Part shown: one piece after another, positions 1 to 63,447 of the stretch
How the letters are laid out: the number at the start of each line of letters is the position of its first letter
How positions within the stretch are numbered: the first letter of the stretch is position 1
Source: Candidatus Omnitrophota bacterium
Lineage (GTDB): Bacteria; Omnitrophota; Gorgyraeia; Gygaellales; JAHJCI01
Assembly (NCBI GenBank): GCA_029932935.1
Contig: JAOZPD010000001.1
Span: 1 to 63,447 of the forward strand
Direction: 5' to 3'
DNA: 63,447 bases
Translations under genes and position numbers: made by a program
The notes under the pieces: generated by a model
What the model saw: only the letters and a program-made list of their open reading frames with translations
Databases searched by the model: none
Told to the model about the DNA's origin: nothing

Positions 1-1283
1 TTATTAATCAAAAAGTCCGCACCTTTATTTATAAAATTACGGGACAATTCTGGAAAAATATCCTCAAAACAAATAAGCACAGCAAAGGCCGTCTTTGTTC
101 CAAGAACATCCTGCCCTGATGCGATTGTATCCAACTCGGACCTCTCTGATAAACTACATCCTTCGTCTAATAAAAAGGTAGTGTACTCATCCCCTGCTGT
201 AAAATTTCCGATAGGTACGACTGTATCTAGAAAACCCAAGATATTTTTAAATGGTATATATTCCCCAAAAGGTACCAAATGTATTTTATTATAATATCTT
301 ACAATTCTACCAGATTTTGATATGAGAATCGCACTGTTATAATAATTGCCATTATTCAATCTAATCGCTCCTGTCAGAACATAAATTTTATTGTTAAATA
401 TGAATTCTTCTAATTTATCAATAGAGAAAATGTCTTCGCTATCTAAAATTACAGGTAAGGCTGCCTCTGGCCATATTATTAAATCTGGTTTTTCCTCTAT
501 AGCGCTCTGAGAGAGACGCAAATATTCATCTAAAATACCCCTTCTTGCCTCCTTTCTCCATTTAATCTCTTGAGGAATATTTCCCTGGATAACTGAAATC
601 TTAATTGATTTATTAGATTTAAGATTAGAGATTCTTATTATTCGGTGAAAACCGTATCCCAGGCATAAAAATAACAGAAAGATAGAAATGGAACAAGATA
701 CAATATCTAATGTATATCTCTTTCTTTTAATAGCGAATAATATACTATTAAAAACCGAATAGATAAACACATTTATGACCATAACCAAAAACGATATACC
801 CCAAACCCCAGTAATATCGGCAAGTTGTATTACTGGCAAGTTGAGATATTGCGAATAACCCAACAACACCCAGCCAAAACCGGTAAATATATGACTGCGT
901 GTATATTCAAACAATACCCAGAGTGAAGGAATGGATACTACTGACCAACGGGTATCGAGTAGTGCATATCGATTGATTACAAATCCAAATATACCAAAAT
1001 ATAAAGCCAGATATAAAATAAGCAAAATAAATCCAATAAGTGTAACATTAATTAACCAGTAGGTCGTACCAGCAAAAAAGATCAAACCACAAAAATAAGA
1101 TAATAAGAAACTATTCTTATTTTTTTGCTTTCTCAAACTGAAGAATAAAGGAATAAAGGCGACCCACGCTAAGAATTCTATATTTAAACAAGGATAAGAT
1201 ATAATTAGCAGAATTGCACTAATTAAAATAAGGACCAGATTAAAATAAATTTCTTTAGATTTAAAGATTAATAGGAGATTCAT
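1..1283 (-). CDS. lnt: apolipoprotein N-acyltransferase (Lnt); 3' end runs off the left window edge
   Basis: Absent from the ORF track because no stop lies in the window. My translation from ATG 1283..1281 gives MNLLLIFKSKEIYFNLVLILISAILLIISYPCLNIEFLAWVAFIPLFF..., a multi-TM N-terminus. The last in-window residues, ...GTKTAFAVLICFEDIFPELSRNFINKGADFLIN, look like the Lnt C-N hydrolase domain. The start overlaps the upstream stop (ATGA). Confidence 0.8.
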   Translation of the reverse strand, partial: MNLLLIFKSKEIYFNLVLILISAILLIISYPCLNIEFLAWVAFIPLFFSLRKQKNKNSFLLSYFCGLIFFAGTTYWLINVTLIGFILLILYLALYFGIFGFVINRYALLDTRWSVVSIPSLWVLFEYTRSHIFTGFGWVLLGYSQYLNLPVIQLADITGVWGISFLVMVINVFIYSVFNSILFAIKRKRYTLDIVSCSISIFLLFLCLGYGFHRIIRISNLKSNKSIKISVIQGNIPQEIKWRKEARRGILDEYLRLSQSAIEEKPDLIIWPEAALPVILDSEDIFSIDKLEEFIFNNKIYVLTGAIRLNNGNYYNSAILISKSGRIVRYYNKIHLVPFGEYIPFKNILGFLDTVVPIGNFTAGDEYTTFLLDEGCSLSERSELDTIASGQDVLGTKTAFAVLICFEDIFPELSRNFINKGADFLIN

Positions 1284-1501
1284 CGTCCGCAGGTAGAGCA
1301 ATTACGACTTGTACATGAGCTGCAGTTTAAATTTGAGGTAATATTACCCTGGGAGTCTTTACTAAAGTGGGCAAATACGGAGAATAAACGACTAATCTTG
1401 GAAGAATGGCAATCGGGGCAGATAATTCTTTCGTGATTATTCCTTATTAATAACTCGAATTTCGTATTACACTGATTACATCTATATTCGTATATCGGCA
1501 T
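1280..1501 (-). CDS. FmdB-family zinc-ribbon protein
   Basis: 73 aa. The MPIYEYRCNQCNTKFE start plus a second CPDC pair is the FmdB-type CxxC...CxxC ribbon. Cys-rich tail. Translationally coupled to lnt. Confidence 0.75.
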   Translation of the reverse strand: MPIYEYRCNQCNTKFELLIRNNHERIICPDCHSSKISRLFSVFAHFSKDSQGNITSNLNCSSCTSRNCSTCGR

Positions 1502-1503
1502 AT

Positions 1504-4458
1504 CTATCTACCATGACATTTCTTATATTTTATTGGTTTACCAGTCTTAGGATCAATTGCACCACAAGGACACGGATCATTCCTACCGACCTTAGGGTAT
1601 CTCTGCGTGGACTCCTTTCGATGATAACTAGGTTGTACAGCCTCAGGCTCATTGAATGCACTTACCAATCTGTCCTGTGATGTGTGAAAACGAGAGGCTT
1701 CCGGATGTAACATCTCTTGCTCAGTCAATCTAAATACGCCTTTAACCCTCTCTTGCGATACTGGCTGAATCTTAAAAAGCATCTCGATCGCATCTTCTTG
1801 AATAGAATTTATCATCTGGTCGAACATTATAAACGCCTCACGTTTATATTCGATTAAAGGATCGCGCTGACCAATTGCCCGCAAACCAATACCCTCTCTT
1901 AAATCATCCATCGCATAAAGGTGGTCCTTCCATTTACTATCAATAATTTGCAAGAGTATCATACGTTCAAAATGTCGCATTGTCCCTGAGCCGATTTTAT
2001 TCTCTTTTTGCCTGTAAGTTTCACTCAATATATTATAAATTTTCTCTCTAATTCGCTCATAAGATAGATTGGTTAAGTCCTGTTTATCTATTCTGAGTCC
2101 GAATTTTAAATATAAAGCATTAATCAATCCAAGAAGATCATATGATTCCTGTGTCGCCTGAGGCAGATAATTATCGCAAAGATTTATCACAACCTCTTCT
2201 AACATCTTTGTAATGCGCTCAGCGACTCTATCACCCTCAAGAATCTCTCTGCGTTGAGTATATATAATCTCACGTTGTTTATTCATTACATTATCATATT
2301 CAAGAAGCTGCTTTCTAATCTCGAAGTTATGCTCTTCTACGCGTCGCTGGGCAATCTCAATAGATTTGCTTACCCAAGGATGTTCAATTACCTGACCCTC
2401 CTCCAAACCTAAACGGTCCATTACTGCCATCAATCTATCCGATCCAAATAGACGCATTAAGTCGTCTTCTAAGGAAACATAGAATCTCGAAGATCCCGGG
2501 TCTCCCTGTCTACCTGAACGACCACGCAATTGATTATCGATTCTGCGTGCTTCATGTCGCTCAGTTCCCAAAACATGTAATCCTCCTAAACTCACTACCT
2601 TGCGATGCTCCTCTTCTGTTTCTCTCTTAAATCTATTTAATACCTCTCTGTATTCCTGTTCGAAATTATCCTGCTCTGTTAATTTTTTATTCCTAAGGAG
2701 ATTTTTAGCCATATACTCGGCGTTGCCACCCAGTAAGATATCTGTCCCTCTACCTGCCATATTTGTGGCGATAGTTACTGCTTTGTATCTTCCTGCTTGA
2801 GCTACAATCTGAGCCTCCTGCTCATGATATTTAGCATTGAGTACCTGATGAGGTATCCCTCGCCGTTTTAACAATTCAGAAAGATGCTCAGACTTCTCAA
2901 TAGAGATAGTTCCCACCAATACCGGACGACCCTGATTATACAGAGTAACTATCTCTTCAACTACAGCATTGAACTTTTCCCTCTCAGTTTTATAAACACA
3001 ATCAGGAAAATTTGTACGTATAAGGGGACGATTAGTAGGCACTACTACTACGTCCAGCTGATATATTGTCTTAAACTCCTGAACTTCAGAAAAGGCAGTC
3101 CCCGTCATACCGGCTAATTTTTCATACATCCGGAAGTAATTCTGGAAGGTAATTGTAGCTAAGGTCTGATTCTCACGCTCAATCTTCAATCCCTCCTTGG
3201 CCTCAACTGCCTGATGTAGTCCATCCGACCAACGTCTACCTGGCATAAGTCGCCCTGTAAATTCATCAACAATAACCACCCGTCCATCTTTAACTACATA
3301 ATGTACATCGCGTTTAAAATTTGGACCGTGTGCGCGTAATGCCTGGATAATATGATGCCTCCAATCCATCGTGTTAATATCGTGGAGATTATCCACGCCT
3401 AACATAGAACAAACTTTAGCTTCACCCTGTTCGGTTAAGTGAGCCGTATTAGCCTTCTCATCAATAATATAATCATAACCAGAGGATAAATCCTCACCTC
3501 TATATTTTGCAGCAACCTCATCACGCTCAAGTATAACTCTTCCTTTTAAACGGGGAACAATCTTATTAACAATATAATATTTCTCTGTTGATTCCTCAGC
3601 AGGCCCTGAAATAATCAACGGGGTACGTGCTTCATCAATAAGTATGGAATCGACCTCATCAACAATAGCATAATAGAATGGGCGCTGTACTAAATCTTCA
3701 TGTGAATATTTCATATTATCGCGCAGATAGTCAAATCCAAATTCATTATTTGTGCCATAGGTAATATCGCAGGCATAAGCCTCTTTCCTTGCTACATCAT
3801 CCATATCATGCTGAATAATCCCCACCGTTAATCCCAGAAAATTATAAATCGGCCCCATCCATTCTGCATCTCGTCTGGCAAGGTAATCATTCACTGTAAC
3901 TATATGAACACCTCGCTTTAAAAGTGCATTAAGATAAACTGCCAACGTCGCCACCAAGGTTTTGCCTTCACCGGTAGCCATCTCGGCAATCTTACCCTCG
4001 TGTAATAAAACACCACCAGCAATTTGGACATCAAAATGTCTCATCCCAACGGAGCGCTTAGCCGCCTCCCGCACAACAGCAAATGCCTCTATCAGAATAT
4101 CGCTGAATATTTTATTACGGGTAAATTTTAACTTTTCTTTTATCTTCTCTCGCTCTTGAGGCATCGCCACGGTAGAAAGCATTTCTTGCAGATCAATAAT
4201 CTCGCTTTGGTATTGGCGACTCTTGACATTGACATGTTCGATAAACTCTTCGGTCTTACTGCGTAGACCTGCATCGGAAAGACTAGCCATCTTGGGCTCA
4301 AGTCGATTTACCGCATCTACAATAGCGGCCAACTCTACCATTTTATTTATTGAAGAAACAGGCATCTCTGAATGTAAAACAATATTAACATTGGGATATT
4401 TACGTTTAATAATATTCTGTTTCCTTAACAATATTGAATTCTTAATAAAACTTAACAT
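1504..4458 (-). CDS. secA: preprotein translocase ATPase SecA
   Basis: 984 aa. Walker [18 protein letters not shown]-like [19 protein letters not shown], and the C-terminal zinc-binding tail CPCG...KKCHGR. The N-terminus is about 22 aa longer than E. coli SecA before the LEPxMxxLSD motif, so the start is uncertain. Confidence 0.96.
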
Positions 4459-4475
4459 CGTGAAGTTATAAAATT

Positions 4476-5595
4476 TTATTTTAATGTGTTTATTATTTTG
4501 ATTCTTTGATATTTCAAATACGCCTCCATGAAACCATCGAGTTCTCCATCTAACACAGCATTGACGTTACCAACTTCATATTCGGTGCGATGGTCTTTTA
4601 CTAAACTATAAGGATGCATTATATAAGAACGGATTTGACTACCCCATTCAATCTTCTGTTTTGTCCCACCAAATTGACGAGCAAATTTCTCTTCTTTCCT
4701 TTGCCTCTCTAATTGATAAAGACGTGCTTTTAAAATTTTTAAAGCAGTCTGTTTATTCTGATACTGAGAACGCTCGTTTTGGCATTGAACAACAATACCG
4801 CTGGGTAAATGTGTAATCCTCACTGCAGAATCGGACTTCTGCATATGCTGTCCACCCGGACCAGAAGAACGATATGTCTCAATGTGCAAGTCTTTGTCTT
4901 CAAGTATAATTTGTACATCGTTCTCGGTTTCGGGAATTACATCTACAGAAGCGAAAGATGTGTGTCTACGCTTATTTGCGTCGAAAGGAGAAATACGCAC
5001 CAAGCGATGAACGCCTTTCTCTGACTTAAGATATCCATAAGCGTATTCTCCTTCAATTAAAAAAGTAATATTCTTTATTCCCGCCTCCTCACCTACCAAT
5101 AAATCTGTGGATTTATATCTATATCCCTTCTTCTCTATCCAGCGACTATACATCCTGAAAAGCATCCCTGCCCAATCGCATGCCTCGGTTCCCCCAGCGC
5201 CAGCATTGATACTCATAATAACATTACAATGATCAAACTCTCCACTCAAAAGAGTTCTAAATTCCAACTTCTCCAAGTCCTGAAGGAGTTTATCTGTTGT
5301 TTTGTTTATATCTGCAATTAAATCCTTGTCCTTATCTTCCAGAATAGAGAAGAGCTCACGCAGTTCTTTATATTTAGAATGTAACTCTTCCCAGGGGCAA
5401 ACAGCTGCCTTAAGAGACTTAATCTGGTTAACCACCTGAACGGATTTTGCATTATCCTCCCAAAAATCAGGACTGGCCATCTGCTGAGACAACCGGGAGA
5501 TTTCCACCCTCTTATTATCTATGTCAAAGATAACCTCGCAGATAAATAAGTTTTTTTTCAATCTGATTCAATCGCTCCTTAATTCCTTCTAACAT
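4476..5595 (-). CDS. prfB: peptide chain release factor 2, requires programmed +1 frameshift
   Basis: The upstream frame starts at ATG 5595 (SD GAAAGGAG) and reads [23 protein letters not shown], then hits in-frame TGA (5526..5524). A +1 shift continues [12 protein letters not shown]... into the long ORF. SPF and GGQ motifs are present ([23 protein letters not shown]). The ORF-track start at 5561 is a TTG artefact. Confidence 0.93.
5523..5538 (-). other. prfB programmed +1 ribosomal frameshift site (CTT TGA C) with upstream internal SD-like GAGG
   Basis: The minus strand reads CGA GGT TAT CTT TGA C. This has the same architecture as the autoregulatory RF2 frameshift site in E. coli and most bacteria. 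Confidence 0.9.
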
Positions 5596-5615
5596 ATATA
5601 TCTCCTTTCATCTGA

Positions 5616-6689
5616 TTATGCTCCCCTTATACCTTTTAACATTAACGTGAATTCATCCTTATTGTCAGCTACGCTTGTCGCCACCTCTTCACTAACCTTA
5701 CCCTCCCTGACCAGCCTCAATAATGATTGATTAAATGAACACATACCGAAAATATCTCCCTCTTCAATAAAACGCGGAATCTCCCAAACCTTCCCTTCTC
5801 GAATAAGGCGGGAAAGCGTAGGTGTAAGTAGCATTATCTCATAGGCTGGTATACGACCGCCTGCATCCTTACGGGGCAAGAGCCTTAATGAGATAACCCC
5901 CTTCAGCAATAGAGATAACTCAGTCCTTATTTCCTCATGTTGATACAAAGGAAAAAAATTCATAATTCTTTCTATACTCTGGGCGGCATTCACTGTATGC
6001 AGAGTACTAAGCACCAACACCCCTGTCTCTGCAGCGGTAATAGCTGCTGACATTGTTTCATAATCGCGGATATTCGCTATATAAATAACATCTGGACTCT
6101 GTAAAGTAAACGCCCTTAAAGCTACTGGATAGGAAGCTACATCACGAAATAACTCCCGTTGATTTATAATTGAATTTTTATCTTGAAAGATAAACTCAAT
6201 CGGCTCTTCAATTGTTAGAATGTGTTTATGAGCATTAATATTAATATACTCAATCATGCTGGCAATAGTGGTTGATTTGCCGGAGCCCATACTCCCAGTA
6301 AGTAAAACCAGGCCACGGCTTTCCATAGCTAATTGTTTAAGCACAGAGGCAGGTAAATTAAGCTCTTCCATTGTCTGGGTAAGTGGAGCTATACTTCTTA
6401 TTACAATCGATGGCCAATTGCGTTGCCTAAATATACTCACTCGAAAGCGACGTTCTAACTCGGGTAAATATAAAGCGAAATCAACATCCAAATTCTTAAC
6501 AAAAAATTCCCTTAATTCTTCAGAAAGCAAATCCTTAAGAGCCTGATTAATATCATCGCTACTCACTATTTCGTTACCCACGCTAAGAACCTGAGAATTA
6601 ATACGCATCCGTACAGTACCACCGGCACGATAAAACATATCGGAGGCCTCTTTTTCAACCATTAATTTCAGATAATCCTTTATCTTCAT
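5616..6689 (-). CDS. PilT-family type IV pilus retraction-like ATPase
   Basis: 357 aa. N-terminal ASDMFYRAGGTVRMRI, Walker A GSMGSGKSTT, and Asp/His-box-like regions typical of PilT/PilU. No other pilus genes are nearby. Confidence 0.82.
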   Translation of the reverse strand: MKIKDYLKLMVEKEASDMFYRAGGTVRMRINSQVLSVGNEIVSSDDINQALKDLLSEELREFFVKNLDVDFALYLPELERRFRVSIFRQRNWPSIVIRSIAPLTQTMEELNLPASVLKQLAMESRGLVLLTGSMGSGKSTTIASMIEYININAHKHILTIEEPIEFIFQDKNSIINQRELFRDVASYPVALRAFTLQSPDVIYIANIRDYETMSAAITAAETGVLVLSTLHTVNAAQSIERIMNFFPLYQHEEIRTELSLLLKGVISLRLLPRKDAGGRIPAYEIMLLTPTLSRLIREGKVWEIPRFIEEGDIFGMCSFNQSLLRLVREGKVSEEVATSVADNKDEFTLMLKGIRGA

Positions 6690-6782
6690 TTTCTAACCTT
6701 TCTTTAAAATTGTTTCAACCATAATAATATACTCCATAACCTTAAATCTTACCCTTTTACCAGAACATAACAATTCAAAATA

Positions 6783-7085
6783 TTATATCATCTTTTGAGT
6801 CTTTTTAGTAATCAAAATTGCCCTTCGAATCTCTTTCTCTAAGTTTAGGAGTCTTTGTTTAGTCTTTTTACCCCAACGATATCCGCCCAATCCTCCATCA
6901 GATTTTATCACACGATGACAAGGAATAATCAGAGGGAAGGGATTATTTTTCAATATCTGTCCTACCGCCCGGGAAGCACCTGGCTTACCAATCTTATTAG
7001 CAATCCATTTATAACTACGTACCTGACCTATAGGAATCTTTAATACAACCCGATAAACCTCTTTTGCGAAAGAACTCATTATCAT
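6783..7085 (-). CDS. MGMT-family methylated-DNA--protein-cysteine methyltransferase DNA-binding domain protein
   Basis: 100 aa with the active-site motif IPCHRVI followed by GGLGGYRWG. Confidence 0.85.
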   Translation of the reverse strand: MIMSSFAKEVYRVVLKIPIGQVRSYKWIANKIGKPGASRAVGQILKNNPFPLIIPCHRVIKSDGGLGGYRWGKKTKQRLLNLEKEIRRAILITKKTQKMI

Positions 7086-7146
7086 AATTTATATCTTACA
7101 ATATATGTTTTAAAATATTTTATTCGATTATTATGCATCAAAAATA

Positions 7147-8391
7147 TCATTTGCCAATTATCTGCTTCTTTCTCAATATATGATGATAAGCCAGCGCGAA
7201 ACGATGCGCCTCATCACGAATTCGCTGGACAAGACGCAAAGCTAAAGAATTAGACTTAAGCCTAATCGGTGATTGGCGATGAGAAACAAAGATCTCGTCA
7301 TTCTGTTTAGCTATACTAATCACAGGTAAAGTTATACCTAAATTATCCAACTCCCTCCTAACAGTGTTCAGTTGCCCTTTGCCCCCATCAATAATAACTA
7401 AATCAGGAAGTGGTAGCTTCTCATTAAGTATTCTGCGATAACGCCTATTTACTACCTCCGCTAACATCTTATAGTCATTGATTCCTGTGACACTTTTTAT
7501 GCGAAAACGACGATAATTACTTTTATCTGGCATTCCGTCATAGAAAGAAACCATCGATGCGCAAGCAGCGGAGCCAGAAATATTAGAAACATCAAAGGCG
7601 TCAATACGTCTCGGCCTAGTATCCAACTTCAAGATCTGCTTTAATTCGAATGCCTCAGAATAAGAATCGTACAATGTAAACAAATCGCCATATGACATTC
7701 TGCTTAGCGCCTGAATTCGATTTCTTATCTGTGCAGCCTCTTCAAATCTCTTCTCATCTGATAATCTATGCATACTGGCAGTAAGTCTATCGACCAGATC
7801 CACCTGTTTACCCTCCAAGAAGAGAATAATATTGTTGATATTATCACGATATTCCTGTACGCTAATCTTGCCAATGCAAGGAGCTGGACATAATCCAAGA
7901 CGATAATATAAACATGCTTTCTTGGGAATCTTAAAACAAGAGCGAAAGCCAAAAATGTGACGTATTGAATTTAAGGCCTCTCGCAAAATTCCGGCATCAG
8001 GATATGGTCCGAAATAATGGGAAATTATAATCTTCCGTTTTATACATGTCATTCTTGTTACCCAGACAATAGGAAAGTCTTCATCGCTAATACAAATTAA
8101 TGGAAAAGATTTATCATCACGAAAAACAGTATTATAAGGGGGTTGATATCTTCTAATCAACTCGGCTTCCCTTAACCGCGCTTCTATCTCAGACTTAGTA
8201 ACAATATAATCCAGACTGACAACCTTGGAAGACATTACTTCTATTTTTAAAGATCGGGGCTGAACAAAATAACTTCTCACTCTTTTCTTTAATGACCTCG
8301 CTTTACCAATATAGAGAATATTCCCTGCTTCATCTTTAAATATATAAATCCCAGGTGAATTAGGAATACTGGTTAATTTGGCCTTATCCAT
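7147..8391 (-). CDS. uvrC: excinuclease ABC subunit C, compact form lacking the C-terminal (HhH)2 domain
   Basis: 414 aa. GIY-YIG (PGIYIFKDEAGNILYIGKA), a Cys-rich segment, a UVR domain (FEEAAQIRNRIQAL), and the RNase H-like endonuclease domain (IDAFDVSNISG, IIDGGKGQL, RDEAHRFA). The ORF ends right after that domain, and only 61 nt separate it from the next gene. Confidence 0.85.
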   Translation of the reverse strand: MDKAKLTSIPNSPGIYIFKDEAGNILYIGKARSLKKRVRSYFVQPRSLKIEVMSSKVVSLDYIVTKSEIEARLREAELIRRYQPPYNTVFRDDKSFPLICISDEDFPIVWVTRMTCIKRKIIISHYFGPYPDAGILREALNSIRHIFGFRSCFKIPKKACLYYRLGLCPAPCIGKISVQEYRDNINNIILFLEGKQVDLVDRLTASMHRLSDEKRFEEAAQIRNRIQALSRMSYGDLFTLYDSYSEAFELKQILKLDTRPRRIDAFDVSNISGSAACASMVSFYDGMPDKSNYRRFRIKSVTGINDYKMLAEVVNRRYRRILNEKLPLPDLVIIDGGKGQLNTVRRELDNLGITLPVISIAKQNDEIFVSHRQSPIRLKSNSLALRLVQRIRDEAHRFALAYHHILRKKQIIGK

Positions 8392-9929
8392 CTGAATAAT
8401 TTGTCTATTCTCTCAATTCTAAATACAAAACAGCACGAGAAATATATCAAAACTCCTAAAATTATAGTCAACGATAGTCTCAGAATTGGATTCAGAAAAA
8501 CTGTTTTATTAAAAAAGATTAAAATAGAAACACACATTATTAACCCTGCACAGCTTACCTTAAGAAAATAAATGAGTAAATCTTTAGTAATTATTCTACC
8601 TATCCTTTTTGTAAGATTAAAATAAAGAAAAGAAAAGTTAAAAGCAGCGGATAAAGAACTAGCCAAAGCCAGACCGCCTATCTTCAAAGGAAACATTAAA
8701 ATAATATTTAATAGAAAGTTAATCAATAAAGCCAATGAGGCAATTATCACTGGGGTACGGGTATCTTGTAAGGAATAAAAACCAGCAGTCAAAATCTTCA
8801 TTCCTCCAAAAAACAGTAATCCCATAGCATAAAAATAAAGCGCAGAAGAACAAATTCTTACAGAATAATAATCGAAATGTCCACGTTGAAATAGAACCTC
8901 AATTATCGGCTGAGTCAAAATGACTAAACCCAGGACTGTAGGTAACATTAAAAAATAAATTGTACGCAAAGAGAATCTTATAGTTAATCTCAGACTGTCC
9001 ATATCACGAACTACGGCCTGCTGAGAAAGAGTAGGAAGGATAGCTGAAGACAAGGCAATACCGAAAAGAGCTAATGGCAACTGGACTACACGGTTAGCAA
9101 AATATATTGCTGCCACTCCACCCTGTCCAACAATAAAACTAAGTGATGCCAATATTGTGTCAATTAAAACATTTAATTGGTATACAGCTGTCCCAAAAAT
9201 ACGCGGGAGAAGCAAACTGCCTATTTTTTTAATACCGGGATGAAGAAAATTAAACTTCACCTTTAAGACACCTATGTTAAATCCTCTTCGAGCAAGAGAC
9301 GGTATCTGTATGCCAATTTGAAATACACCACCTATAAGCACACCTAATGCTAACCCAAAAATCGGGTTGTCCATAAAGCGGTAGGCAATAACTATACTGG
9401 CAATCATACAGATATTGAGTAGGCACGGACTAAGTGCGGGAGAGATAAAGAATCTAAATGAATGCAAAAAACCTATAGCAAAAGCGGTTAAACCAATCAG
9501 TAACAAGTAAGGAAATAGGACCTTGGTAAGCTGGACAGTAAGTAGAAATTTTGAAGCCTCTTTTAAAAAACCAGGAGCAATTACACTAACAATAGCTCGG
9601 GAGAACAAAATACCCAAGAATGAGATTGCAGTTAGAATAATCAAGATAACCCAGAATACATTGCCTATCAAATTCCAAAATTGTTTTTTATCTTCTTTAG
9701 CCCAATATTGACAGAATACAGGAACAAATGCTGAATTCACCGCCCCCTCACCGACTAAATCACGCAAAAGATTGGGGATACGGAAGGCGACAAAAAAAGC
9801 CTCCGAGACCGCGCCTGTACCAAAGAACGCAGCTATCAAGATATCGCGTATAAAACCTAATACACGCGAGAAGAGTGTAGCTATACTTATAACTGATGCG
9901 GACTTAAGAATAACTTTGTTCTCTGACAT
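8373..9929 (-). CDS. murJ: lipid II flippase MurJ
   Basis: 518 aa polytopic membrane protein with the MurJ/MviN N-terminal signature RVLGFIRDILIAAFFGTGAVSEAFFVAFRIPNLLRDL. Confidence 0.9.
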   Translation of the reverse strand: MSENKVILKSASVISIATLFSRVLGFIRDILIAAFFGTGAVSEAFFVAFRIPNLLRDLVGEGAVNSAFVPVFCQYWAKEDKKQFWNLIGNVFWVILIILTAISFLGILFSRAIVSVIAPGFLKEASKFLLTVQLTKVLFPYLLLIGLTAFAIGFLHSFRFFISPALSPCLLNICMIASIVIAYRFMDNPIFGLALGVLIGGVFQIGIQIPSLARRGFNIGVLKVKFNFLHPGIKKIGSLLLPRIFGTAVYQLNVLIDTILASLSFIVGQGGVAAIYFANRVVQLPLALFGIALSSAILPTLSQQAVVRDMDSLRLTIRFSLRTIYFLMLPTVLGLVILTQPIIEVLFQRGHFDYYSVRICSSALYFYAMGLLFFGGMKILTAGFYSLQDTRTPVIIASLALLINFLLNIILMFPLKIGGLALASSLSAAFNFSFLYFNLTKRIGRIITKDLLIYFLKVSCAGLIMCVSILIFFNKTVFLNPILRLSLTIILGVLIYFSCCFVFRIERIDKLFRWIRPN

Positions 9930-10030
9930 ATTTATAAATATTCTAAATTATTATTATATATTATCATCTTTTAAGGATGACTGTATAAAACCAAAGATTA
10001 AAAATGATGGATTAATATATAAATATTTAA

Positions 10031-10059
10031 TTGACTATTATGGCTAATTATGATATAGT
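10031..10059 (+). promoter_or_regulatory. sigma70-like promoter for rpsT (TTGACT-N17-TATAGT)
   Basis: TTGACT at 10031-10036, a 17-nt spacer, and TATAGT at 10054-10059. It lies about 64 nt upstream of the rpsT ATG (SD AAGGA). Confidence 0.5.
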
Positions 10060-10122
10060 AATTAGTTTGTAAGAGGAATTTTCTCAAGGGAAATAAACAT
10101 TTGTTATAAATAGAAGGACAAT

Positions 10123-10407
10123 ATGCCTCGTAGACGAACCTCACTAAAAACTCAGCGTAAAGATATAAAAAGGCGTCAGCGTAATCTTAAGATAAAACGA
10201 GATATTAAAAAGGCAATAAAGAAATTTAAAAGTTATATATCAACAAATAATATCGCCGAAGCAAAGACTATTCTCTCTTCTGTTTTTTCTAAGTTAGACA
10301 AGGCTGCTAAAAAGGGAATAATTAAAAGAAATAATGCGGCGCGTAAAAAATCTCGCCTAAGTCGAGAGCTTTTAAGAAAAACACAATCGGATAAGAAGCC
10401 ACTCTAA
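10123..10407 (+). CDS. rpsT: 30S ribosomal protein S20
   Basis: 94 aa, very basic. The N-terminus SLKTQRKDIKRRQRNLKIKRDIKKAIKKF and ...KLDKAAKKGIIKRNNAARKKSRL are typical of bS20. Confidence 0.9.
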   Translation: MPRRRTSLKTQRKDIKRRQRNLKIKRDIKKAIKKFKSYISTNNIAEAKTILSSVFSKLDKAAKKGIIKRNNAARKKSRLSRELLRKTQSDKKPL

Positions 10408-11040
10408 TGCCAGTTCTGATTTAATCCTGCCAGTTTTTATATCGGTATCGCAATTGAGCAGAAACGTTAACCTTTTTCTTCTGTCATTAATATCCATTCT
10501 TTCATGCTCTAATTGATACCGAATGGCCCCTAGGATCTTCTCGGGACGCTCTTTCTGCAATAGGAGTCGATGCAGCAACCTCATCGCAGACTTAATTCTT
10601 TTTTGTCTCGATTGAATTCTTGATTCTGGATAACCAGCAACAATCTCACGAGCCAAGGTAAATGCATCTATTTGCTTTGACTGATGGAAATTTACTATTC
10701 TGACGAATCTGGAGACCTGATTGAAGAATCTATCTCTAATCTCAATATGTCGAGTATCCAAGATTAAACCTACGTGAGGATATGGCTTCTTAAGGAAACC
10801 TATCAAATACTGTTTTATATCTGCACCTAAATTAGAAGCATCTCTAATAAGAATCAGTCTCTTCTTCGTCTTTACAGGTAGAAGCAGAAGTTTCTCCTGG
10901 AGGGTTTTCAAATCTAAATTCTTTGAATGCAAGATTTCAATATTAAATGACTCTAATCGGTCTATTCTGAGTTCTTGCTTAATCTTCTGCAATTTTATAT
11001 CCTTGGAGAGTTCGTCTTCACCGATAAAAAGATAATTCAT
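10372..11040 (-). CDS. holA: DNA polymerase III delta subunit-like (short HolA)
   Basis: 222 aa. N-terminal YLFIGEDELSKDIKLQKIKQEL...KKRLILIRDASNL resembles HolA domain I, and the position next to an lptE-like gene matches the common lptE-holA synteny. It is about 100 aa shorter than typical HolA. Confidence 0.5.
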   Translation of the reverse strand: MNYLFIGEDELSKDIKLQKIKQELRIDRLESFNIEILHSKNLDLKTLQEKLLLLPVKTKKRLILIRDASNLGADIKQYLIGFLKKPYPHVGLILDTRHIEIRDRFFNQVSRFVRIVNFHQSKQIDAFTLAREIVAGYPESRIQSRQKRIKSAMRLLHRLLLQKERPEKILGAIRYQLEHERMDINDRRKRLTFLLNCDTDIKTGRIKSELALEWLLIRLCFS

Positions 11041-11170
11041 TATGAGATTAATACCCTGACTGGATATGTTATTAAAGGATGTAACTTCGGCTAAAGAAAT
11101 ATAACTATTTTTGGAGCCAACTTTATGGAAACGTTTAAATTTTATAATACCTGCGGGGAGTCAAATTTAC

Positions 11171-11737
11171 TTACCAGACGTCTACTACGCGATTAACAAT
11201 CCTACGAGACAAATCTTCAACCGCCGTTCTTATCGCTGTTGACTCTGAACCTTCTGTAAAATATGTTGTATCTCCAATAAAATTATCTTCTTTCCAGAGA
11301 GTAGTCTGATTTGAGGTATCATATAGTTTAATATTTACTACTATATCGATACGATACTCCTCAACATTCTTATTATCCGTTCCTGTATATCTCAAGGCTT
11401 CTCTACGGTAATCGATTAATTCACCACTCAAAATCAAATCTGCATCTTGTTCTTTAGCCAACCGCAAATTCCCATCCAGAATAAACCGATCGATCAGCCG
11501 ACGCGTTATATCGTTCTCTAGCAGAGGATGATATGTCTGATATCTTCGGGCTACTGATGTCTCTTCCGTAATATCTATCTTATTGACAAAGGGACGTACA
11601 TATATAGTCTTATAACTGCTAGTAATAAGAGAACGTGTGGTATAGCCACAACCCGCAATAATCACTGCAAACAGAAAATGATAAACAGTAAGTAAAAATA
11701 ACTTCGGTAATAATCTATCTTTTTGGGATATTCTCAT
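11171..11737 (-). CDS. lptE: LptE-like LPS-assembly lipoprotein
   Basis: 188 aa. Signal peptide ending in the lipobox-like IIAGCGY, followed by the YKTIYVRPFVN pattern seen in the LptE family. Synteny with holA supports the call. Confidence 0.55.
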   Translation of the reverse strand: MRISQKDRLLPKLFLLTVYHFLFAVIIAGCGYTTRSLITSSYKTIYVRPFVNKIDITEETSVARRYQTYHPLLENDITRRLIDRFILDGNLRLAKEQDADLILSGELIDYRREALRYTGTDNKNVEEYRIDIVVNIKLYDTSNQTTLWKEDNFIGDTTYFTEGSESTAIRTAVEDLSRRIVNRVVDVW

Positions 11738-12692
11738 CTTTCTGTTCTAATATCCGAAGACTGGAAAATGCCTTGGCCGCCCAAATAGTCTTAGGATAAT
11801 CAGTAATTACTGTATTATAATAAATCTCTGCCGCTTTATATGCCTTCTGCTTCTGATAAAAGACCGCTATATCATAATATCCCTTTGCTTCTCTCTCTCT
11901 CAGCTCGCGTATATTCTCTTCGGCTTCTCGAGATAACTCTGCATCGGGATGAGACAAAGCAAACTTCTCAAATCTTCTCTTAGCCTCACTAATCGCCTCC
12001 TGGTCGTAGTCTGAACTGGGAGAAATCTTTGCTCGGCAGGAGGCAATCTGGAATTCAGCTGCAGTAACCCATTCACTTTGAGGATAATTCTTAATCACCT
12101 TAGTAAACTCCTCTTCTGCTTCTATAAAACGATCCAAGTTCTTCAGAATTAACCCCAATTTATATTGAGCCTCGGCTGCTAAAGGTCCATATGTAGAATT
12201 CTCAATTACCTTACTAAAAATCTCAATTGCTGGATTCTCTACGGGTAAAGTAATACCCCATGCCTTCCTCTTATATCCCTGCATAAACCTCTCAGCAATA
12301 TTAAACTCCTTCTCAATAATCTCATTGATTCTAGAGGTAAATGGATATTTATCTAATACCTTCTGATAAGCAAGATACGCCTCATAAAGCCTCCCCTTTT
12401 TCTCCTTAATGGTTGCCAAGTAATACTGCGCTTCAGCAGCCTGACTACTTTTAGGGTAATATTTAAGTAATTTTTTGAATTCACGTTCAGCCTCTTTTAA
12501 CTTATCATCTTTATAAAAACCTAAAGCAAAATCCAACTGTTCAATAGGTGTAGGTTTAACCGCATATTTCGGATTAACCCATTTTCCAGTCTTGGGAGAC
12601 CAAATCCAGAAGGCAAAGGCATAATCAGTAACAATAAGGAGCATCAACATAGATAGAACAAAAGTCTTTTTCATAGCGACTAACTTTAACAT
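11715..12692 (-). CDS. bamD: BamD-like TPR outer-membrane assembly factor
   Basis: 325 aa. Signal peptide and repeated TPR-type AEAQYYLA / AEAQYKLG / YPQSEW / YPKTIW motifs as in BamD/YfiO. No lipobox Cys, so the assignment is tentative. Confidence 0.55.
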   Translation of the reverse strand: MLKLVAMKKTFVLSMLMLLIVTDYAFAFWIWSPKTGKWVNPKYAVKPTPIEQLDFALGFYKDDKLKEAEREFKKLLKYYPKSSQAAEAQYYLATIKEKKGRLYEAYLAYQKVLDKYPFTSRINEIIEKEFNIAERFMQGYKRKAWGITLPVENPAIEIFSKVIENSTYGPLAAEAQYKLGLILKNLDRFIEAEEEFTKVIKNYPQSEWVTAAEFQIASCRAKISPSSDYDQEAISEAKRRFEKFALSHPDAELSREAEENIRELREREAKGYYDIAVFYQKQKAYKAAEIYYNTVITDYPKTIWAAKAFSSLRILEQKDENIPKR

Positions 12693-12815
12693 AGATAAAC
12701 TGTTTTGTCAATAAATTCATCTTATCTATAAAAAAGATAGAATAATAATATCTCCCGCTAATATACTACATTACTCGACTACCGTTTGACAAACCAGAGT
12801 AGGGGATAGACATCC

Positions 12816-13721
12816 TTAATCCAGACGAGACAAACCAGCTTCATGAGCGATCCTAAGTGCTTCTATATACTCATCTTGAGTAATATTACGATCTATCTGA
12901 GCAAATTTATGGGCTAGTCCACAAGGACGATACTGATTCATTATATTAACATAAGTATGAGCTGATATATCTTGGGTAATAAAATTCATAATCTCTTTTG
13001 TACCCGCAAGTCCGTGTGGTAAAACCAGATGACGAACAAGTAAACCCTTATAAGCAATGCCTTCGATAATCTCTAAATCTCCTACTTGCTGATGCATTTT
13101 CTTTAATATTCGTTTTAGATTTGGAAAATAATCATCTATACCGCAGAAGATTTGAGAGACTTCTGAAGAAGAAAATTTCACATCTGGCATATAAATATCT
13201 ACTACCCCATTTAAAACATCAATTATCTCCTCTGACTCATACCCACCACAATTATAAACAAGGGGAATATTCAATCCTTGTTTTACCGCAATATATAGAC
13301 CCCTTAATATCTGCGGAATAAAATGGGTAGGGGTCACTAGATTTATATTATGGCAGCCTATACCCTGTAGGTAAAGCATATAAATAGAAAGCTGCTCTTC
13401 TGTTATAATCCTACCTGTTGCCCGGTGGCTAATCTCAAAATTCTGGCAGAATACACACTTAAGATTACAATGAGAAAAGAATATTGTACCTGAGCCAAAT
13501 TTACCTACAAGGCATGTTTCTTCTCCAAAATGAGCAAATGCCGAAGAAATGCGTAATTCTCTACCTGCCCCACAAAACCCTCTTTCACCTTTATTTCTAT
13601 TAACTTTACAATTGCGAGGGCAAAGAGAACAACAAAAAAGTACTTCATTCAAACGCTCAATCTTTGCCTCCAGACGACCATCTCTATATGTCTTTAGATA
13701 GTTAGGAATCACACTCCTCAT
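12816..13721 (-). CDS. radical SAM protein, PflX-like (pyruvate formate-lyase activase homolog)
   Basis: CSLCPRNCKVNRNKGERGFCG followed by GSGTIFFSHCNLKCVFCQN (CxxxCxxC). I trimmed the start to ATG 13721 because the longer ORF-track N-terminus overlaps the upstream zinc-ribbon ORF by about 95 nt. The start remains uncertain (no clear SD). Confidence 0.8.
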   Translation of the reverse strand: MRSVIPNYLKTYRDGRLEAKIERLNEVLFCCSLCPRNCKVNRNKGERGFCGAGRELRISSAFAHFGEETCLVGKFGSGTIFFSHCNLKCVFCQNFEISHRATGRIITEEQLSIYMLYLQGIGCHNINLVTPTHFIPQILRGLYIAVKQGLNIPLVYNCGGYESEEIIDVLNGVVDIYMPDVKFSSSEVSQIFCGIDDYFPNLKRILKKMHQQVGDLEIIEGIAYKGLLVRHLVLPHGLAGTKEIMNFITQDISAHTYVNIMNQYRPCGLAHKFAQIDRNITQDEYIEALRIAHEAGLSRLD

Positions 13722-13731
13722 AGAGAGAGTA

Positions 13732-13932
13732 TTAGAATAGAATTCTGTCTTCTTTGGACAGAGATACCTTTTTATCCCCCACGCTTTTACCACATTCGGT
13801 ACAGATATACTCATATAAATAGCCATCTGGTAAGATAAGAAGAAGTTTTTCTCTTACAGGCATTGAGCCTCCGCAATTATCACAGTAGAGTCTACTTGCA
13901 GTAAAATCTTTATATTGATAATTATCCTGCAT
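13732..13932 (-). CDS. small zinc-ribbon protein
   Basis: 66 aa with CDNC ... CTEC pairs. SD GAAGAGGGG lies 6 nt upstream of the ATG. Confidence 0.5.
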   Translation of the reverse strand: MQDNYQYKDFTASRLYCDNCGGSMPVREKLLLILPDGYLYEYICTECGKSVGDKKVSLSKEDRILF

Positions 13933-13950
13933 TTAAACCCCTCTTCAGAA

Positions 13951-14075
13951 AGGGACATCCTCCTTGCCAATCGAGGGACAGCCTCTGAATCAAACAGAAG
14001 GATGTCCCTCTTTTAGTCTAAAGATTCCCTAAGATTTAATGGGGACATCCTTATATTTAGCTCAGAAGATGTCCC
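13951..14075. repeat. GGGACATCC-core palindromic intergenic repeat cluster (locus 1)
   Basis: Copies at 13952-13960 (GGGACATCC), 13975-13983 (GGGACAGCC), 14000-14008 (GGATGTCCC, inverted), 14042-14050 (GGGACATCC) and 14067-14075 (AGATGTCCC, inverted). There is an 11-bp perfect inverted repeat (IR) between 13951-13961 and 13999-14009, and an 8-bp IR between 14042-14049 and 14068-14075 that spans the nfi stop codon. Confidence 0.65.
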
Positions 14076-14737
14076 TTAGTAATTTCAGCAAGTTGATGAG
14101 CACATCTTATTGGCTGAGGTATTCTGTATTTAGGACAAAACTCAAGCACCAGTTTCATTGCTTGCTTAAGTGAAACCTTATATCCACAAGAAACAAATAA
14201 TGGCCTGATATTTATCCGTGTACGCAGAACAACGCCCAATATCTCACCTGTACTTCTATCATAGATAAAAGAATAAGCCCCTTTCTTGCTTTCCGGCATT
14301 TTATATACTCCATATAAATGGCTCTTAGCGCAACCTATAGTTGGTATATTCATAAAAATCCCCATATGAGTAGCGATTCCCATACGACGGGGATGACATA
14401 TTCCCTGCCCATCAAAAATAACCAGATCGGGTTTATTCTTCAGTCTCTGAAAAGCCCTTAGGACAACCGGACCCTCACGAAAGGTAAGCAGTCCAGGAAC
14501 ATAAGGAAAAGAGACCCTGCTTCTTGCATAAACTGTCTCTATTAAATTTAATCCCGGATATTCCAGAACGCATATAGCGCATATTGCCCAGATATCAAAA
14601 AACGCGACATCCACTCCGGCAACCCTGTGTATTTTAGCCAGATTATTATCCAGTATAATATTTCTTCTCAAATTATTCTGTATATGAATGGCCTGTTGAA
14701 TATCCACTCTCCAGGAATGAAGATTCTTATACATCAT
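14057..14737 (-). CDS. nfi: endonuclease V (deoxyinosine 3' endonuclease)
   Basis: VAGVDVAF, PYVPGLLTFREGP and FDGQGICHPRRMGIATHMG motifs. Start trimmed to the first ATG (MMYKNLHSW...); the ORF-track start is TTG. Confidence 0.88.
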   Translation of the reverse strand: MMYKNLHSWRVDIQQAIHIQNNLRRNIILDNNLAKIHRVAGVDVAFFDIWAICAICVLEYPGLNLIETVYARSRVSFPYVPGLLTFREGPVVLRAFQRLKNKPDLVIFDGQGICHPRRMGIATHMGIFMNIPTIGCAKSHLYGVYKMPESKKGAYSFIYDRSTGEILGVVLRTRINIRPLFVSCGYKVSLKQAMKLVLEFCPKYRIPQPIRCAHQLAEITKGHLLS

Positions 14738-14867
14738 ACAATGATCCAATTAAGTTATTTTGATATCCGTTCAATTAATGAATGAAATATAAGGAAAGCT
14801 CAATATCTTTAATAACCACGAGGAATTAATGCGGTTCGATAATTCATTTTATAAGTAAGCTATTTTG

Positions 14868-16523
14868 TTAAGGAAAATTAATAAAGAAACTCCCCCCCGC
14901 CTCATATACTACTACAAGTTTTGGGCGCTGAGAAACAGTGGAATTGTCTGAAGAACGAAGAAAATGACTACCATCATAACTGGATACAATCAAAGCAATG
15001 CCATAATTTTCGTTACTCGTACCAAACCAATCTTCAACGGCAGAAGGGGATAAAGAAAACCGGACCTCCTCGCCTGTTACAGGATTATTTACTATCGCCG
15101 TTCCGATATTCACACCTTGAGTATCATTATCCCAATTGAATCCATCAGTCTGATCATCGTAATCCCAATATGTTGTATTATAAGCCTTATATAACCGACA
15201 ACTCTCTCCCGTACCTGCAGTAGCACCATTCTTAGTTCCCTCCGTCCAATCCCCATTTGCTGAACTAACCTCACGTACATACCATGTCCTGTCATTGCCA
15301 CTTGTACTTCTATCGCTGTTATACCACAAACTTAATGTAGCTGAATTACACTTCGCCGAATCAGGAATAGAAGAAAGATCAAATTCGATTAGAATAACCC
15401 TTTGTGTATTACCATATCCCATTAAGGTAGTACTTATCCCATAATTCGCTATGGTTCCCTGAAAGCCTAAATAATTATCCTTTCCATCCGCTGCATTTGG
15501 CTGTGTTTCGAATGTGGGATCTATATAGATAGGATATACTGCATTATCCAGCCATATCTTAGGTACGCAAACAGAAACATATACTCTATTTCCCTTCTTG
15601 TTTAAATAATATGAAGAATGGCTATAAAGATCAGAGCGGTTCCGACCAAGACCACCTGAGGAATCATGAAATTCTGGAGACTGCCAGTAAAAAAGCACCT
15701 TTCCGTCCTTTACAAAAGAGATATCGCCTCTAACCACTAACCCCTCCTGGACAGAATCATTCCATCTTCTCCTGCCTACAAAAAGCTCTATTCCATCGCT
15801 GTATTCAAAAGAGAAGCTTAATTCAAGCTGTACATCTTTACTGGAAGCAAATCTTTTGGGTGAGGGCAAATCTGATTTTGAATGGACTATAAGTTCTTTC
15901 ACTATTCTCTCTGGGACAACAAGATATCTCATATCAATACCAGACCCATAACCATCTGTATAATATACTATATTGTCTCTCACTACCGCCTTTCTACCGT
16001 GAGGCATAGAGATAACCTCCTGCTGTCCATATTTATTCACCCATTTAAGGGAAGCAGGCTGAACAGTAACCCATTCATTACCATATTCGTATTTTAAGAC
16101 TGGGCCCTCATTAAATAGCTCTCTGAAATACACATGCCATGAATTATTCACCATTTGATAATCCCATCCCAACTCTCCATCGCTTAAAACCCTCGTATCA
16201 ATCTCTCTCCAATTACCTTTGGCATCCTGATAGTGCACAGGACTAATGCTAGCAACAAAGGTGTATGAACCGTCGGGATTTAAAAAGGTTTTTGAGCATC
16301 TAGTACGCTTTTCTATAATCTCCTGCTTACTGCCTAAATCTATACCTGATAAGAGTGCTGTTCCTGCGTTTGTCAAAATAATATCCTGGGCATAACAATA
16401 AGAAAAATAAGAAGGCCCTATCCAATAGATACAAAATATGAGAAGCCATAAACAGAAACTAGAGGCTCTATATTTCCTCTTTAATATTAAACTCCAGTTA
16501 AAAAAATCTCCCTTTCTTCTCAT
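14868..16523 (-). CDS. secreted protein with C-terminal DNRLRE-like domain
   Basis: SD AAGGAGG sits 8 nt before ATG 16523, and the product starts MRRKGDFF... with a hydrophobic signal-like segment. The N-terminal KRTRCSKTFLNPDGSYTF...VHYQDAKGNWREIDT pattern and the C-terminal ADGKDNYL...RVILIEFDLSSIP...ATLSLWY block resemble DNRLRE-domain secreted proteins. From memory only. Confidence 0.5.
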   Translation of the reverse strand: MRRKGDFFNWSLILKRKYRASSFCLWLLIFCIYWIGPSYFSYCYAQDIILTNAGTALLSGIDLGSKQEIIEKRTRCSKTFLNPDGSYTFVASISPVHYQDAKGNWREIDTRVLSDGELGWDYQMVNNSWHVYFRELFNEGPVLKYEYGNEWVTVQPASLKWVNKYGQQEVISMPHGRKAVVRDNIVYYTDGYGSGIDMRYLVVPERIVKELIVHSKSDLPSPKRFASSKDVQLELSFSFEYSDGIELFVGRRRWNDSVQEGLVVRGDISFVKDGKVLFYWQSPEFHDSSGGLGRNRSDLYSHSSYYLNKKGNRVYVSVCVPKIWLDNAVYPIYIDPTFETQPNAADGKDNYLGFQGTIANYGISTTLMGYGNTQRVILIEFDLSSIPDSAKCNSATLSLWYNSDRSTSGNDRTWYVREVSSANGDWTEGTKNGATAGTGESCRLYKAYNTTYWDYDDQTDGFNWDNDTQGVNIGTAIVNNPVTGEEVRFSLSPSAVEDWFGTSNENYGIALIVSSYDGSHFLRSSDNSTVSQRPKLVVVYEAGGSFFINFP

Positions 16524-16579
16524 TATTATTGCCTCCTTACCATACATCGTCCAGGCCAATCCACTTGATTATTAAAAGG

Positions 16580-17212
16580 TTAAAAATCAAATTGCTGGGC
16601 TATACCATCATAGGTAGAATCTACAGAATTATATATAAAACCAAAGTAATCGGTCCTATTCGCCGTAGTAGTCAATGTAGGAGCTGTACCACCTGACCAT
16701 CTAACACTGGCTGGCCAAGTAATTGTACGTGAACCACTACCATCCTGTTTGACAATTAAAGTATATTTCCTGCCAGATATCCCATTACTAAATGTAAGTG
16801 TACAATTAGCCGTTAGAGTAATATGCTGTGTATTTCCATTATTCCAATCTATAGTCTGAGAACTACCTGAGCTACCTATTACATATATATCTGAACCAAA
16901 TTGCCCACCGTTAATATTAACATTACCCCCTTGAAATGTAGCTGCATAATAAGTACCAGTGGTAACCCCACTAACATCCACCTCTAAACCTGTGATGGTA
17001 CCTGTATTTGTTCCACTCTCATCAATATCTATAGAGAGACCGGTGACTGTATCAGAATTATTGGTAAGGTCTCTATTTACCGTAAGCTCGCTATAACTGC
17101 CGTAGGGTGAGGGATAATAGGTGGTAATGGTGATTGATTCTTCGCTTTGAGCAAAACAAAAACCTGCTATCAAAAATAAAATAAAACTGATTAAAATGAT
17201 GCTCTTACGCAT
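16580..17212 (-). CDS. secreted Thr/Gly/Ser-rich protein of unknown function
   Basis: 210 aa. Signal peptide MRKSIILISFILFLIAGFCFAQ, mature N-terminus SEESITITTYYPSPYGSYSELTV, and C-terminal TITWPASVRWSGGTAPTLTT. Strong SD AAAGGAGGT and its own promoter. Confidence 0.6.
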   Translation of the reverse strand: MRKSIILISFILFLIAGFCFAQSEESITITTYYPSPYGSYSELTVNRDLTNNSDTVTGLSIDIDESGTNTGTITGLEVDVSGVTTGTYYAATFQGGNVNINGGQFGSDIYVIGSSGSSQTIDWNNGNTQHITLTANCTLTFSNGISGRKYTLIVKQDGSGSRTITWPASVRWSGGTAPTLTTTANRTDYFGFIYNSVDSTYDGIAQQFDF

Positions 17213-17283
17213 ATCCTATACCTCCTTTTTCTTTCCTTAAAAAGAGTTTTATCGTCGAATTAATATTCTTCGTCTTTACAATT

Positions 17284-17312
17284 ATTTTAATATGAAGGGC
17301 TATCCACGTCAA
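17284..17312 (-). promoter_or_regulatory. sigma70-like promoter (TTGACG-N17-TAAAAT) for the 210-aa secreted protein gene
   Basis: Read on the minus strand: TTGACG (17312..17307), a 17-nt spacer, and TAAAAT (17289..17284). It lies about 70 nt upstream of ATG 17212. Confidence 0.45.
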
Positions 17313-17322
17313 GACGTTTATT

Positions 17323-18765
17323 TCACAAATAAAAATAGGCCCCTGGAAATCTACTAAAAAGTCTTATTATTTGGATCAAAAAGACAAGGGCCAGCTCTGC
17401 TGGTAGAGCAAAAATAGAACTCAAGAAAGGAAAGGTTAGCCCTATAACCAACAAACTGAAACCTGAAGCAATAACCAAAGATAGATACGGTATAACTACA
17501 ATATTTGTCAATATACCCACAGGGGATACGATTCTGAAATAATATGCGATTAAAAACGAAGTCCCCAACCAGGCTCCGACGGAAATACTTAATGCATTGA
17601 TACCAAAATGCAGGATATTTGTAAAGACACGAGGTACTCTTCTATGCGTTATCATCAATGCATTCAACAATCTGTTAATTATAGGCGATAGATAAATTAT
17701 TGAAATTACACTAATAAAGGAAAGCTGAAATCCAACATCAAACAATTGCCGTGGGTTTACCATTAAGATTATCATTCCTGACAAAGCAATAGAATTTGAT
17801 ATTCTTATCTCTCTTTTTAATAAGGACCCGATTAATAAGATATCTGCCATTATGGCTGCCCGTACAACAGAAGGACGTATACCTACCAAGAAGCAATAAA
17901 ATAGCAACAGAAAGATAATTATAGAATATCGAATGCCGCGGTTTAATCCTATGAATCTAAATAATATATCCAGCATAAAAGCGATAATGCCTACATGCAA
18001 ACCACTAATTGCCAGAATATGCATGGTTCCAGTCTGAATAAATAAACGCCTCAATTGAGACGGTATCCTGCCACGTTCACCCAAAACCATTGCGGATAAT
18101 ACACCTGCCCGTGTTGATTTAAGGTTTCTAAATAAAATATCTGAGAGCTTGCTCCTAACCCTGTAGGTAAGATATCTTAAGTAACTTACTCCGTTCTTTC
18201 CTTTTAATCTCCTGATTCTCTTATTTTTACTTACTGTAAGAATAGAATATATCCCTTGGTTCTCCAGATAATTACAATATGATAAATTTTTGTTCTTTAT
18301 TCGATATGGTCTATAGAGTCTCCCTTCCAGAATCAAACAATCAGCATAAGAAATATCCTCCGCCCTGAACACCTTAACCATTACCTTACCACATACACGA
18401 TAGACTCTCTCAGCCCATATAAGTTTTTGTACACTCAAGATAAAACTGCTAAAATTAGATATTTTACAGGGAGAATTTATAACTACTCCTTGGAGAATTA
18501 CCGGCTCAGATTTATAAAAGGTGAAGTTACGTATATGGGGATAAGGCAAAATATAGGTGTTAGACAAAAATATTGCTCCTAAAGAGACTGCCAAGATAAG
18601 GAAAGAATAAATGGCTTTCTCCAGCTTAATAAATATAAAGCTAATGACCAGCAATAACCATGTGGATGCATACAAAAATAAGACAGATATATGTATCAAT
18701 TTTGCCAAATATATTCCCAGACAATAACAGATGGTAAATAGTGACAGGAAATTTATCCTATTCAA
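17323..18765 (-). CDS. comEC: ComEC/Rec2 DNA internalization channel (no metallo-beta-lactamase domain)
   Basis: 480 aa polytopic protein with the competence-domain motif TGTMHILAISGLHVGIIAF. It overlaps comEA by 8 nt. Confidence 0.85.
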   Translation of the reverse strand: MNRINFLSLFTICYCLGIYLAKLIHISVLFLYASTWLLLVISFIFIKLEKAIYSFLILAVSLGAIFLSNTYILPYPHIRNFTFYKSEPVILQGVVINSPCKISNFSSFILSVQKLIWAERVYRVCGKVMVKVFRAEDISYADCLILEGRLYRPYRIKNKNLSYCNYLENQGIYSILTVSKNKRIRRLKGKNGVSYLRYLTYRVRSKLSDILFRNLKSTRAGVLSAMVLGERGRIPSQLRRLFIQTGTMHILAISGLHVGIIAFMLDILFRFIGLNRGIRYSIIIFLLLFYCFLVGIRPSVVRAAIMADILLIGSLLKREIRISNSIALSGMIILMVNPRQLFDVGFQLSFISVISIIYLSPIINRLLNALMITHRRVPRVFTNILHFGINALSISVGAWLGTSFLIAYYFRIVSPVGILTNIVVIPYLSLVIASGFSLLVIGLTFPFLSSIFALPAELALVFLIQIIRLFSRFPGAYFYL

Positions 18766-19078
18766 CTGTAAAATAATCCTTTATCTTCCTATATTTATAG
18801 TCCCCGATGCCCTTAATATTCTTTAATTCAACAATATCAAAAAATCTGCCATTATCCTGACGATATTCGATTATTCTCTGAGCTAATTTCTCGCCTATCC
18901 CAATAAGGCAAATAAGCTCTTCCTTATTCGCCTGATTAATATTAATCTTTCCAAAGTCCTGATTGATATAATCGATAATTCTAATCTGAGAATAATGTTT
19001 AGAGAGTAAATTAGCACCTAAACCGAGCAAGGCAACCGTAATCAAGAATAATATAACCATCCTCTCCTGATATGTCAT
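18758..19078 (-). CDS. comEA: ComEA-like helix-hairpin-helix DNA receptor
   Basis: 106 aa. N-terminal TM segment, then ININQANKEELICLIGIGEKLAQRIIEYRQDNGRF...LKNIKGIG (tandem HhH). Confidence 0.85.
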   Translation of the reverse strand: MTYQERMVILFLITVALLGLGANLLSKHYSQIRIIDYINQDFGKININQANKEELICLIGIGEKLAQRIIEYRQDNGRFFDIVELKNIKGIGDYKYRKIKDYFTVE

Positions 19079-19223
19079 AACAGAAGGAGTTTTAAATTTT
19101 TAGAATAAAATGGTATAACTGTCTATATCTCTATAATAATTGACGAAAGGAATGGCAGGATCTCACTGAAGTTTATTTAATATATAATGTGGGTCATAGA
19201 GGGGATATAACTTTATCAAAAAA

Positions 19224-20747
19224 TTAACTTCTAATTATTGCAAGATTATTCCTACACGCTCTCAACAGGAAATCTACAGTAAAGTCTTCGCAGAATCTCA
19301 CTCTATCTTCTCTTGGTTTGGCCTCTAATAACCTGATGGCATTATTAAATTCCCTTGCTGCCCTGTTAAACATCCTTTGACACAAATATATATTACCTAA
19401 ATTGAAATAGGCAAGAATTATCTCCGGATCAATATATATGACCTTTCTAAATTGAATCTCAGCTTCTTTAAAATTACTTATTTTATACGACAATACACCA
19501 AGCAGATAATATGCTTCAATATATAAACTATCCATCTCTATTATTCTTTTGAGTATATCAATTGCGTCTTTATATCTTGCTTGATTGGCCAGAATAGTAG
19601 CCTTACCAAAATAAGCCTGCGTATGATTCTTATTCTGTCTTATGATCCTATCAAAACATAAGATAGCTCCTTCATAATCTTTTTCTTTTAAAAGCCTTGT
19701 GGCTTCTTTGTAAAGCAATATCCATTCTTTTCTACCGATACGCCCTCTATCAACGTCGTTATCAGACTGTCCTCGCCCGGACCATTCGCACTTAGAAATA
19801 GCATCTCTTTTCAATGGTCCCTCATTGAAAGAAAGGGCGCTAAATTCAAACTCTGGTACACCTACAAATGGCCTTATAGAAGTATTATCAACAGGAGAGG
19901 ACGCCTTTTTATAAACAATTGTCTGCGGTAGCTCTTTTATCTCAAATTTAGTAGTTATCTGCCATAAGGTCTCTGCATGCCCTAAGAAAAGATAGCCCCC
20001 CGGGGCAAGACAATCATAGAAATTATCTATTATTCTCTTTGTGGTGGGAAGGTCAAAATATATGGTCACATTCCTGCAGAATATAATATCCAAATCATGC
20101 ATTCCCTGTAAATTAAAAGAGTCTCTTGCTAAATTATGATACTCAAATCTAACCAATCCTCTCACCTTATTATTTAATACATATCTTATTCCTTTGCGCT
20201 GGAAATATTTATTAAGATACACCCTGGGTAACTGTGCTACATCTCTCTGAGTATAACTTGCCTCTCTTGCATAAGCTAACGCCTCACTGTTTATATCCGT
20301 GCCCAATATAGATATATTCCAGTTTTCAAATAAAGGCAGAACTTCTATAATAGCGATGGCAACCGAATATGGCTCATCGCCCTTAGAACAACCTGCTGAC
20401 CATATTCGTATACATCGCTGTGAGGAATACATTTTATTCTGAATTATTTCTGGTAAGATTGTATCTATCAAAGCATCGAACTGAGGCCTATTTCTAAAGA
20501 AATATGTCTCGCCTATTGTAATTAAATTCAGGAGTCTGACCAACTCAAATCGTCCTTCAGGCTGACGTTGCAGTAAAGTATAATACTCCTGGTAAGAATT
20601 ATACTGCAACTCCTGCAAACGCCTCCATAAGGCGAGATGTAAGAGCTGAGCCCTATCTTTATCGAAATAAAGCCCGCTTTCCTCGATAAGAAAACTCTGA
20701 AAAAGAGCGAAATCCTTCTCTGACAAAGGTAATACTTCCTCTTTCAT
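19224..20747 (-). CDS. cheR: CheR-type MCP methyltransferase with C-terminal TPR repeats
   Basis: 507 aa. ETYFFRN, IWSAGCSKGDEPYS and IIFCRNVTIYFD motifs, then TPR-like repeats (AYFGKA..., YYLLGVL..., AYFNLGNIY). Confidence 0.9.
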   Translation of the reverse strand: MKEEVLPLSEKDFALFQSFLIEESGLYFDKDRAQLLHLALWRRLQELQYNSYQEYYTLLQRQPEGRFELVRLLNLITIGETYFFRNRPQFDALIDTILPEIIQNKMYSSQRCIRIWSAGCSKGDEPYSVAIAIIEVLPLFENWNISILGTDINSEALAYAREASYTQRDVAQLPRVYLNKYFQRKGIRYVLNNKVRGLVRFEYHNLARDSFNLQGMHDLDIIFCRNVTIYFDLPTTKRIIDNFYDCLAPGGYLFLGHAETLWQITTKFEIKELPQTIVYKKASSPVDNTSIRPFVGVPEFEFSALSFNEGPLKRDAISKCEWSGRGQSDNDVDRGRIGRKEWILLYKEATRLLKEKDYEGAILCFDRIIRQNKNHTQAYFGKATILANQARYKDAIDILKRIIEMDSLYIEAYYLLGVLSYKISNFKEAEIQFRKVIYIDPEIILAYFNLGNIYLCQRMFNRAAREFNNAIRLLEAKPREDRVRFCEDFTVDFLLRACRNNLAIIRS

Positions 20748-21238
20748 TTCTTGATACCAGCAAGCCCTGTTATCTCCTCATTTGTCAGAATCTCCTCAAG
20801 ATTTAAAATTACTATTACTCTTTCCTCAATTCTGGCTATACCAGATATATAACAATCATCTATCTGTGTTGAGATAACTGCGGGAGTAGGTTGAATATTT
20901 TCCTGAGATAAAACTATGACCTCTTTTACCTTATCAACAATAAGGCCCACAATAAACTTTTTTATTTTGCATATCATAATACATGCTTTTGTTCTATCTT
21001 CTATGATTTTTATATTGAACCTCTTTCTTAAATCAATTACAGCGATTATATGTCCCCTTAAGTTTATCACTCCCTCAATAAAATCCGGGGCTTGAGGCAG
21101 GAGATAAATATCCTGAAACCTCAATACCTCCCGTACGCAAGATATATCCAAAGCAAATTCCTCATCAAGTAAATCAAATATCAATATCTGCCTCTCCTCT
21201 GCTTTTTCTAATGGCACCTTACTCATAGTATAATCCAT
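20744..21238 (-). CDS. cheW: CheW coupling protein
   Basis: 164 aa with the CheW-like fold pattern (ILIFDLLDEEFALDISCVREV..., GVINLRGHIIAVIDLRKRF). Its stop overlaps the cheR start. Confidence 0.88.
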   Translation of the reverse strand: MDYTMSKVPLEKAEERQILIFDLLDEEFALDISCVREVLRFQDIYLLPQAPDFIEGVINLRGHIIAVIDLRKRFNIKIIEDRTKACIMICKIKKFIVGLIVDKVKEVIVLSQENIQPTPAVISTQIDDCYISGIARIEERVIVILNLEEILTNEEITGLAGIKK

Positions 21239-21271
21239 ATTACTCTCACTATCTATATAACAGCCATCCCC

Positions 21272-22342
21272 TTAGCCAACTATCCCTTTATTTAGTATCT
21301 TAACAATCTCCTCTGCTATCCCATCAAGTGGCAATATCCTATCTATCACACCCATATCTATAGCCGCCTTCGGCATACCAAATACTGCACAGCTCCTCTC
21401 ATCCTGAGCGATTGTTCGCCCTTGCATCTGCCGTATCGCCTTCATACCAATTACCCCATCTCTACCCATGCCAGTCAATATAACCCCTATGGCCCCCTTT
21501 TTATAAACCCTGGCTACCGACTCCAAAAGCACATCTCCCAATAATCTATTATTCTTATTATGTGAAAGTTTGGTAGTAAGATATATTTTGCCATCCTCTT
21601 TGACCTCCATATGAAAGTTACAGGGAGCAATATATGCAACCCCCGCTCGGATTTTCTCTGAATCCTCTGCAATCTTAATCATAATCTGGCATTCCCTATT
21701 CAGCCAATCTACCAAACCACCCATAAAACCAGGTATTATATGTTGAACAACAAGTATCCCACAGGGAAAATTTACAGGGAAGCTTTTGAATATCTTAAGC
21801 AGCGCCTGGGGACCTCCTGTAGAAGTAACAATCGCCACTACTCTATCCAGATTCTTTCGCTCAGAGATTTTAATCACTCCTATGTTATCCTCTTTCTCTA
21901 ACTTCGCCAATGGATGACGGATAACCTTAATGCCACTCAACAATTTTACCTTCTCAATCAGCTCCTCCCCACATCTATGATTACCAATAAGATCCTCCTG
22001 CCCCTTTTCGATGACATCTAATGCCCCATAAGAAATGGCATCAAATATCTTATATAACTCCCCCTCCCAGACTGAGCTGGATATGACAAGTATGGGTGTA
22101 GGGTAATATGCCATTATCTGCTTTGTTGCCTCAAGACCATCCATAACAGGCATATGTATATCCATAGTAACCACATCGGGTCTTAATTTGGCAACCAACT
22201 CAATTGCCTCCCTGCCATTATATGCAACCCCCACTACGCTGATTCGAGGATCGGAGCCCAATATACTCTTCAATACTTTGCATATCGATGGAGAATCTTC
22301 CACTATCAATACCCTTATAATATTGCTTGAGCCATCTGCCAT
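21272..22342 (-). CDS. cheB: CheB methylesterase/response regulator
   Basis: 356 aa. REC domain (RVLIVEDSP...PDVVTMDIHMPVMDG) plus a methylesterase domain (VAIVTSTGGPQAL, VVQHI, GMGRDG). Confidence 0.92.
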   Translation of the reverse strand: MADGSSNIIRVLIVEDSPSICKVLKSILGSDPRISVVGVAYNGREAIELVAKLRPDVVTMDIHMPVMDGLEATKQIMAYYPTPILVISSSVWEGELYKIFDAISYGALDVIEKGQEDLIGNHRCGEELIEKVKLLSGIKVIRHPLAKLEKEDNIGVIKISERKNLDRVVAIVTSTGGPQALLKIFKSFPVNFPCGILVVQHIIPGFMGGLVDWLNRECQIMIKIAEDSEKIRAGVAYIAPCNFHMEVKEDGKIYLTTKLSHNKNNRLLGDVLLESVARVYKKGAIGVILTGMGRDGVIGMKAIRQMQGRTIAQDERSCAVFGMPKAAIDMGVIDRILPLDGIAEEIVKILNKGIVG

Positions 22343-22346
22343 TACA

Positions 22347-24596
22347 TCATCCTATTAATCTATCGACGGTATCCAGAAGGTTAGATTGGTCAAACGCAGA
22401 CTTTATAATATAGGCCGCAGCACCTACCTCTATCCCCTTCCTCTTATCATCATCATTCTCTAACGCAGTAACTATCACTATCGGTATATCTTTATATTTC
22501 TCATTTTTTTTGATAGTCCTGCAGAATTCAAAACCGTCCATCCTCGGCATTTGGATATCAGCAATGATAAGATCATATGAAACCTGCGTTACCCTGTTTA
22601 GGGCATCCAGACCATCCACAGCTGTATCCACCAGATATCCCTGAGTTTCTAATATATTTTTCTCAAGCTCTCTTGTAGAAAGAGTATCTTCTACAATCAA
22701 TATTCTTTTCTTCCCCTTCTTTTCTCGATGAGGCAATCCTCTGGTTATTACGGCAGGATGACTCAATGCACTATTTGCTATTAAGTCTGCTACATCTAAA
22801 ATAATTACGATCTCACCCCTGCCTAAAATAGATACCCCGCTTACATTATTAACCTTGCCTAAATGCTCGCCTAAATTTTTTATAAATACCTCCTCTTCTC
22901 CTATAATCTCATCTACAATAAATCCCACACGTTTCTCTAAGGAAAAGGCGATAACCACAGATACCTTCTCTTTCAAATCACGACCGTTGTTATCGACGTC
23001 TGAGTCTGCTTCGGCTTCAGGCAATTTAAGGACCTCGCTCAATCTCACCATTGGCACAGTATGTTCTCCCACCTGAATAGCCATTCTCCCCTCAATGGTA
23101 CAAATCTTACTCATCTGAAGCCTAAGCCCCTCCGAGATCGAGGTTATAGGAAAAGCAAAAAGCATACCTCTGGACTTTACTAAAAGTACCTGAATAATTG
23201 CGATAGTCAAAGGCAGAATCAGAGTAAATCTGGTACCTCTGTTTTTTTGGGTGTCCAGGATAACCTGCCCCTTCAGATTCTCTATTTCTCTTCTTACTAT
23301 ATCCAACCCAATACCCCTGCCGGATATATCAGTAATTATTGGACTTGTGGAATAACCATTCATAAATACTACATTTAATATCTCTCTTTCTGTCATATCT
23401 CTCAATTCCTCCTCAGACAAGAGATGCTTTCTCAAGGCAGTTTGTTTTATATCCTCAATATCCATTCCTCTACCATCATCTTCTATTGAGATAATTACAT
23501 TACCCGTTTCGTAAGAGGCGGAGATATTAACTGTTCCATATGCGGCTTTACCGAGCCTTTCCCTCTCCTTTGGAGTCTCAATTCCGTGATCAACACAATT
23601 ACGCAATATGTGAATAAGAGGTACTTTTATTATCTCTAATACCTTCTTATCTAATTCTGTATCCTCTCCAGAAATCTCTAAATTTATCTCCTTGCCTTGC
23701 TGCAAAGCTATATCTCTAATCATACGAGGGAATCCTTCTAAGATAGTAGAAAGAGGCAACATCCGTATTTCTTTTATCTTCGCCTGCAACTCATCTATTA
23801 CTGGGTCAACACGGAATGACTCAAAGGATACATTATCATATAAGACAAAAGAGGCTTCCCTAAGCCTCTCTATCTCAACGTCACATTGGCCGAGTAGTTT
23901 TACAATATCGCTGTTTCGGCAGGAGGGTTCTTTCTTGATTCTCTCTCCTAATTCAGAAATCCTCCTCTGCACTCCTTTAGTTAGTCCTGATATCCTTTTG
24001 GCCTGGTTAATCTTGGTAGAAGAGCTCATTTTATTTATAATCAACTCACCAACTAAATTAAGAAGTTTATTTACCCTGCTTAATGGTACACGAATATACT
24101 CTTCGATATTCGTATGTCTGGCTTGGGGATCCACATCTTCTGAGCTCTGCCTTCTCCTCTGTAATCTATATGATATCTCTGATTTCTCCTTTCTATTTTC
24201 TCCATCCTCTTGAATATAAATACACTCCTCCAACTCTCTACATATCTGCGAGATATCTATATCTATCTTGTCCTTCTGTGTTATCTGTCTCAGAATAGCT
24301 CTATTAACATCAATCCCTTTTAAAACTCTATTGGCAACCAGAGAATTAAACGCCAATTTCTTCTTTGCAACCTTATCGAATATATCCTCTATCTTATGCG
24401 CTATCTCTTGAATCTCATAATAACCAAAGACACGCGCCGCACCCTTTAAAGTATGCGCCTCCCGATTAAGCTCATTCACCAAGTCTAAATTATCCGGATT
24501 CTTCTCTAATTCCACAATTCCCCTATCTAGTTTAGTAAGGTGATCCTCGCTCTCAGCCTTAAAGATTGCAATAAAATCTTCCTTTTTATCAGGCAT
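22347..24596 (-). CDS. cheA: hybrid CheA histidine kinase with C-terminal receiver domain
   Basis: 749 aa. Hpt (REAHTLKGAARVFG), HATPase (DHGIE..., DDGRGMD, GRGIGLDIV), a CheW-like domain, then REC (RILIVEDTL...DLIIADIQMPRMDG). Confidence 0.93.
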   Translation of the reverse strand: MPDKKEDFIAIFKAESEDHLTKLDRGIVELEKNPDNLDLVNELNREAHTLKGAARVFGYYEIQEIAHKIEDIFDKVAKKKLAFNSLVANRVLKGIDVNRAILRQITQKDKIDIDISQICRELEECIYIQEDGENRKEKSEISYRLQRRRQSSEDVDPQARHTNIEEYIRVPLSRVNKLLNLVGELIINKMSSSTKINQAKRISGLTKGVQRRISELGERIKKEPSCRNSDIVKLLGQCDVEIERLREASFVLYDNVSFESFRVDPVIDELQAKIKEIRMLPLSTILEGFPRMIRDIALQQGKEINLEISGEDTELDKKVLEIIKVPLIHILRNCVDHGIETPKERERLGKAAYGTVNISASYETGNVIISIEDDGRGMDIEDIKQTALRKHLLSEEELRDMTEREILNVVFMNGYSTSPIITDISGRGIGLDIVRREIENLKGQVILDTQKNRGTRFTLILPLTIAIIQVLLVKSRGMLFAFPITSISEGLRLQMSKICTIEGRMAIQVGEHTVPMVRLSEVLKLPEAEADSDVDNNGRDLKEKVSVVIAFSLEKRVGFIVDEIIGEEEVFIKNLGEHLGKVNNVSGVSILGRGEIVIILDVADLIANSALSHPAVITRGLPHREKKGKKRILIVEDTLSTRELEKNILETQGYLVDTAVDGLDALNRVTQVSYDLIIADIQMPRMDGFEFCRTIKKNEKYKDIPIVIVTALENDDDKRKGIEVGAAAYIIKSAFDQSNLLDTVDRLIG

Positions 24597-24601
24597 ACCC
24601 C

Positions 24602-26107
24602 TTACTCTTTTAATCCTTCCTCTCCCAGTTTAAACTCACTTATTGTCTTCTTTAATCCCTCGGATAATCTATTAAGTTGAGTGGCTGAGGTAGTTGCTTG
24701 ATTGGTCGCAGAAACAAATTGTCTTGTTACCCCATCTATATTCCTCATTGCCTGTACCACCTGTACCGAAGCGCTCTTCTGTTGTTGCGTGCCTAAGGAA
24801 ATCTCCTTAGCTGCCTTGACTGTCTCTTTTACCATCTCCAATCCCTTACCAACCCATTTAATTGAATCCTCTATACCCATAATGGTGGAATTAGTCTCCC
24901 CCTGAATCTCCGTTATAAGCTGTCGTATCTCCTCGGTAGATTCAGAAGAACGCTCCGCAAGTTTTTTAACCTCTTGAGCCACAACAGCAAACCCTCTCCC
25001 GGCCTCGCCTGCTCTGGCAGCCTCAATAGCTGCATTTAGAGCCAAGAGATTTGTCTGCTCAGCAATGTCATCTATAAGTCTTGTTATATTACCTATAGAT
25101 TGCGACTTTTCACCCAGGGAGAGAATCCTCTTTGCTGTCTGGTCAACTTTTGTACTTATCTCTTGCATCCCACCCAGAGTCCTCTCTGCTGTCTTCGCCA
25201 CATTTGCAGCATTCTCGGCAATATGAGAAGCAGTAGTGGCTAGCTGTTGAATTGTTGCCGAGGTTTCGCTTACTGCAGAAGACTGCTCAGCAGCCCCTGA
25301 GGCCTGCTGCTCCGCTGCAGAATGAATCTGACTTGCCGAAGAAGCAATCTGTAACCCTGCATCGTGTATCTGCTTGATTACACCTCGTAAACTTTGTATC
25401 AATTTATTAAATGCCTCGCCGACTTGGCCTATTTCATCATTGGTCTTTATATCAACCTGTTGCGTAAGGTCTCCTGTCTTCGTTGCGATAGTAGTGGTAA
25501 CAGTAAGTCTCTTTAAAGGAATGACCAGAACATGGTTAACAATAATAAGATAAATACCGATACCGATAATCACTACAAAGAATCCAATTATCCAAATCGT
25601 AGCCCCCATTTTCTTTATTGCAGCATTAATGTATCTGCTCGTAAATCCCACACGTAAGGTTGCTATGCGGTTTTCCAAAAAGAAGATAGGATTAGCCATT
25701 TCAAATTTGCTTTCATCATCCGGTAAGGTCTTCTTATAAAAGTTAGTCAACGACAGGACCTCTCTATCTAACGGCGTATTGGTCAAATATTGATTTATTA
25801 ACTCATGGTCTGTGGAGCTTAGACATTTGCCCTTTATGTCCACTATATTCATATAAACCACAGTGGGGTCTGTGTTCTTGGCCTGAACCAACAGAACATG
25901 AAGCTTATCCATCTCGCCCATAGCGATGTAATCCACGCAAGCAGCGGATAAATTCTTAACCAGAATCTCTGCTTTAGTCTCTAACTCGCTCATTAATCTA
26001 CTCTTCATAAGGCCTGCGGAGAAAAAAGTAATTAGAAATACCCCTGCAAGAAATAACAACACAAAGGGACTGATAAGTTTAACCTTTATCCCATTTATCT
26101 TTGCCAT
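24602..26107 (-). CDS. methyl-accepting chemotaxis protein (2 TM, periplasmic sensor, HAMP)
   Basis: 501 aa. TM1, a periplasmic region of about 130 aa, TM2, HAMP, then the conserved signalling hairpin ([38 protein letters not shown]). Confidence 0.92.
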
Positions 26108-26138
26108 CTTAACCTCCAGGCTTAAACAGTTCTTTATT

Positions 26139-27323
26139 CTACTCTTTAAGTATCTCCCAGTTATTAAAAAGCATCAATTCCCCTTTATGTATCCTGGTAG
26201 TGTAGATCTTATCCAGCCCTTGATGATCCCCAGGGCCAAAGTTTATATCAGCACCTATTCCCACGTCAAAATCTTTAATAGACTCTATGGCATTGATGAA
26301 TTTCTCTCTGGTGAGCTCCCTTCCGCATCTTCTTAAACCCTCTACTAAGACTTTAGCATTTATAAATCCCTCTAAGCTGACAAAATCCGGACTCTCTTCA
26401 GGGAAATAATGCCCTAATAAACCTACATATTCCTCAACGCCCGCAAGACTAGTCTGACAGGGAGGTGGCACCACCTGGGTAATAATCTCTCCCTCTCCGT
26501 ATTCGCCAAGCATCTCAACCAGTTTATTCGGCCCAACAAAGGAAACATTATGATAGATAGGATTAAAGCCTCGCTTCTTACCTTCAATAATAAACTTGGC
26601 ACAAGGGGCATAGGTACCAATCATTATCACTATCTCTGCATCTGAGGCTCGAATATTCTCTAAGGCCCCCTCTATATCTGTGCTACCCCTGATGAAACTC
26701 TCTGCGGCTACAGGTGAAAGACCATATCTCTTCAGTGCTATCTCTGTTCCTTTAAGACCGTCTATTCCGTATGCATCGTATTGATAAAAAACAGCTATCT
26801 TCTTCAAGTCCAGGTCCTCAACAGCATGATGTACCACCTTACCCGTCTCACTATAATAAGAACTCCTTACATTAATAATATATTTTCTGAACGGCTCCCT
26901 CAATACATTAGCCCCGGTGAACAATCCTAAGAGAGGAACCTTTCTCCGTTCAACAATCGGTATAATCTTAACTGAGGTCGGTGTTCCTACATAGCAAAAC
27001 AAGCAGAATACCTTATCCTCATCAATAAGTTTATTTGTATTAGCGATGGTACGTGGAGGATCATAACCGTCATCATACCAAATCACCCTTATCTTCCTGC
27101 CATAAACACCTCCATTATCATTAATATAATTTAAGTAACTTAATGCCCCATATCTATATTGCGTTCCTAAATATCCTGCATGTCCCTCTAAAGCTAAAGA
27201 GGAACCTATAAGTATCTCCTCGTCACTGACCCCTATTTCCTCGCTGTAGACAGAGGCAGAATATAACCCCACTTCAAAAATCATCGATAAAAATAATATA
27301 ACCATCATTATCTTCTTAACCAT
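26139..27323 (-). CDS. periplasmic substrate-binding protein, LivJ/K-like (type 1 PBP)
   Basis: Signal peptide, then [53 protein letters not shown], typical of branched-chain amino-acid-type binding proteins. Start set to ATG 27323 (SD GGGAGGTGA); the ORF-track start is GTG. Confidence 0.82.
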
Positions 27324-27348
27324 GAATATCACCTCCCTAAATAATAAT

Positions 27349-28446
27349 CTAAAAATTCACTCCTAATTGCACAATAAAAACATCATTATCTATCTCGTTA
27401 TGCTCCTCTCTCTTAATCTCATAAATAGCCTGTAATTTACTCTGCTTAGCAAAATACCAATTAAGACCTACTCCATAGATAACAGTTTTGCCATAATTGC
27501 CTTTTACATCAGGATCCCAGACATCGTATTTCATTACAGGTTGAATAGTAGGGATAATCTTATAACCCACCTCTATAAAATATCCCTCTCCCGGCAAGGT
27601 ATGTGATTCGCTCTCAATTGCCGTATTGATGGTATCATCATCTGAATGGATATACTCACCTTGAAGAAGAAGGACTCCATAATTATATCGTATATCGGTA
27701 CCTATCCTTTTGCGGGTATACCTTGTCTGTCCGCGATCTCCATAATAACCAGATACCCCCCATTCAAATCCCTTAATCGGCCTTAGGCCCACACGCCCAA
27801 CAAACGCCTTCTGGTCATTCTCATCAGACTCATTGCGACCTTCTCCATTAGTAACAGCCAACACATAATTAAGATAACCTACCTCGCCTGAAAACATTAA
27901 TCCTTGATCTCGGAGATCTCCACCTCCATTTAAATTAGAAATCACCTGAGAATAATCTACGGTAAGCAAATTATAAGGTGATATGGGCGTCTGCCAACCA
28001 AAGGGTATACAAAACTGCCCCACTCTAAGACTAATGTATCTGGAATAATCAAACTGAATCCAGTAGTCACATAGAATATTATCTAATGTTGTATCTAGTT
28101 GGCTAAATAAGGAAATACGATCGCCTAATTTACCATTAATCTTAATTCTAGCTCTACTTACATCAAAATCATCTACTGCGTTCTCACTATATTGATATCG
28201 CACCTGACCAAAACCGCTTACTTTAAACCTTACCTCTTTCCCCAGCTTCAGTTCGAGCGCATCCCTCTGTCTTTCAATCATCTTTCTCTTAACCTCTGCC
28301 TTAAGCGATTTGATTTCTTCCTCAGTTATAACTCCTTTCTTTGCAAGAAGCTCAAGCAAAAGCTCCATCTCGGTATCAGCAAAGGCTAACTCAGATAAAA
28401 AAATATACAATACCACCATAAAAACCACACAAAACCGCGTCCTCAT
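27349..28446 (-). CDS. OprO/P-like porin (outer-membrane beta-barrel)
   Basis: 365 aa. Signal peptide, N-terminal coiled segment (LLELLAKKGVITEEEIKSLKAEV), RARIKINGKL...VGQFCIPFGWQ and VTNGEGRNESDEN patterns like the phosphate-selective porin O/P family, and a C-terminal ...VQLGVNF. Its ATG overlaps the upstream cheW stop (ATGA). Confidence 0.65.
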   Translation of the reverse strand: MRTRFCVVFMVVLYIFLSELAFADTEMELLLELLAKKGVITEEEIKSLKAEVKRKMIERQRDALELKLGKEVRFKVSGFGQVRYQYSENAVDDFDVSRARIKINGKLGDRISLFSQLDTTLDNILCDYWIQFDYSRYISLRVGQFCIPFGWQTPISPYNLLTVDYSQVISNLNGGGDLRDQGLMFSGEVGYLNYVLAVTNGEGRNESDENDQKAFVGRVGLRPIKGFEWGVSGYYGDRGQTRYTRKRIGTDIRYNYGVLLLQGEYIHSDDDTINTAIESESHTLPGEGYFIEVGYKIIPTIQPVMKYDVWDPDVKGNYGKTVIYGVGLNWYFAKQSKLQAIYEIKREEHNEIDNDVFIVQLGVNF

Positions 28447-28940
28447 ATCTGCTCTCTTTTGTCCAATACCTTCTCTATTTTTAGAATACCAATCAATTTA
28501 TCATTATCTTGGAATTCTCCTTCTATATATTCAGCTCGCTCAGAAGGTATAGTAGCAAGGGTAGGTTCTATTCTACTTACCGATACCTCTACTACGTTAC
28601 ATACCTCATCAGCAAGAATTCCTGATTCCACTAAACCAGATTCTACCACTACCAACCTTGAATCTCTGGTTAAATCTGTTTTGGGAAATCCAAAGATCAT
28701 CTTTAAATCTGTCACTGATAGGATATTACCTCTCAAATTAATAATTCCGACAATGTGTGCTGGGCTAGAGGGTAGATATGTTATAGTTTCTACTTTGACT
28801 ATCTCCTTAACCCTGGTTATCTCTACTGCATACCACTCATCGTAAACCCTAAAAACTATAAACTGTAGGGATTCCTCTTTAATTATCTCTTTTTCGTAAA
28901 GCTCATCCTCATATAGGGTAACCTGCATCTTATCTCCCAT
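28443..28940 (-). CDS. cheW: CheW coupling protein
   Basis: 165 aa. FIVFRVYDEWYAVEITRVKEI... and GIINLRGNILSVTDLKMIFG, CheW-like. Confidence 0.88.
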   Translation of the reverse strand: MGDKMQVTLYEDELYEKEIIKEESLQFIVFRVYDEWYAVEITRVKEIVKVETITYLPSSPAHIVGIINLRGNILSVTDLKMIFGFPKTDLTRDSRLVVVESGLVESGILADEVCNVVEVSVSRIEPTLATIPSERAEYIEGEFQDNDKLIGILKIEKVLDKREQI

Positions 28941-28966
28941 GCTATTACTATGTTATAATCCTCAAT

Positions 28967-29356
28967 TCAACTATCTGCTCTAACTGCTTTTTTCATAAAA
29001 TACCTTATTCTCTCGACTAAATCCTTTCCCTTAAAGGGCATACCAATATAACCATCAGCACCTACGCTCTTTATATCAGCAGATATCTCCTCCTCATCCT
29101 TAGCAGAAATAAACACGATTGGTATATTCTGAGTACTCTTTTCTCTTCGTAGAATCCTGCATACCTCTGGACCGTCGATGCCGGGAAGCTTATAATCAAG
29201 CAGGATAAGCTGATATCCATTTTGTCTTACCTTCTGAATCCCTTCTTCACCGGTCTCAACTATCTCTACAAAGAAGCCCGCCGTCTCCAGTCTATACTTA
29301 AGCATCATATTTACCGATGGGCTATCCTGAATAACTAGTATCCTATGTAATCTCAC
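28967..29356 (-). CDS. single-domain response regulator (CheY-like)
   Basis: 129 aa REC domain: ILVIQDSP..., LILLDYKLPGIDG, IVFISAKD. GTG start. Confidence 0.88.
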   Translation of the reverse strand: MRLHRILVIQDSPSVNMMLKYRLETAGFFVEIVETGEEGIQKVRQNGYQLILLDYKLPGIDGPEVCRILRREKSTQNIPIVFISAKDEEEISADIKSVGADGYIGMPFKGKDLVERIRYFMKKAVRADS

Positions 29357-29376
29357 AAGAAAGTTCCTTAATTAAA

Positions 29377-29583
29377 TTAATGCCTACTCTTCTCTCTTAT
29401 TAACTCGTCAAGCGTAACACCCAAGGCCCAAGCAATTTTCTTAATTGTTTTTATGGTGGGATTATTATTCTTGCCGGACTCTATTTTAATAATCGTATTG
29501 TACGCCACGTTGGATAATTTAGACAGCTTATCCTGTGAGATATTTAGTTTTTTCCGGTATTTTTTTATATTAGAAGCTAACAT
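29377..29583 (-). CDS. XRE-family helix-turn-helix protein
   Basis: 68 aa. IKKYRKKLNISQDKLSKLSNVAYNTIIKIESGKNNNPTIKTIKKIAWALGVTLDELI is a canonical HTH_3/XRE domain. Confidence 0.8.
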   Translation of the reverse strand: MLASNIKKYRKKLNISQDKLSKLSNVAYNTIIKIESGKNNNPTIKTIKKIAWALGVTLDELIREKSRH

Positions 29584-29959
29584 ATTAAATATATATTATA
29601 TTACTCTGATTATATCAGGGGTATTCTAAGCAAATTATTATAATATTATATTATATTATTCGTTATTATGTCAAGTATAATTTATGATTGTTCTTAAATT
29701 ATGCAATATTGTAAATAATGGTAAACGATTCGGTAGCTGTACAAGGACATAATAGGCTCTATGCCTATTCAATTTAAACACACAGAGAATCCTCTTTAGC
29801 GCCAAATCATAGCAATAAAGTATGTAGGAGTTGGGGATTTTGATATATTGTTTAAAAGGGAAGAATAAGAAGGGGAGGAAAGATAATAAATGATAGAAAG
29901 CCGTATTAAATTAAGTTATAAAACATAAAAAATCTGGAGGTTAAAAATAAATCTCAATC

Positions 29960-32425
29960 CTAAATTACAATATTGACTAATTTATTCGGTACAACTATAA
30001 ACTTCTTAACTGGCTTTTCTATAATCCAAGATTGTATCTTTCTATCACTCAGCACTACCTCTCTCAGTTTATCTTCGGTAGTATCTATAGGCAACTCTAT
30101 CTTTGAGCGGACCTTACCATTAACCTGAATAACATAAGTAATAGTGTTTTCTTTTATAATCTCTGAATCATATACCGGCCATCCCTGCTTTGACACAGTC
30201 TCATTGCCCCCCAATTCCCTCCACATCTCCTCGGCAATATGCGGGACAAAGGGAGAAATAAGTATCACTAATATTTTTATTGCCTCTTGTATTATATCTG
30301 TATTTAACGCACTCTCTGCTACACGGTAAATCTCATTAACAAATTCCATCATACTAGCAATAGCTGTATTAAATTTAAATGACTCTATATCTTCTGTTAC
30401 CTTCTTTATAGTCAGATGAATCTTACGTAATAACTTCTCTCTATTTTCTTTATCATCGTCTGGTTTGAAAGCTATCGTATTCTTCGTTTTGTTTGTCCAT
30501 CTATATTCCTTTTCTACAAGTCGAAAGATTCTATTAAGGAAACGGTGTGCTCCAATTAACCCCTGCTGGCTCCACTCCATCTGATCTTCTGGGGGAGCGG
30601 CAAAAAGTATATAAAGTCTCAGGGTATCCGCTCCAAAGTTATCAATAATCCCATCCGGGTCAACGATGTTTCCCTTCGATTTAGACATAACCTCGCCATC
30701 CTTTAAAACCATACCTTGAGTAAGTAGTTTTTGAAATGGCTCAGAAAACTCTATTAACCCTAAGTCCTTTAAGAACTTGGTAAAAAAACGGGAGTATAAA
30801 AGATGTAAAACAGCATGTTCAATACCCCCGATATATTGATCAACAGGCAGCCAATAGGACACATCCTCTCTCTTAAATGGTGTATCTTTACAATAAGGAG
30901 AGCAGTATCTTAAAAAATACCATGAAGAATCAAAAAATGTTGCCATGGTATCCGTTTCTCTTCTTGCTGAAGATTTACAACGCGGGCAGATAGTATGAAT
31001 AAAAGATTCTACCCTGCCTAAAGGGCTGCCTCCCTTGCCAGTAAATAACGCCCTCTCTGGCAGCTCAACTGGCAAGTCCTCTTCAGGCACAGCAACAATG
31101 CCACACCTATCACAATAGATAATCGGTATGGGCGTCCCCCAGAATCTCTGTCGGGATATCAGCCAATCACGCAGACGCCAATGACACCTCTTATTGCCTA
31201 TACCTGTCTCCTCCATCCATTGAGCAATCTTAACCTTAGCCTCCTGATTTGGTAATCCGCTAAATTGCCCAGAATCAACCTGTATGCCATCTCCCTCGTA
31301 TGCCTCAGTTAACGCTGAAGACTGTATATAATCCTGCGATTGGATCACAACTCTAATAGGAAGGTTGTTCTCTCGGGCAAATAGAAAATCTCTCTGGTCA
31401 TGGGCAGGAACAGCCATAATAGCGCCTGTTCCATACTCCATTAATACATAATCTGCGACCCAGATAGGAATCTCTTCATTATTTACAGGATTAATAGCAA
31501 AGCCTCCAGTAAACATACCCTCCTTACTACACTCTGCAGAATCATAAACAGTCTTTGGTCTACTGCAAACCCTTTCGATAAAATTAACTATCTTCTCTTC
31601 CTGCGGCTTCCCTTTTATAATCTTTCTGAGAATAGGGTGTTCGGGGGCAAGGACAAGATAGGTAGCTCCGAAAATAGTATCTACTCGAGTAGTAAACACA
31701 GTGATTACATCTTCACTGTCTTTTAATCTAAAATAAATCTCCACACCCTCACTCATTCCTAACCAATTCTTCTGCATAAGAAGCACCCGCTCAGGCCAAT
31801 CAACAAGATGTTTCAAGTCTTCCAATAACTTCTCTTTATAAGCAGTGATCTTAAGAAACCATTGTTCTAAGTCTTTCTGTATTACATTACTCTTACAACG
31901 CCAGCATCTACCCTCAATAACCTCTTCATTAGCTAACGTGGTCTCACAATCAGGGCACCAATTCACGCTGGCCTTCTTCCTATAAGCAAGCCCCTTCTCA
32001 AACATCCTTAAGAATATCCACTGATTCCACTTATAATATTCGGGCAGGCAAGTAGATATCTCTCTTGTCCAATCGTAAGAAAACCCCATCCTCTTCAACT
32101 CTCGCCTCATCTCATCAATACATCCTATCGTCCATCTACGAGGATCAGTATTATTCTTTATAGCTGCGTTTTCTGCTGGTTGCCCGAAAGCATCAAAACC
32201 CATAGGATGTAAGACATTAAACCCGCGCATATTTTTATATCGCGCCAACACATCCCCAATAGTATAATTGCGCACGTGCCCCATGTGAATCTTCCCTGAT
32301 GGATAAGGAAACATCTCTAGGAGATAAAACTTCTCCCTAAACGGCTCGGTCTTAACCTGAAAGAATTTCTCTCTCTCCCAGTATTCCTGCCATTTTTTTT
32401 CTATCTCTTTAAAATTATAACCCAT
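29960..32425 (-). CDS. leuS: leucine--tRNA ligase
   Basis: 821 aa. HMGHVRNY (HIGH) and VMSKSKGN (KMSKS), plus an editing-domain insertion. Confidence 0.97.
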
Positions 32426-32514
32426 CTCTTGTCTTACTTTTGAAACATTATGCGGGGAGACATGCTATCCGGAGCAATGGTAGACCTCAAAGAAACGAGT
32501 ATGACAAAATTAAG

Positions 32515-32587
32515 TGGAGCTGGAGGGATTTGAACCCTCGACCCCTTGCATGCCATGCAAGTGCTCTCCCAGCTGAGCTACAGCCCC
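32515..32587 (-). tRNA. tRNA-Ala (anticodon GGC)
   Basis: Reverse complement: GGGGCTGTAGCTCAGCTGGGAGAGCACTTGCATGGCATGCAAGGGGTCGAGGGTTCAAATCCCTCCAGCTCCA. It folds as a cloverleaf by hand: 7-bp acceptor stem with the G3:U70 Ala identity pair, anticodon loop AUGGCAU, T-loop TTCAAAT. No encoded CCA. Confidence 0.93.
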
Positions 32588-32598
32588 ATAGTTTTTTA

Positions 32599-32661
32599 AA
32601 TATACCATCAATCCACCATCCTGTCAATAAGATTGACAATCGACGAATGGGATGCTATATT
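32599..32661. promoter_or_regulatory. back-to-back divergent consensus promoters for tRNA-Ala/leuS (-) and nfeD (+)
   Basis: Plus strand: TTGACA 32633-32638, N17, TATATT 32656-32661. Minus strand: TTGACA (rc of 32622-32627), N17, TATATT (rc of 32599-32604). The two -35 boxes are the arms of the palindrome TGTCAAT-aag-ATTGACA (32622-32638). Confidence 0.5.
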
Positions 32662-32670
32662 ATCTTCAAC

Positions 32671-34092
32671 ATGAAAAGGACTCTATTTTTATCATTGATT
32701 CTTCTTTGCTTGTGGCATAATCCAAGCTTCTCTCAATCAGAAAGCCCTGTATACATTATTCCTGTAAAAGGAATTATCGATTTAGGTCTATCCGGTTTTG
32801 TCAAGCGCTCCCTTAAGGAGGCAGGAGAGAATCGGGCAAGCGTAGTGATTCTTGAAATTGACACATTTGGTGGACGCGTAGATGCTGCCGTAGAAATCTG
32901 CGATTATCTTGAAAAGGCAACCCCCTATACCATCGCCTTCATTGATGGTCAAGCCTGGTCAGCAGGAGCTTTAATCAGCCTTGCTTGTAGAAGAATAATT
33001 ATGTCCCCGGGCTCAAGCATCGGTTCAGCAGAACCACGAGCTATGGGTTTCACCGGTAGCAAGAATGAATTTACTGACGAAAAGACAGTATCAGCAATTA
33101 GAGCGAAATTCAAAGCTCTGGCGGAAGAAAATAAACATCCAGTAAACTTAGCTATAGCAATGGTGGATAAGGACTTCGAAATAAAACAGATAAGGATAAA
33201 AAATGAAATTAGGCTTTTAACCGCTGATGAGCTACAGAGATATAAATCCAGGGATATACAAACTATTAAAACTGTCAGTCCGAAAGGTAAATTACTAAAT
33301 CTTACCTCTGCAGAGGCAAAAGAGCTGGGATTGGCTGAGGAGATACTCGATAATCGTGCAGCAGTTATTAACTATCTGGGAGTCAATAACAGAAATATTG
33401 TCCAAGCCAGTCCTACCTGGTCAGAATCCCTTGTGCGCTTTCTCACCCATCCCTTGGTAAGCCCCCTGCTTTTAACGCTTGGTTTCTTAGGTATGCTATT
33501 TGAATTAAAAATACCTGGCTGGGGCTTATCCGGAAGCTTAGGATTATTATTCCTGGCCTTGTTTTTTTGGGGTCACCATCTGGTAGGACTGGCCAGCTGG
33601 ATAGAATTGATTATTTTCTTTATAGGTATATTGCTTTTAATACTGGAGATATTTGTCATTCCTGGTTTCGGTGTAGCCGGTATTACCGGCATTATCCTTA
33701 TTCTTACCGGTATATTCTTAAGTCTGATCAAATCTCCCTTCTACAGTCCCAGGGCTCAACTAACACAGGCCTTCTATACTTTAAGCATCACCATCATTGT
33801 TACCTTCGTAGGGGTTATCTTAGGATGGAGACTGCTGCCCCATACATCATTATGGAAAAGAATCATTCTTAATTCTGCAGAGATGAAACAAGAAGGATTT
33901 CAATCCACTACCGTACTCGAGAATTATTTAGGAAAGACCGGGGTGAGCCTTACTGTATTAAGGCCGACTGGTAGAGCAATCATCGACCAAAGAACACTAG
34001 ATGTAATCACCGAGGGTGAATTTATCGATAAGAATAAGTCAGTTAAGGTAATAAAGGTCGAGGGAAACAAGATAATAGTAAAGGAGGTATAG
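32671..34092 (+). CDS. NfeD-family membrane-bound ClpP-class serine protease
   Basis: The true start is ATG 32671 (MKRTLFLSLILLCLW..., a signal-like segment). It has a ClpP-like domain (VVILEIDTFGGRVDAA...GQAWSAGALISLAC), several TM helices and a C-terminal NfeD OB domain. The first 77 codons of the ORF-track entry run antisense through tRNA-Ala and are spurious. Confidence 0.85.
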   Translation: MKRTLFLSLILLCLWHNPSFSQSESPVYIIPVKGIIDLGLSGFVKRSLKEAGENRASVVILEIDTFGGRVDAAVEICDYLEKATPYTIAFIDGQAWSAGALISLACRRIIMSPGSSIGSAEPRAMGFTGSKNEFTDEKTVSAIRAKFKALAEENKHPVNLAIAMVDKDFEIKQIRIKNEIRLLTADELQRYKSRDIQTIKTVSPKGKLLNLTSAEAKELGLAEEILDNRAAVINYLGVNNRNIVQASPTWSESLVRFLTHPLVSPLLLTLGFLGMLFELKIPGWGLSGSLGLLFLALFFWGHHLVGLASWIELIIFFIGILLLILEIFVIPGFGVAGITGIILILTGIFLSLIKSPFYSPRAQLTQAFYTLSITIIVTFVGVILGWRLLPHTSLWKRIILNSAEMKQEGFQSTTVLENYLGKTGVSLTVLRPTGRAIIDQRTLDVITEGEFIDKNKSVKVIKVEGNKIIVKEV

Positions 34093-35070
34093 ATGCCATT
34101 TTTAGCCTTATTGGTTTTAATCATAATCTCGTTCTTCTTTTTGTTTGTTTATCTTATTCCTGTTAGATTATGGATTGCAGCTATTGCTGCAGGAGTACGT
34201 ATCAGCATCTTTAGCTTAGTAGGTATGCGTTTACGAAAAGTAGACCCATATGTAATTATCAATTCAATGATAATGTTGCATAAGGCTGGTCTGCAGGTAA
34301 TTACTGATCGCTTAGAAGCACACTATCTGGCAGGAGGAGATGTTATCCGGGTGGTAAAAGCTCTTATTTCAGCAGATAAAGCAAATATGGATTTAAAGTT
34401 TGAACGTGCCTGCGCCATTGACCTAGCCGGACGAGATGTGCTGGATGCAGTAAAAACATCGGTTAATCCCCGGGTGATAGATGCACCCAAGGAAGGAGTG
34501 CTGGCGGCGGTAGCAAAAGATGGAATAGAATTAAAAGCTAAAGCACGCGTTACCGTCAGAGCAAACCTAGAGCGTTTGGTTGGCGGAGCAACTGAAGAAA
34601 CAATAGTAGCCCGTGTAGGAGAAGGTATCGTTACTACTATCGGCTCATCAGAAACCTATAAACATGTCTTGGAAAATCCCGATGCCATATCCAAAACTGT
34701 ACTTGCCAAAGGATTAGATGCGGGTACTGCCTTTGAAATCCTCTCTATTGATATTGCTGATGTGGATGTAGGTAAAAATGTGGGGGCATCATTACAAACA
34801 AGTCAGGCCGAGGCAGATTTAAAGATAGCTCAAGCGCGTGCAGAAACCCGTAGAGCAATGGCTGTTGCTCAAGAGCAAGAGATGAAAGCAAAAGCTCAAG
34901 AGATGCGTGCAAAAGTTATTGAGGCTGAAGCCCAGGTTCCTCTGGCAATTGCTCAGGCATTCCGTGAGGGCAAACTAGGGGTGATGGACTATTATAACAT
35001 TCGCAATATTCAAGCTGATACGTCAATGCGAGAACGCATTGGAAAAACGCCTGAGGAGAAGAAGAAGTAA
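34093..35070 (+). CDS. floA: flotillin-like protein FloA (SPFH domain, UPF0365)
   Basis: 325 aa. The N-terminal hairpin [35 protein letters not shown] and [21 protein letters not shown] are characteristic of FloA/YqfA. The classic nfeD-floA pairing supports the call. Confidence 0.9.
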
Positions 35071-35510
35071 TGTTACGTTTCCTACTATTTATTATCTTTA
35101 TTATTTTAATGCAAAGATTGATGAAAACTCTCCAGGAGCAACAAAAACAGCAACAGGAAGAGATGAATAACGGTGAGTTCGAAGATATTTTTCAGGTACT
35201 TAATATACCTGCTCCATCCCAACCGCAGAGACAGAGAGTTCCTGTTGAGCAAGAAATACAAAAAACAGAGAAGACAGCCATCGTTAAAAAACAGATAAAG
35301 AAAGCAGAACAAGAAACCCCTGGGGCTAAAATAGATGTTGTAACCCCACTTCAATCTGAACAAGCAGAAAATGGAAGAACAGAACCTTATTCCGACGGGC
35401 TTCTTTCCGGAGATAAAATCGAGGAGGGAATAGTTCTTTCTGAAATACTGGGTCCGCCTAAAGCTTACCAGAGAATACGCCGGAGTGGTGAAATTGGCAG
35501 ACACGCATGA
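35070..35510 (+). CDS. membrane-anchored Gln/Glu/Lys-rich protein of unknown function
   Basis: 146 aa. The start overlaps the floA stop (TAATG). N-terminal TM segment, then a low-complexity region. The last 32 nt overlap tRNA-Leu. Confidence 0.45.
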   Translation: MLRFLLFIIFIILMQRLMKTLQEQQKQQQEEMNNGEFEDIFQVLNIPAPSQPQRQRVPVEQEIQKTEKTAIVKKQIKKAEQETPGAKIDVVTPLQSEQAENGRTEPYSDGLLSGDKIEEGIVLSEILGPPKAYQRIRRSGEIGRHA

Positions 35511-35563
35511 CTCAAAATCATGTGAGGTTACCCCTCGTGTCGGTTCGACTCCGACCTCCGGCA
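35479..35563 (+). tRNA. tRNA-Leu (anticodon CAA)
   Basis: 85 nt: GCCGGAGTGGTGAAATTGGCAGACACGCATGACTCAAAATCATGTGAGGTTACCCCTCGTGTCGGTTCGACTCCGACCTCCGGCA. Acceptor GCCGGAG/CTCCGGC, anticodon stem CATGA/TCATG with loop CTCAAAA, a long variable arm, and T-arm GTCGG-TTCGACT-CCGAC. Followed by a T-run. Confidence 0.93.
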
Positions 35564-35604
35564 TAAATTTTTTATAGTAATAGAACTACAAAGGAGGAGA
35601 TAGA

Positions 35605-36048
35605 ATGAGATTTAAATTTACTACTCTTATTGTTCTTATATTCGCGGTGGGCGTTATTACATCCTCACTTGCATATGACGAACGGATTATTAAACCAATA
35701 AGAAGCCCTGACGACATATTATTAACACCCAGTGTTTATGAAAAGATCTCCAAGCTCGATGAGACCGAACAACAGATAAGTTATTCTACCTACGTTGCCG
35801 GCTTCCTTGACGCTGTTGTGTTACAGGAGGCTGAGAAGATTCAAAAGAATCCGTCTTACTCCTTAAATATCAAACAATTTCTTGAGGAATGCCAGGGTAT
35901 GAGCATAGGACAGCTCGCTGATACAATGCTGATGTTTTATAAAGAAAATCCCCAGTGGAGAGATATGAAACCCGTTATTGTATTGATAAGCGTAATCCCC
36001 AGATTAAGGAAAGGCCTACCGCCCATACCTGCTTTACAGGAAGAATAA
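35605..36048 (+). CDS. secreted/periplasmic protein of unknown function (weak Rap1a/Tai-like immunity resemblance)
   Basis: 147 aa. Strong SD AAAGGAGGAG and a signal peptide. The YVAGFLDAVV ... C..MSIGQLADTMLMFYKENPQWRD pattern is reminiscent of Rap1a-type immunity proteins. From memory only. Confidence 0.5.
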   Translation: MRFKFTTLIVLIFAVGVITSSLAYDERIIKPIRSPDDILLTPSVYEKISKLDETEQQISYSTYVAGFLDAVVLQEAEKIQKNPSYSLNIKQFLEECQGMSIGQLADTMLMFYKENPQWRDMKPVIVLISVIPRLRKGLPPIPALQEE

Positions 36049-36062
36049 AATCTGCTGATACT

Positions 36063-36731
36063 CTATATATTCTTTAACGGACAGATATGACAGTCTGGTT
36101 TTGACCTGCAGATTGTCTTGCCCAACCTAACTAAGAGTGCATGATATTCATTGAATAACGTGGCCTTGGTTTCTAAATTATTCATAAAATAATTCTGAAT
36201 TTCGCAATAACTGGCTTTTGGTTCTATTAGATTGTGTCTGCCTAATATCCGTTTCGTATATGCGTCAACTACAAAAACAGGCTTATTACCTGCGTATAGA
36301 AGAATGGAATCAGCTGTCTCCTCTCCTATCCCATTTATCTCTAGAAGCCTTGCTCGCAGTATTAGATAATCCTCAGAAAACATCCTCTTGAGGCTACCTT
36401 GATAATTATTGAATAAAAACTGAATGAAATTCTTAACCTTTTTCGCCTTCTGATTATAATAACCCGTAGACCTTATAAATGTAGCTAATCTTCTAGTGGA
36501 TATTTCTTTTAATGACTTAGGTTTTAGAAGGTTGGCCTTATTGAGATTAATGATTGCCTTCTCCACATTTGCCCAACTGGTATTCTGCGTAAGAATAGCT
36601 CCAATAATCACCTCGAAGGGTGTCTCTGCTGGCCACCAATGCTGTGGTCCGAAGGCCCTATATAGTCTCTCATATATCTCCAAGACTATCTTTCCAGAGG
36701 CTCTACTAGGAAACATACTTCTGCCTGTCAA
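36063..36731 (-). CDS. endonuclease III-like HhH-GPD DNA glycosylase family protein
   Basis: 222 aa. AILTQNTSW, the HhH motif LLEINGIGEETADSILLYA, VDAYTKRIL, and a C-terminal Cys cluster CRSKPDCHICP. Confidence 0.8.
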   Translation of the reverse strand: MTGRSMFPSRASGKIVLEIYERLYRAFGPQHWWPAETPFEVIIGAILTQNTSWANVEKAIINLNKANLLKPKSLKEISTRRLATFIRSTGYYNQKAKKVKNFIQFLFNNYQGSLKRMFSEDYLILRARLLEINGIGEETADSILLYAGNKPVFVVDAYTKRILGRHNLIEPKASYCEIQNYFMNNLETKATLFNEYHALLVRLGKTICRSKPDCHICPLKNI

Positions 36732-36771
36732 CTCTTATAAATCTCTAAAACTATCTCTGAAAACTTCCATA

Positions 36772-37785
36772 TTAACCAGTTATCCTTAACTGCCCACAAG
36801 CAGCCTGAATATCTATCCCTCTTGGACGTCTGATTGTCGTAGGAATACCGTGCTTAAGAAGCGCGTTTTTAAACAGGAGTATCTCTAACTTATTAGGCGC
36901 AGCGAATTCTCTTCTGAAAGGACTGGGAATTATAAGATTTACCTTGGCATCCAAGCCTACAAGAAGCCTTGCCAGCCTCTGCGATTGTCTCAAATCAGAG
37001 TTTACGTTCTTAATTAATGTATATTCAAACGTAATCTGTCGTTTTGTTTTCCTAAAATAGGCCCGACATGCCGATAACAGTTTTTCTAAAGGGTATCTTT
37101 TATTTATTGGCATAAGGTATGTACGTGTTCTGTTATCAGCAGCGTGCAGGGAAATTGAGAGCTCAATCTGTATATTCTCCTCGGCCAATCTCTGAATGCC
37201 AGGTATTAATCCGCAGGTAGATATTGTCATCTTTCTGGCCCCAATATGAAGACAGTCAGGAGAGTTGAATATTCGTACGGCCTTTAGAACATTATCGTAA
37301 TTATCTAATGGCTCTCCCACACCCATAAATACCACATTATTAACCCTACTACCCAGACTATCTTCTAAGCAAAGTAACTGCTCGACAATCTCTCCGCTGG
37401 ATAAATTACGCCTCCAACCGAACATACCGCTTGCGCAAAACCGACAAGCAAACCTACAACCCACCTGTGTGGAGATGCATGCAGTCAGGCGCCCTGAGAT
37501 CGGAATAAGCACAGATTCAATACGCTCTTCATCGGAAAGCTTATAAAGAAACTTTTGTGTTCCATCGGAGGAAATCTGCCTTTTAAGTAATATAGAGTTA
37601 GATATATAGAAATGGTGTTTTAGGTGATTACGGAGATGATAAGACAAATTGGTCATGCGGTCAAAATTAAACTCCCTCTTTTTATAAACCCAGGAGAATA
37701 TCTGCCTGGCAGAGAAAACAGGAAAATTTTGCTTTTTTAAATATATCTCTAAATCATTCAAACTAAAGTCCAAGATTAATCGCAC
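36772..37785 (-). CDS. rlmN: 23S rRNA/tRNA adenine-C2 methyltransferase RlmN (radical SAM)
   Basis: 337 aa. ISTQVGCRFACRFCASG (CxxxCxxC), NVVFMGVGEPLDN, and ISLHA...R; a C-terminal catalytic Cys region is present. Confidence 0.9.
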   Translation of the reverse strand: MRLILDFSLNDLEIYLKKQNFPVFSARQIFSWVYKKREFNFDRMTNLSYHLRNHLKHHFYISNSILLKRQISSDGTQKFLYKLSDEERIESVLIPISGRLTACISTQVGCRFACRFCASGMFGWRRNLSSGEIVEQLLCLEDSLGSRVNNVVFMGVGEPLDNYDNVLKAVRIFNSPDCLHIGARKMTISTCGLIPGIQRLAEENIQIELSISLHAADNRTRTYLMPINKRYPLEKLLSACRAYFRKTKRQITFEYTLIKNVNSDLRQSQRLARLLVGLDAKVNLIIPSPFRREFAAPNKLEILLFKNALLKHGIPTTIRRPRGIDIQAACGQLRITG

Positions 37786-37802
37786 TTTAAATCTGGATTA
37801 CT

Positions 37803-38441
37803 TTATTTAAGATATGGATATATAACCTGATAAATTCTCTCTGCGATAATCCTGTAGCCTCTGGCATTAGGATGAAAGTGGTCAACCTTAAGAAGCGGGT
37901 CAGAAATGATATCTTTGAGTAGGCTGGGAATAAATATTGCCCGTGTCTGATGAGCCAATCTTTTATATGCCTTCCGATAACCTCTCATAATCAACCCGCT
38001 ACTTATATCTGCAATTGCTACCATTGCCCCACTGTCCTGTATCCTCTCAATCATCATCCTGATATTATTGATTGTTTGGGATAACGGCATCTTTTTAAGA
38101 AAGTCATTCCCACCAAATTCAATTATTACCAATCTTGGTCGAAAGGATAAGACATCTCTCTCTAATCGCCCTATACCATCCAGAGAGGTATCTCCACTGT
38201 ATCCCGCATTGACCACAGGAGAATCGAGTAATTCAGAGAGGATGCGGGGATAACTCTCCTCTTCAGAAACACCTAAACCAGCAGTAATACTGTCGCCAAA
38301 ACAGATAATTTCTCTACCCTTAGAATCAATATTTTTAATTTTGTATCTTACACACCCAGAGAAAAGGACTAATAAAAATACGAGACAAAACAACAACCAG
38401 TCTACTCTGAGAGTCTTATTGTATATCCTGCCTTTCAACAT
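37803..38441 (-). CDS. SGNH/GDSL hydrolase (arylesterase-like)
   Basis: 212 aa. Signal/anchor segment, ICFGDSITAG (block I), GYSGDT, EFGGND, and DHFHPN (block V). Confidence 0.8.
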   Translation of the reverse strand: MLKGRIYNKTLRVDWLLFCLVFLLVLFSGCVRYKIKNIDSKGREIICFGDSITAGLGVSEEESYPRILSELLDSPVVNAGYSGDTSLDGIGRLERDVLSFRPRLVIIEFGGNDFLKKMPLSQTINNIRMMIERIQDSGAMVAIADISSGLIMRGYRKAYKRLAHQTRAIFIPSLLKDIISDPLLKVDHFHPNARGYRIIAERIYQVIYPYLK

Positions 38442-38568
38442 AATTCTACCACAAAGAGCCTAGACTATAACCCTATCCTTATGTCCACACTATGAATTAT
38501 TGAAGAGGCGCGTATAAACTTACATTGGAAATAAAGAGGCGAAAACACTTAAACTATCCAGATAGAAT

Positions 38569-39087
38569 TTAACTATGTTTAATAAGGCGTTCTAAAAAGG
38601 CTATCTCGGTATTGAGCATCTCTAAATTGTGCTCCAGAATTAGCCATAAAAAGGAGGGTGATTTTTTATTCTTTAGCGAACGAATCATTCTATTAAGCCC
38701 ATGGGATATTCTCTCTAGTAATCTAATCCTTGTTTGTATGCGGCGTTTCAACACCCCTGGTTTTACATAGCGAATAAAATACAGGCTAATATCCAGACTG
38801 AATATGGGGCGTTTAAAATCCAGGAAACTTTTCAATAATAGATTGTTAAACCGTGACTCACCTTGAGCAGTCAGGCTATAAATAAAACGCCTGGGGCGGT
38901 TAGATTGCCTAACAATTTTCTTTACCACCAGACCTTTCTCCTCTAAAATCCTCAAGGGATAATAGATAGATTTTATCTCAAGGCCGGCAAACAGGAAAAG
39001 AATCTCCCTGATTCTCTTCTTTATCTCATATCCATGCTTGCTGCCCTCTTTAAGCAAGCCCAAAAATAATAATTCTTGCTCAATCAT
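38569..39087 (-). CDS. PadR-family transcriptional regulator
   Basis: 172 aa. [16 protein letters not shown]...[14 protein letters not shown] winged-helix PadR signature. It overlaps the accA stop by 8 nt. Confidence 0.8.
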
Positions 39088-40033
39088 TTAAGAACCTTCC
39101 AATATTGCGGTATTTCTTATAGCGTGTTTTCAGCAACTCCGATATAGATAAGGCGAGTAACTCTTTAATATGTTTTATAATCGCTGCCTTTAACGTTGAA
39201 GCCATGCCTTCCGGATTACGGTGCGCACCACCCATGGGTTCAGGGATTACCTCATCAATAATGCCCAGTCTTAACAAATCATTGGCAGTCAACTTCAATA
39301 CCTCTGCTGCCTCTGGAGCCTTGCTTCCTGTCTTCCAAAGTATAGCTGCACACCCCTCAGGAGAGATAACTGAATAATAGGCATTCTCTAATACGCATAT
39401 TCGATCAGCTACACCAATACCCAAAGCCCCGCCACTACCACCCTCGCCTATAACAACTACCAGTATGGGAACTGCGATACCAGCCATCTCTCTTAGATTT
39501 AAAGCAATACTTTGAGCCTGACCACGCTCTTCCGCACCAACACCCGGATAAGCCCCTGGGGTATCAATAAAAATAACTATAGGTAAACCGAATTTCTCGG
39601 CCAGCTTCATTAATCTCAATGCCTTGCGATAACCCTCCGGGTGAGCGCAACCAAAATTTCGCATAAGATTCTCTTTGGTATCCCTACCCTTTTGGTGTCC
39701 AATCACCATAATCCTTTGCTGTTGCAGAGTAGCAAACCCACCCACAATAGCCTTATCATCGGCAAAACTACGGTCACCGTGCAACTCAATAAAATCATTC
39801 ATTAACATCTGTATATAATCCATTGTATATGGACGGCTGGGATGGCGGGCAATCTGCACCTTCTGCCAGGCAGTAAGATTAGTATAAATTTCTACCTTTA
39901 GGTGATGTAATTTTTCTTCCAATCGTTTTATCTCTGAAGATAAATTAATCTTTTTATCAGATGTAAAATCCTTTAACTCTCGGATTTTATTCTCCAGTTC
40001 TAATATTGGCTTCTCAAAGTCTAATCCATTCAT
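39080..40033 (-). CDS. accA: acetyl-CoA carboxylase carboxyltransferase subunit alpha
   Basis: 317 aa. [32 protein letters not shown], and [13 protein letters not shown]. Confidence 0.93.
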
Positions 40034-40106
40034 ATCAAAATACTATCTATTTAACTCTTTTCCAATATCAAGATTTGGCTCTTTCCTTACATAAGAGGGA
40101 CATAAG

Positions 40107-40934
40107 TCAGTCCACAATGATAACCTCTGTCCCTCTAGGAATAATAATAAACAACTCCTCAACATCTGAATTTAACATACGAATACACCCCTGGGTTACC
40201 TGCTGTCCAATAGTCTCGTTTTGGTTTGTGCCATGAATTCCGTAACCGGGTAAATCGAACCCCATCCAGCGAGAGCCCAGGATATTATCTGGGCTCTCTG
40301 GAGGAACCACTGCTCCTGCTTTAAACCATACAGGATTAACCAATTTATTTACGATCCTAAACTTACCTACAGGGGTAGAATTATTAACTCCGGTTGAAAC
40401 TGTATATGTCTTTATCACCCTATCATCTGACTTCAGAATAAGTATATTCTGCGATTTATCAATTACAATATTAAAAGGCTTAGTCCATACTCTCAATTTT
40501 CTGCCTGTTACAATTACATCGCTCGAGAGTCCATTGCTGACCTTAATCAAATCTACTGTTGTATTGAATCTTTTAGCAATCTTAGCTAAGCTATCACCCT
40601 GCTTTATCTCATAAAGGACACTACCAGGAATTACTAAAGGAGAAAACAGCAACCTGATATTCAAATCCCAGACCTTATCTTGCCATTCTTCTATATGAGG
40701 AGAGTTGGGATAATCGGTAACTAATTTCTCATATAATAATCTGGCCTCTATAAGATTACCGGATGCCTCCTCCTGAACTGCCTGTTGCAGGACATCTGAC
40801 CATATCATAGAACCTTCTTGAGTATTGTCTTTATTCACAATAAGGCGTCGTTTATTCCCCATATTAAGAATTGCGAAAACCCCCATAATAAAAACAATGA
40901 TTATTCCAAAGATAATTACTAGTCTTATCTTCAT
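40107..40934 (-). CDS. LysM-domain L,D-transpeptidase (YkuD family)
   Basis: 275 aa. TM anchor, LysM (YEIKQGDSLAKIAKRFNTTVDLIKVSNGL), and the catalytic GIHGTN...TQGCIRM. Confidence 0.85.
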   Translation of the reverse strand: MKIRLVIIFGIIIVFIMGVFAILNMGNKRRLIVNKDNTQEGSMIWSDVLQQAVQEEASGNLIEARLLYEKLVTDYPNSPHIEEWQDKVWDLNIRLLFSPLVIPGSVLYEIKQGDSLAKIAKRFNTTVDLIKVSNGLSSDVIVTGRKLRVWTKPFNIVIDKSQNILILKSDDRVIKTYTVSTGVNNSTPVGKFRIVNKLVNPVWFKAGAVVPPESPDNILGSRWMGFDLPGYGIHGTNQNETIGQQVTQGCIRMLNSDVEELFIIIPRGTEVIIVD

Positions 40935-40946
40935 TACTTCTCCTTT

Positions 40947-41396
40947 TTAATTCAAAGTAATCGCAATTAATATCCCCAGAAGCATTCCTAAGAATACCTC
41001 CACTGGTGTATGCCCTAGTAACTCACGAAGCTGAGCCTCCTTGATTCTGCCCTGCCAGTAAATATCATCTAACATCTTATTTAAAATCTGGGCTTGTTTC
41101 CCTGCAGCCCGACGTACATTCTGGGCATCAAACATTACCACAATAGCAAAAGCAACGGCAAGAGCAAAAGATACTGTATCAAAACCGCATTTTAGACCGA
41201 TACTGGTAGCTAAGGCAGATGCCCCGGCAGCATGTGAAGAGGGTATCCCCCCTGGCCCGACAAACCAGCGAAAATCAAACCTCCTCTGACGAACTACTCC
41301 GATTACTACCTTAATGCTCTGAGCCAGAACCCAAGCAATCAAGGTTATCCACAGAATGTGATTCTCCCTCAACTGCTGAAGCATATCTCCCGTCAC
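40947..41396 (-). CDS. divergent PAP2-family membrane protein (DUF212-like)
   Basis: 149 aa. GGIPSSHAAGASALATSIG and MFDAQNVRRAAGKQA motifs. Confidence 0.8.
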   Translation of the reverse strand: MTGDMLQQLRENHILWITLIAWVLAQSIKVVIGVVRQRRFDFRWFVGPGGIPSSHAAGASALATSIGLKCGFDTVSFALAVAFAIVVMFDAQNVRRAAGKQAQILNKMLDDIYWQGRIKEAQLRELLGHTPVEVFLGMLLGILIAITLN

Positions 41397-41492
41397 TAAT
41401 CCACTCCATTAATAATATTGGTGAACTATATGCTTTTTATTATATAATAGATATCCGAAATTGCAAGCTCTGTAAACATATATGGGCACAAC

Positions 41493-43028
41493 CTAACTCC
41501 ATATATTACGGTCGAGGCATCTATAATTTACTGCTTCAGCAATATGCTCAATCCTAATATCCTGACTACCAGCTAAATCGGCAATTGTCCTGGCTACCTT
41601 TAATATTTTATAATACGCCCTGGCAGAGATCCCTATCTCATCCACGGCTCTTCTTAATAATTCCCTTGCCTCATCTGTAATCTGACAGAACTTCTTTATT
41701 AACTTATGATTCATCTGAGAATTAAAATAGATACCGCTGTTCCTCAATCTCGCCAATTGCATATCTCTGGCTCTGTATACCCTTTCTCTTATTCCTCTGG
41801 AAGACTCAGACTCCTGTATGGAGATGAGCTCACTATACCTCAATTCCTGGATCTCCACGTGAATATCAATCCTATCAAGCAATGGCCCAGAAATTTTCGT
41901 TCTGTACTTCTGAATCTGAGCAGGACTACAGTAGCATGTTTTCGAAGAACCGTAATAACCGCATGGACAAGGATTCATTGTCAGACATAGAAGAAAACGA
42001 GAGAGGAAATCCACAGTCCTGCTTGCCCTAGCCACCACAACCCTACCCTCCTCTATAGGTTGCCTTAAGGCCTCAAGTGCATCGCGATGGAACTCAGGTA
42101 GTTCATCAAGAAATAACACACCATTGTGCGCCAGGCTCACCTCACCCGGCTTAGGGACTGTACCCCCTCCCACAAGAGCAATATCTGATGCAGTATGATG
42201 TACTGTTCTAAAGGGTCTATTTGTAATCAAGGCCTGATTCGCTTTGAGCAAACCAGCAACGCTGTAGATTTTTGTTGTCTCAAACATCTCCTCAAGAGCC
42301 ATCTCTGGGAGTATAGTAGGCAATCTCTTAGCAAGCATTGTCTTACCTGTACCGGGAGGGCCAATCATCAGGATATTATGATATCCGCTCGCAGCAATCT
42401 CTAATGCCCTCTTAGCGATAAGGTGTCCTTTAACATCGGAGAAATCCACCTCATAATTTGAACTACTATCTAAAAGCTGCTCTAAATCTACTTTATAATT
42501 GCTTACTGCGATATTCCCACTTATAAAACCTACTGCCTCCACTAGGCTCCCCAAGGGATAAACCTCTACATTATTAACCACTGCCGCCTCCGCCGCATTC
42601 TCCTCCGGCAAAATAAGTTTCCTTCTTTTTCTTTTATCTGTCCTCATACCCAAAGCGACAGATAGCGCTCCCCTCACAGGCCTTATCTTGCCATCTAAGG
42701 CAAGCTCACCCAGAATGATATATTCCTTAAGGCTCTCTGGATTAATCTGGGATGTAGCAGCAAGGATCCCTAAGGCGATAGGTAAGTCAAAAGCTGGTCC
42801 TTCCTTTCTTACATCGGCAGGAGCAAGATTTATAGTAATCCTCTCTGAGGGATAACAGTATCCTGAATTTTTAATTGCGGATTTCACTCTCTCCTTGCTC
42901 TCTTTAACCGCCGTATCCGGCAAACCCACTACTGCTACAGCGGGAAGCCCCTGAGCAACATCCACTTCAATCTCGACCAGATACGTTTCAAGACCCAACA
43001 GGGAAATCGAAGATATCTTAGCAAGCAT
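41493..43028 (-). CDS. comM: YifB/ComM-family Mg-chelatase-like AAA+ protein
   Basis: 511 aa. Lon-protease-like N-domain (DLPIALGILAA), Walker A GPPGTGKTMLA, GVLFLDELPEF, and a C-terminal Mg_chelatase_C-like region. Confidence 0.92.
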   Translation of the reverse strand: MLAKISSISLLGLETYLVEIEVDVAQGLPAVAVVGLPDTAVKESKERVKSAIKNSGYCYPSERITINLAPADVRKEGPAFDLPIALGILAATSQINPESLKEYIILGELALDGKIRPVRGALSVALGMRTDKRKRRKLILPEENAAEAAVVNNVEVYPLGSLVEAVGFISGNIAVSNYKVDLEQLLDSSSNYEVDFSDVKGHLIAKRALEIAASGYHNILMIGPPGTGKTMLAKRLPTILPEMALEEMFETTKIYSVAGLLKANQALITNRPFRTVHHTASDIALVGGGTVPKPGEVSLAHNGVLFLDELPEFHRDALEALRQPIEEGRVVVARASRTVDFLSRFLLCLTMNPCPCGYYGSSKTCYCSPAQIQKYRTKISGPLLDRIDIHVEIQELRYSELISIQESESSRGIRERVYRARDMQLARLRNSGIYFNSQMNHKLIKKFCQITDEARELLRRAVDEIGISARAYYKILKVARTIADLAGSQDIRIEHIAEAVNYRCLDRNIWS

Positions 43029-43193
43029 CTCTCACCTTATCTTTTTTTATAATGTTATCTATTATTGTTTATGTTCTCTGCGATTACACTTCTCCCATTC
43101 TTAATATAATAGACGAAGATATACAGACAAATCTCACATTAATTACAGGAAGAGATTAGGAAGGAATAACGGCAGGGAAAAGATTCACTATTT

Positions 43194-43505
43194 TTAATTT
43201 ATATATTTTGAAGATTTTAGAGTCTCTATGATTGACATAAATAATGACCTTGCCCAATTCCATATTAACAAATAAAAATTATTAACCTTATAGAAAGAAA
43301 AAATCTTCCAGTTATCTAAGAATTCTCCAAATGTCATAGTACCGAAAATAACTAACCTTGAGAGATTAATTATCCATATTACTACTGCGGGTAAAATATA
43401 AAAGAGAAGAAATATGTAAAAACAAAACCTCACGTCATCCCACAGCCATCCTGACTGGCTATCCCACAGTATCCTCTTCTCGCTACCATTCTTCTTATCA
43501 ATCAT
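43194..43505 (-). CDS. small membrane protein of unknown function
   Basis: 103 aa with two hydrophobic segments. SD AAAGGTG and an extended -10 TGGTATAAT (rc of 43527-43535) about 22 nt upstream of the ATG. Confidence 0.45.
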   Translation of the reverse strand: MIDKKNGSEKRILWDSQSGWLWDDVRFCFYIFLLFYILPAVVIWIINLSRLVIFGTMTFGEFLDNWKIFSFYKVNNFYLLIWNWARSLFMSIIETLKSSKYIN

Positions 43506-43660
43506 AAATGCACCTTTTGTTACTCTATTATACCATTATTGTCCAAAGTAACTAAATAAATTTTAATCTCAGAAGAAAGATTTTTGATTAATATTTAAGA
43601 AGGGTCTTTTTCGCAAAAACAATAAGGTAGGTTTCTTAGTACTTAATTTAGGGAGGGTGA

Positions 43661-44014
43661 TTATAAAGCGATATCTTCTTTATTGTCGGTTGTCTTTAGT
43701 AAGGAGGATATACCCATTAAATCAACCCTATCCAGCTTGATGCCTGCTCTATATCTATTGGATTCAATCTGCTCTGACCAGATTACCTTACCCGTAGTAT
43801 AAAAGGGCTCGCCAGAATCGGGCATATGCAGCCAAATCTCAAGGGGGGTCTGTGGAGATAATTCCTTCTCTGTCATTATCCCTATCCCCTGGGCACTAAT
43901 ATCTCGTGTCTGAGCCAGACCGGCAAGGTTGGAGCGTGGAGCCAGAAATCTCAACGAGCGCCTTACCGGAATCCTCTCAAATATCCTCCTGTCTTTAAAT
44001 TCTGTCTCCTGCAT
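43661..44014 (-). CDS. PilZ-domain c-di-GMP receptor
   Basis: RRIFER (RxxxR) and DISAQG (D/NxSxxG) motifs. The start is ambiguous (TTG 44032, ATG 44029 or ATG 44014); ATG 44014 has the SD-like GGGGTG. Confidence 0.75.
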   Translation of the reverse strand: MQETEFKDRRIFERIPVRRSLRFLAPRSNLAGLAQTRDISAQGIGIMTEKELSPQTPLEIWLHMPDSGEPFYTTGKVIWSEQIESNRYRAGIKLDRVDLMGISSLLKTTDNKEDIAL

Positions 44015-44035
44015 GTTTACACCCCACATCAATAT

Positions 44036-44085
44036 AATAAAAAATGCCGCCTCACGATAAGCTTACTCACTTATCCTTCCGCGGC
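44036..44085 (-). terminator. intrinsic terminator after the HD-GYP/138-aa operon
   Basis: Minus strand: GCCGC-GGAAG-GATAAG-tgagtaag-CTTATC-GTGAG-GCGGC followed by ATTTTTTATTAT. Confidence 0.6.
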
Positions 44086-44155
44086 TTTCTTTGCTTTTCT
44101 ATATTAAGTATAGCATATTTATTTGTAATTTCAAGTCTGAATGAGACTCATAAGC

Positions 44156-44572
44156 TTATCTCTTCATTCTCAAGACCCAGGAAGAACCTGCCTTAAAATA
44201 ACCAAAAGGTAGAAGATCAATATAATCTACATATATCTCCACCTCTAACATACTCAAGTCTCCCCTAATCTTCGCTGGTAAATAAGCCTTATTACACGGA
44301 TTATCTATATGAAAAGCAGAAAACCTCTCCGACATACCTGGCTGGAGGACAATCCAGCCCAACCAATACCTCTCTCCTCCAATCTCAATCTCCTTACATT
44401 TATAACCACCACCCATCTCCTGTAGCAATGCATCAAAACCAGACAAACCCAATTCTCTAACCTGCTGTTCCAAGATTTTATTCGCTGTTTTTGACTTAGT
44501 AAAATATTGATAACCTATCCAAATAATCCAAGCTAATATAATCAATGCAATAACTCTGCTTATACTTCTCAT
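44156..44572 (-). CDS. membrane-anchored protein of unknown function
   Basis: 138 aa with an N-terminal TM segment. It starts 12 nt after the HD-GYP gene stop, so it is likely co-transcribed. Confidence 0.5.
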   Translation of the reverse strand: MRSISRVIALIILAWIIWIGYQYFTKSKTANKILEQQVRELGLSGFDALLQEMGGGYKCKEIEIGGERYWLGWIVLQPGMSERFSAFHIDNPCNKAYLPAKIRGDLSMLEVEIYVDYIDLLPFGYFKAGSSWVLRMKR

Positions 44573-44584
44573 GTCTCTCCCTTT

Positions 44585-46612
44585 CTATATCTCTCCATCC
44601 TTATACAACTCCTCAATCACATCCACTATAAGGGGGTCAAAATGGATGCCCCTGTATATCTTAAGCTCCTCAATAGCCTCCTCCTTGGTCAAAGCTGCTC
44701 TGTAAGGCCTGTCGGAGGTTAAAGCATCAAATGTATCAGCCACCCTGATCATACGAGCAAACAGGTGTATATCCTCACCCTTCTGTCCCAACGGATAACC
44801 CGTACCGTCATAATTCTCATGATGATGCAATATACCAGCATAAATATCCTCACCGAGCCATTCCTGAACAGGCATAATAATCTTTATGCCGTTTATGGGG
44901 TGCTCTTTTATCTTCGCCCATTCCTCCTGATTTAGAGGGCCACGCTTAAGAAGAATTGCGTCCGGAATGGTAATCTTACCTATATCATGCAGCAAGGCAG
45001 CCCAGCTCAAATCAGATAGACCATTAGAGAAAGAACGGAGGTGTTTCTCTAGCCTTTTCCCGATAAGGGTACTATAGTGAGCTACCCTGTAAGTGTGCCC
45101 ACGGGTATAGCGGTCTTTAGCTTCTATAGCATTTATCAAGATATTCTGCGAAGCAACTATTAACTGAATCTTTTCCTCTTTAAGCATAAATCCATAGACG
45201 GCTCGAGCTATATGACTGGAGAGGGAAGAAAATATCTCCAGGTCTTCATTGGTGATTATCTCATCAGGATTCAATTTATGACCAATATTTATTATGGCAA
45301 GGAGCTGCTCTTCACAAAAACTGGGTATAGATATCTCTGCATTTAACCTCTGCATCTCTGCAGTTACCTTAGAAAGGAACTCTCTCTTCTCCTGTAAAAC
45401 AGCTCTGGAACGCAAATAATATTCGATTTCACTATAAACCAGGGGCTTCTTCTCTCTCAACAACTCTATCACCAAGGGATTATCCTGAGTCAGCACTAAT
45501 CCAGAAGGAACTCTTTTCTTTCTCCCTGTCCGTGTCAGGCTCCTCGCTAAGGTGAACTCTCTTCTCTGAACATTCCAGATGAACATTCCTACATAGTCCA
45601 ACTTCACCCAGTTAGATAAATCGCGCATTATATATATAAGCAACTCATTTATGTTACGAGCCATAGATATCCTCTGGGCCTCTTTCTTAATAAGTGGCCG
45701 ATAAGCAAAGCGCTTGGAAAGCTCATCCTCCTCAATACGTTTTACAAAATTTATAAACCGGAACAAACCCAGTCCAACTAAGAAAGAGATAGATATAGGG
45801 AAAACCAGCCAATTTTTTCCCCATAGATTAAAAAAATAAGGCTGGAGATAAAAGCTCCCTATATATATGGCGCTTACAGAAATTACAAAAGCCAGTGTTA
45901 CTAAAGACAACTTCTTTATCATAATCTCTATATCCAGCAATCTATAGCGAACGATGGCGTAGGTAGTAGAGATAACAAAGAATGTCACCGGGATGAGCCC
46001 AAAGGGATACATCTCTATTCCATAGCTGGGGATATAGTCTATTACCCCCAGATAAGCAATAGGGAATGTTACCAAAAAATATTTTATTCTTTTTTTATTA
46101 AAAGGTGACTTCTCTTCCTTATATCTTGTATATAAATATTGCAGAGACAAAATGAAAGGTATTATCCATAAAACTAGAAAGAGATTGTGGATAGTGAACC
46201 CTACCTGAGGATAATAGCCCCAGAAGAACATTTTAACTCCTACAATGAACTGTTTGTTTGTTATGGCAATAAGAGCAAAAAGTAAAGAGAGGCTATAAAA
46301 CAGATAAACGAACCTCTTCTTTTGTAGATTTAGAAACGAGACTATAAAATGATAGGTCGAGGCAGTGATAAAAACCACTCCGCAATAAGCTATCCTTGAC
46401 CAAAATAAAGCAGCTGGAACAGCGGTAATATGGGAGAGTATAAAATATGAAAAATCCCTTATGGAAAGTGATAATGCTAATATAAAAAAGCTCCTGTTGA
46501 CTGCAGACCTTCTATTTTTAAACAGTACAAACAGGCCCATATAGAAGGAGAGAACAAAAATAAATAAGCGTGGCAGTGTATAAATGTTTAAGGTGGGACT
46601 CATAGAAATCAT
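44585..46612 (-). CDS. 7TM-GAF-like-HD-GYP c-di-GMP phosphodiesterase
   Basis: 675 aa. About 280 aa of polytopic N-terminus (7TM-receptor-like), a central sensor region, then HD-GYP (HTYRVAHYS, ALLHDIGK, HHENYDGTGYP). Confidence 0.88.
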   Translation of the reverse strand: MISMSPTLNIYTLPRLFIFVLSFYMGLFVLFKNRRSAVNRSFFILALSLSIRDFSYFILSHITAVPAALFWSRIAYCGVVFITASTYHFIVSFLNLQKKRFVYLFYSLSLLFALIAITNKQFIVGVKMFFWGYYPQVGFTIHNLFLVLWIIPFILSLQYLYTRYKEEKSPFNKKRIKYFLVTFPIAYLGVIDYIPSYGIEMYPFGLIPVTFFVISTTYAIVRYRLLDIEIMIKKLSLVTLAFVISVSAIYIGSFYLQPYFFNLWGKNWLVFPISISFLVGLGLFRFINFVKRIEEDELSKRFAYRPLIKKEAQRISMARNINELLIYIMRDLSNWVKLDYVGMFIWNVQRREFTLARSLTRTGRKKRVPSGLVLTQDNPLVIELLREKKPLVYSEIEYYLRSRAVLQEKREFLSKVTAEMQRLNAEISIPSFCEEQLLAIINIGHKLNPDEIITNEDLEIFSSLSSHIARAVYGFMLKEEKIQLIVASQNILINAIEAKDRYTRGHTYRVAHYSTLIGKRLEKHLRSFSNGLSDLSWAALLHDIGKITIPDAILLKRGPLNQEEWAKIKEHPINGIKIIMPVQEWLGEDIYAGILHHHENYDGTGYPLGQKGEDIHLFARMIRVADTFDALTSDRPYRAALTKEEAIEELKIYRGIHFDPLIVDVIEELYKDGEI

Positions 46613-46819
46613 TATAAGATTATACCCTCTCCCTTTTCAAAATACAATAATTTTTGATTAGATAAAAGTATATCTATAAGAAACTGCCGGCTAGAATCTG
46701 ATTGTAATCTTACAAATGCCGCCAATCTAATAATAAAACCAGGATTATTAGAGAATGCGAAAGAAGAACGGCTTACAGCGTAAGGCGCCTGAGTAGTCGG
46801 AGAGATTACGTAATATTAA

Positions 46820-47158
46820 TCAAATGTTTCTTTCAGCTATATCTCCTGCTATAGGCAATTTAAAATATTCACACTTAAAAGCCTTTATCATCAAGACTAT
46901 CCAGAGGATTACAGTTAAGATTGCAATAAATGGTAGCAGGATCCAGCCCAGGATTGGTATAAGTTGAAGAATAAAATTTAATACAAACAGAAAGCCAAAT
47001 ACTATTATAGATTGCATTGCATGGAAACGAACAAATTTATTCTCCTTCTCAATAAAATAAAAAATAATCCCCGTGATAAATCCCAACAGATAACTCAAGA
47101 GTGCTGCTACGTTGGGTTGCATACCGCTAGAGGTTTGACCTAAGTCTTTTTGTTCCAT
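46820..47158 (-). CDS. DUF4870-like membrane protein
   Basis: AALLSYLLGFITGIIFYFIEKENKFVRFHAMQSIIVFG pattern. Start set to ATG 47158 (SD GGGAGGTGA 2 nt upstream region, TATAAT at rc 47181-47186); the ORF-track start is TTG. Confidence 0.7.
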   Translation of the reverse strand: MEQKDLGQTSSGMQPNVAALLSYLLGFITGIIFYFIEKENKFVRFHAMQSIIVFGFLFVLNFILQLIPILGWILLPFIAILTVILWIVLMIKAFKCEYFKLPIAGDIAERNI

Positions 47159-47260
47159 ATTCACCTCCCTTTGGTTCAATTATACTGCGAAGTGGACATT
47201 TTGAAAAGAGGTTTTATTATATATTGTTTATTATGGCGGTAACCTGGCAACGAGATAGCC

Positions 47261-47306
47261 AAAGAAAAATTAAAAGGGCTTTCTCTCTAAAAGAGAAAAA
47301 GCCCTT
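47261..47306 (-). terminator. intrinsic terminator downstream of the 22-aa basic ORF
   Basis: Minus strand: AAAGGGCTTTTTCTCT-TTT-AGAGAGAAAGCCCTTT followed by TAATTTTTCTTT. Confidence 0.7.
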
Positions 47307-47359
47307 TCATCCTATATCAAAGAAAGATGTAATTAGAATCCTCAGGTCTGTCAATCAAA

Positions 47360-47428
47360 TTATCTACGGCTTCTCTTCTTCTTGGCAGTTCTCTTCTTTG
47401 TTTTCTTCTTGGCCTTTTTCTTAACCAT
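47360..47428 (-). CDS. candidate 22-aa Lys/Arg-rich micro-protein
   Basis: My translation: MVKKKAKKKTKKRTAKKKRSRR*. SD GGAGGTG (rc of 47435-47441) lies 6 nt before the ATG, and an intrinsic terminator follows about 54 nt downstream. It falls below the ORF-track length cutoff. Confidence 0.45.
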   Translation of the reverse strand: MVKKKAKKKTKKRTAKKKRSRR

Positions 47429-47607
47429 CCAGTTCACCTCCTTTCTCTTGGTTAATAAATACCGGATATTAAAAATACTTATCTTTATGGGATATAGACC
47501 TCTTTCTAAAGGTCACCAATTTATCTCTGTGTATTTGTTTTTTCTCTCTCAATAATCTCGATATATTCTTCTGTCTCCTTGTAATTCTTTCTCTGGGCAT
47601 TTAGTAT

Positions 47608-48147
47608 TTACGTCCTCTGTTTAATAATAGACTGTGCTAAATTCTCCAAGTTAAATTTAAATCTCAGCGGTGTCTGTCCGCTCTTTGTCTTACTCTCTAT
47701 CTCCACCCAGAGTTGATACCTCCTACCAGTTTTTATTTTATCTACTGGTAATTTGAGTTTAAACAGCTCTCTGGTTAACGTACCCTTTGGTTTCTTAATC
47801 TTCGTCCTCTTGCCGAATGTAATCAGTCCATTCTGTTTAGTTATAGGGTAAGTGGCATCCTCCTGCATCGTAGAGAATACCGTCTCTCTTGTTTTATAAT
47901 GCAATCTACCCAAGCCTTTACCCACTAAAAGGACGTCGTTAATCTTTGGTTTCTCGGCATACATTCTCGCCTCAACCAAAACCTCCATGACATCCTTTAC
48001 AAGATATGCCTCTATTGCCACCGTACTATTCCTGAACTGCTTACCCTCTCGGTTCAAGAGAATACGCTCTATCTCCTCCTGAGCTGAGCAAAGACCAAGA
48101 ATAGAAAAGAAGAAAATTACCCATGTCAAAATAAAATTACCTCTCAT
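47608..48147 (-). CDS. secreted protein of unknown function
   Basis: 179 aa. Signal peptide MRGNFILTWVIFFFSILGLCSAQ. No motif recognised. Confidence 0.55.
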   Translation of the reverse strand: MRGNFILTWVIFFFSILGLCSAQEEIERILLNREGKQFRNSTVAIEAYLVKDVMEVLVEARMYAEKPKINDVLLVGKGLGRLHYKTRETVFSTMQEDATYPITKQNGLITFGKRTKIKKPKGTLTRELFKLKLPVDKIKTGRRYQLWVEIESKTKSGQTPLRFKFNLENLAQSIIKQRT

Positions 48148-48292
48148 TCACAACTTCCTTTCCAGGATTAAAACCGGAGAGAAGGTATCAACAGAACTAT
48201 ATAAGTATCTCAAGATCTAAAAATCCCCCCTCCCCTAAAACAACATAGAGATAAAATTATATTATCACCTAGAAGAAACGACAGATATGGAT

Positions 48293-48691
48293 TTAAACGG
48301 CTGACTGGCTGGAAAAGATCTTATTTATCATCTGTAATATCTCTTCCCCTGTGGCGGGTTTAGCAATCACATAACGCCTTCCAGCCTTTCCGCCCAATGT
48401 CTCCTCTTCCTGCTTGGTAAGGATACCTGTTAAAAATATTATGGGAATGCTCGTCGTAGAAGGCTCTGTTGTAAGGACAGCGGCAACTTCACTGCCGCCC
48501 ATATCAGGCATAACTATATCCAGAATAATCAGATCGGGCTTCAACCTCATGGCCAATTCCACGGCCTCTTTACCCTTTGTAGTAGCAACGACTTCATAAT
48601 TAGCGCGCTTAAGAATATTACTTAAATGAACTAATACCTCTGGTTCATCATCAACAACCAATATTTTTTTTCTGTATTCACCTTCCATCAT
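48293..48691 (-). CDS. single-domain response regulator
   Basis: 132 aa REC domain: KILVVDDEPEV, DLIILDIVMPDMGG, IIFLTG, AKP. Confidence 0.88.
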   Translation of the reverse strand: MMEGEYRKKILVVDDEPEVLVHLSNILKRANYEVVATTKGKEAVELAMRLKPDLIILDIVMPDMGGSEVAAVLTTEPSTTSIPIIFLTGILTKQEEETLGGKAGRRYVIAKPATGEEILQMINKIFSSQSAV

Positions 48692-48807
48692 TTGTAAAAT
48701 ATCATCAATTATTTACTCTGTCAAGATTTTTCTAACATATTTGTCTTATATTAATTAAATTTTTTATAAAAAGTGTTGATAATATAAAAGTAAATTAAAA
48801 AATATAA

Positions 48808-48842
48808 TAGACAAGATATACTAATTTTAATATAGTATATCT
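48808..48842 (+). promoter_or_regulatory. putative promoter (TAGACA-N17-TATAGT) overlapped by a 10-bp perfect inverted repeat (operator-like)
   Basis: TAGACA at 48808-48813 and TATAGT at 48831-48836. The IR AGATATACTA (48814-48823) / TAGTATATCT (48833-48842) has a 9-nt spacer. It lies about 60 nt upstream of the DUF885-like gene. Confidence 0.4.
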
Positions 48843-48902
48843 GGCAGTCAGAAACAGCTAAATTATCATAAAACCATAAAACAGATTTATCAAAGTATAA
48901 TT

Positions 48903-50558
48903 ATGGATAAAAGACTTATTGCCTTATCAGAAGAATATTTCCAATATCTGGCTTATGCATATCCCGTAATGAGTCTGTCTGACGAATTCTATTTCATGCC
49001 CCGTTCCAACAAAGCAATATATCATCTGGATTATCTGGACTGTCTAGACAAAGAGAAGATAAAACAGGATGTTTCTTGTATAAAAACACTCAAGATTCGC
49101 CTAGAGAATATATATACAGAGAATATGGAGTTAGAAACACAGATAGACTGGCAGCTTCTCAGACAAAGCATATCAGCATATCTATGGGAATTCGAACGGA
49201 TAAAAATATGGCGTCTAGACCCGAATATCTATCTTAAGATCATTATCCTAGGAATGGACCAAATCTTAAATAAGGTTTGTATGATTAAAGATAACATCCA
49301 AGAGGAATTTGCCTATCGAATACAACAGATCCCACGATTACTAAACGAGGCCAAAGTAAATCTCACAGACATACCTCTTTTCTATAGGGATACGGCTATA
49401 AGTATAATTAAATCAATCATCGATTACCTCAGGGGTCAATCCTATCTAATCACAATAAAAAGATTGGATTCTTCTACATTCGCAAGATTAATAAAAGAGT
49501 CCATCCATTCTCTATATGACTTTAAAAGCTTCCTGGAGAAACGCCCGGTTAAAGATACATTTATTAAAGAAAGGGAGCTATTGCGGGATTTGTTAATTGA
49601 TGTCTTTTCGTATAAACGCGACCTTGCAGAAATCTTCGAGATAGCCTCGGAAGAATATCAAAATACCCTGGATGAATTAAAAAGAATGGCCAATGCAATT
49701 CAGCCGCCAAAAACATGGCAGGAGGTATTAATCGGCTATAAATTAAAAGTAAAGACTAAAAAAGACCTACTGAACCTGTATCGCAAGCAGATTTTCAATC
49801 TAAAGGATTTCCTTATAAGATACGAATTGATTACTATCCCGGAAGTCCAAGATATTACGGTTGAGGAAACCCCCAGTTACCTAAAACCAATCAGAGCCTC
49901 CGCCTCATATAGTTGCCCTATAAGCAAAGACAGAAGAGAAACAGCATTTTTTTATGTAGCTATTGACTCTAATAAAAATAAAAAAATACAAGAAATATGG
50001 GAGAATATCCATCAAGAGTACATATTTATTACTGCGCATGAAACCTATCCCGGACATCACTTGCTAGATTCGGTAAGACGCGGCATTCGGAATCCCATTC
50101 GCCAACAGATCGAATCCCCATTCTTTTATGAAGGATGGGCTTCCTATGCAGAAAGGATAATCAGGGAATCTGGATATATAAATAATACTGTACAAAAGAT
50201 GATAGGTTTAAGAAGAGAGGCATGGAGGGCAATCAGGGCAAAATTAGATATAGGAATAAGATTAAATAAGATAAGTCTCTCTGGAGCAGCGGAGGAATTG
50301 CATCGGTTGGGATATGCTCCCCGTAGAATCAAGATTATGCTTAAGCATTACCTGCTTACATATGGATACCAATTGTGTTATACTATTGGTAAATTTGAGA
50401 TTGAAAGATTAGCAGAAAGATTTATTTCCCAACTGGGAATAAGGAATTTCCATAACTGCTTAATAGAGGCAGGAGAGATTCCTTTTGAGCTAATTCAAAA
50501 AAGGATGGAGAGATTATGCGAGGGGAATTCTCAGGATATCATTCAGAGTGGAATCTAG
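48903..50558 (+). CDS. DUF885-like putative metallohydrolase
   Basis: 551 aa. The ITAHETYPGHHLLDS motif matches the HExxPGHH signature I associate with DUF885. No signal peptide. Confidence 0.65.
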   Translation: MDKRLIALSEEYFQYLAYAYPVMSLSDEFYFMPRSNKAIYHLDYLDCLDKEKIKQDVSCIKTLKIRLENIYTENMELETQIDWQLLRQSISAYLWEFERIKIWRLDPNIYLKIIILGMDQILNKVCMIKDNIQEEFAYRIQQIPRLLNEAKVNLTDIPLFYRDTAISIIKSIIDYLRGQSYLITIKRLDSSTFARLIKESIHSLYDFKSFLEKRPVKDTFIKERELLRDLLIDVFSYKRDLAEIFEIASEEYQNTLDELKRMANAIQPPKTWQEVLIGYKLKVKTKKDLLNLYRKQIFNLKDFLIRYELITIPEVQDITVEETPSYLKPIRASASYSCPISKDRRETAFFYVAIDSNKNKKIQEIWENIHQEYIFITAHETYPGHHLLDSVRRGIRNPIRQQIESPFFYEGWASYAERIIRESGYINNTVQKMIGLRREAWRAIRAKLDIGIRLNKISLSGAAEELHRLGYAPRRIKIMLKHYLLTYGYQLCYTIGKFEIERLAERFISQLGIRNFHNCLIEAGEIPFELIQKRMERLCEGNSQDIIQSGI

Positions 50559-51904
50559 GCAGCCCTGGCGGATGGGATTATCAACGGATGGCTCAGGAGA
50601 TAGGAAGATATTCCTGGCAGATATTAAAAGATAAAGCCGACATTAATATAGAACTGGATTTCGAGCACCCTATTCTCAATCCCGTACCTGCATTTGCTAA
50701 TCTGCTCATTGAAGCGCACAGGAGTAATTTTGGAAGAGAGAAACCCTCTATAGCATTAGTGGCTGAACAGGAGACACTTGATAAGGTAGGCGAGAATATC
50801 CACTTTGTGCAATATTTGAATAGCCTACCGGACATCTCCGCATATCTAATCAGCCCAGATAAACTGGAATTAAGAAATGATCAGATATTTGCGGACAATA
50901 ATAAGATTACATTGTTATTCTTAGACTTTAATAATAATGTAATCGTGAGATTAAAAAAGAGATATAACCTCAAACCACTAATCAAGGCAATAAAAATGGG
51001 TATGGTGATAAACCCTCGCGGCATGGAACCAATCGGAGCTAAGGGTGTATTTGAAGCAATCACATCAGAGTATAAAAACATAGTAAACGAGACCACGCTG
51101 AGAAGGACCCCCTGGACAAGACAATTTTTCCATCGCTCTACCTTGGGTCCAGATGGAGAATCAATTCCAGATTTGATTCAATGGGCAAGAGATAACTGGG
51201 AGAACATAATTTTAAAACCGGTACATGGATACTCTGGAAAAGGCATTATCATTGGTCATAAAGAATCCAACAGAGATAAGTGCATACAAGATGCTTTAAA
51301 TAGTGGGAACTATATTATCCAAAGACTTATCCCGCTTACTCTCTGGTCAGAAGAATTTCCTTACATCGATAAAAAAGACAAATCCCTCTTCCTAAAATCC
51401 TGGCAGACAGACTTTCGCTGTTTCATAACCAATAAGGGGTTAATTGGATTTGTTACTCGATTTGGGGGCATCCCTACCAATGTAGGCTCAGGTGGAGGGG
51501 TACAGAGTACAGCAATCCTACGTTCAAATATAACAGCAAAAGAGGCGATTAAGAGAATAAATGAAGCTATCATGAGTTTAGGATTTGATTTTATTGCTCA
51601 ATTGCAAGAACAGATAGACAAGAAATCTACCAAGATGGGGAATGTTTATCTATTGGGTCCTATTATGTCTACCTTAAGACCCAGGATAATCACACCTGGA
51701 CATGTTCTAAGTTTACAGGCCTATGCCAAAAACCTATGGGATGATGCGCTGAAATTAGAGTCACTGTGGAGAGAAGGGAAGTTAACACAATATGTCTGTA
51801 TAAGTAAAGAGGAAGAGGAAATCGCCCGTCTTAATCCCTGGAACGGACAGGCGGCTCTTATAGCCTCTGATGGATTATTTAATTTTGTAGATGACTATGA
51901 TTAA
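50516..51904 (+). CDS. ATP-grasp amidoligase of permuted (CP-type-2 / eukaryotic-GSH-synthetase-like) topology
   Basis: 462 aa. ILKPVHGYSGKGIIIG (phosphate-binding loop), YIIQRLIPL (hinge) and GFVTRFGGIPTNVGSGGGVQSTAIL (cf. the GGLTRV...N.S.GGG...T motif of circularly permuted ATP-grasp proteins). SD GGAGAG precedes ATG 50516. It overlaps the upstream gene by 43 nt. Confidence 0.5.
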   Translation: MRGEFSGYHSEWNLGSPGGWDYQRMAQEIGRYSWQILKDKADINIELDFEHPILNPVPAFANLLIEAHRSNFGREKPSIALVAEQETLDKVGENIHFVQYLNSLPDISAYLISPDKLELRNDQIFADNNKITLLFLDFNNNVIVRLKKRYNLKPLIKAIKMGMVINPRGMEPIGAKGVFEAITSEYKNIVNETTLRRTPWTRQFFHRSTLGPDGESIPDLIQWARDNWENIILKPVHGYSGKGIIIGHKESNRDKCIQDALNSGNYIIQRLIPLTLWSEEFPYIDKKDKSLFLKSWQTDFRCFITNKGLIGFVTRFGGIPTNVGSGGGVQSTAILRSNITAKEAIKRINEAIMSLGFDFIAQLQEQIDKKSTKMGNVYLLGPIMSTLRPRIITPGHVLSLQAYAKNLWDDALKLESLWREGKLTQYVCISKEEEEIARLNPWNGQAALIASDGLFNFVDDYD

Positions 51905-52667
51905 AGTAAAAAGGGATTGGTGGAAGAATTTCTTTAACCATATATATTTAATCACCGATGCCCGCAGCGTAAAGAACAAATCCCTTACCTGTCGGGAGGT
52001 AGATTTAATAGAGAGATCTCTAAATTTAAAAAGGAGCGATCGTATACTTGATTTATTTGGTGGACAAGGAAGACATTCGATAGAATTGGCCAGACGCGGA
52101 TACCGTGACTTAAGCGTACTTGATTACTCTGAGTATCTAATTAATCTGGGAAGGCGTCTAAGCAGTAAGGAAAACCTAAAAATCAATTTTTATCGTGCAG
52201 ACGCGCGTACTACCGGTTTAAAAAGTAACGACTATTCTGTTATTATTGTAATGGCTAACTCCTTTGGTTACTTTCCCAGAGAGAAAGACAATCTTAAGGT
52301 ACTACAAGAGATTCATCGTCTCCTTAAGAAGAGGGGGAGATTGCTTCTGGATATAGCTAATCCTATTTATGTAAAAAATAATCTTGGTTTAATCTCATGG
52401 CATAGAATAAGAAATATCCTTATCCTGCGCAGCAGAGAGATCAGAAATAATCTGGTCAAGACGCGGGAGATTGTAATCTCCCAACAGGATGGATTAATTA
52501 GAGACGAATGCTACTGCGAATATCTCTATGAACAGGATAAAATCAGGCAATTACTCCGAAAGATAGGATTTAAAAATATAAAAATAAATAACAAACTGTC
52601 CCTGCATAACAAAAAAGGAGATTATGGCCTTCTTAGTTCAAGGATGATTATTACAGCTAAGAAATAA
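51891..52667 (+). CDS. class I SAM-dependent methyltransferase
   Basis: 258 aa. Motif I ILDLFGGQGRHS, an acidic post-I residue (VLDYS), and VIIVMANSFGYF. It overlaps the upstream gene by 14 nt. Confidence 0.8.
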   Translation: MTMIKVKRDWWKNFFNHIYLITDARSVKNKSLTCREVDLIERSLNLKRSDRILDLFGGQGRHSIELARRGYRDLSVLDYSEYLINLGRRLSSKENLKINFYRADARTTGLKSNDYSVIIVMANSFGYFPREKDNLKVLQEIHRLLKKRGRLLLDIANPIYVKNNLGLISWHRIRNILILRSREIRNNLVKTREIVISQQDGLIRDECYCEYLYEQDKIRQLLRKIGFKNIKINNKLSLHNKKGDYGLLSSRMIITAKK

Positions 52668-52694
52668 ATGTGTTTATTTAGAGATAAAAAATTC

Positions 52695-52723
52695 TTGACA
52701 TATTATTTATAATAGAATATTAT
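52695..52723 (+). promoter_or_regulatory. near-consensus sigma70 promoter (TTGACA-N17-TATTAT) for the 27-aa ORF
   Basis: TTGACA at 52695-52700, a 17-nt spacer, and TATTAT at 52718-52723, followed by SD AAGGGAGG (52731-52738). Confidence 0.55.
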
Positions 52724-52747
52724 TCTTTTGAAGGGAGGTTATAAGGA

Positions 52748-52831
52748 ATGAAGGCAAAAAAGATAAATAAAACCACCAAGTCTAAAAAGAAACTTTCCCG
52801 TTATTGCCGTTCCGGTAGAGTACTCTGGTAA
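52748..52831 (+). CDS. candidate 27-aa Lys-rich peptide with C-terminal YCRSGRVLW
   Basis: My translation: MKAKKINKTTKSKKKLSRYCRSGRVLW*. It has its own promoter and a strong SD 9 nt upstream. Its stop lies 10 nt from the convergent radical SAM stop. Confidence 0.5.
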   Translation: MKAKKINKTTKSKKKLSRYCRSGRVLW

Positions 52832-52840
52832 TATTATATT

Positions 52841-54364
52841 TTAATATAGCTGATTGCCCCTTTTACCCACCGGGTCAAATCCAAAGAGCTCTTCTAAACG
52901 GTGGGGTATTCTTTCCGACAGAATAGCTAAACTGGCAATAGCCAGTTCCAACTTCTCCCGAAACAACTCACAGCTTCTTTCATATGGTAAGGCCGGGTCT
53001 CCCCGGAAATAATAATTCATATTTAAGCAAGAACCGGTTGAACGGCATAGACTAAACAATAAACATTCTCTGCAATTCTCACGCTGTTTCCTCACGCTTT
53101 CCAGAAAACTGTTATATTTATCTATATCGAGTCCGTCTCGTACATTGCCAAAATTGAACCTCTTTATTCCCAAAAAAGATGTGCAGGGATAGATATTCCC
53201 ATCAGCAGAGACCGCTAACTGTCCTCTTGCAGCCGGACAGCCACCCGCAAGCTCATGGTTATAATATAGTCGTTGCATCAATTTAAAGAATCTATTAAAA
53301 AACGTCCTTCTATAATCCAGGAATCCCTTTGAGGATTCATCGATATAAAGTAAGGCCAACCTTTCGTATTCTTTAAATAATCTCTTGTATTGCTGCTCAG
53401 TATGAAAAAAAACAGACTCTCTCTTAGGGCTAATTCTATGACAAGCATCCTCGCTCTCAAAAAGCTCAATCCTCTCAAAGCCTAAATTCCTTAAGTTATT
53501 GTATAACTCTACCATATCTGTATAAAAGGGTGTAACGGTACTGCGTCCCACAAGCCTCTTGATTATTCTCTCCGGCATATTTCTTAAGTTAGACAATATC
53601 GTATCAAAGCTTCCATTCCCATCTTTAAACGGCCGATTGTTATCCTGGATACATCTCGGTCCATCGATGCTGACAGCTATCTGGACACCCTTATTAATCA
53701 ACTCCTCAGCTAACGAGGGCGTCAGAAGCGTACCGTTTGTTGCCAAGAGAAAATGAAAGCTTACATTCCAGCTAGATTCATTTCCCCTGCAATAATCGAC
53801 TGTTTTAGAAAGTGTCTGGAGATTCATCAAGGGTTCTCCGCCGTAGAAATCCACAACCAGATTTCTATCTTCTCCACAAAGATTAACCAACATATCCACT
53901 GCCATCCTGGCTATCTCAAAGGACATATCATCATCTACTGTGCTTTTAGAAACAACGAATTGATTATCCTGGAACTGCTCTGCAGAATATCTGCCCTGGT
54001 CATTCCAGCAGTAAACACAATTTAAATTGCACTTAGAGGTCAAGTTAAGCGTCAGATCAGTAATATTAGCAATAATGCCCTCCTCTTTATCCAGATTATC
54101 CTTCCTTACTAAAGGGAACAGGCTTATTATGCTATCAGGGATATTCTGAGATTTTGCTAATTTTATTGCCTCTTCAGGTGTAGGATGCTTATCTAAATTT
54201 ATAATCTCTGTATTCCATCCTTGCAAGGCTAAATATGTATCATCGGATATCTCAAAGAAATCCCCCGTACAGGTCGAGATTGCAAAACAACGATTCAGTT
54301 TTTTAAAAATGTATGCTGGTAACAATCTATCCTTCTGCCTTAAAGGCTGAGTAGCATGATTCAT
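52841..54364 (-). CDS. radical SAM/SPASM-domain enzyme with ~105-aa N-terminal extension (peptide-maturase-like)
   Basis: 507 aa. CNLNCVYC (CxxxCxxC), FYGGEPLM, and SPASM-type clusters GGCPAARGQLAVSADGNIYPC and CRECLLFSLCRSTGSC. The N-terminal extension has the same length class as RRE domains in sactisynthase-type enzymes. Confidence 0.85.
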   Translation of the reverse strand: MNHATQPLRQKDRLLPAYIFKKLNRCFAISTCTGDFFEISDDTYLALQGWNTEIINLDKHPTPEEAIKLAKSQNIPDSIISLFPLVRKDNLDKEEGIIANITDLTLNLTSKCNLNCVYCWNDQGRYSAEQFQDNQFVVSKSTVDDDMSFEIARMAVDMLVNLCGEDRNLVVDFYGGEPLMNLQTLSKTVDYCRGNESSWNVSFHFLLATNGTLLTPSLAEELINKGVQIAVSIDGPRCIQDNNRPFKDGNGSFDTILSNLRNMPERIIKRLVGRSTVTPFYTDMVELYNNLRNLGFERIELFESEDACHRISPKRESVFFHTEQQYKRLFKEYERLALLYIDESSKGFLDYRRTFFNRFFKLMQRLYYNHELAGGCPAARGQLAVSADGNIYPCTSFLGIKRFNFGNVRDGLDIDKYNSFLESVRKQRENCRECLLFSLCRSTGSCLNMNYYFRGDPALPYERSCELFREKLELAIASLAILSERIPHRLEELFGFDPVGKRGNQLY

Positions 54365-54419
54365 AATCTTCCCTTTCTATTAATTTATATCAATCTACTC
54401 ATAAGAACTAATCTTTACC

Positions 54420-54815
54420 CTAACGATTCAATGCCATCTTTATAAAATCCTCTATGGCCTGCCTGTCTGCCTCGGATATCTTTGCAAAATAAATTCCTAA
54501 ACGATGTTCATTGGCCTCTAATAATATATTATTCCTTACTTCACCTACTATCTCCATGGAACGAATACGATTGCTCTTCTCAGCATAGTGATTAATTAAA
54601 GTGAATCTTATCAAGAGAAGGGTTGAAACAGGAATATCGCAATTTGTCAAAATAGCCATCCCCACTCCGCTTAAATCTAACATCAGTGCGTTGACATCCT
54701 TATTACCTATCCGTACGCGTATCTCTATGGGTTTATCAACTTTATAAATAACTACAAACTCAGCCCTTACTCGCGGAGACCTTCTTCTCTCTGGCCCACT
54801 ATATATATCAACCAT
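54420..54815 (-). CDS. PilZ-domain c-di-GMP receptor
   Basis: 131 aa. RRRSPR (RxxxR) and DLSGVG (DxSxxG). Strong SD AGGAGG. Confidence 0.8.
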   Translation of the reverse strand: MVDIYSGPERRRSPRVRAEFVVIYKVDKPIEIRVRIGNKDVNALMLDLSGVGMAILTNCDIPVSTLLLIRFTLINHYAEKSNRIRSMEIVGEVRNNILLEANEHRLGIYFAKISEADRQAIEDFIKMALNR

Positions 54816-54845
54816 AACCTATCCTCCTATTTATTACTTAGTGAT

Positions 54846-54874
54846 ATTTTAATATTTTGTTTGATGCTTTTCAA
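54846..54874 (-). promoter_or_regulatory. putative promoter (TTGAAA-N17-TAAAAT) for the PilZ-radical SAM operon
   Basis: Minus strand: TTGAAA (54874..54869), N17, TAAAAT (54851..54846). A 10-bp palindrome GGATATATCC (54884-54893) lies just upstream. Confidence 0.45.
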
Positions 54875-54913
54875 GACAAATAAGGATATATCCCTAAATG
54901 CAACCGAGGAATC

Positions 54914-55933
54914 TCAAGGGCATGTAACGCCAGATAATTCCTCTATTGCCTTTTTGATTCTCAACATTCTCTCGGGAGATGACGGATGGGTAGAGAGATA
55001 ATTTCTAATCATCGAACGAGGAATCTCGATGGCAAATCTTTCCTGAAACGAGGTACATGCACAAGGATTATAACCGGCGTAATAAACAAACCGTACACTA
55101 AAATAATCCGCCTCTCTCTCTAAATCGCGAGAGTAATGTGCCTTGAATACCTCGGCAGTACGCATTACCAAATCACCTGTCCCGGGAGCAGCCTCATCAG
55201 CAATTATCCCTAAGGGGATACCAATAAGAAGGGACAGGAGTGAGGTTATCTGTGATTTAGACACATGAGCACGAACAAAATGCGCTAACTCATGTGCCAA
55301 TACCGCTGCAATCTCATCATCCGATCTTACAAAATTCATCAATCCATAGGTAACGTAGATTGCATTGTTACTTGCGGCTGCGTTGACCTCCTGCACATCA
55401 ATCATGGCGATTGGTACATTTATAGGTATCGAACCGGCACTTAAAATTATATCTCTGCGTAGATTACCCCTTAGAACCTGCAGCTTAACTGGCTCTCCTA
55501 CATTCAGATTATGAAGACAACGATTAAAATCACCTACAGAGTGAACGGCTACATTATTAATCGAGACCAACACATCTCCCGGCACCAATCCTGCCTTTTT
55601 AGCGGGTGAACCGTCAATAACCACTACTAATACCAACCCTCTCTCTACAGTTAACCTGTATAACCTCTTAAGATATTTATCGATAGGACTTACAAATATA
55701 CCTATATAAGGCTGGGGTTTGTCTGCAATCTTAATCTCCTCCTGGGGAATATTACTAATTAAACGATAGCCGATATTACTGACCTTATCCAACTGTTTTA
55801 TACGGAACTCCAGAGACCTCACCATTAACTCTTCGCTTGCCTCCCGAATCTCCTGCTTGCTTACCGACGGACCAGTAATAGTAGCGCACCCATTGGTAGA
55901 TAACAATGCTATAAACAATAGAATAAATCTCAT
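54914..55933 (-). CDS. M48-family zinc metalloprotease lipoprotein with PDZ domain
   Basis: Start at ATG 55933 (SD AGAGGGG) gives MRFILLFIALLSTNGCA with a lipobox. PDZ (GLVPGDVLVSINNVAV) and HELAHFVRAH (HExxH). The ORF-track start is TTG. Confidence 0.85.
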   Translation of the reverse strand: MRFILLFIALLSTNGCATITGPSVSKQEIREASEELMVRSLEFRIKQLDKVSNIGYRLISNIPQEEIKIADKPQPYIGIFVSPIDKYLKRLYRLTVERGLVLVVVIDGSPAKKAGLVPGDVLVSINNVAVHSVGDFNRCLHNLNVGEPVKLQVLRGNLRRDIILSAGSIPINVPIAMIDVQEVNAAASNNAIYVTYGLMNFVRSDDEIAAVLAHELAHFVRAHVSKSQITSLLSLLIGIPLGIIADEAAPGTGDLVMRTAEVFKAHYSRDLEREADYFSVRFVYYAGYNPCACTSFQERFAIEIPRSMIRNYLSTHPSSPERMLRIKKAIEELSGVTCP

Positions 55934-56199
55934 ATATCCCCTCTTCTCTGAGAATAGCAAAGCACAATTGCCAGTAATATCGAAGCAGGTAATATCACTA
56001 TAAAATCAAACTCATTTTTAATCTTTAAACTAAAAATAGATAAGGTAAGGAATACGATATACCAGAGGATTTTCCTAAAGATATGCAGGCGGAACCCATC
56101 GCAGAAACATAATCCCATATATAAGGCAAATAGACTTAACGTCAACCACTGCCAGAAGATTGTATGGCTCATAATTTTTCTCTTACCTGGCACAGCCAC
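55930..56199 (-). CDS. small membrane protein of unknown function
   Basis: 89 aa or fewer, with three hydrophobic segments. Its stop overlaps the M48 gene start (ATGA). Confidence 0.4.
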   Translation of the reverse strand: MAVPGKRKIMSHTIFWQWLTLSLFALYMGLCFCDGFRLHIFRKILWYIVFLTLSIFSLKIKNEFDFIVILPASILLAIVLCYSQRRGDI

Positions 56200-56241
56200 A
56201 AAAACTATCTGAAGCCAAGCATTAACAGAAGACTACACGAA

Positions 56242-56814
56242 TCATCTCCTTTTCTCTGTACCGATTAATGATAATGCCTCAGCCCGGGTCTTCTCATTCT
56301 CTTTAAAAATACCGCGTACTGCCGAGGTTACCGTTAAAATGCCAGGCTTCTTAACCCCTCTAAAAGACATACACAGGTGTTCAGCCTCCACTACAACCAT
56401 AACACCACGTGGCCTGAGTTTCTTCATAATAATCTCGGCAACTTGTGTAGTAAGCCTCTCCTGAATCTGAAGTCTTCTGGAAAGAATATCTACAACCCGG
56501 GCTAATTTACTTAAACCAGTAACCCGCCCATCCTTAGGGATATAGGCAATATGAGCCCGTCCGATAAAGGGAATGAGATGATGCTCACAAACAGAATATA
56601 ACGGAATATTCTTCAGTAGAATTATCTCATCGTGCTTCTGATCAAGAATAACCTCAAGCTCCCTCTCGGGGCTCTGCCTAATACCTGAGAAGATCTCCTC
56701 ATACATCTCAGCTACACGATTAGGCGTCTCCTTTAAATCCCTCCTATCAGGATCCTCCCCGATTGCTATCAATATATCCTTTATTGCCTCTCTTATCTTT
56801 TTCTTATCCATCAC
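56242..56814 (-). CDS. folE: GTP cyclohydrolase I
   Basis: 190 aa. [20 protein letters not shown] and QERLTTQ motifs. Confidence 0.93.
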
Positions 56815-56854
56815 TCCTCCCTTCTCAAGACATACCCTCTTCTAAAATAAGAGT

Positions 56855-58282
56855 CTATTTACCTATACAGAACTGACTGAATATCCTATCTAATAATTCC
56901 TCGGAGAAACGCCTGCCCAGAATCTCATCGATATAATTGATGGACTCTCTCATATATTGCGAGATAAATTCATAAGAGAGTCCCTTTTTAGCCGACCTAT
57001 ATGCCGAACTGACCAACCTCTCTATTCTTTTAAGATGCTGTATATGCCTAAGATTACTAACCCATACTCTCTCATTTGATTTAATTCTACCACTAAATAC
57101 AAATTGAGCAATCTCCTCTTCTAATAGATTAATATTCCTCTGCTTCTTTGCTGATATCTTGACTATGCGTTGGAATCTGCGCATAATCTCCTCATATGCA
57201 ATCTTCTGCTTCAGGTCTATCTTGTTGATTATAGCTAAAGTAGGTCTTGCCTGAATCTTGTGCATTAAGACTCTATCCTCAGGCGACAGCCTCTTGCTGC
57301 CGTCAAAAACAAGCAGAATCAAATCTGCTTCATCTATATATTGTTTACTGCGTGAGACTGCCTTCCTTTCGATTAGGTCATTCGGCTCAATTATCCCTGC
57401 AGTATCTACAATCCTTATGGGTATCCCCTTTATATCTAAAATATCCTCAATAATATCGCGAGTGGTCCCTGCTATAGGAGTTACTATCGAACGCTCACAT
57501 CTTAGTAGGGCATTCAGAAGAGAGGATTTCCCTGCATTGGGCTTCCCACAGATTACTACCTTTATGCCATCACGAAAGATTCTACCCTTATCAGAACCCT
57601 GCAAGGTATATCTTATTCTCTGTCCTATACGCTCTAAGATACTAATGATATCTTCTGTCTTAATCCTCTCTAAATTCTCCTCAGGGAAATCAATATTTGC
57701 CTCTAAGACGGTAAGTAATCTCAACAGCTCCCTTCTTATCTCGGAGAGCCTTCTTGATAATCCGCCCTTCAACTGCTCAACACTTAAGCTTAGAGCAGAA
57801 TCTGTTTTCGCCCTGATAATATCTAAGACTGCCTCGGCCTGAGCCAAATCTATCCGTCCGTTCAGAAAGGCACGCTGGGTAAATTCGCCAGGTTTAGCCA
57901 AACGAGCACCGAAATCCAAAACCAACTCTAAGGTCTTCCTTAAAGGGATAATCCCTCCATGGCAATTAATCTCAACGACATCCTCCCGCGTATAGCTTCG
58001 CGGTCTGCGCATCACGGTCAATATTACCTCATCAATAACCTCATGGTCTTCCTTCATTCGGGTGGGAGCTTGGTTATCTTTGTATTTTGAGGGCCTGACA
58101 ATTAATCCATAGTGAGTAGTATAGGTTTTAAATTTAGAGGGCCTCTCTCTGTGTTTAGAAACAAAAATCTTATCTGCAATAGACAACGCCCTCCTGCCAC
58201 TTATCCTGACAATACCAATACCAGATTCGCCCAATGGCGTAGCTATTGCTGCAATTGTATCATCCAAATTAATAAGGGACAT
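56855..58282 (-). CDS. mnmE: tRNA modification GTPase MnmE
   Basis: 475 aa. DTIAAIATPLGESGIGIVRISG, G-domain GKPNAGKSSLLNAL, DTAG, NKID, and the C-terminal ...FCIGK. Confidence 0.93.
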   Translation of the reverse strand: MSLINLDDTIAAIATPLGESGIGIVRISGRRALSIADKIFVSKHRERPSKFKTYTTHYGLIVRPSKYKDNQAPTRMKEDHEVIDEVILTVMRRPRSYTREDVVEINCHGGIIPLRKTLELVLDFGARLAKPGEFTQRAFLNGRIDLAQAEAVLDIIRAKTDSALSLSVEQLKGGLSRRLSEIRRELLRLLTVLEANIDFPEENLERIKTEDIISILERIGQRIRYTLQGSDKGRIFRDGIKVVICGKPNAGKSSLLNALLRCERSIVTPIAGTTRDIIEDILDIKGIPIRIVDTAGIIEPNDLIERKAVSRSKQYIDEADLILLVFDGSKRLSPEDRVLMHKIQARPTLAIINKIDLKQKIAYEEIMRRFQRIVKISAKKQRNINLLEEEIAQFVFSGRIKSNERVWVSNLRHIQHLKRIERLVSSAYRSAKKGLSYEFISQYMRESINYIDEILGRRFSEELLDRIFSQFCIGK

Positions 58283-58401
58283 CCTTCCACCCCATCGAGG
58301 GACATCCTCCGTGCCAATTACAAAGGTGTCCCTGGCGAGTAAATCTTGAATTTCGAAATCCTCTTAGGGACACCTTCCCGATTGGCTGGAAGGATGTCCC
58401 T
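58275..58401. repeat. GGGACATCC-core nested palindromic repeat element (locus 2)
   Basis: Copies at 58276-58284, 58299-58307, 58325-58332 (GGTGTCCC), 58367-58374 (GGGACACC) and 58392-58400 (GGATGTCCC). The outer 14-bp IR pairs 58275-58288 with 58388-58401, and the inner 11-bp IR pairs 58323-58333 with 58366-58376. There is also GCCAAT/ATTGGC (58313-58318 / 58381-58386). A 32-nt module (58276-58307) is 26/32 identical to 13952-13983. Confidence 0.7.
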
Positions 58402-58410
58402 AAGGATAAG

Positions 58411-59811
58411 CTAATTATTTTTAAGGAGAGTGCGTACCTCACCTACCAAGAATAAAGAGCCAGTAACTAAAATCAAATCCTGAGGCCTGGCTTTTTGTCT
58501 TGCCAGCTCTACAGCACTTCTTGAATCTCTAAATTTAAATATTTGCTGAGGAATCTCCTCTAAATGCCTTCTAATGATATCTTCAATATCTTCTATATCT
58601 GCTGCGCGAGGATTATCTGCCTGAGTAAGAATAACCTCCTTACTTAATGGAACAAGCAACTGCACAATTCTCATTATATCCTTATCCCGAGAAACTCCTA
58701 ATACTAATACTATTCCCTTCTCAGGAAAGGTTTCCGTGAGTGTCTTGCGTAATGACTGCGCAGAGGCATGGTTCTGCGCACCATCAAGAATAAACATAGG
58801 CTCTCCCATAATAATTTCAAATCTCCCCGGCCATTTGGTATTGAATAAACCATCTCTTATTACCTTAAGGTTAAAGTCTATGCCGTAATATTTATTTAAA
58901 ACCGAGATAGCTGTTACTGCTAAGGTAGCATTAATCAACTGGTGTTCTCCTAATAATCTTATCTTTAAGTCATTAATTCTACCTAACACTCCATCTATAT
59001 CAAAGCTCTGATAATCATGCCGTAGTTGCCTTCTCTGAAACATTATATCTCTTCCAATCTCGTATAGAATCGCATTCTGCCGCAGACACCTGTTTCTTAT
59101 TATCTCCATAACCTCCTGTGCCTGAGGTGCTGTGGCGACCACATGACCAAAACCTACAGAAGATCCCTGGCTCCCTCCGCTCTTAATAATACCTACCTTC
59201 TCTGAAGCAATCTCCGTCAAGGTATTCCCTAACTGTCTTGTGTGTTCGTAGTTTATGGATGTAATCACAGCAAGCAAAGGATTAACCACATTAGTAGCAT
59301 CCAACCTCCCCCCTAAGCCTGTCTCAAGGACAGCAAAGTCTATACCCTTTTCTCTAAAATATATAAACGCCAGGGCAGTGTATACCTCAAAAAAGGAAAG
59401 GATACCATATTTAGACTGCGAATTATACCGTTCGATCTCCGGTTTTAATCTCTCTATCAATACACTCAATTCCTCATGCGAAATCATCCCCTCGAATTCG
59501 TCTGTGGAATTTTTATCTCCTGGGTTTAGAATACGAATCCTCTCCCTGAAGTCTGAGAGATGCGGCGAGGTATAAAGACCAACCCTAAATCCAGCCTCAC
59601 GCAATATATAAGCTATAAAAGCGCAGGTGGAGCCCTTTCCTTTTGTACCAGCGATATGAACACACTTAATATCTTCCTGGGGGTTCTCTACTATCTCAAG
59701 AAAATGCTTTATTCTCTCCAATTTAAATGACTGCTTATAAGAATATCCTGCTGTTTTCTCATAATCAATAAATGAATTCAAATATTCAATTACTTCTGGA
59801 TAGGTCATCAT
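58411..59811 (-). CDS. folC: bifunctional folylpolyglutamate synthase/dihydrofolate synthase
   Basis: 466 aa. HIAGTKGKGST (P-loop), and the Mur-ligase-like ETGLGGRLDATN. Confidence 0.92.
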   Translation of the reverse strand: MMTYPEVIEYLNSFIDYEKTAGYSYKQSFKLERIKHFLEIVENPQEDIKCVHIAGTKGKGSTCAFIAYILREAGFRVGLYTSPHLSDFRERIRILNPGDKNSTDEFEGMISHEELSVLIERLKPEIERYNSQSKYGILSFFEVYTALAFIYFREKGIDFAVLETGLGGRLDATNVVNPLLAVITSINYEHTRQLGNTLTEIASEKVGIIKSGGSQGSSVGFGHVVATAPQAQEVMEIIRNRCLRQNAILYEIGRDIMFQRRQLRHDYQSFDIDGVLGRINDLKIRLLGEHQLINATLAVTAISVLNKYYGIDFNLKVIRDGLFNTKWPGRFEIIMGEPMFILDGAQNHASAQSLRKTLTETFPEKGIVLVLGVSRDKDIMRIVQLLVPLSKEVILTQADNPRAADIEDIEDIIRRHLEEIPQQIFKFRDSRSAVELARQKARPQDLILVTGSLFLVGEVRTLLKNN

Positions 59812-59828
59812 ATCATATATAAATATTT

Positions 59829-59883
59829 ACCCCCGTACCTTTGTTAGAGTTGGCTTTTTCTAAATAAACAAAGACGCGGGGGT
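59829..59883 (-). promoter_or_regulatory. extended hairpin between purH and folC (terminator/attenuator candidate)
   Basis: Arms ACCCCCGTACCTTTGTT (59829-59845) and AACAAAGACGCGGGGGT (59867-59883): 14 Watson-Crick pairs, 1 G-U and 2 mismatches, with a 21-nt loop. On the minus strand it is followed by AAAUAUUUAUAUAU, not a clean U-tract. It ends 17 nt before the folC ATG. Confidence 0.3.
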
Positions 59884-59915
59884 ATATAAACAGAAACAAT
59901 CTCTGTTCAATCTAA

Positions 59916-61469
59916 TTAATGCCTGAAATGCCTCCTGCCTGTTATAACCATAGCAATCTTATATCTATCGCAGGCTCTGATAATCTCCTCATCGGCGATT
60001 GAGCCTCCGGGCTGAATAATAGCCCTTACGCCCGCACGCCCTGCCTTAAGAATAGCATCCGCTTTAGGGAAAAAGGCGTCGGAGGCAAGGCAAGAACCCT
60101 TGGCGAGTTCTCCTGCTTTTCTTTTAGCAATAATTACCGAATCCACACGAGACATCTGGCCTGCTCCAATACCTACAGTACGAGTCCCTCGAGCCAGAAC
60201 AATGGCGTTAGACTTTACATGCTTAGCCACCTTCCAGGCAAAGATAAGGGTAAACAATTGACTCTTAGTCGGTTTTTTTCTGGTTACTACCTTGAGATTG
60301 GTTATCTCATCTAAATTTATATCTTTATCCTGGACCAATAATCCTGAACTTATCCTCTTGAAGTCAAACTCACTTACTGGCTGTAGATTGCTCAATTCCA
60401 ACAATCGCAGATTCTTCTTCTGCTTAAGAGCATCTAAAGCCTTCCTATCAAAAGCAGGAGCAATCACACACTCTATGAATCCACTCTTCAGTATTAGCCT
60501 CGCGGTCTCTATATCAACCTTTCTATTCAATCCTACAATACTACCAAAAGCAGAAAGGCTATCGCACCTCCATGCATTTAGATAAGCTAGAGCCAGAGAT
60601 TTATCCTCAGCTACACCACAGGGATTGTTATGTTTGGTTACTACTGCCGCCGGCTGTTTAAATTCAATCAGCAACTCCCAGGTACTATTTAGGTCTAAGA
60701 TATTATTAAAGGAGAGTTCCTTACCATGCAGCTGCCTTAGATTAATCAGACCTGCCCCAGACTGTCTCCTTTTATAGAAAGCTGCTCTCTGATGAGGATT
60801 CTCTCCATAGCGCAAATCCTGGATTTTGGTAAATTCCAATCTTATCTCTTCAGGAAACTTATCATTCTCTTTGGTAATCTGTGTCTTATTTAAATAATTA
60901 TAAATTGCGCTATCGTAACGGGCTGTAGAATTAAAAACCTCAATAGCCAGCTCTTTAGCTGTATCAATACTTACTGCTGCTCCATTCTGCTTAAGCTCCT
61001 CTGATATTCTCTTATACTGCCCAGGATTAGAAACGACTACAACAGACTGATGATTCTTTGCTGCGGAGCGTAACATAGAGGGGCCACCAATATCAATATT
61101 CTCAATCGCTTCCTCTCTGCTAACCCCTTCGCGGGCAACTGTCTTTTCAAATGGATAAAGATTCACTACCACCATGTCTATCAATCCTATATCCTGTTCC
61201 CTTAATGTCTGCATGTGCTGAGAATTATCTCTAAGAGCCAGCAATCCGGCATGAATCTTAGGATGCAGAGTCTTCACTCTCCCATTAAGCATCTCAGGGA
61301 ATCCCGTGTAATCTGAGACGTCAACTACCGGAATATCATTCTCTTTAAGCAGCCTAGCTGTCCCTCCTGTAGAAAGAATCTCTACCCCCAACTCCTTCAG
61401 CTGGCGAGCAAAATCAACAATACCAGTCTTATCCGATACACTGATTAATGCCCTCTTGATCCTTATCAT
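59916..61469 (-). CDS. purH: bifunctional AICAR transformylase/IMP cyclohydrolase
   Basis: Start at ATG 61469 (SD GGAGGAGAGG) gives MIRIKRALISVSDKTGIVDFA. GGTARLL, VKTLHPKIHAG, and the C-terminal IQPGGSIADEE. The ORF-track N-terminal 18 aa is an extension. Confidence 0.95.
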   Translation of the reverse strand: MIRIKRALISVSDKTGIVDFARQLKELGVEILSTGGTARLLKENDIPVVDVSDYTGFPEMLNGRVKTLHPKIHAGLLALRDNSQHMQTLREQDIGLIDMVVVNLYPFEKTVAREGVSREEAIENIDIGGPSMLRSAAKNHQSVVVVSNPGQYKRISEELKQNGAAVSIDTAKELAIEVFNSTARYDSAIYNYLNKTQITKENDKFPEEIRLEFTKIQDLRYGENPHQRAAFYKRRQSGAGLINLRQLHGKELSFNNILDLNSTWELLIEFKQPAAVVTKHNNPCGVAEDKSLALAYLNAWRCDSLSAFGSIVGLNRKVDIETARLILKSGFIECVIAPAFDRKALDALKQKKNLRLLELSNLQPVSEFDFKRISSGLLVQDKDINLDEITNLKVVTRKKPTKSQLFTLIFAWKVAKHVKSNAIVLARGTRTVGIGAGQMSRVDSVIIAKRKAGELAKGSCLASDAFFPKADAILKAGRAGVRAIIQPGGSIADEEIIRACDRYKIAMVITGRRHFRH

Positions 61470-61583
61470 CTTAAACCTCTCCTCCTGAACTGATATAATC
61501 AAACATCCAAACAAAAACAACACTCCACATATATAAAAATCCTCTCCTGTTTAGCCGTATACCGCCTGGAACAGAAGTAATTA

Positions 61584-62288
61584 TTATTTATTAAAACGGA
61601 ACTTTATCAAATCTCCGTCTTGAACAATATACTCCTTTCCCTCCAAGCGAAGATGATTATTTGCCCTTGCCTGAGTTATCCCTCCGTCATTTACCAGATC
61701 AACAAAAGCAATCACCTCTGCCCGGATAAACCCTTTCTGAATATCGCTATGTATTAAACCGGAGGCCTGCCAGCAGTTAATTCCCTTCTTTATCGACCAA
61801 GCACGTGCCTCTTTCTCATTAGCCGTGAAAAATGCAATATAACCAAAATAACTATAGGCCTGGCATAATAGTTGAGTCCTCTCCTGCGCCTCCTGAGCAC
61901 CCACCAGAAAGATAGATTTACTGCTTAAGAAGGGGTATCCGGAAATAATACCCTTCTCCTGTTCGCTTAATTCTAACTCAGAAATAAACCCCTCCTTCTC
62001 CAACTGCTCCTTAAATCTGCTTAACAATCTTTTCTCCTGCTCCTGAAGGTCACCGCTGAGCCTCTTCTCAATAAACTCCAAATCAGCAAGTATCAGATCG
62101 GCCTTATTATCTCTTAATGTAATTATACCATCTGACTCTTTGAGTTTATCAAAGTCAGTAAGTAACTCTACCTGAATGTAAGCGCACTTAGCAGAATGGG
62201 CCATTTGTTTTACCGTATCTAAACGCTGATCTATAATCTTCTCTTTACCAGCAGTGAAATCATCCAGTCCAAAAATACCAATCTTCAC
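61584..62288 (-). CDS. YchF-like protein lacking the P-loop (DUF933/TGS-like C-terminal domain retained)
   Basis: 234 aa. The N-terminus MKIGIFGLDDFTAGKE replaces the canonical G(I/L)VGLPNVGKST. The coiled-coil insert DLILADLEFIEKRL and the C-terminal AWSIKKG...GLIHSDIQKGFIRAEVI...EGKEYIVQDGDLIKFRFN match YchF. Confidence 0.7.
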   Translation of the reverse strand: MKIGIFGLDDFTAGKEKIIDQRLDTVKQMAHSAKCAYIQVELLTDFDKLKESDGIITLRDNKADLILADLEFIEKRLSGDLQEQEKRLLSRFKEQLEKEGFISELELSEQEKGIISGYPFLSSKSIFLVGAQEAQERTQLLCQAYSYFGYIAFFTANEKEARAWSIKKGINCWQASGLIHSDIQKGFIRAEVIAFVDLVNDGGITQARANNHLRLEGKEYIVQDGDLIKFRFNK

Positions 62289-62352
62289 TCTAAATAGACC
62301 TTGCCTTTCTTTTCTTAGATCTCACCCTTAAGACAAAACAACTTAACAGGGA

Positions 62353-63447
62353 TTAAACTTGTTCTTCCTTTTTCTTTTCTGCTTGATATTTGCTGATAAT
62401 ATCATTGGCTATCTTGGCAGGAACCTGTTCGTAGTGGGAAAATTTCATTGTGTAGCTACCCCGGCCGCCGGTCATGGAGCGTAGATCGTTGGCATAGGTG
62501 AACATCTGGGTAAGGGGAACCTGTGCCTTTACTGCCTGATTCTTCCCCTTTATCTCCATTCCCATTACTCGGCCACGGCGAGAATTAAGATCGCCGGAAA
62601 TCTGACCTAAATATTCCTCAGGAATAAATACCTCCACTTCCATTATTGGCTCAAGAAGAACTGGACCGGCAGCCAACGCTGCCTTCCTCAGGGCCATCGC
62701 CCCAGCAATCTGAAAAGCAATATCTGAAGAATCCACCTCATGATAGGAGCCGTCATAAAGAACCACCCGGATATCTACTAAGGGATAACCAGCCAGTACC
62801 CCCTCTGACATCGCTTGCCTTACACCCTTTTCCACCGAAGGGATGAAATTACGCGGTATCGCTCCTCCCACAATCTTATCAACAAACTCAAACTCCTTTC
62901 CTCTCTCTAATGGACTTACCTCAATCCAGGCATCGCCATACTGCCCCCTGCCCCCAGACTGACGCTTATATTTACCTTGCACCCGGGCAGTCTTGGTAAT
63001 TGTCTCCTTATAGGCGACCTTGGGTGTCCCCAAATCTACCTGCACATTAAACCTCTTTTTCAGACGGTTAATCATTACATCTAAATGCAAATCACCCAAT
63101 CCAGAGATGATTAATTCCTTGGTCTGTTGATCGCGGGAGACCTTAAATGTAGGGTCCTCCGCCACCAGCTTAGCCAGAGCCTGAGAGATCTTCTCCTCAT
63201 CCTGGCGGGAACGCGGTTTTACTGAAGCCGAAATCATAACCTCTGGGAAACTCAAGGTCTTAAAAATTATGGGGTGCTTCTGGTCAGCAAGGGAATCTTG
63301 TGTTTGGGTCTGCTTTAGTTTCGGTATAGCTACAATATCTCCACAGACAGCCTCCTCAACCGGCCTCTGCTCTTTACCCTGCAGAAGGTATATCTGACCG
63401 AACCGCTCCGTAACCTTCTTGGTTACGTTATAAAAACTACTATTAGT
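62353..63447 (-). CDS. fusA: elongation factor G, C-terminal ~365 codons; 5' end runs off the right window edge
   Basis: The frame is open from 63447. My translation reads TNSSFYNVTKKVTERFGQIYLLQGKEQRPVEEAVCGDIVAIPKL... and then joins the ORF-track sequence (FPEVMISASVKPRSRQDEEKISQALAKLVAEDPTFKV, domains III-V). Confidence 0.93.
   Translation of the reverse strand, partial: TNSSFYNVTKKVTERFGQIYLLQGKEQRPVEEAVCGDIVAIPKLKQTQTQDSLADQKHPIIFKTLSFPEVMISASVKPRSRQDEEKISQALAKLVAEDPTFKVSRDQQTKELIISGLGDLHLDVMINRLKKRFNVQVDLGTPKVAYKETITKTARVQGKYKRQSGGRGQYGDAWIEVSPLERGKEFEFVDKIVGGAIPRNFIPSVEKGVRQAMSEGVLAGYPLVDIRVVLYDGSYHEVDSSDIAFQIAGAMALRKAALAAGPVLLEPIMEVEVFIPEEYLGQISGDLNSRRGRVMGMEIKGKNQAVKAQVPLTQMFTYANDLRSMTGGRGSYTMKFSHYEQVPAKIANDIISKYQAEKKKEEQV

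Follow-up and report, generated by a model that had tools for sequence, protein, structure and literature searches.

A short Lys-rich peptide and a radical SAM/SPASM maturase as a probable two-gene RiPP-type cassette of uncultured Omnitrophota and Elusimicrobiota

Introduction

Radical SAM/SPASM enzymes act on short peptide or protein substrates in several described systems. PqqA and MftA, precursors of the cofactors PQQ and mycofactocin, have an invariant sequence, in likeness to the peptide core considered here, and the substrate of QhpD, maturase of the quinohemoprotein amine dehydrogenase gamma subunit, has functionally linked Cys and Trp residues which form cysteine tryptophylquinone. Thioether-forming systems include SCIFF (ScfA/ScfB; CteA/CteB in Clostridium thermocellum) and freyrasin (PapA/PapB). 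CteB contains an RRE and an auxiliary cluster with an open iron site, freyrasin carries six Cys-to-Asp thioether bridges, and the thioether acceptors in ranthipeptides are Asp, Glu, Asn and Thr (PMC8326336). The lineage-wide conservation of SCIFF has been taken as an argument against an antibiotic role (PMC8326336). A Trp-Arg cross-link is made by another radical SAM enzyme, WprB, as described in PMC11851443.

We have investigated a region of a Candidatus Omnitrophota contig, the window being the whole stretch of 63,447 nt that was analysed. The original prediction combined a DUF885/ATP-grasp/methyltransferase operon, a 27-aa peptide gene and a PilZ plus radical SAM/SPASM operon into a single peptide-modification system. 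The results indicate, with good though not complete confidence, that the conserved unit is a two-gene RiPP-type cassette consisting of the precursor gene and the radical SAM/SPASM maturase gene located on opposite strands (Table 1).

Results

The ORFs named in the original prediction were all recovered in the window (Table 1). The peptide gene begins 80 nt past the end of the methyltransferase gene and is co-directional with it, but converges on the radical SAM/SPASM gene, the two stop codons being 9 nt apart.

Table 1. Genes, signals and domains of the analysed region, numbered from the first nucleotide of the window.
Feature	Position	Strand	Evidence or remark
DUF885 gene	48903-50558	+	PF05960, E 2e-46
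462-aa ATP-grasp protein gene	50516-51904	+	weak ATP-grasp sequence matches; ATP-grasp fold in model
Class-I SAM methyltransferase gene	51891-52667	+	
Sigma-70-type promoter of peptide gene	52695..52723	+	TTGACA, 17 nt, TATTAT
Shine-Dalgarno site GGGAGG	52733..52738	+	9 nt upstream of peptide ATG; read off sequence
Precursor peptide gene, 27 aa, MKAKKINKTTKSKKKLSRYCRSGRVLW	52748..52831	+	C-terminal core LSRYCRSGRVLW, then stop codon
Radical SAM/SPASM peptide maturase gene, 507 aa	52841..54364	-	PF04055 and PF13186
N-terminal RRE (precursor-recognition) domain of maturase, ~aa 15-95	54080..54322	-	AF2 model and CteB profile alignment
CX3CX2C radical SAM cluster motif (C112, C116, C119)	54008..54031	-	invariant in alignments A1 and A3
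SPASM domain, seven invariant Cys (C376, C394, C431, C434, C440, C446, C465)	52955..53245	-	PF13186 and alignments
PilZ gene	54420-54815	-	PF07238, E 6.5e-11

The peptide consists of a Lys-rich leader with the pattern phi-N-K-x-x-K...KKK ahead of an invariant C-terminal core, and contains no acidic residues. Its promoter-like element, TTGACA-17-TATTAT, scores 11/12 and is the top site in a scan of the 8.5 kb between 48000 and 56500, a region in which promoter-like sites are not over-represented (33 found, 26.8 expected). TTGACA is followed ~17 nt on by a TA..AT hexamer in 5/5 loci having the convergent arrangement (the window, L001, L039, L008 and L013), and lies at an equal distance from the peptide ATG in each. 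Of 101 distinct peptide genes of the family, 100 have a GGAGG-like Shine-Dalgarno site ahead of the ATG. The near-consensus promoter and strong Shine-Dalgarno site originally ascribed to this ORF are both retained, the former across the convergent clade and the latter across the family.

Conservation resides at the protein level. The identical core is encoded by 36 distinct 45-nt sequences which use synonymous codons for Arg (CGN and AGR), Ser (TCN and AGC) and Leu (CTN and TTR). Cys at -8 is invariant in 75/75 distinct peptide tails, and the core likewise always has Trp at its C-terminus, an aromatic residue at -9 and three Arg. Asp, Glu, Asn and Thr are all absent from the core, which contains one Cys (two in the paralog-type core) and a sole hydroxyl residue, Ser at -6, replaced by Cys in the paralog family. 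The peptide is, on this evidence, translated and subject to very strong purifying selection. The 27-aa ORF is, as originally proposed, a genuine gene, far beyond chance expectation and conserved as a protein across >100 loci. The peptide matched no Pfam or NCBIfam model. Most peptides of the family, at 25-29 aa, are shorter than the ORFs that are called here, so that gene callers miss it; every called relative found is at least 30 aa.

In the maturase, an RRE is combined with the radical SAM cluster motif and a complete SPASM domain. In the AF2 model, the ~100-aa N-terminal extension forms three strands (residues 17-22, 25-30 and 36-39) followed by three helices (41-55, 63-72 and 77-80; pLDDT 82-97), corresponding to the RRE fold, and the profile alignment to CteB begins at CteB residue 6 and so spans the RRE of CteB. 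Both results agree with the earlier remark that an extension of ~105 aa has the size of a precursor-recognition domain. Neither alignment A1 nor alignment A3 shows variation at C112, C116 or C119 of the CX3CX2C motif (PF04055, E 1e-13). PF13186 matches at aa 376-434, and the seven SPASM cysteines, also invariant in both alignments, line up with those of CteB, the C-terminal domain containing the cysteines for two auxiliary Fe-S clusters. The enzyme carries insertions particular to the family (aa 121-143; ELFESEDACH, a motif that never varies), and its C-terminal tail, DPVGxRGNxLY, is conserved.

The enzyme scored under the cut-off of every curated family, the best NCBIfam values (cut-off in brackets) being 229 bits for PapB (340), 219 for nif11 (519), 211 for SCIFF (425) and 200 for QhpD (453), with the 'not_ScfB' model at 195 (855). 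CteB (5WGG) was matched with an E of 7e-62 by profile and a TM of 0.79-0.83 by fold over nearly the full length, at 26% identity. Profile, solved-structure sequence and fold all point to thioether-forming maturases with the domain order of CteB and place the enzyme nearest to CteB/SCIFF, PapB and QhpD, all of which form thioethers. Grouping with anaerobic sulfatase maturases, an outcome raised by the original prediction, was not observed. This identity was rejected, as the models TIGR03942 and PRK13758 scored 76 and 72 bits against cut-offs of 349 and 441, respectively, an RRE is present and the enzyme is linked to a peptide of its own. Profile matching to anSME sequences starts at query position 100 and so leaves the RRE uncovered.

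A peptide with the tail ...[YF]CR[SC]GRVLW-stop adjoins the homologous enzyme in 37/39 species-representative genome loci with an enzyme sharing 56% identity or more with that of the window; L033, with an enzyme 57% identical, has no peptide inside 10 kb. In a paralog clade, with enzymes 36-41% identical, the peptide adjoins the enzyme in all nine loci retaining upstream DNA. When metagenome DNA was scanned with a pattern for the peptide, rather than from the enzyme, 54 further cases emerged, 52 upstream and co-directional, one convergent and one overlapping. Peptide and enzyme also co-vary, the main enzyme clade being paired with ...LSRYCRSGRVLW and the paralog clade mostly with its own peptide type, ...AAFCRCGRVLW. 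Homologs of the enzyme number at least 358 (E <= 1e-10), mostly from Omnitrophota and Elusimicrobiota, and ORF clustering over 51 loci showed the enzyme itself to be the sole neighbour conserved throughout. The genetic link persists through changes of gene orientation and position. The pair occurs in many uncultured Omnitrophota and Elusimicrobiota and the link spans phyla in either gene order. The 27-aa peptide is the likely substrate of the enzyme. The predicted tie between the small ORF and the radical SAM gene is supported, a conserved ORF being present beside the enzyme. In the clade of the window, the peptide gene has been relocated 3' of the enzyme gene, where it is convergent and is served by a promoter of its own. 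Neither Pfam, NCBIfam nor the searchable literature describes the pair.

The neighbouring genes behaved differently. Tblastn of the neighbouring proteins against all cassette loci detected the DUF885/ATP-grasp/methyltransferase trio beside the pair only in L001/L006, L039 and L129, the closest relatives, with enzymes 72-75% identical; it was not found within 10 kb in the remaining ~45 cassette-bearing genome loci, nor in the other metagenome cassette loci. In L083 and L084 the trio is a self-standing, translationally coupled operon without a peptide or radical SAM gene, and homologs of the ATP-grasp protein number 1921 (E <= 1e-5) compared with the at least 358 of the radical SAM enzyme. A PilZ gene ahead of the enzyme was absent from every other locus compared. 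By sequence the 462-aa protein gives weak ATP-grasp matches; its model (pLDDT 88) has an ATP-grasp fold closest to eukaryote-type (homo)glutathione synthetase. The DUF885, ATP-grasp and methyltransferase genes constitute an independent operon which merely neighbours the pair, and PilZ is a window-specific neighbour. A graspetide was considered and rejected on the absence of the ATP-grasp gene from the ~45 genome loci, the lack of an acidic residue in the peptide and the glutathione-synthetase-like fold.

A single island in which all four enzymes, ATP-grasp, methyltransferase, DUF885 and radical SAM, modify the 27-mer and PilZ brings them under the control of c-di-GMP is highly improbable. The genes do lie within 6 kb, the layout minus PilZ is repeated in the close relatives, the peptide gene follows that for the methyltransferase in the same orientation, and a class-I methyltransferase gene also precedes the peptide gene in the second independent convergent context (L002/L008). 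However, the methyltransferases of the two contexts are unrelated (E 0.42), the peptide offers no acidic residue to an ATP-grasp ligase, and the comparison of neighbourhoods largely refutes the single-island model: its two operons are not co-localised in most related genomes, and they are neighbours only, as the original caveat allowed. An alternative to the cassette, that the small ORF arose by chance or is a non-coding regulatory element between two convergent operons while the enzyme has a different target, such as that of an anaerobic sulfatase maturase, has a probability close to nil. An ORF of only 27 codons, under gene-caller thresholds and in a region without an excess of promoter-like sites, could suggest it, but the codon analysis already refutes it, as amino acids are invariant across the 36 synonymous nucleotide versions. 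The nearly universal Shine-Dalgarno site, a linkage which outlasts rearrangement, the low anSME scores and an RRE outside the anSME match also oppose this reading.

Discussion

In the mechanism that we propose for the cassette, the RRE would dock the basic, Lys-rich leader, the phi-N-K motif ~21 residues from the C-terminus being the likely handle. The enzyme would abstract an H atom from a residue in the core, [YF]-C-R-[SC]-G-R-V-L-W, and the invariant Cys would sit on the open iron site of an auxiliary cluster, as in CteB, yielding a single thioether ring. A cross-link involving the invariant Cys is probably the chemistry, an assignment drawn from the nearest families, below whose curated cut-offs the enzyme falls in every case. 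Neither a protease nor an exporter gene is conserved next to the cassette, and the core does not vary from phylum to phylum. The product is therefore likely to be a small, basic, modified peptide that stays with the cell, as in the case of SCIFF, rather than a variable secreted antibiotic.

Several features of the core speak against a thioether. The acceptors of known ranthipeptides, Asp, Glu, Asn and Thr, are missing, the only hydroxyl, that of Ser -6, is lost to Cys in the paralog family, and the invariant terminal Trp, -9 aromatic residue and three Arg would also fit a C-C or cyclophane cross-link. It is possible, but rather unlikely, that the same cassette performs such chemistry. The enzyme might, for example, link Trp or Tyr with Arg or Lys, in the manner of StrB, WgkB, WprB and three-residue cyclophane enzymes, or might act on the terminal Trp in the way that MftC acts on the final Tyr of MftA; the outcome would be a cross-link of a new type or a cofactor derived from the peptide. 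Trp-Arg cross-links made by radical SAM enzymes do exist, as the WprB report (PMC11851443) indicates, and the phylum-spanning invariance of the core resembles that of PqqA and MftA. In contrast, models for C-C and cyclophane enzymes scored low (DynA 90, YhhB 89 and FxsB 65 bits, compared with 200-229 for the thioether clade), MftC, at 57 bits for the paralog P0109, is not among the 25 best families of the window enzyme, Cys -8 never varies, and peptidase, oxidase and glycosyltransferase genes are not conserved beside the cassette. A cross-link through the invariant Cys is favoured.

The pair makes up a family that is new but of known kind, and no curated model names it. Its >100 examples come from phyla having almost no cultured members. 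The chemistry may itself be new because a phylum-invariant core without the usual thioether acceptors, combined with a poly-lysine leader, is unusual among radical SAM RiPPs. More tentatively, and on balance doubtfully, the product may be an intracellular modified micro-protein, such as a nucleic-acid or ribosome binder, or a cofactor precursor, and not a secreted natural product, with a cross-link of undescribed type that would tie a carbon of Arg, Val or Leu to the Cys or, instead, to the C-terminal Trp, without an acidic or hydroxyl acceptor, and that a dedicated B12-dependent radical SAM enzyme would elaborate further in some lineages. If this were true, ultra-small uncultured bacteria would harbour a new class of RiPP whose role is housekeeping-like. 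The locus also provides a caution for genome mining, as four "RiPP-like" enzyme types were co-located by synteny only and are not one system.

Comparison with known systems

SCIFF (PDB 5WGG; TIGR03974) resembles the cassette in joining a short conserved peptide to an RRE-bearing radical SAM/SPASM enzyme, in the shared domain order and fold of CteB and in wide conservation within a lineage. It differs in that the window enzyme reaches 211 of the required 425 bits, the SCIFF peptide has six Cys in ~45 residues whereas the window peptide has one, with a core lacking Thr and Asp, the leader of the window family is poly-Lys, and the hosts are Clostridia rather than Omnitrophota and Elusimicrobiota. 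The aa 121-143 insertion, ELFESEDACH motif and DPVGxRGNxLY tail also set the window family apart from the SCIFF maturase. PapB (NF047865), a radical SAM/SPASM thioether synthase, is the top curated family (E 6e-68 over aa 101-458), with a score of 229 bits against a cut-off of 340; the six Cys-to-Asp bridges of freyrasin contrast with the single Cys and absent Asp of the window core. The window peptide does not have the precursor features expected of a ranthipeptide, a Cys-rich or Cys-to-Asp sequence with Thr, Asp or Asn acceptors.

QhpD (TIGR03906), the fourth-best family, forms Cys thioethers on a substrate which, like the window peptide, carries Cys and Trp. However, the enzyme falls short of its cut-off (200 versus 453 bits), no dehydrogenase subunit genes occur near the cassette, and the QhpD acceptors, Asp and Glu, are missing from the window core. 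In mycofactocin and PQQ biosynthesis, MftB and PqqD are separate proteins whereas the RRE is fused to the enzyme in the window family, the score against the MftC model, obtained for the paralog P0109, is just 57 bits, and accessory processing genes are not conserved next to the cassette in the 51 loci clustered. With MftA/MftC and PqqA/PqqE, the cassette nevertheless shares a very short, invariant precursor paired with a radical SAM/SPASM enzyme, and critical residues at or near the exact C-terminus of the precursor, the last residue being aromatic in MftA as well.

Results

At least 358 homologs of the window radical SAM protein were found, the nearest named of which are all from Omnitrophota, and in three of their neighbourhoods the same small ORF adjoins the enzyme gene, in differing surroundings and in both orientations. 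An enzyme-alignment scan limited to one genome per species gave 77 loci, around which peptides were sought by six-frame searches. A peptide ending ...LSR[YF]CRSGRVLW-stop lies beside the enzyme gene in 37 of the 39 loci encoding an enzyme at least 56% identical to that of the window (the main clade). Of the remaining two, L041 has no upstream DNA and L033, with a 57% identical maturase, is the sole peptide-less exception among loci keeping upstream DNA, no peptide being detected with relaxed motifs within 10 kb. In a paralog clade (36–41% identical), an upstream peptide is present in all nine loci that keep upstream DNA, the sequence ending ...YRAAFCRCGRVLW, with ...TR[FY]CRSGRVLW in two of the nine. 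No such peptide is located alongside radical SAM relatives of 33% identity or less. Both cassette types, RYCRSGRVLW and FCRCGRVLW, are present 5 kb apart in locus L018, with genes for a polyprenyl synthetase, a UbiA prenyltransferase and a 398-aa radical SAM protein in between and two B12 radical SAM genes following the pair.

The association is also observed starting from the peptide. A degenerate DNA pattern for [YF]CRxGRVLW-stop, scanned against metagenome contigs, detected 52 peptides encoded immediately 5' of the enzyme gene and in the same direction, one convergent (L129, a member of the window's clade) and one overlapping. The enzyme-less matches are either fortuitous or family peptides after which less than 1.4 kb of sequence remains. 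Two candidate peptides were rejected as chance matches: ...HYCRQGRVLW-stop, which in the one locus inspected (L128) is out of frame inside the serine hydroxymethyltransferase gene glyA and whose four other matches share the same ORF sequence, and ...RDGRVLWW, which has no stop codon after it and so ends no ORF.

Family peptides are 25–53 aa in length with a net charge of approximately +0.38 per residue. The N-terminus is rich in Lys or Arg and variable in length, and a phi-N-K/R motif is conserved at positions -22 to -20 counted from the C-terminus. In the core, which comes next, none of the 75 distinct tails departs from Cys(-8), Arg(-4), Val, Leu and the terminal Trp, and Arg(-7) and Gly(-5) hardly vary. 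Tyr or Phe occupies position -9, and position -6 distinguishes the main family (Ser) from the paralog family (Cys). An identical core is encoded by 36 different 45-nt sequences, which draw on both CGN and AGR codons (Arg), both TCN and AGC (Ser) and both CTN and TTR (Leu). A GGAGG-type ribosome-binding site precedes 100 of 101 distinct peptide genes, GGGAGG being located 9 nt 5' of the window ATG, and a TTGACA/TA..AT promoter is kept upstream of the peptide gene in all five loci with the convergent arrangement, the window site, TTGACA-17-TATTAT, being the best of its region. Synonymous codon variation, the ribosome-binding site and the kept promoter together show, at the level of sequence, that the ORF is translated. 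Five family peptides gave no NCBIfam or Pfam match at E ≤ 10, and a profile of 17 peptides detected just 26 called proteins, none of them named beyond 'hypothetical' and none shorter than 30 aa; only the longer variants have been called as genes.

The maturase scores highest against the NCBIfam models for PapB (229 bits), nif11-type maturase (219), SCIFF maturase (211) and QhpD (200), all well under the family cut-offs, and anSME models give 72–76 bits; the same pattern is given by one enzyme of the paralog clade and by one from Elusimicrobia. The closest solved structure is the SCIFF maturase CteB (PDB 5WGG), with a profile match of E 7e-62 over residues 7–468 and a TM of 0.79–0.83 between the maturase model and the CteB fold at 26% identity. 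The model (pLDDT 87) contains a predicted leader-peptide recognition domain (RRE) of three strands and three helices at aa 17–80. The family keeps a CX3CX2C motif and seven SPASM cysteines without variation, and its distinguishing features are a disordered insert (aa 121–143), an invariant ELFESEDACH motif that CteB does not have, TFFNRFFKLMQRLYY, and a conserved C-terminal DPVGxRGNxLY.

Features of the window and of related genome or metagenome loci (L numbers)
Feature	Location	Strand	Basis or remark
22-aa Lys-rich ORF	47360-47428	-	
DUF885	48903-50558	+	PF05960, E 2e-46
462-aa protein, ATP-grasp	50516-51904	+	marginal sequence matches; predicted fold
Class-I SAM methyltransferase	51891-52667	+	domain search
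Promoter-like site	52695-52723		
27-aa peptide ORF	52748-52831	+	cross-locus conservation
Radical SAM/SPASM	52841-54364	-	Pfam and NCBIfam matches
PilZ	54420-54815	-	PF07238, E 6.5e-11
Conserved three-gene operon	48903-52667; L083:5379-9178; L084:5206-9293	+ (window)	independent of cassette
Methyltransferase then peptide	51891-52831	+	convergent context
Methyltransferase then peptide	L002:9507-10299	-	convergent context
Peptide-less maturase locus	L033:9600-10010 and flanks		
Paired cassettes	L018:343-6819		
His-Xaa-Ser radical SAM system	L004:1-5735		Elusimicrobia locus
B12 gene directly 3' of SPASM gene	L014, L017, L018, L020, L021, L025, L026, L031, L041, L043, L044, L054	same strand	-7 to +230 bp
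B12 gene directly 3' of peptide gene	L088:3-950	-	orthogroup member

The window is a chromosomal contig from a Candidatus Omnitrophota MAG, with the majority of its genes on the minus strand. Genes checked against Pfam are ordinary chromosomal ones (chemotaxis, MurJ, UvrC, ComEC, PurH), and MnmE and FolE homologs are found just past the cassette. All ORFs of the original prediction were recovered at their predicted positions. A second tiny Lys-rich ORF, MVKKKAKKKTKKRTAKKKRSRR, has a perfect ribosome-binding site, AAGGAGGTG, 6 nt upstream; no counterpart was detected in the seven related loci scanned.

Overlaps of 43 and 14 nt join the DUF885, 462-aa and methyltransferase genes, which therefore constitute an operon. 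When every window neighbour was compared by tblastn with 82 loci, this trio was observed only in L001/L006, L039 and L129, the closest relatives (enzyme 72–75% identical), and was absent from all other cassette loci. The same ordered trio occurs without a radical SAM gene or peptide in L083, from a 1.8-Mb Omnitrophota genome, and L084, from a 3.4-Mb genome. The 462-aa protein has 1921 homologs, the best 120 of which are 53–77% identical; it belongs to no Pfam family and its ATP-grasp sequence matches are marginal, while its predicted structure (pLDDT 88) is an ATP-grasp fold whose nearest match is eukaryote-type (homo)glutathione synthetase (TM ∼0.45). ORF clustering of 51 loci identified no universal cassette neighbour. 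By tblastn, no other locus has a PilZ gene preceding the enzyme, the single PilZ-like match elsewhere being weak (26% identity) and located in L046, ∼1.2 kb 3' of the paralog enzyme gene. The window PilZ looks like a recent insertion, as the closest relatives, L001 and L039, have no PilZ gene at this point. It sits between the M48/PDZ protease gene and the maturase gene, the latter directly following the former in L001, and has canonical c-di-GMP-binding motifs (RRxxxR in PERRRSPRVR; DxSxxG in LDLSGVG). Since the neighbours are not conserved and the trio is found alone, the integrated-island model is rejected and the island is, as judged by gene content, a lineage-specific arrangement in which a PilZ gene, a two-gene cassette and an independent operon have come to lie side by side. 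The original prediction is thus partly supported as a whole: the peptide and radical SAM enzyme appear to be a genuine, undescribed modification pair, and the assignment of the ATP-grasp, methyltransferase, DUF885 and PilZ proteins to the same system is not supported, the trio being confined to the closest relatives or found by itself and PilZ to the window.

Two further neighbourhoods were recorded. In both of the independent convergent contexts, the window and L002, the peptide gene is immediately preceded on its own strand by a gene for a class-I SAM methyltransferase. By BLASTP these two enzymes are unrelated (E 0.42), and the arrangement is either coincidence or convergent recruitment. 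In the Elusimicrobia locus L004, an HxsD-containing His-Xaa-Ser system a few kb upstream appears unrelated to the cassette.

A B12-binding radical SAM orthogroup of ∼519 aa is absent from the 63-kb window. In 12 of ∼50 genome loci its gene is the next one 3' of the SPASM enzyme gene, and it accompanies both maturase clades. Members beside the cassette are 72–87% identical to each other but only ∼26% identical to the remaining B12 radical SAM paralogs that these genomes encode. The explanation that these genes are background from expanded paralog arrays was dropped, as it is a specific orthogroup that lies directly downstream of the maturase. This suggests that a three-gene version of the system exists in which the peptide would be further modified, probably by methylation.

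Discussion

With regard to the chemistry, we infer that the RRE would bind the basic leader of the peptide; in CteB, the leader forms a strand that pairs with beta-3 of the RRE (PMC8326336). The radical SAM cluster would generate a 5'-deoxyadenosyl radical, which would remove a hydrogen atom from one of the core residues, and a thioether ring would be closed by the invariant Cys, a scheme to which we assign slightly better than an even chance. The peptide core contains no Asp, Asn or Thr, the acceptors in known ranthipeptides (PMC8326336), and for this reason the main alternative is that Trp, Tyr/Phe or Arg takes part in a C-C or cyclophane link or in C-terminal processing. Radical SAM enzymes linking Trp to Arg do exist (PMC11851443), and we consider this alternative rather unlikely.

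The 51 loci clustered have no conserved protease or transporter gene near the cassette, and the core does not vary between phyla, from which one may speculate that the product has a cell-associated role; the same reasoning has been used for SCIFF (PMC8326336).

Full-text literature searches, on the peptide motif and on radical SAM, SPASM or RiPP in Omnitrophota, Omnitrophica or Elusimicrobia, returned nothing relevant. By the membership tests of the respective systems, the cassette falls outside SCIFF, PapB, QhpD, anSME, the graspetides and the cofactor systems. Judged by its predicted architecture, the enzyme is of the peptide-modifying radical SAM/SPASM-with-RRE class, and we rate the cassette as a new family within this known class.

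Follow-up and report, generated by a model that had tools for sequence, protein, structure and literature searches.

A conserved lysine-rich short peptide gene and an adjacent CteB-like radical SAM/SPASM enzyme gene as a putative peptide maturation module in Omnitrophota and Elusimicrobiota

Short peptides together with radical SAM/SPASM enzymes have been a productive source of new chemistry, including thioethers, cyclophanes, PQQ and mycofactocin. The gene pair described here belongs to the radical SAM/SPASM peptide-maturase kind and lies in a 63,447-nucleotide stretch of DNA from a Candidatus Omnitrophota bacterium, the whole of which is called the window below. Among known systems, SCIFF (CteA/CteB of Clostridium thermocellum; ScfA/ScfB, TIGR03974) comes closest. 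As in SCIFF, a short peptide gene is found directly beside the gene of an enzyme with RRE, radical SAM and SPASM domains. Both systems are two-gene units without a dedicated protease or exporter, and in both the C-terminal region of the peptide is highly conserved rather than hypervariable. CteB was also the best sequence, profile and fold match of the window enzyme. On the other hand, the 27-residue peptide of the window has a single Cys (one subfamily has two), whereas the SCIFF precursor has ~45 residues with six Cys. In contrast to SCIFF, the peptide carries a presumed polylysine leader and a core that ends in a C-terminal Trp, and its enzyme reached 211 bits against the TIGR03974 cut-off of 425. 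Moreover, the module was found in Omnitrophota and Elusimicrobiota, whereas SCIFF is found in Clostridia.

The named family with the highest score was that of the PapB / freyrasin-type ranthipeptide maturases (NF047865), which gave 229 bits and for which the cut-off of 340 was not reached. The Cys-x-x-x-acceptor spacing of PapB could match the C-R-S-G-R of the peptide. PapB substrates contain repeated C-x3-D motifs with acidic acceptors; the peptide of the window differs from them in its single motif, in the Arg at +4 and in the absence of an acidic core residue. Anaerobic sulfatase maturases (anSME, TIGR03942) share with this system a SPASM radical SAM enzyme and a Cys in a C-x-x-x-R context. 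However, an RRE is present here and anSME's extra Aux I-ligating Cys is absent, the enzyme scored 76 bits against 349 for TIGR03942 and 72 bits against 441 for NF010321, and no sulfatases were detected in the genome. As in the streptide KxxxW systems (StrA/StrB, SuiA/SuiB), a small Lys/Trp peptide is located beside an RRE-SPASM radical SAM enzyme, but the core G-R-V-L-W has no Lys within four residues of the Trp, and the streptide family was absent from the 25 best NCBIfam matches of the enzyme. PqqA/PqqE and MftA/MftC likewise combine a tiny peptide, a few strictly conserved C-terminal residues and a SPASM enzyme, and MftA is modified at its very C-terminus. Unlike in those two systems, no PqqB/C/D- or MftB/D/E-like partner and no other neighbour was conserved around the module, and neither the PQQ nor the mycofactocin maturase was among the 25 best NCBIfam matches. 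The pair is unnamed in Pfam and NCBIfam, no paper on it was found, and it comes from uncultured phyla with small genomes.

The peptide gene occupies 52748..52831 on the + strand (84 nt including the stop codon TAA at 52829-52831) and encodes 27 aa, translated as MKAKKINKTTKSKKKLSRYCRSGRVLW. The Shine-Dalgarno (SD) sequence AAGGGAGG (52731-52738, +) lies 9 nt 5′ of the ATG at 52748. Further upstream, a predicted sigma-70-like promoter consists of TTGACA (52695-52700), a 17-nt spacer and TATTAT (52718-52723), also on the + strand. Residues 1-15 (52748..52792, +) are variable and Lys-rich and are presumed to be the leader; a conserved I-N-K motif (52763-52771, +) is situated inside them. Residues 16-27 (52793..52828, +) form the invariant C-terminal core, LSRYCRSGRVLW, and the stop codon follows directly. 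The promoter, SD, ATG and 84-nt ORF named in the original prediction were all present in the sequence at their given positions. The promoter pair at 52695-52723 scored 11/12 and was the top match in 51500-55500 in a promoter scan; taken alone, this match does not exceed chance, with 7 sigma-70 matches of at least 11/12 in the 63-kb window and ~2.3 expected from first-order Markov simulations. Stronger support was provided by the homologous loci, where SD, ATG and promoter pairs recur. A GGAGG-type SD was found 5-10 nt 5′ of the ATG in nearly all of the 74 distinct copies of the peptide gene. When 110 nt 5′ of the ATG were searched, a hexamer pair of at least 10/12 was detected in 35 of these 74 copies (six perfect), starting mostly ~45-60 nt 5′ of the ATG. 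Among the seven window matches of at least 11/12, those at 32627/32633 form a back-to-back pair on opposite strands.

The peptide and enzyme genes are convergent in the window, with 9 nt (52832-52840) between their stop codons, so that a common transcript is not possible. No terminator-like site was found in this 9-nt gap on either strand, and read-through from the predicted strong peptide promoter should produce transcripts antisense to the 3′ part of that gene. A hairpin with a U-tract was clear between peptide and enzyme in some of the co-directional loci (e.g. L012, L021, L023 and L098), and in 42 of 77 loci no terminator between the two genes passed the filter.

The ORF was found in ~90 loci, carried by Omnitrophota MAGs and a few Elusimicrobiota MAGs. 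The first search, which covered 60 related genomes, detected the peptide in two families of the window's order. A pattern scan with one genome per species gave 33 genome loci, and a metagenome scan gave 54 additional ones. Both pattern scans presupposed part of the core motif, but each constrained a different half. The record titles of the 33 genome loci were mostly Candidatus Omnitrophota, with a few Elusimicrobiota; other titles included 'Planctomycetales', 'delta proteobacterium' (several) and 'Paceibacterota' (one), which may be mislabels. All ortholog loci shared the 12 C-terminal residues of the window's core, with a stop codon immediately after them. Among the 34 distinct nucleotide versions of the core, all degenerate codons varied synonymously, including CGN/AGR and CTN/TTR switches, and not one residue was changed. 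Judged from its codons, the core is under purifying selection at the protein level and is not merely conserved as nucleotides, and the unchanged core together with the fixed stop indicates that the ORF is a genuine coding gene. The whole peptide ranges from 26 to ~47 aa, and its N-terminal part differs in length and sequence between loci. The spacing between a hydrophobic-Asn-[K/R] motif and the Cys is conserved: of 59 distinct tails, 53 have the motif 13 residues N-terminal to the Cys, and in the other tails the distance is 15-17 residues. Variant subfamilies retain [Y/F]-C-R-[S/C]-G-R-V-L-W with the stop directly after it. Cys20, Arg21, Arg24 and Trp27, the last residue, never vary, and the core is always at the C-terminus. 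No Pfam or NCBIfam model matched the 27-aa peptide, and its database copies are unnamed or called 'hypothetical protein'. In the literature, no paper with 'YCRSGR' was found and the matches to 'GRVLW' were unrelated; the Protein Atlas gave no usable match, and the viral collection searched yielded no relative of the module.

The association between the two genes was consistent in both directions of search. An enzyme ortholog (56-75% identity) adjoined the peptide in 31 of the 33 genome loci; in 27 of them it followed the peptide gene directly on the same strand, and in 4 the two genes were convergent, as in the window. The metagenome loci showed the same adjacency in 53 of 54 cases, the remaining one lying at a contig end, which brings the total to 84/87 loci in two gene arrangements and two phyla. 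A search that started from the enzyme (at least 60% identity) carried no bias towards the peptide. Of 401 phylum genomes, 13 (~3%) had an ortholog, the window's own and 12 others, and the peptide was present in 13/13. Moreover, enzymes at 39-50% identity carried co-varying peptides ending in FCRCGRVLW or RFCRSGRVLW: the upstream peptides ended in AFCRCGRVLW for enzymes at 39-40% identity, and in LSRFCRSGRVLW for those at 42-50%. ORF clustering over 34 loci showed no other conserved neighbour and only the radical SAM gene recurred, indicating a two-gene module. The linkage was kept through a changed gene arrangement and across two phyla, which is strong evidence for functional coupling. The original prediction had proposed a genuine, independent small gene tied to the neighbouring radical SAM/SPASM gene. 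Both proposals were borne out, the one by homologs whose reading frame is conserved with synonymous variation and the other by adjacency in both arrangements.

Two orphan copies of the peptide had no adjacent radical SAM gene (L017, 6001-6081; L027, 6001-6081). The gene after the orphan peptide in L017 belongs to the sulfatase / alkaline-phosphatase superfamily and is without the C/S-x-P/A-x-R motif. In L010 (G054:C36), a second peptide copy (1471-1578) with an intact core was found beside a radical SAM remnant, whose pieces (1711-2157 and 2202-2648) lack the catalytic barrel (approximately residues 163-351); a complete peptide-enzyme pair is present elsewhere in that genome (L005). One contig (G085:C19, ~280-6780; L016 / L052 / L058) carried two modules ~5 kb apart. 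In one, a SRYCRSGRVLW peptide accompanies an enzyme of 60% identity, and in the other, an AAFCRCGRVLW peptide accompanies an enzyme of 40% identity. This pair of modules looks like an old duplication in which peptide and enzyme co-diverged.

The enzyme gene (52841..54364, - strand, convergent with the peptide gene) encodes a putative radical SAM/SPASM peptide maturase of 507 aa, with Pfam matches to Radical_SAM, Fer4_12 and SPASM. An N-terminal RRE-type peptide-binding domain was predicted at residues ~15-95 (54080..54322, -) from the AlphaFold model and from the profile alignment to CteB. The CX3CX2C radical SAM cluster motif (C112, C116 and C119; 54008..54031, -) was invariant in 26 family members and aligned to the CteB motif. 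The SPASM domain (52970..53239, -) contains seven invariant Cys (C376, C394, C431, C434, C440, C446 and C465), all of which align with CteB Cys in the pattern for two auxiliary clusters; in the alignment, the family had no counterpart of the additional Aux I Cys of anSME. The AlphaFold model had a mean pLDDT of 84, and residues 17-92 were modelled as three strands followed by helices, of the RRE type, with pLDDT >90. The top Foldseek match was CteB (5WHY, 5WGG), with a target TM of 0.81-0.84 over ~470-480 columns; anSME was second, SuiB was far weaker (TM ~0.5) and PqqE was weak. The family profile matched CteB residues 6-450 with an E value of 2e-78, compared with ~1e-21 for anSME. The alignment includes CteB residues 6-100, which contain the CteB RRE (layout: PMC6231123). 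By sequence and model, the enzyme has a CteB-like architecture of RRE, CX3CX2C motif and seven-Cys SPASM domain.

The curated cut-off was not reached for any named NCBIfam family, and the reaction is therefore not readable from homology. The top six NCBIfam matches were the PapB, nif11, SCIFF, QhpD, 'not_ScfB' and CcpM maturases (229-165 bits), all of them maturases of Cys-containing peptides. An additional invariant Cys, C192, is specific to the family, and C308 is not conserved in paralogs. In 50% clustering, the enzymes formed a tight family with a single representative at 55% and a further two at 38-40%, beyond which came generic SPASM enzymes at ~30%; a cluster look-up of the relatives returned 'uncharacterized protein' only. 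For a relative of 33% identity (P0027), no orthologs were found in the 401 phylum genomes.

We consider it likely that the product of the ORF is a ribosomally synthesised precursor peptide and that the enzyme at 52841-54364 is its dedicated modifier, the two genes forming a self-contained module. Very probably, the enzyme acts on this peptide and converts it into a modified peptide of a kind not yet described. In the proposed mechanism, the peptide would be produced from its own predicted strong promoter and SD, and the RRE domain would bind the Lys-rich leader; the probable binding site is the hydrophobic-Asn-Lys motif, 13 residues N-terminal to the Cys. This spacing is suited by the distance of ~33 Å between the RRE and the active site of CteB (PMC6231123). 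The invariant core, [Y/F]-C-R-x-G-R-V-L-W with its carboxyl end free, would then go into the active site. Aux I of CteB has an open site that accepts a substrate Cys (PMC6231123), and by analogy with CteB, PapB and QhpD the single Cys of the core may bind the first auxiliary Fe-S cluster (Aux I). The 5′-deoxyadenosyl radical would take a hydrogen from another core residue, and one intramolecular thioether ring would result. This chemistry is the weakest step of the proposal, and by analogy we would put the formation of one thioether ring from the single Cys at roughly an even chance. A first guess for the acceptor would be the invariant Arg24, at +4 from the Cys, in keeping with the Cys-x3-acceptor spacing of PapB substrates. 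To our knowledge, thioethers to Arg or to other core residues have not been described for this clade, the known acceptors being Asp, Glu, Thr and Asn. Because the module has no protease or exporter, the product would probably be the whole modified polycationic peptide, either intracellular or non-specifically released. The two orphan copies, the convergent genes in the window, the enzyme score below all cut-offs and the family-specific C192 are points against this explanation.

The original prediction had named three chemical handles in the C-terminal decapeptide. The single Cys is invariant and is the likeliest of the three. The Tyr was suggested as a modified residue, but Phe substitutes for it in variant subfamilies, indicating that the hydroxyl is not required. 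A Lys-Trp link as in streptide is unlikely, given the distance of 12 residues between the Trp and the closest Lys and the poor structural match to SuiB. A radical SAM modification other than a thioether has a minor though appreciable chance. One set of such reactions by the same pair comprises a Trp-Arg C-C cyclophane (WprB/RrrB type), C-terminal oxidation (MftC type) and epimerisation; this we regard as unlikely. It would agree with the invariance of Arg21, Arg24 and Trp27, with a core that is always C-terminal and with an enzyme below every family cut-off, and there is a precedent in radical SAM enzymes that join Trp-C5 to Arg-Cγ or Arg-Cδ to Tyr-C3 (PMC11851443). However, the cyclophane families scored far lower (YhhB 89 and FxsB 65 bits, compared with 229 for PapB), the fold match to SuiB was poor (TM ~0.5), and a Trp-Arg link alone leaves the invariance of the Cys unexplained. 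Conversion of the Cys in C-R-S-G-R to formylglycine, as by anSME, would make the peptide an aldehyde-bearing product or a decoy, and had been hinted at by the likening of this motif to the C-x-(P/A)-x-R of sulfatase maturase substrates. The C-x-x-x-R spacing, the invariant Arg and the hydrophobic residue at +7 do resemble the sulfatase signature, anSME was the second-best fold match, and sulfatase-family genes adjoin the module in a few loci. On the other hand, the anSME models gave 72-76 bits against cut-offs of 349-441, CteB was a far better match, and the residue at +2 is Ser or Cys and not Pro or Ala. Furthermore, anSME has no RRE and its auxiliary clusters, including Aux I, are fully ligated (PMC6231123), whereas the family here shows the CteB pattern. 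No sulfatase or FGE was found in the window's genome (88.5% complete), where PF00884 had no match, and the 'sulfatase' neighbours in the few loci are without the C/S-x-P/A-x-R motif. A sulfatase link was rejected on these last grounds, the analogy to sulfatase maturases is not supported, and formylglycine formation is very unlikely.

The remaining explanations concern the peptide itself. An unmodified basic micro-protein that binds ribosomes or nucleic acid, with the radical SAM gene as an incidental neighbour, would account for the extremely basic composition, which is like that of small ribosomal proteins, and for a gene that has its own predicted promoter and is convergent, not co-transcribed, with the enzyme gene in the window. 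This reading is highly improbable in view of the adjacency in 84/87 loci of both arrangements and phyla and in the 13/13 enzyme-first genomes, and of the co-variation of the peptide with the enzyme subfamily; a presence in only ~3% of the sampled phylum genomes is also unlike that of a core ribosomal component. The earlier suggestion of a micro-protein unrelated to its neighbours is contradicted by the conserved linkage, as far as 'unrelated' is concerned; the modified peptide may still bind nucleic acid. The very short length, the low-complexity Lys codons and the lack of any database annotation might suggest that the ORF arose by chance or is a non-coding RNA with conservation at the nucleotide level only. 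However, this is refuted by the codon pattern, with an unchanged 12-residue core over 34 nucleotide versions and a fixed stop, and the SD and ATG are conserved as well, leaving a practically negligible probability.

For the preferred reading, that of a precursor peptide with its dedicated maturase, the pattern of conservation bears on the possible role of the product. Conservation is inverted compared with typical RiPPs, in that the 12-residue core with one Cys and a terminal Trp is invariant and the polylysine leader is variable. This suggests a fixed molecular target or a cofactor-like role and not an arms-race antibiotic. Neither a polybasic leader nor the combination of an invariant core and a variable leader is typical of antimicrobial RiPPs, which is a further point against the preferred reading. 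We tentatively suggest that the product may be an intracellular, sequence-invariant modified peptide and not a secreted RiPP of the antibiotic type; it might be cofactor-like or bind RNA, ribosomes or membranes, and its cross-link could be of an undescribed type, e.g. a Cys-to-Arg thioether. Compatible with this suggestion are a core that is 100% conserved in both phyla against enzyme identities as low as 56%, the polycationic remainder of the peptide and a module without protease or exporter. With two genes and a 27-residue substrate, the module is directly testable, and a new type of cross-link or a conserved class of peptides could emerge from it.

Several neighbours were considered as partners of the module and rejected. 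A larger RiPP island was considered with the DUF885 / ATP-grasp / methyltransferase operon, whose genes accompany the module only in the window's family (L011, L013), and PilZ was a neighbour only in the window's genome. The M48 metallopeptidase encoded at 54914-55960 (-), upstream of the enzyme gene and on the same strand, contains an inserted PDZ domain. This M48-PDZ gene directly precedes the enzyme in L011 and L013, and it did not co-occur with the module outside the window's family. As a processing protease it was rejected, since generic M48-domain homologs were found in module-bearing and module-free genomes alike. PDZ domains bind C-termini, and the PDZ domain of this protein could bind the V-L-W carboxyl end. 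A Lys/Arg-rich 25-aa ORF at 47360-47437 (-), MNWMVKKKAKKKTKKRTAKKKRSRR, is not a paralog of the peptide, having no Cys, Trp or core motif. The gene at 50516-51904 (+) encodes 462 aa without a Pfam match and with faint glutathione-synthase / ATP-grasp-like NCBIfam matches; within the window's family alone (L013), it is conserved alongside the DUF885 and methyltransferase genes. In 9 of 34 loci (L012, L015, L019, L020, L023, L028, L040, L041 and L042), the module is flanked by arrays of paralogous genes of ~500 aa, 21 genes in total. The one array gene that was scanned has B12-binding and radical SAM domains, and PMT_2-type glycosyltransferase genes accompany several of these arrays.
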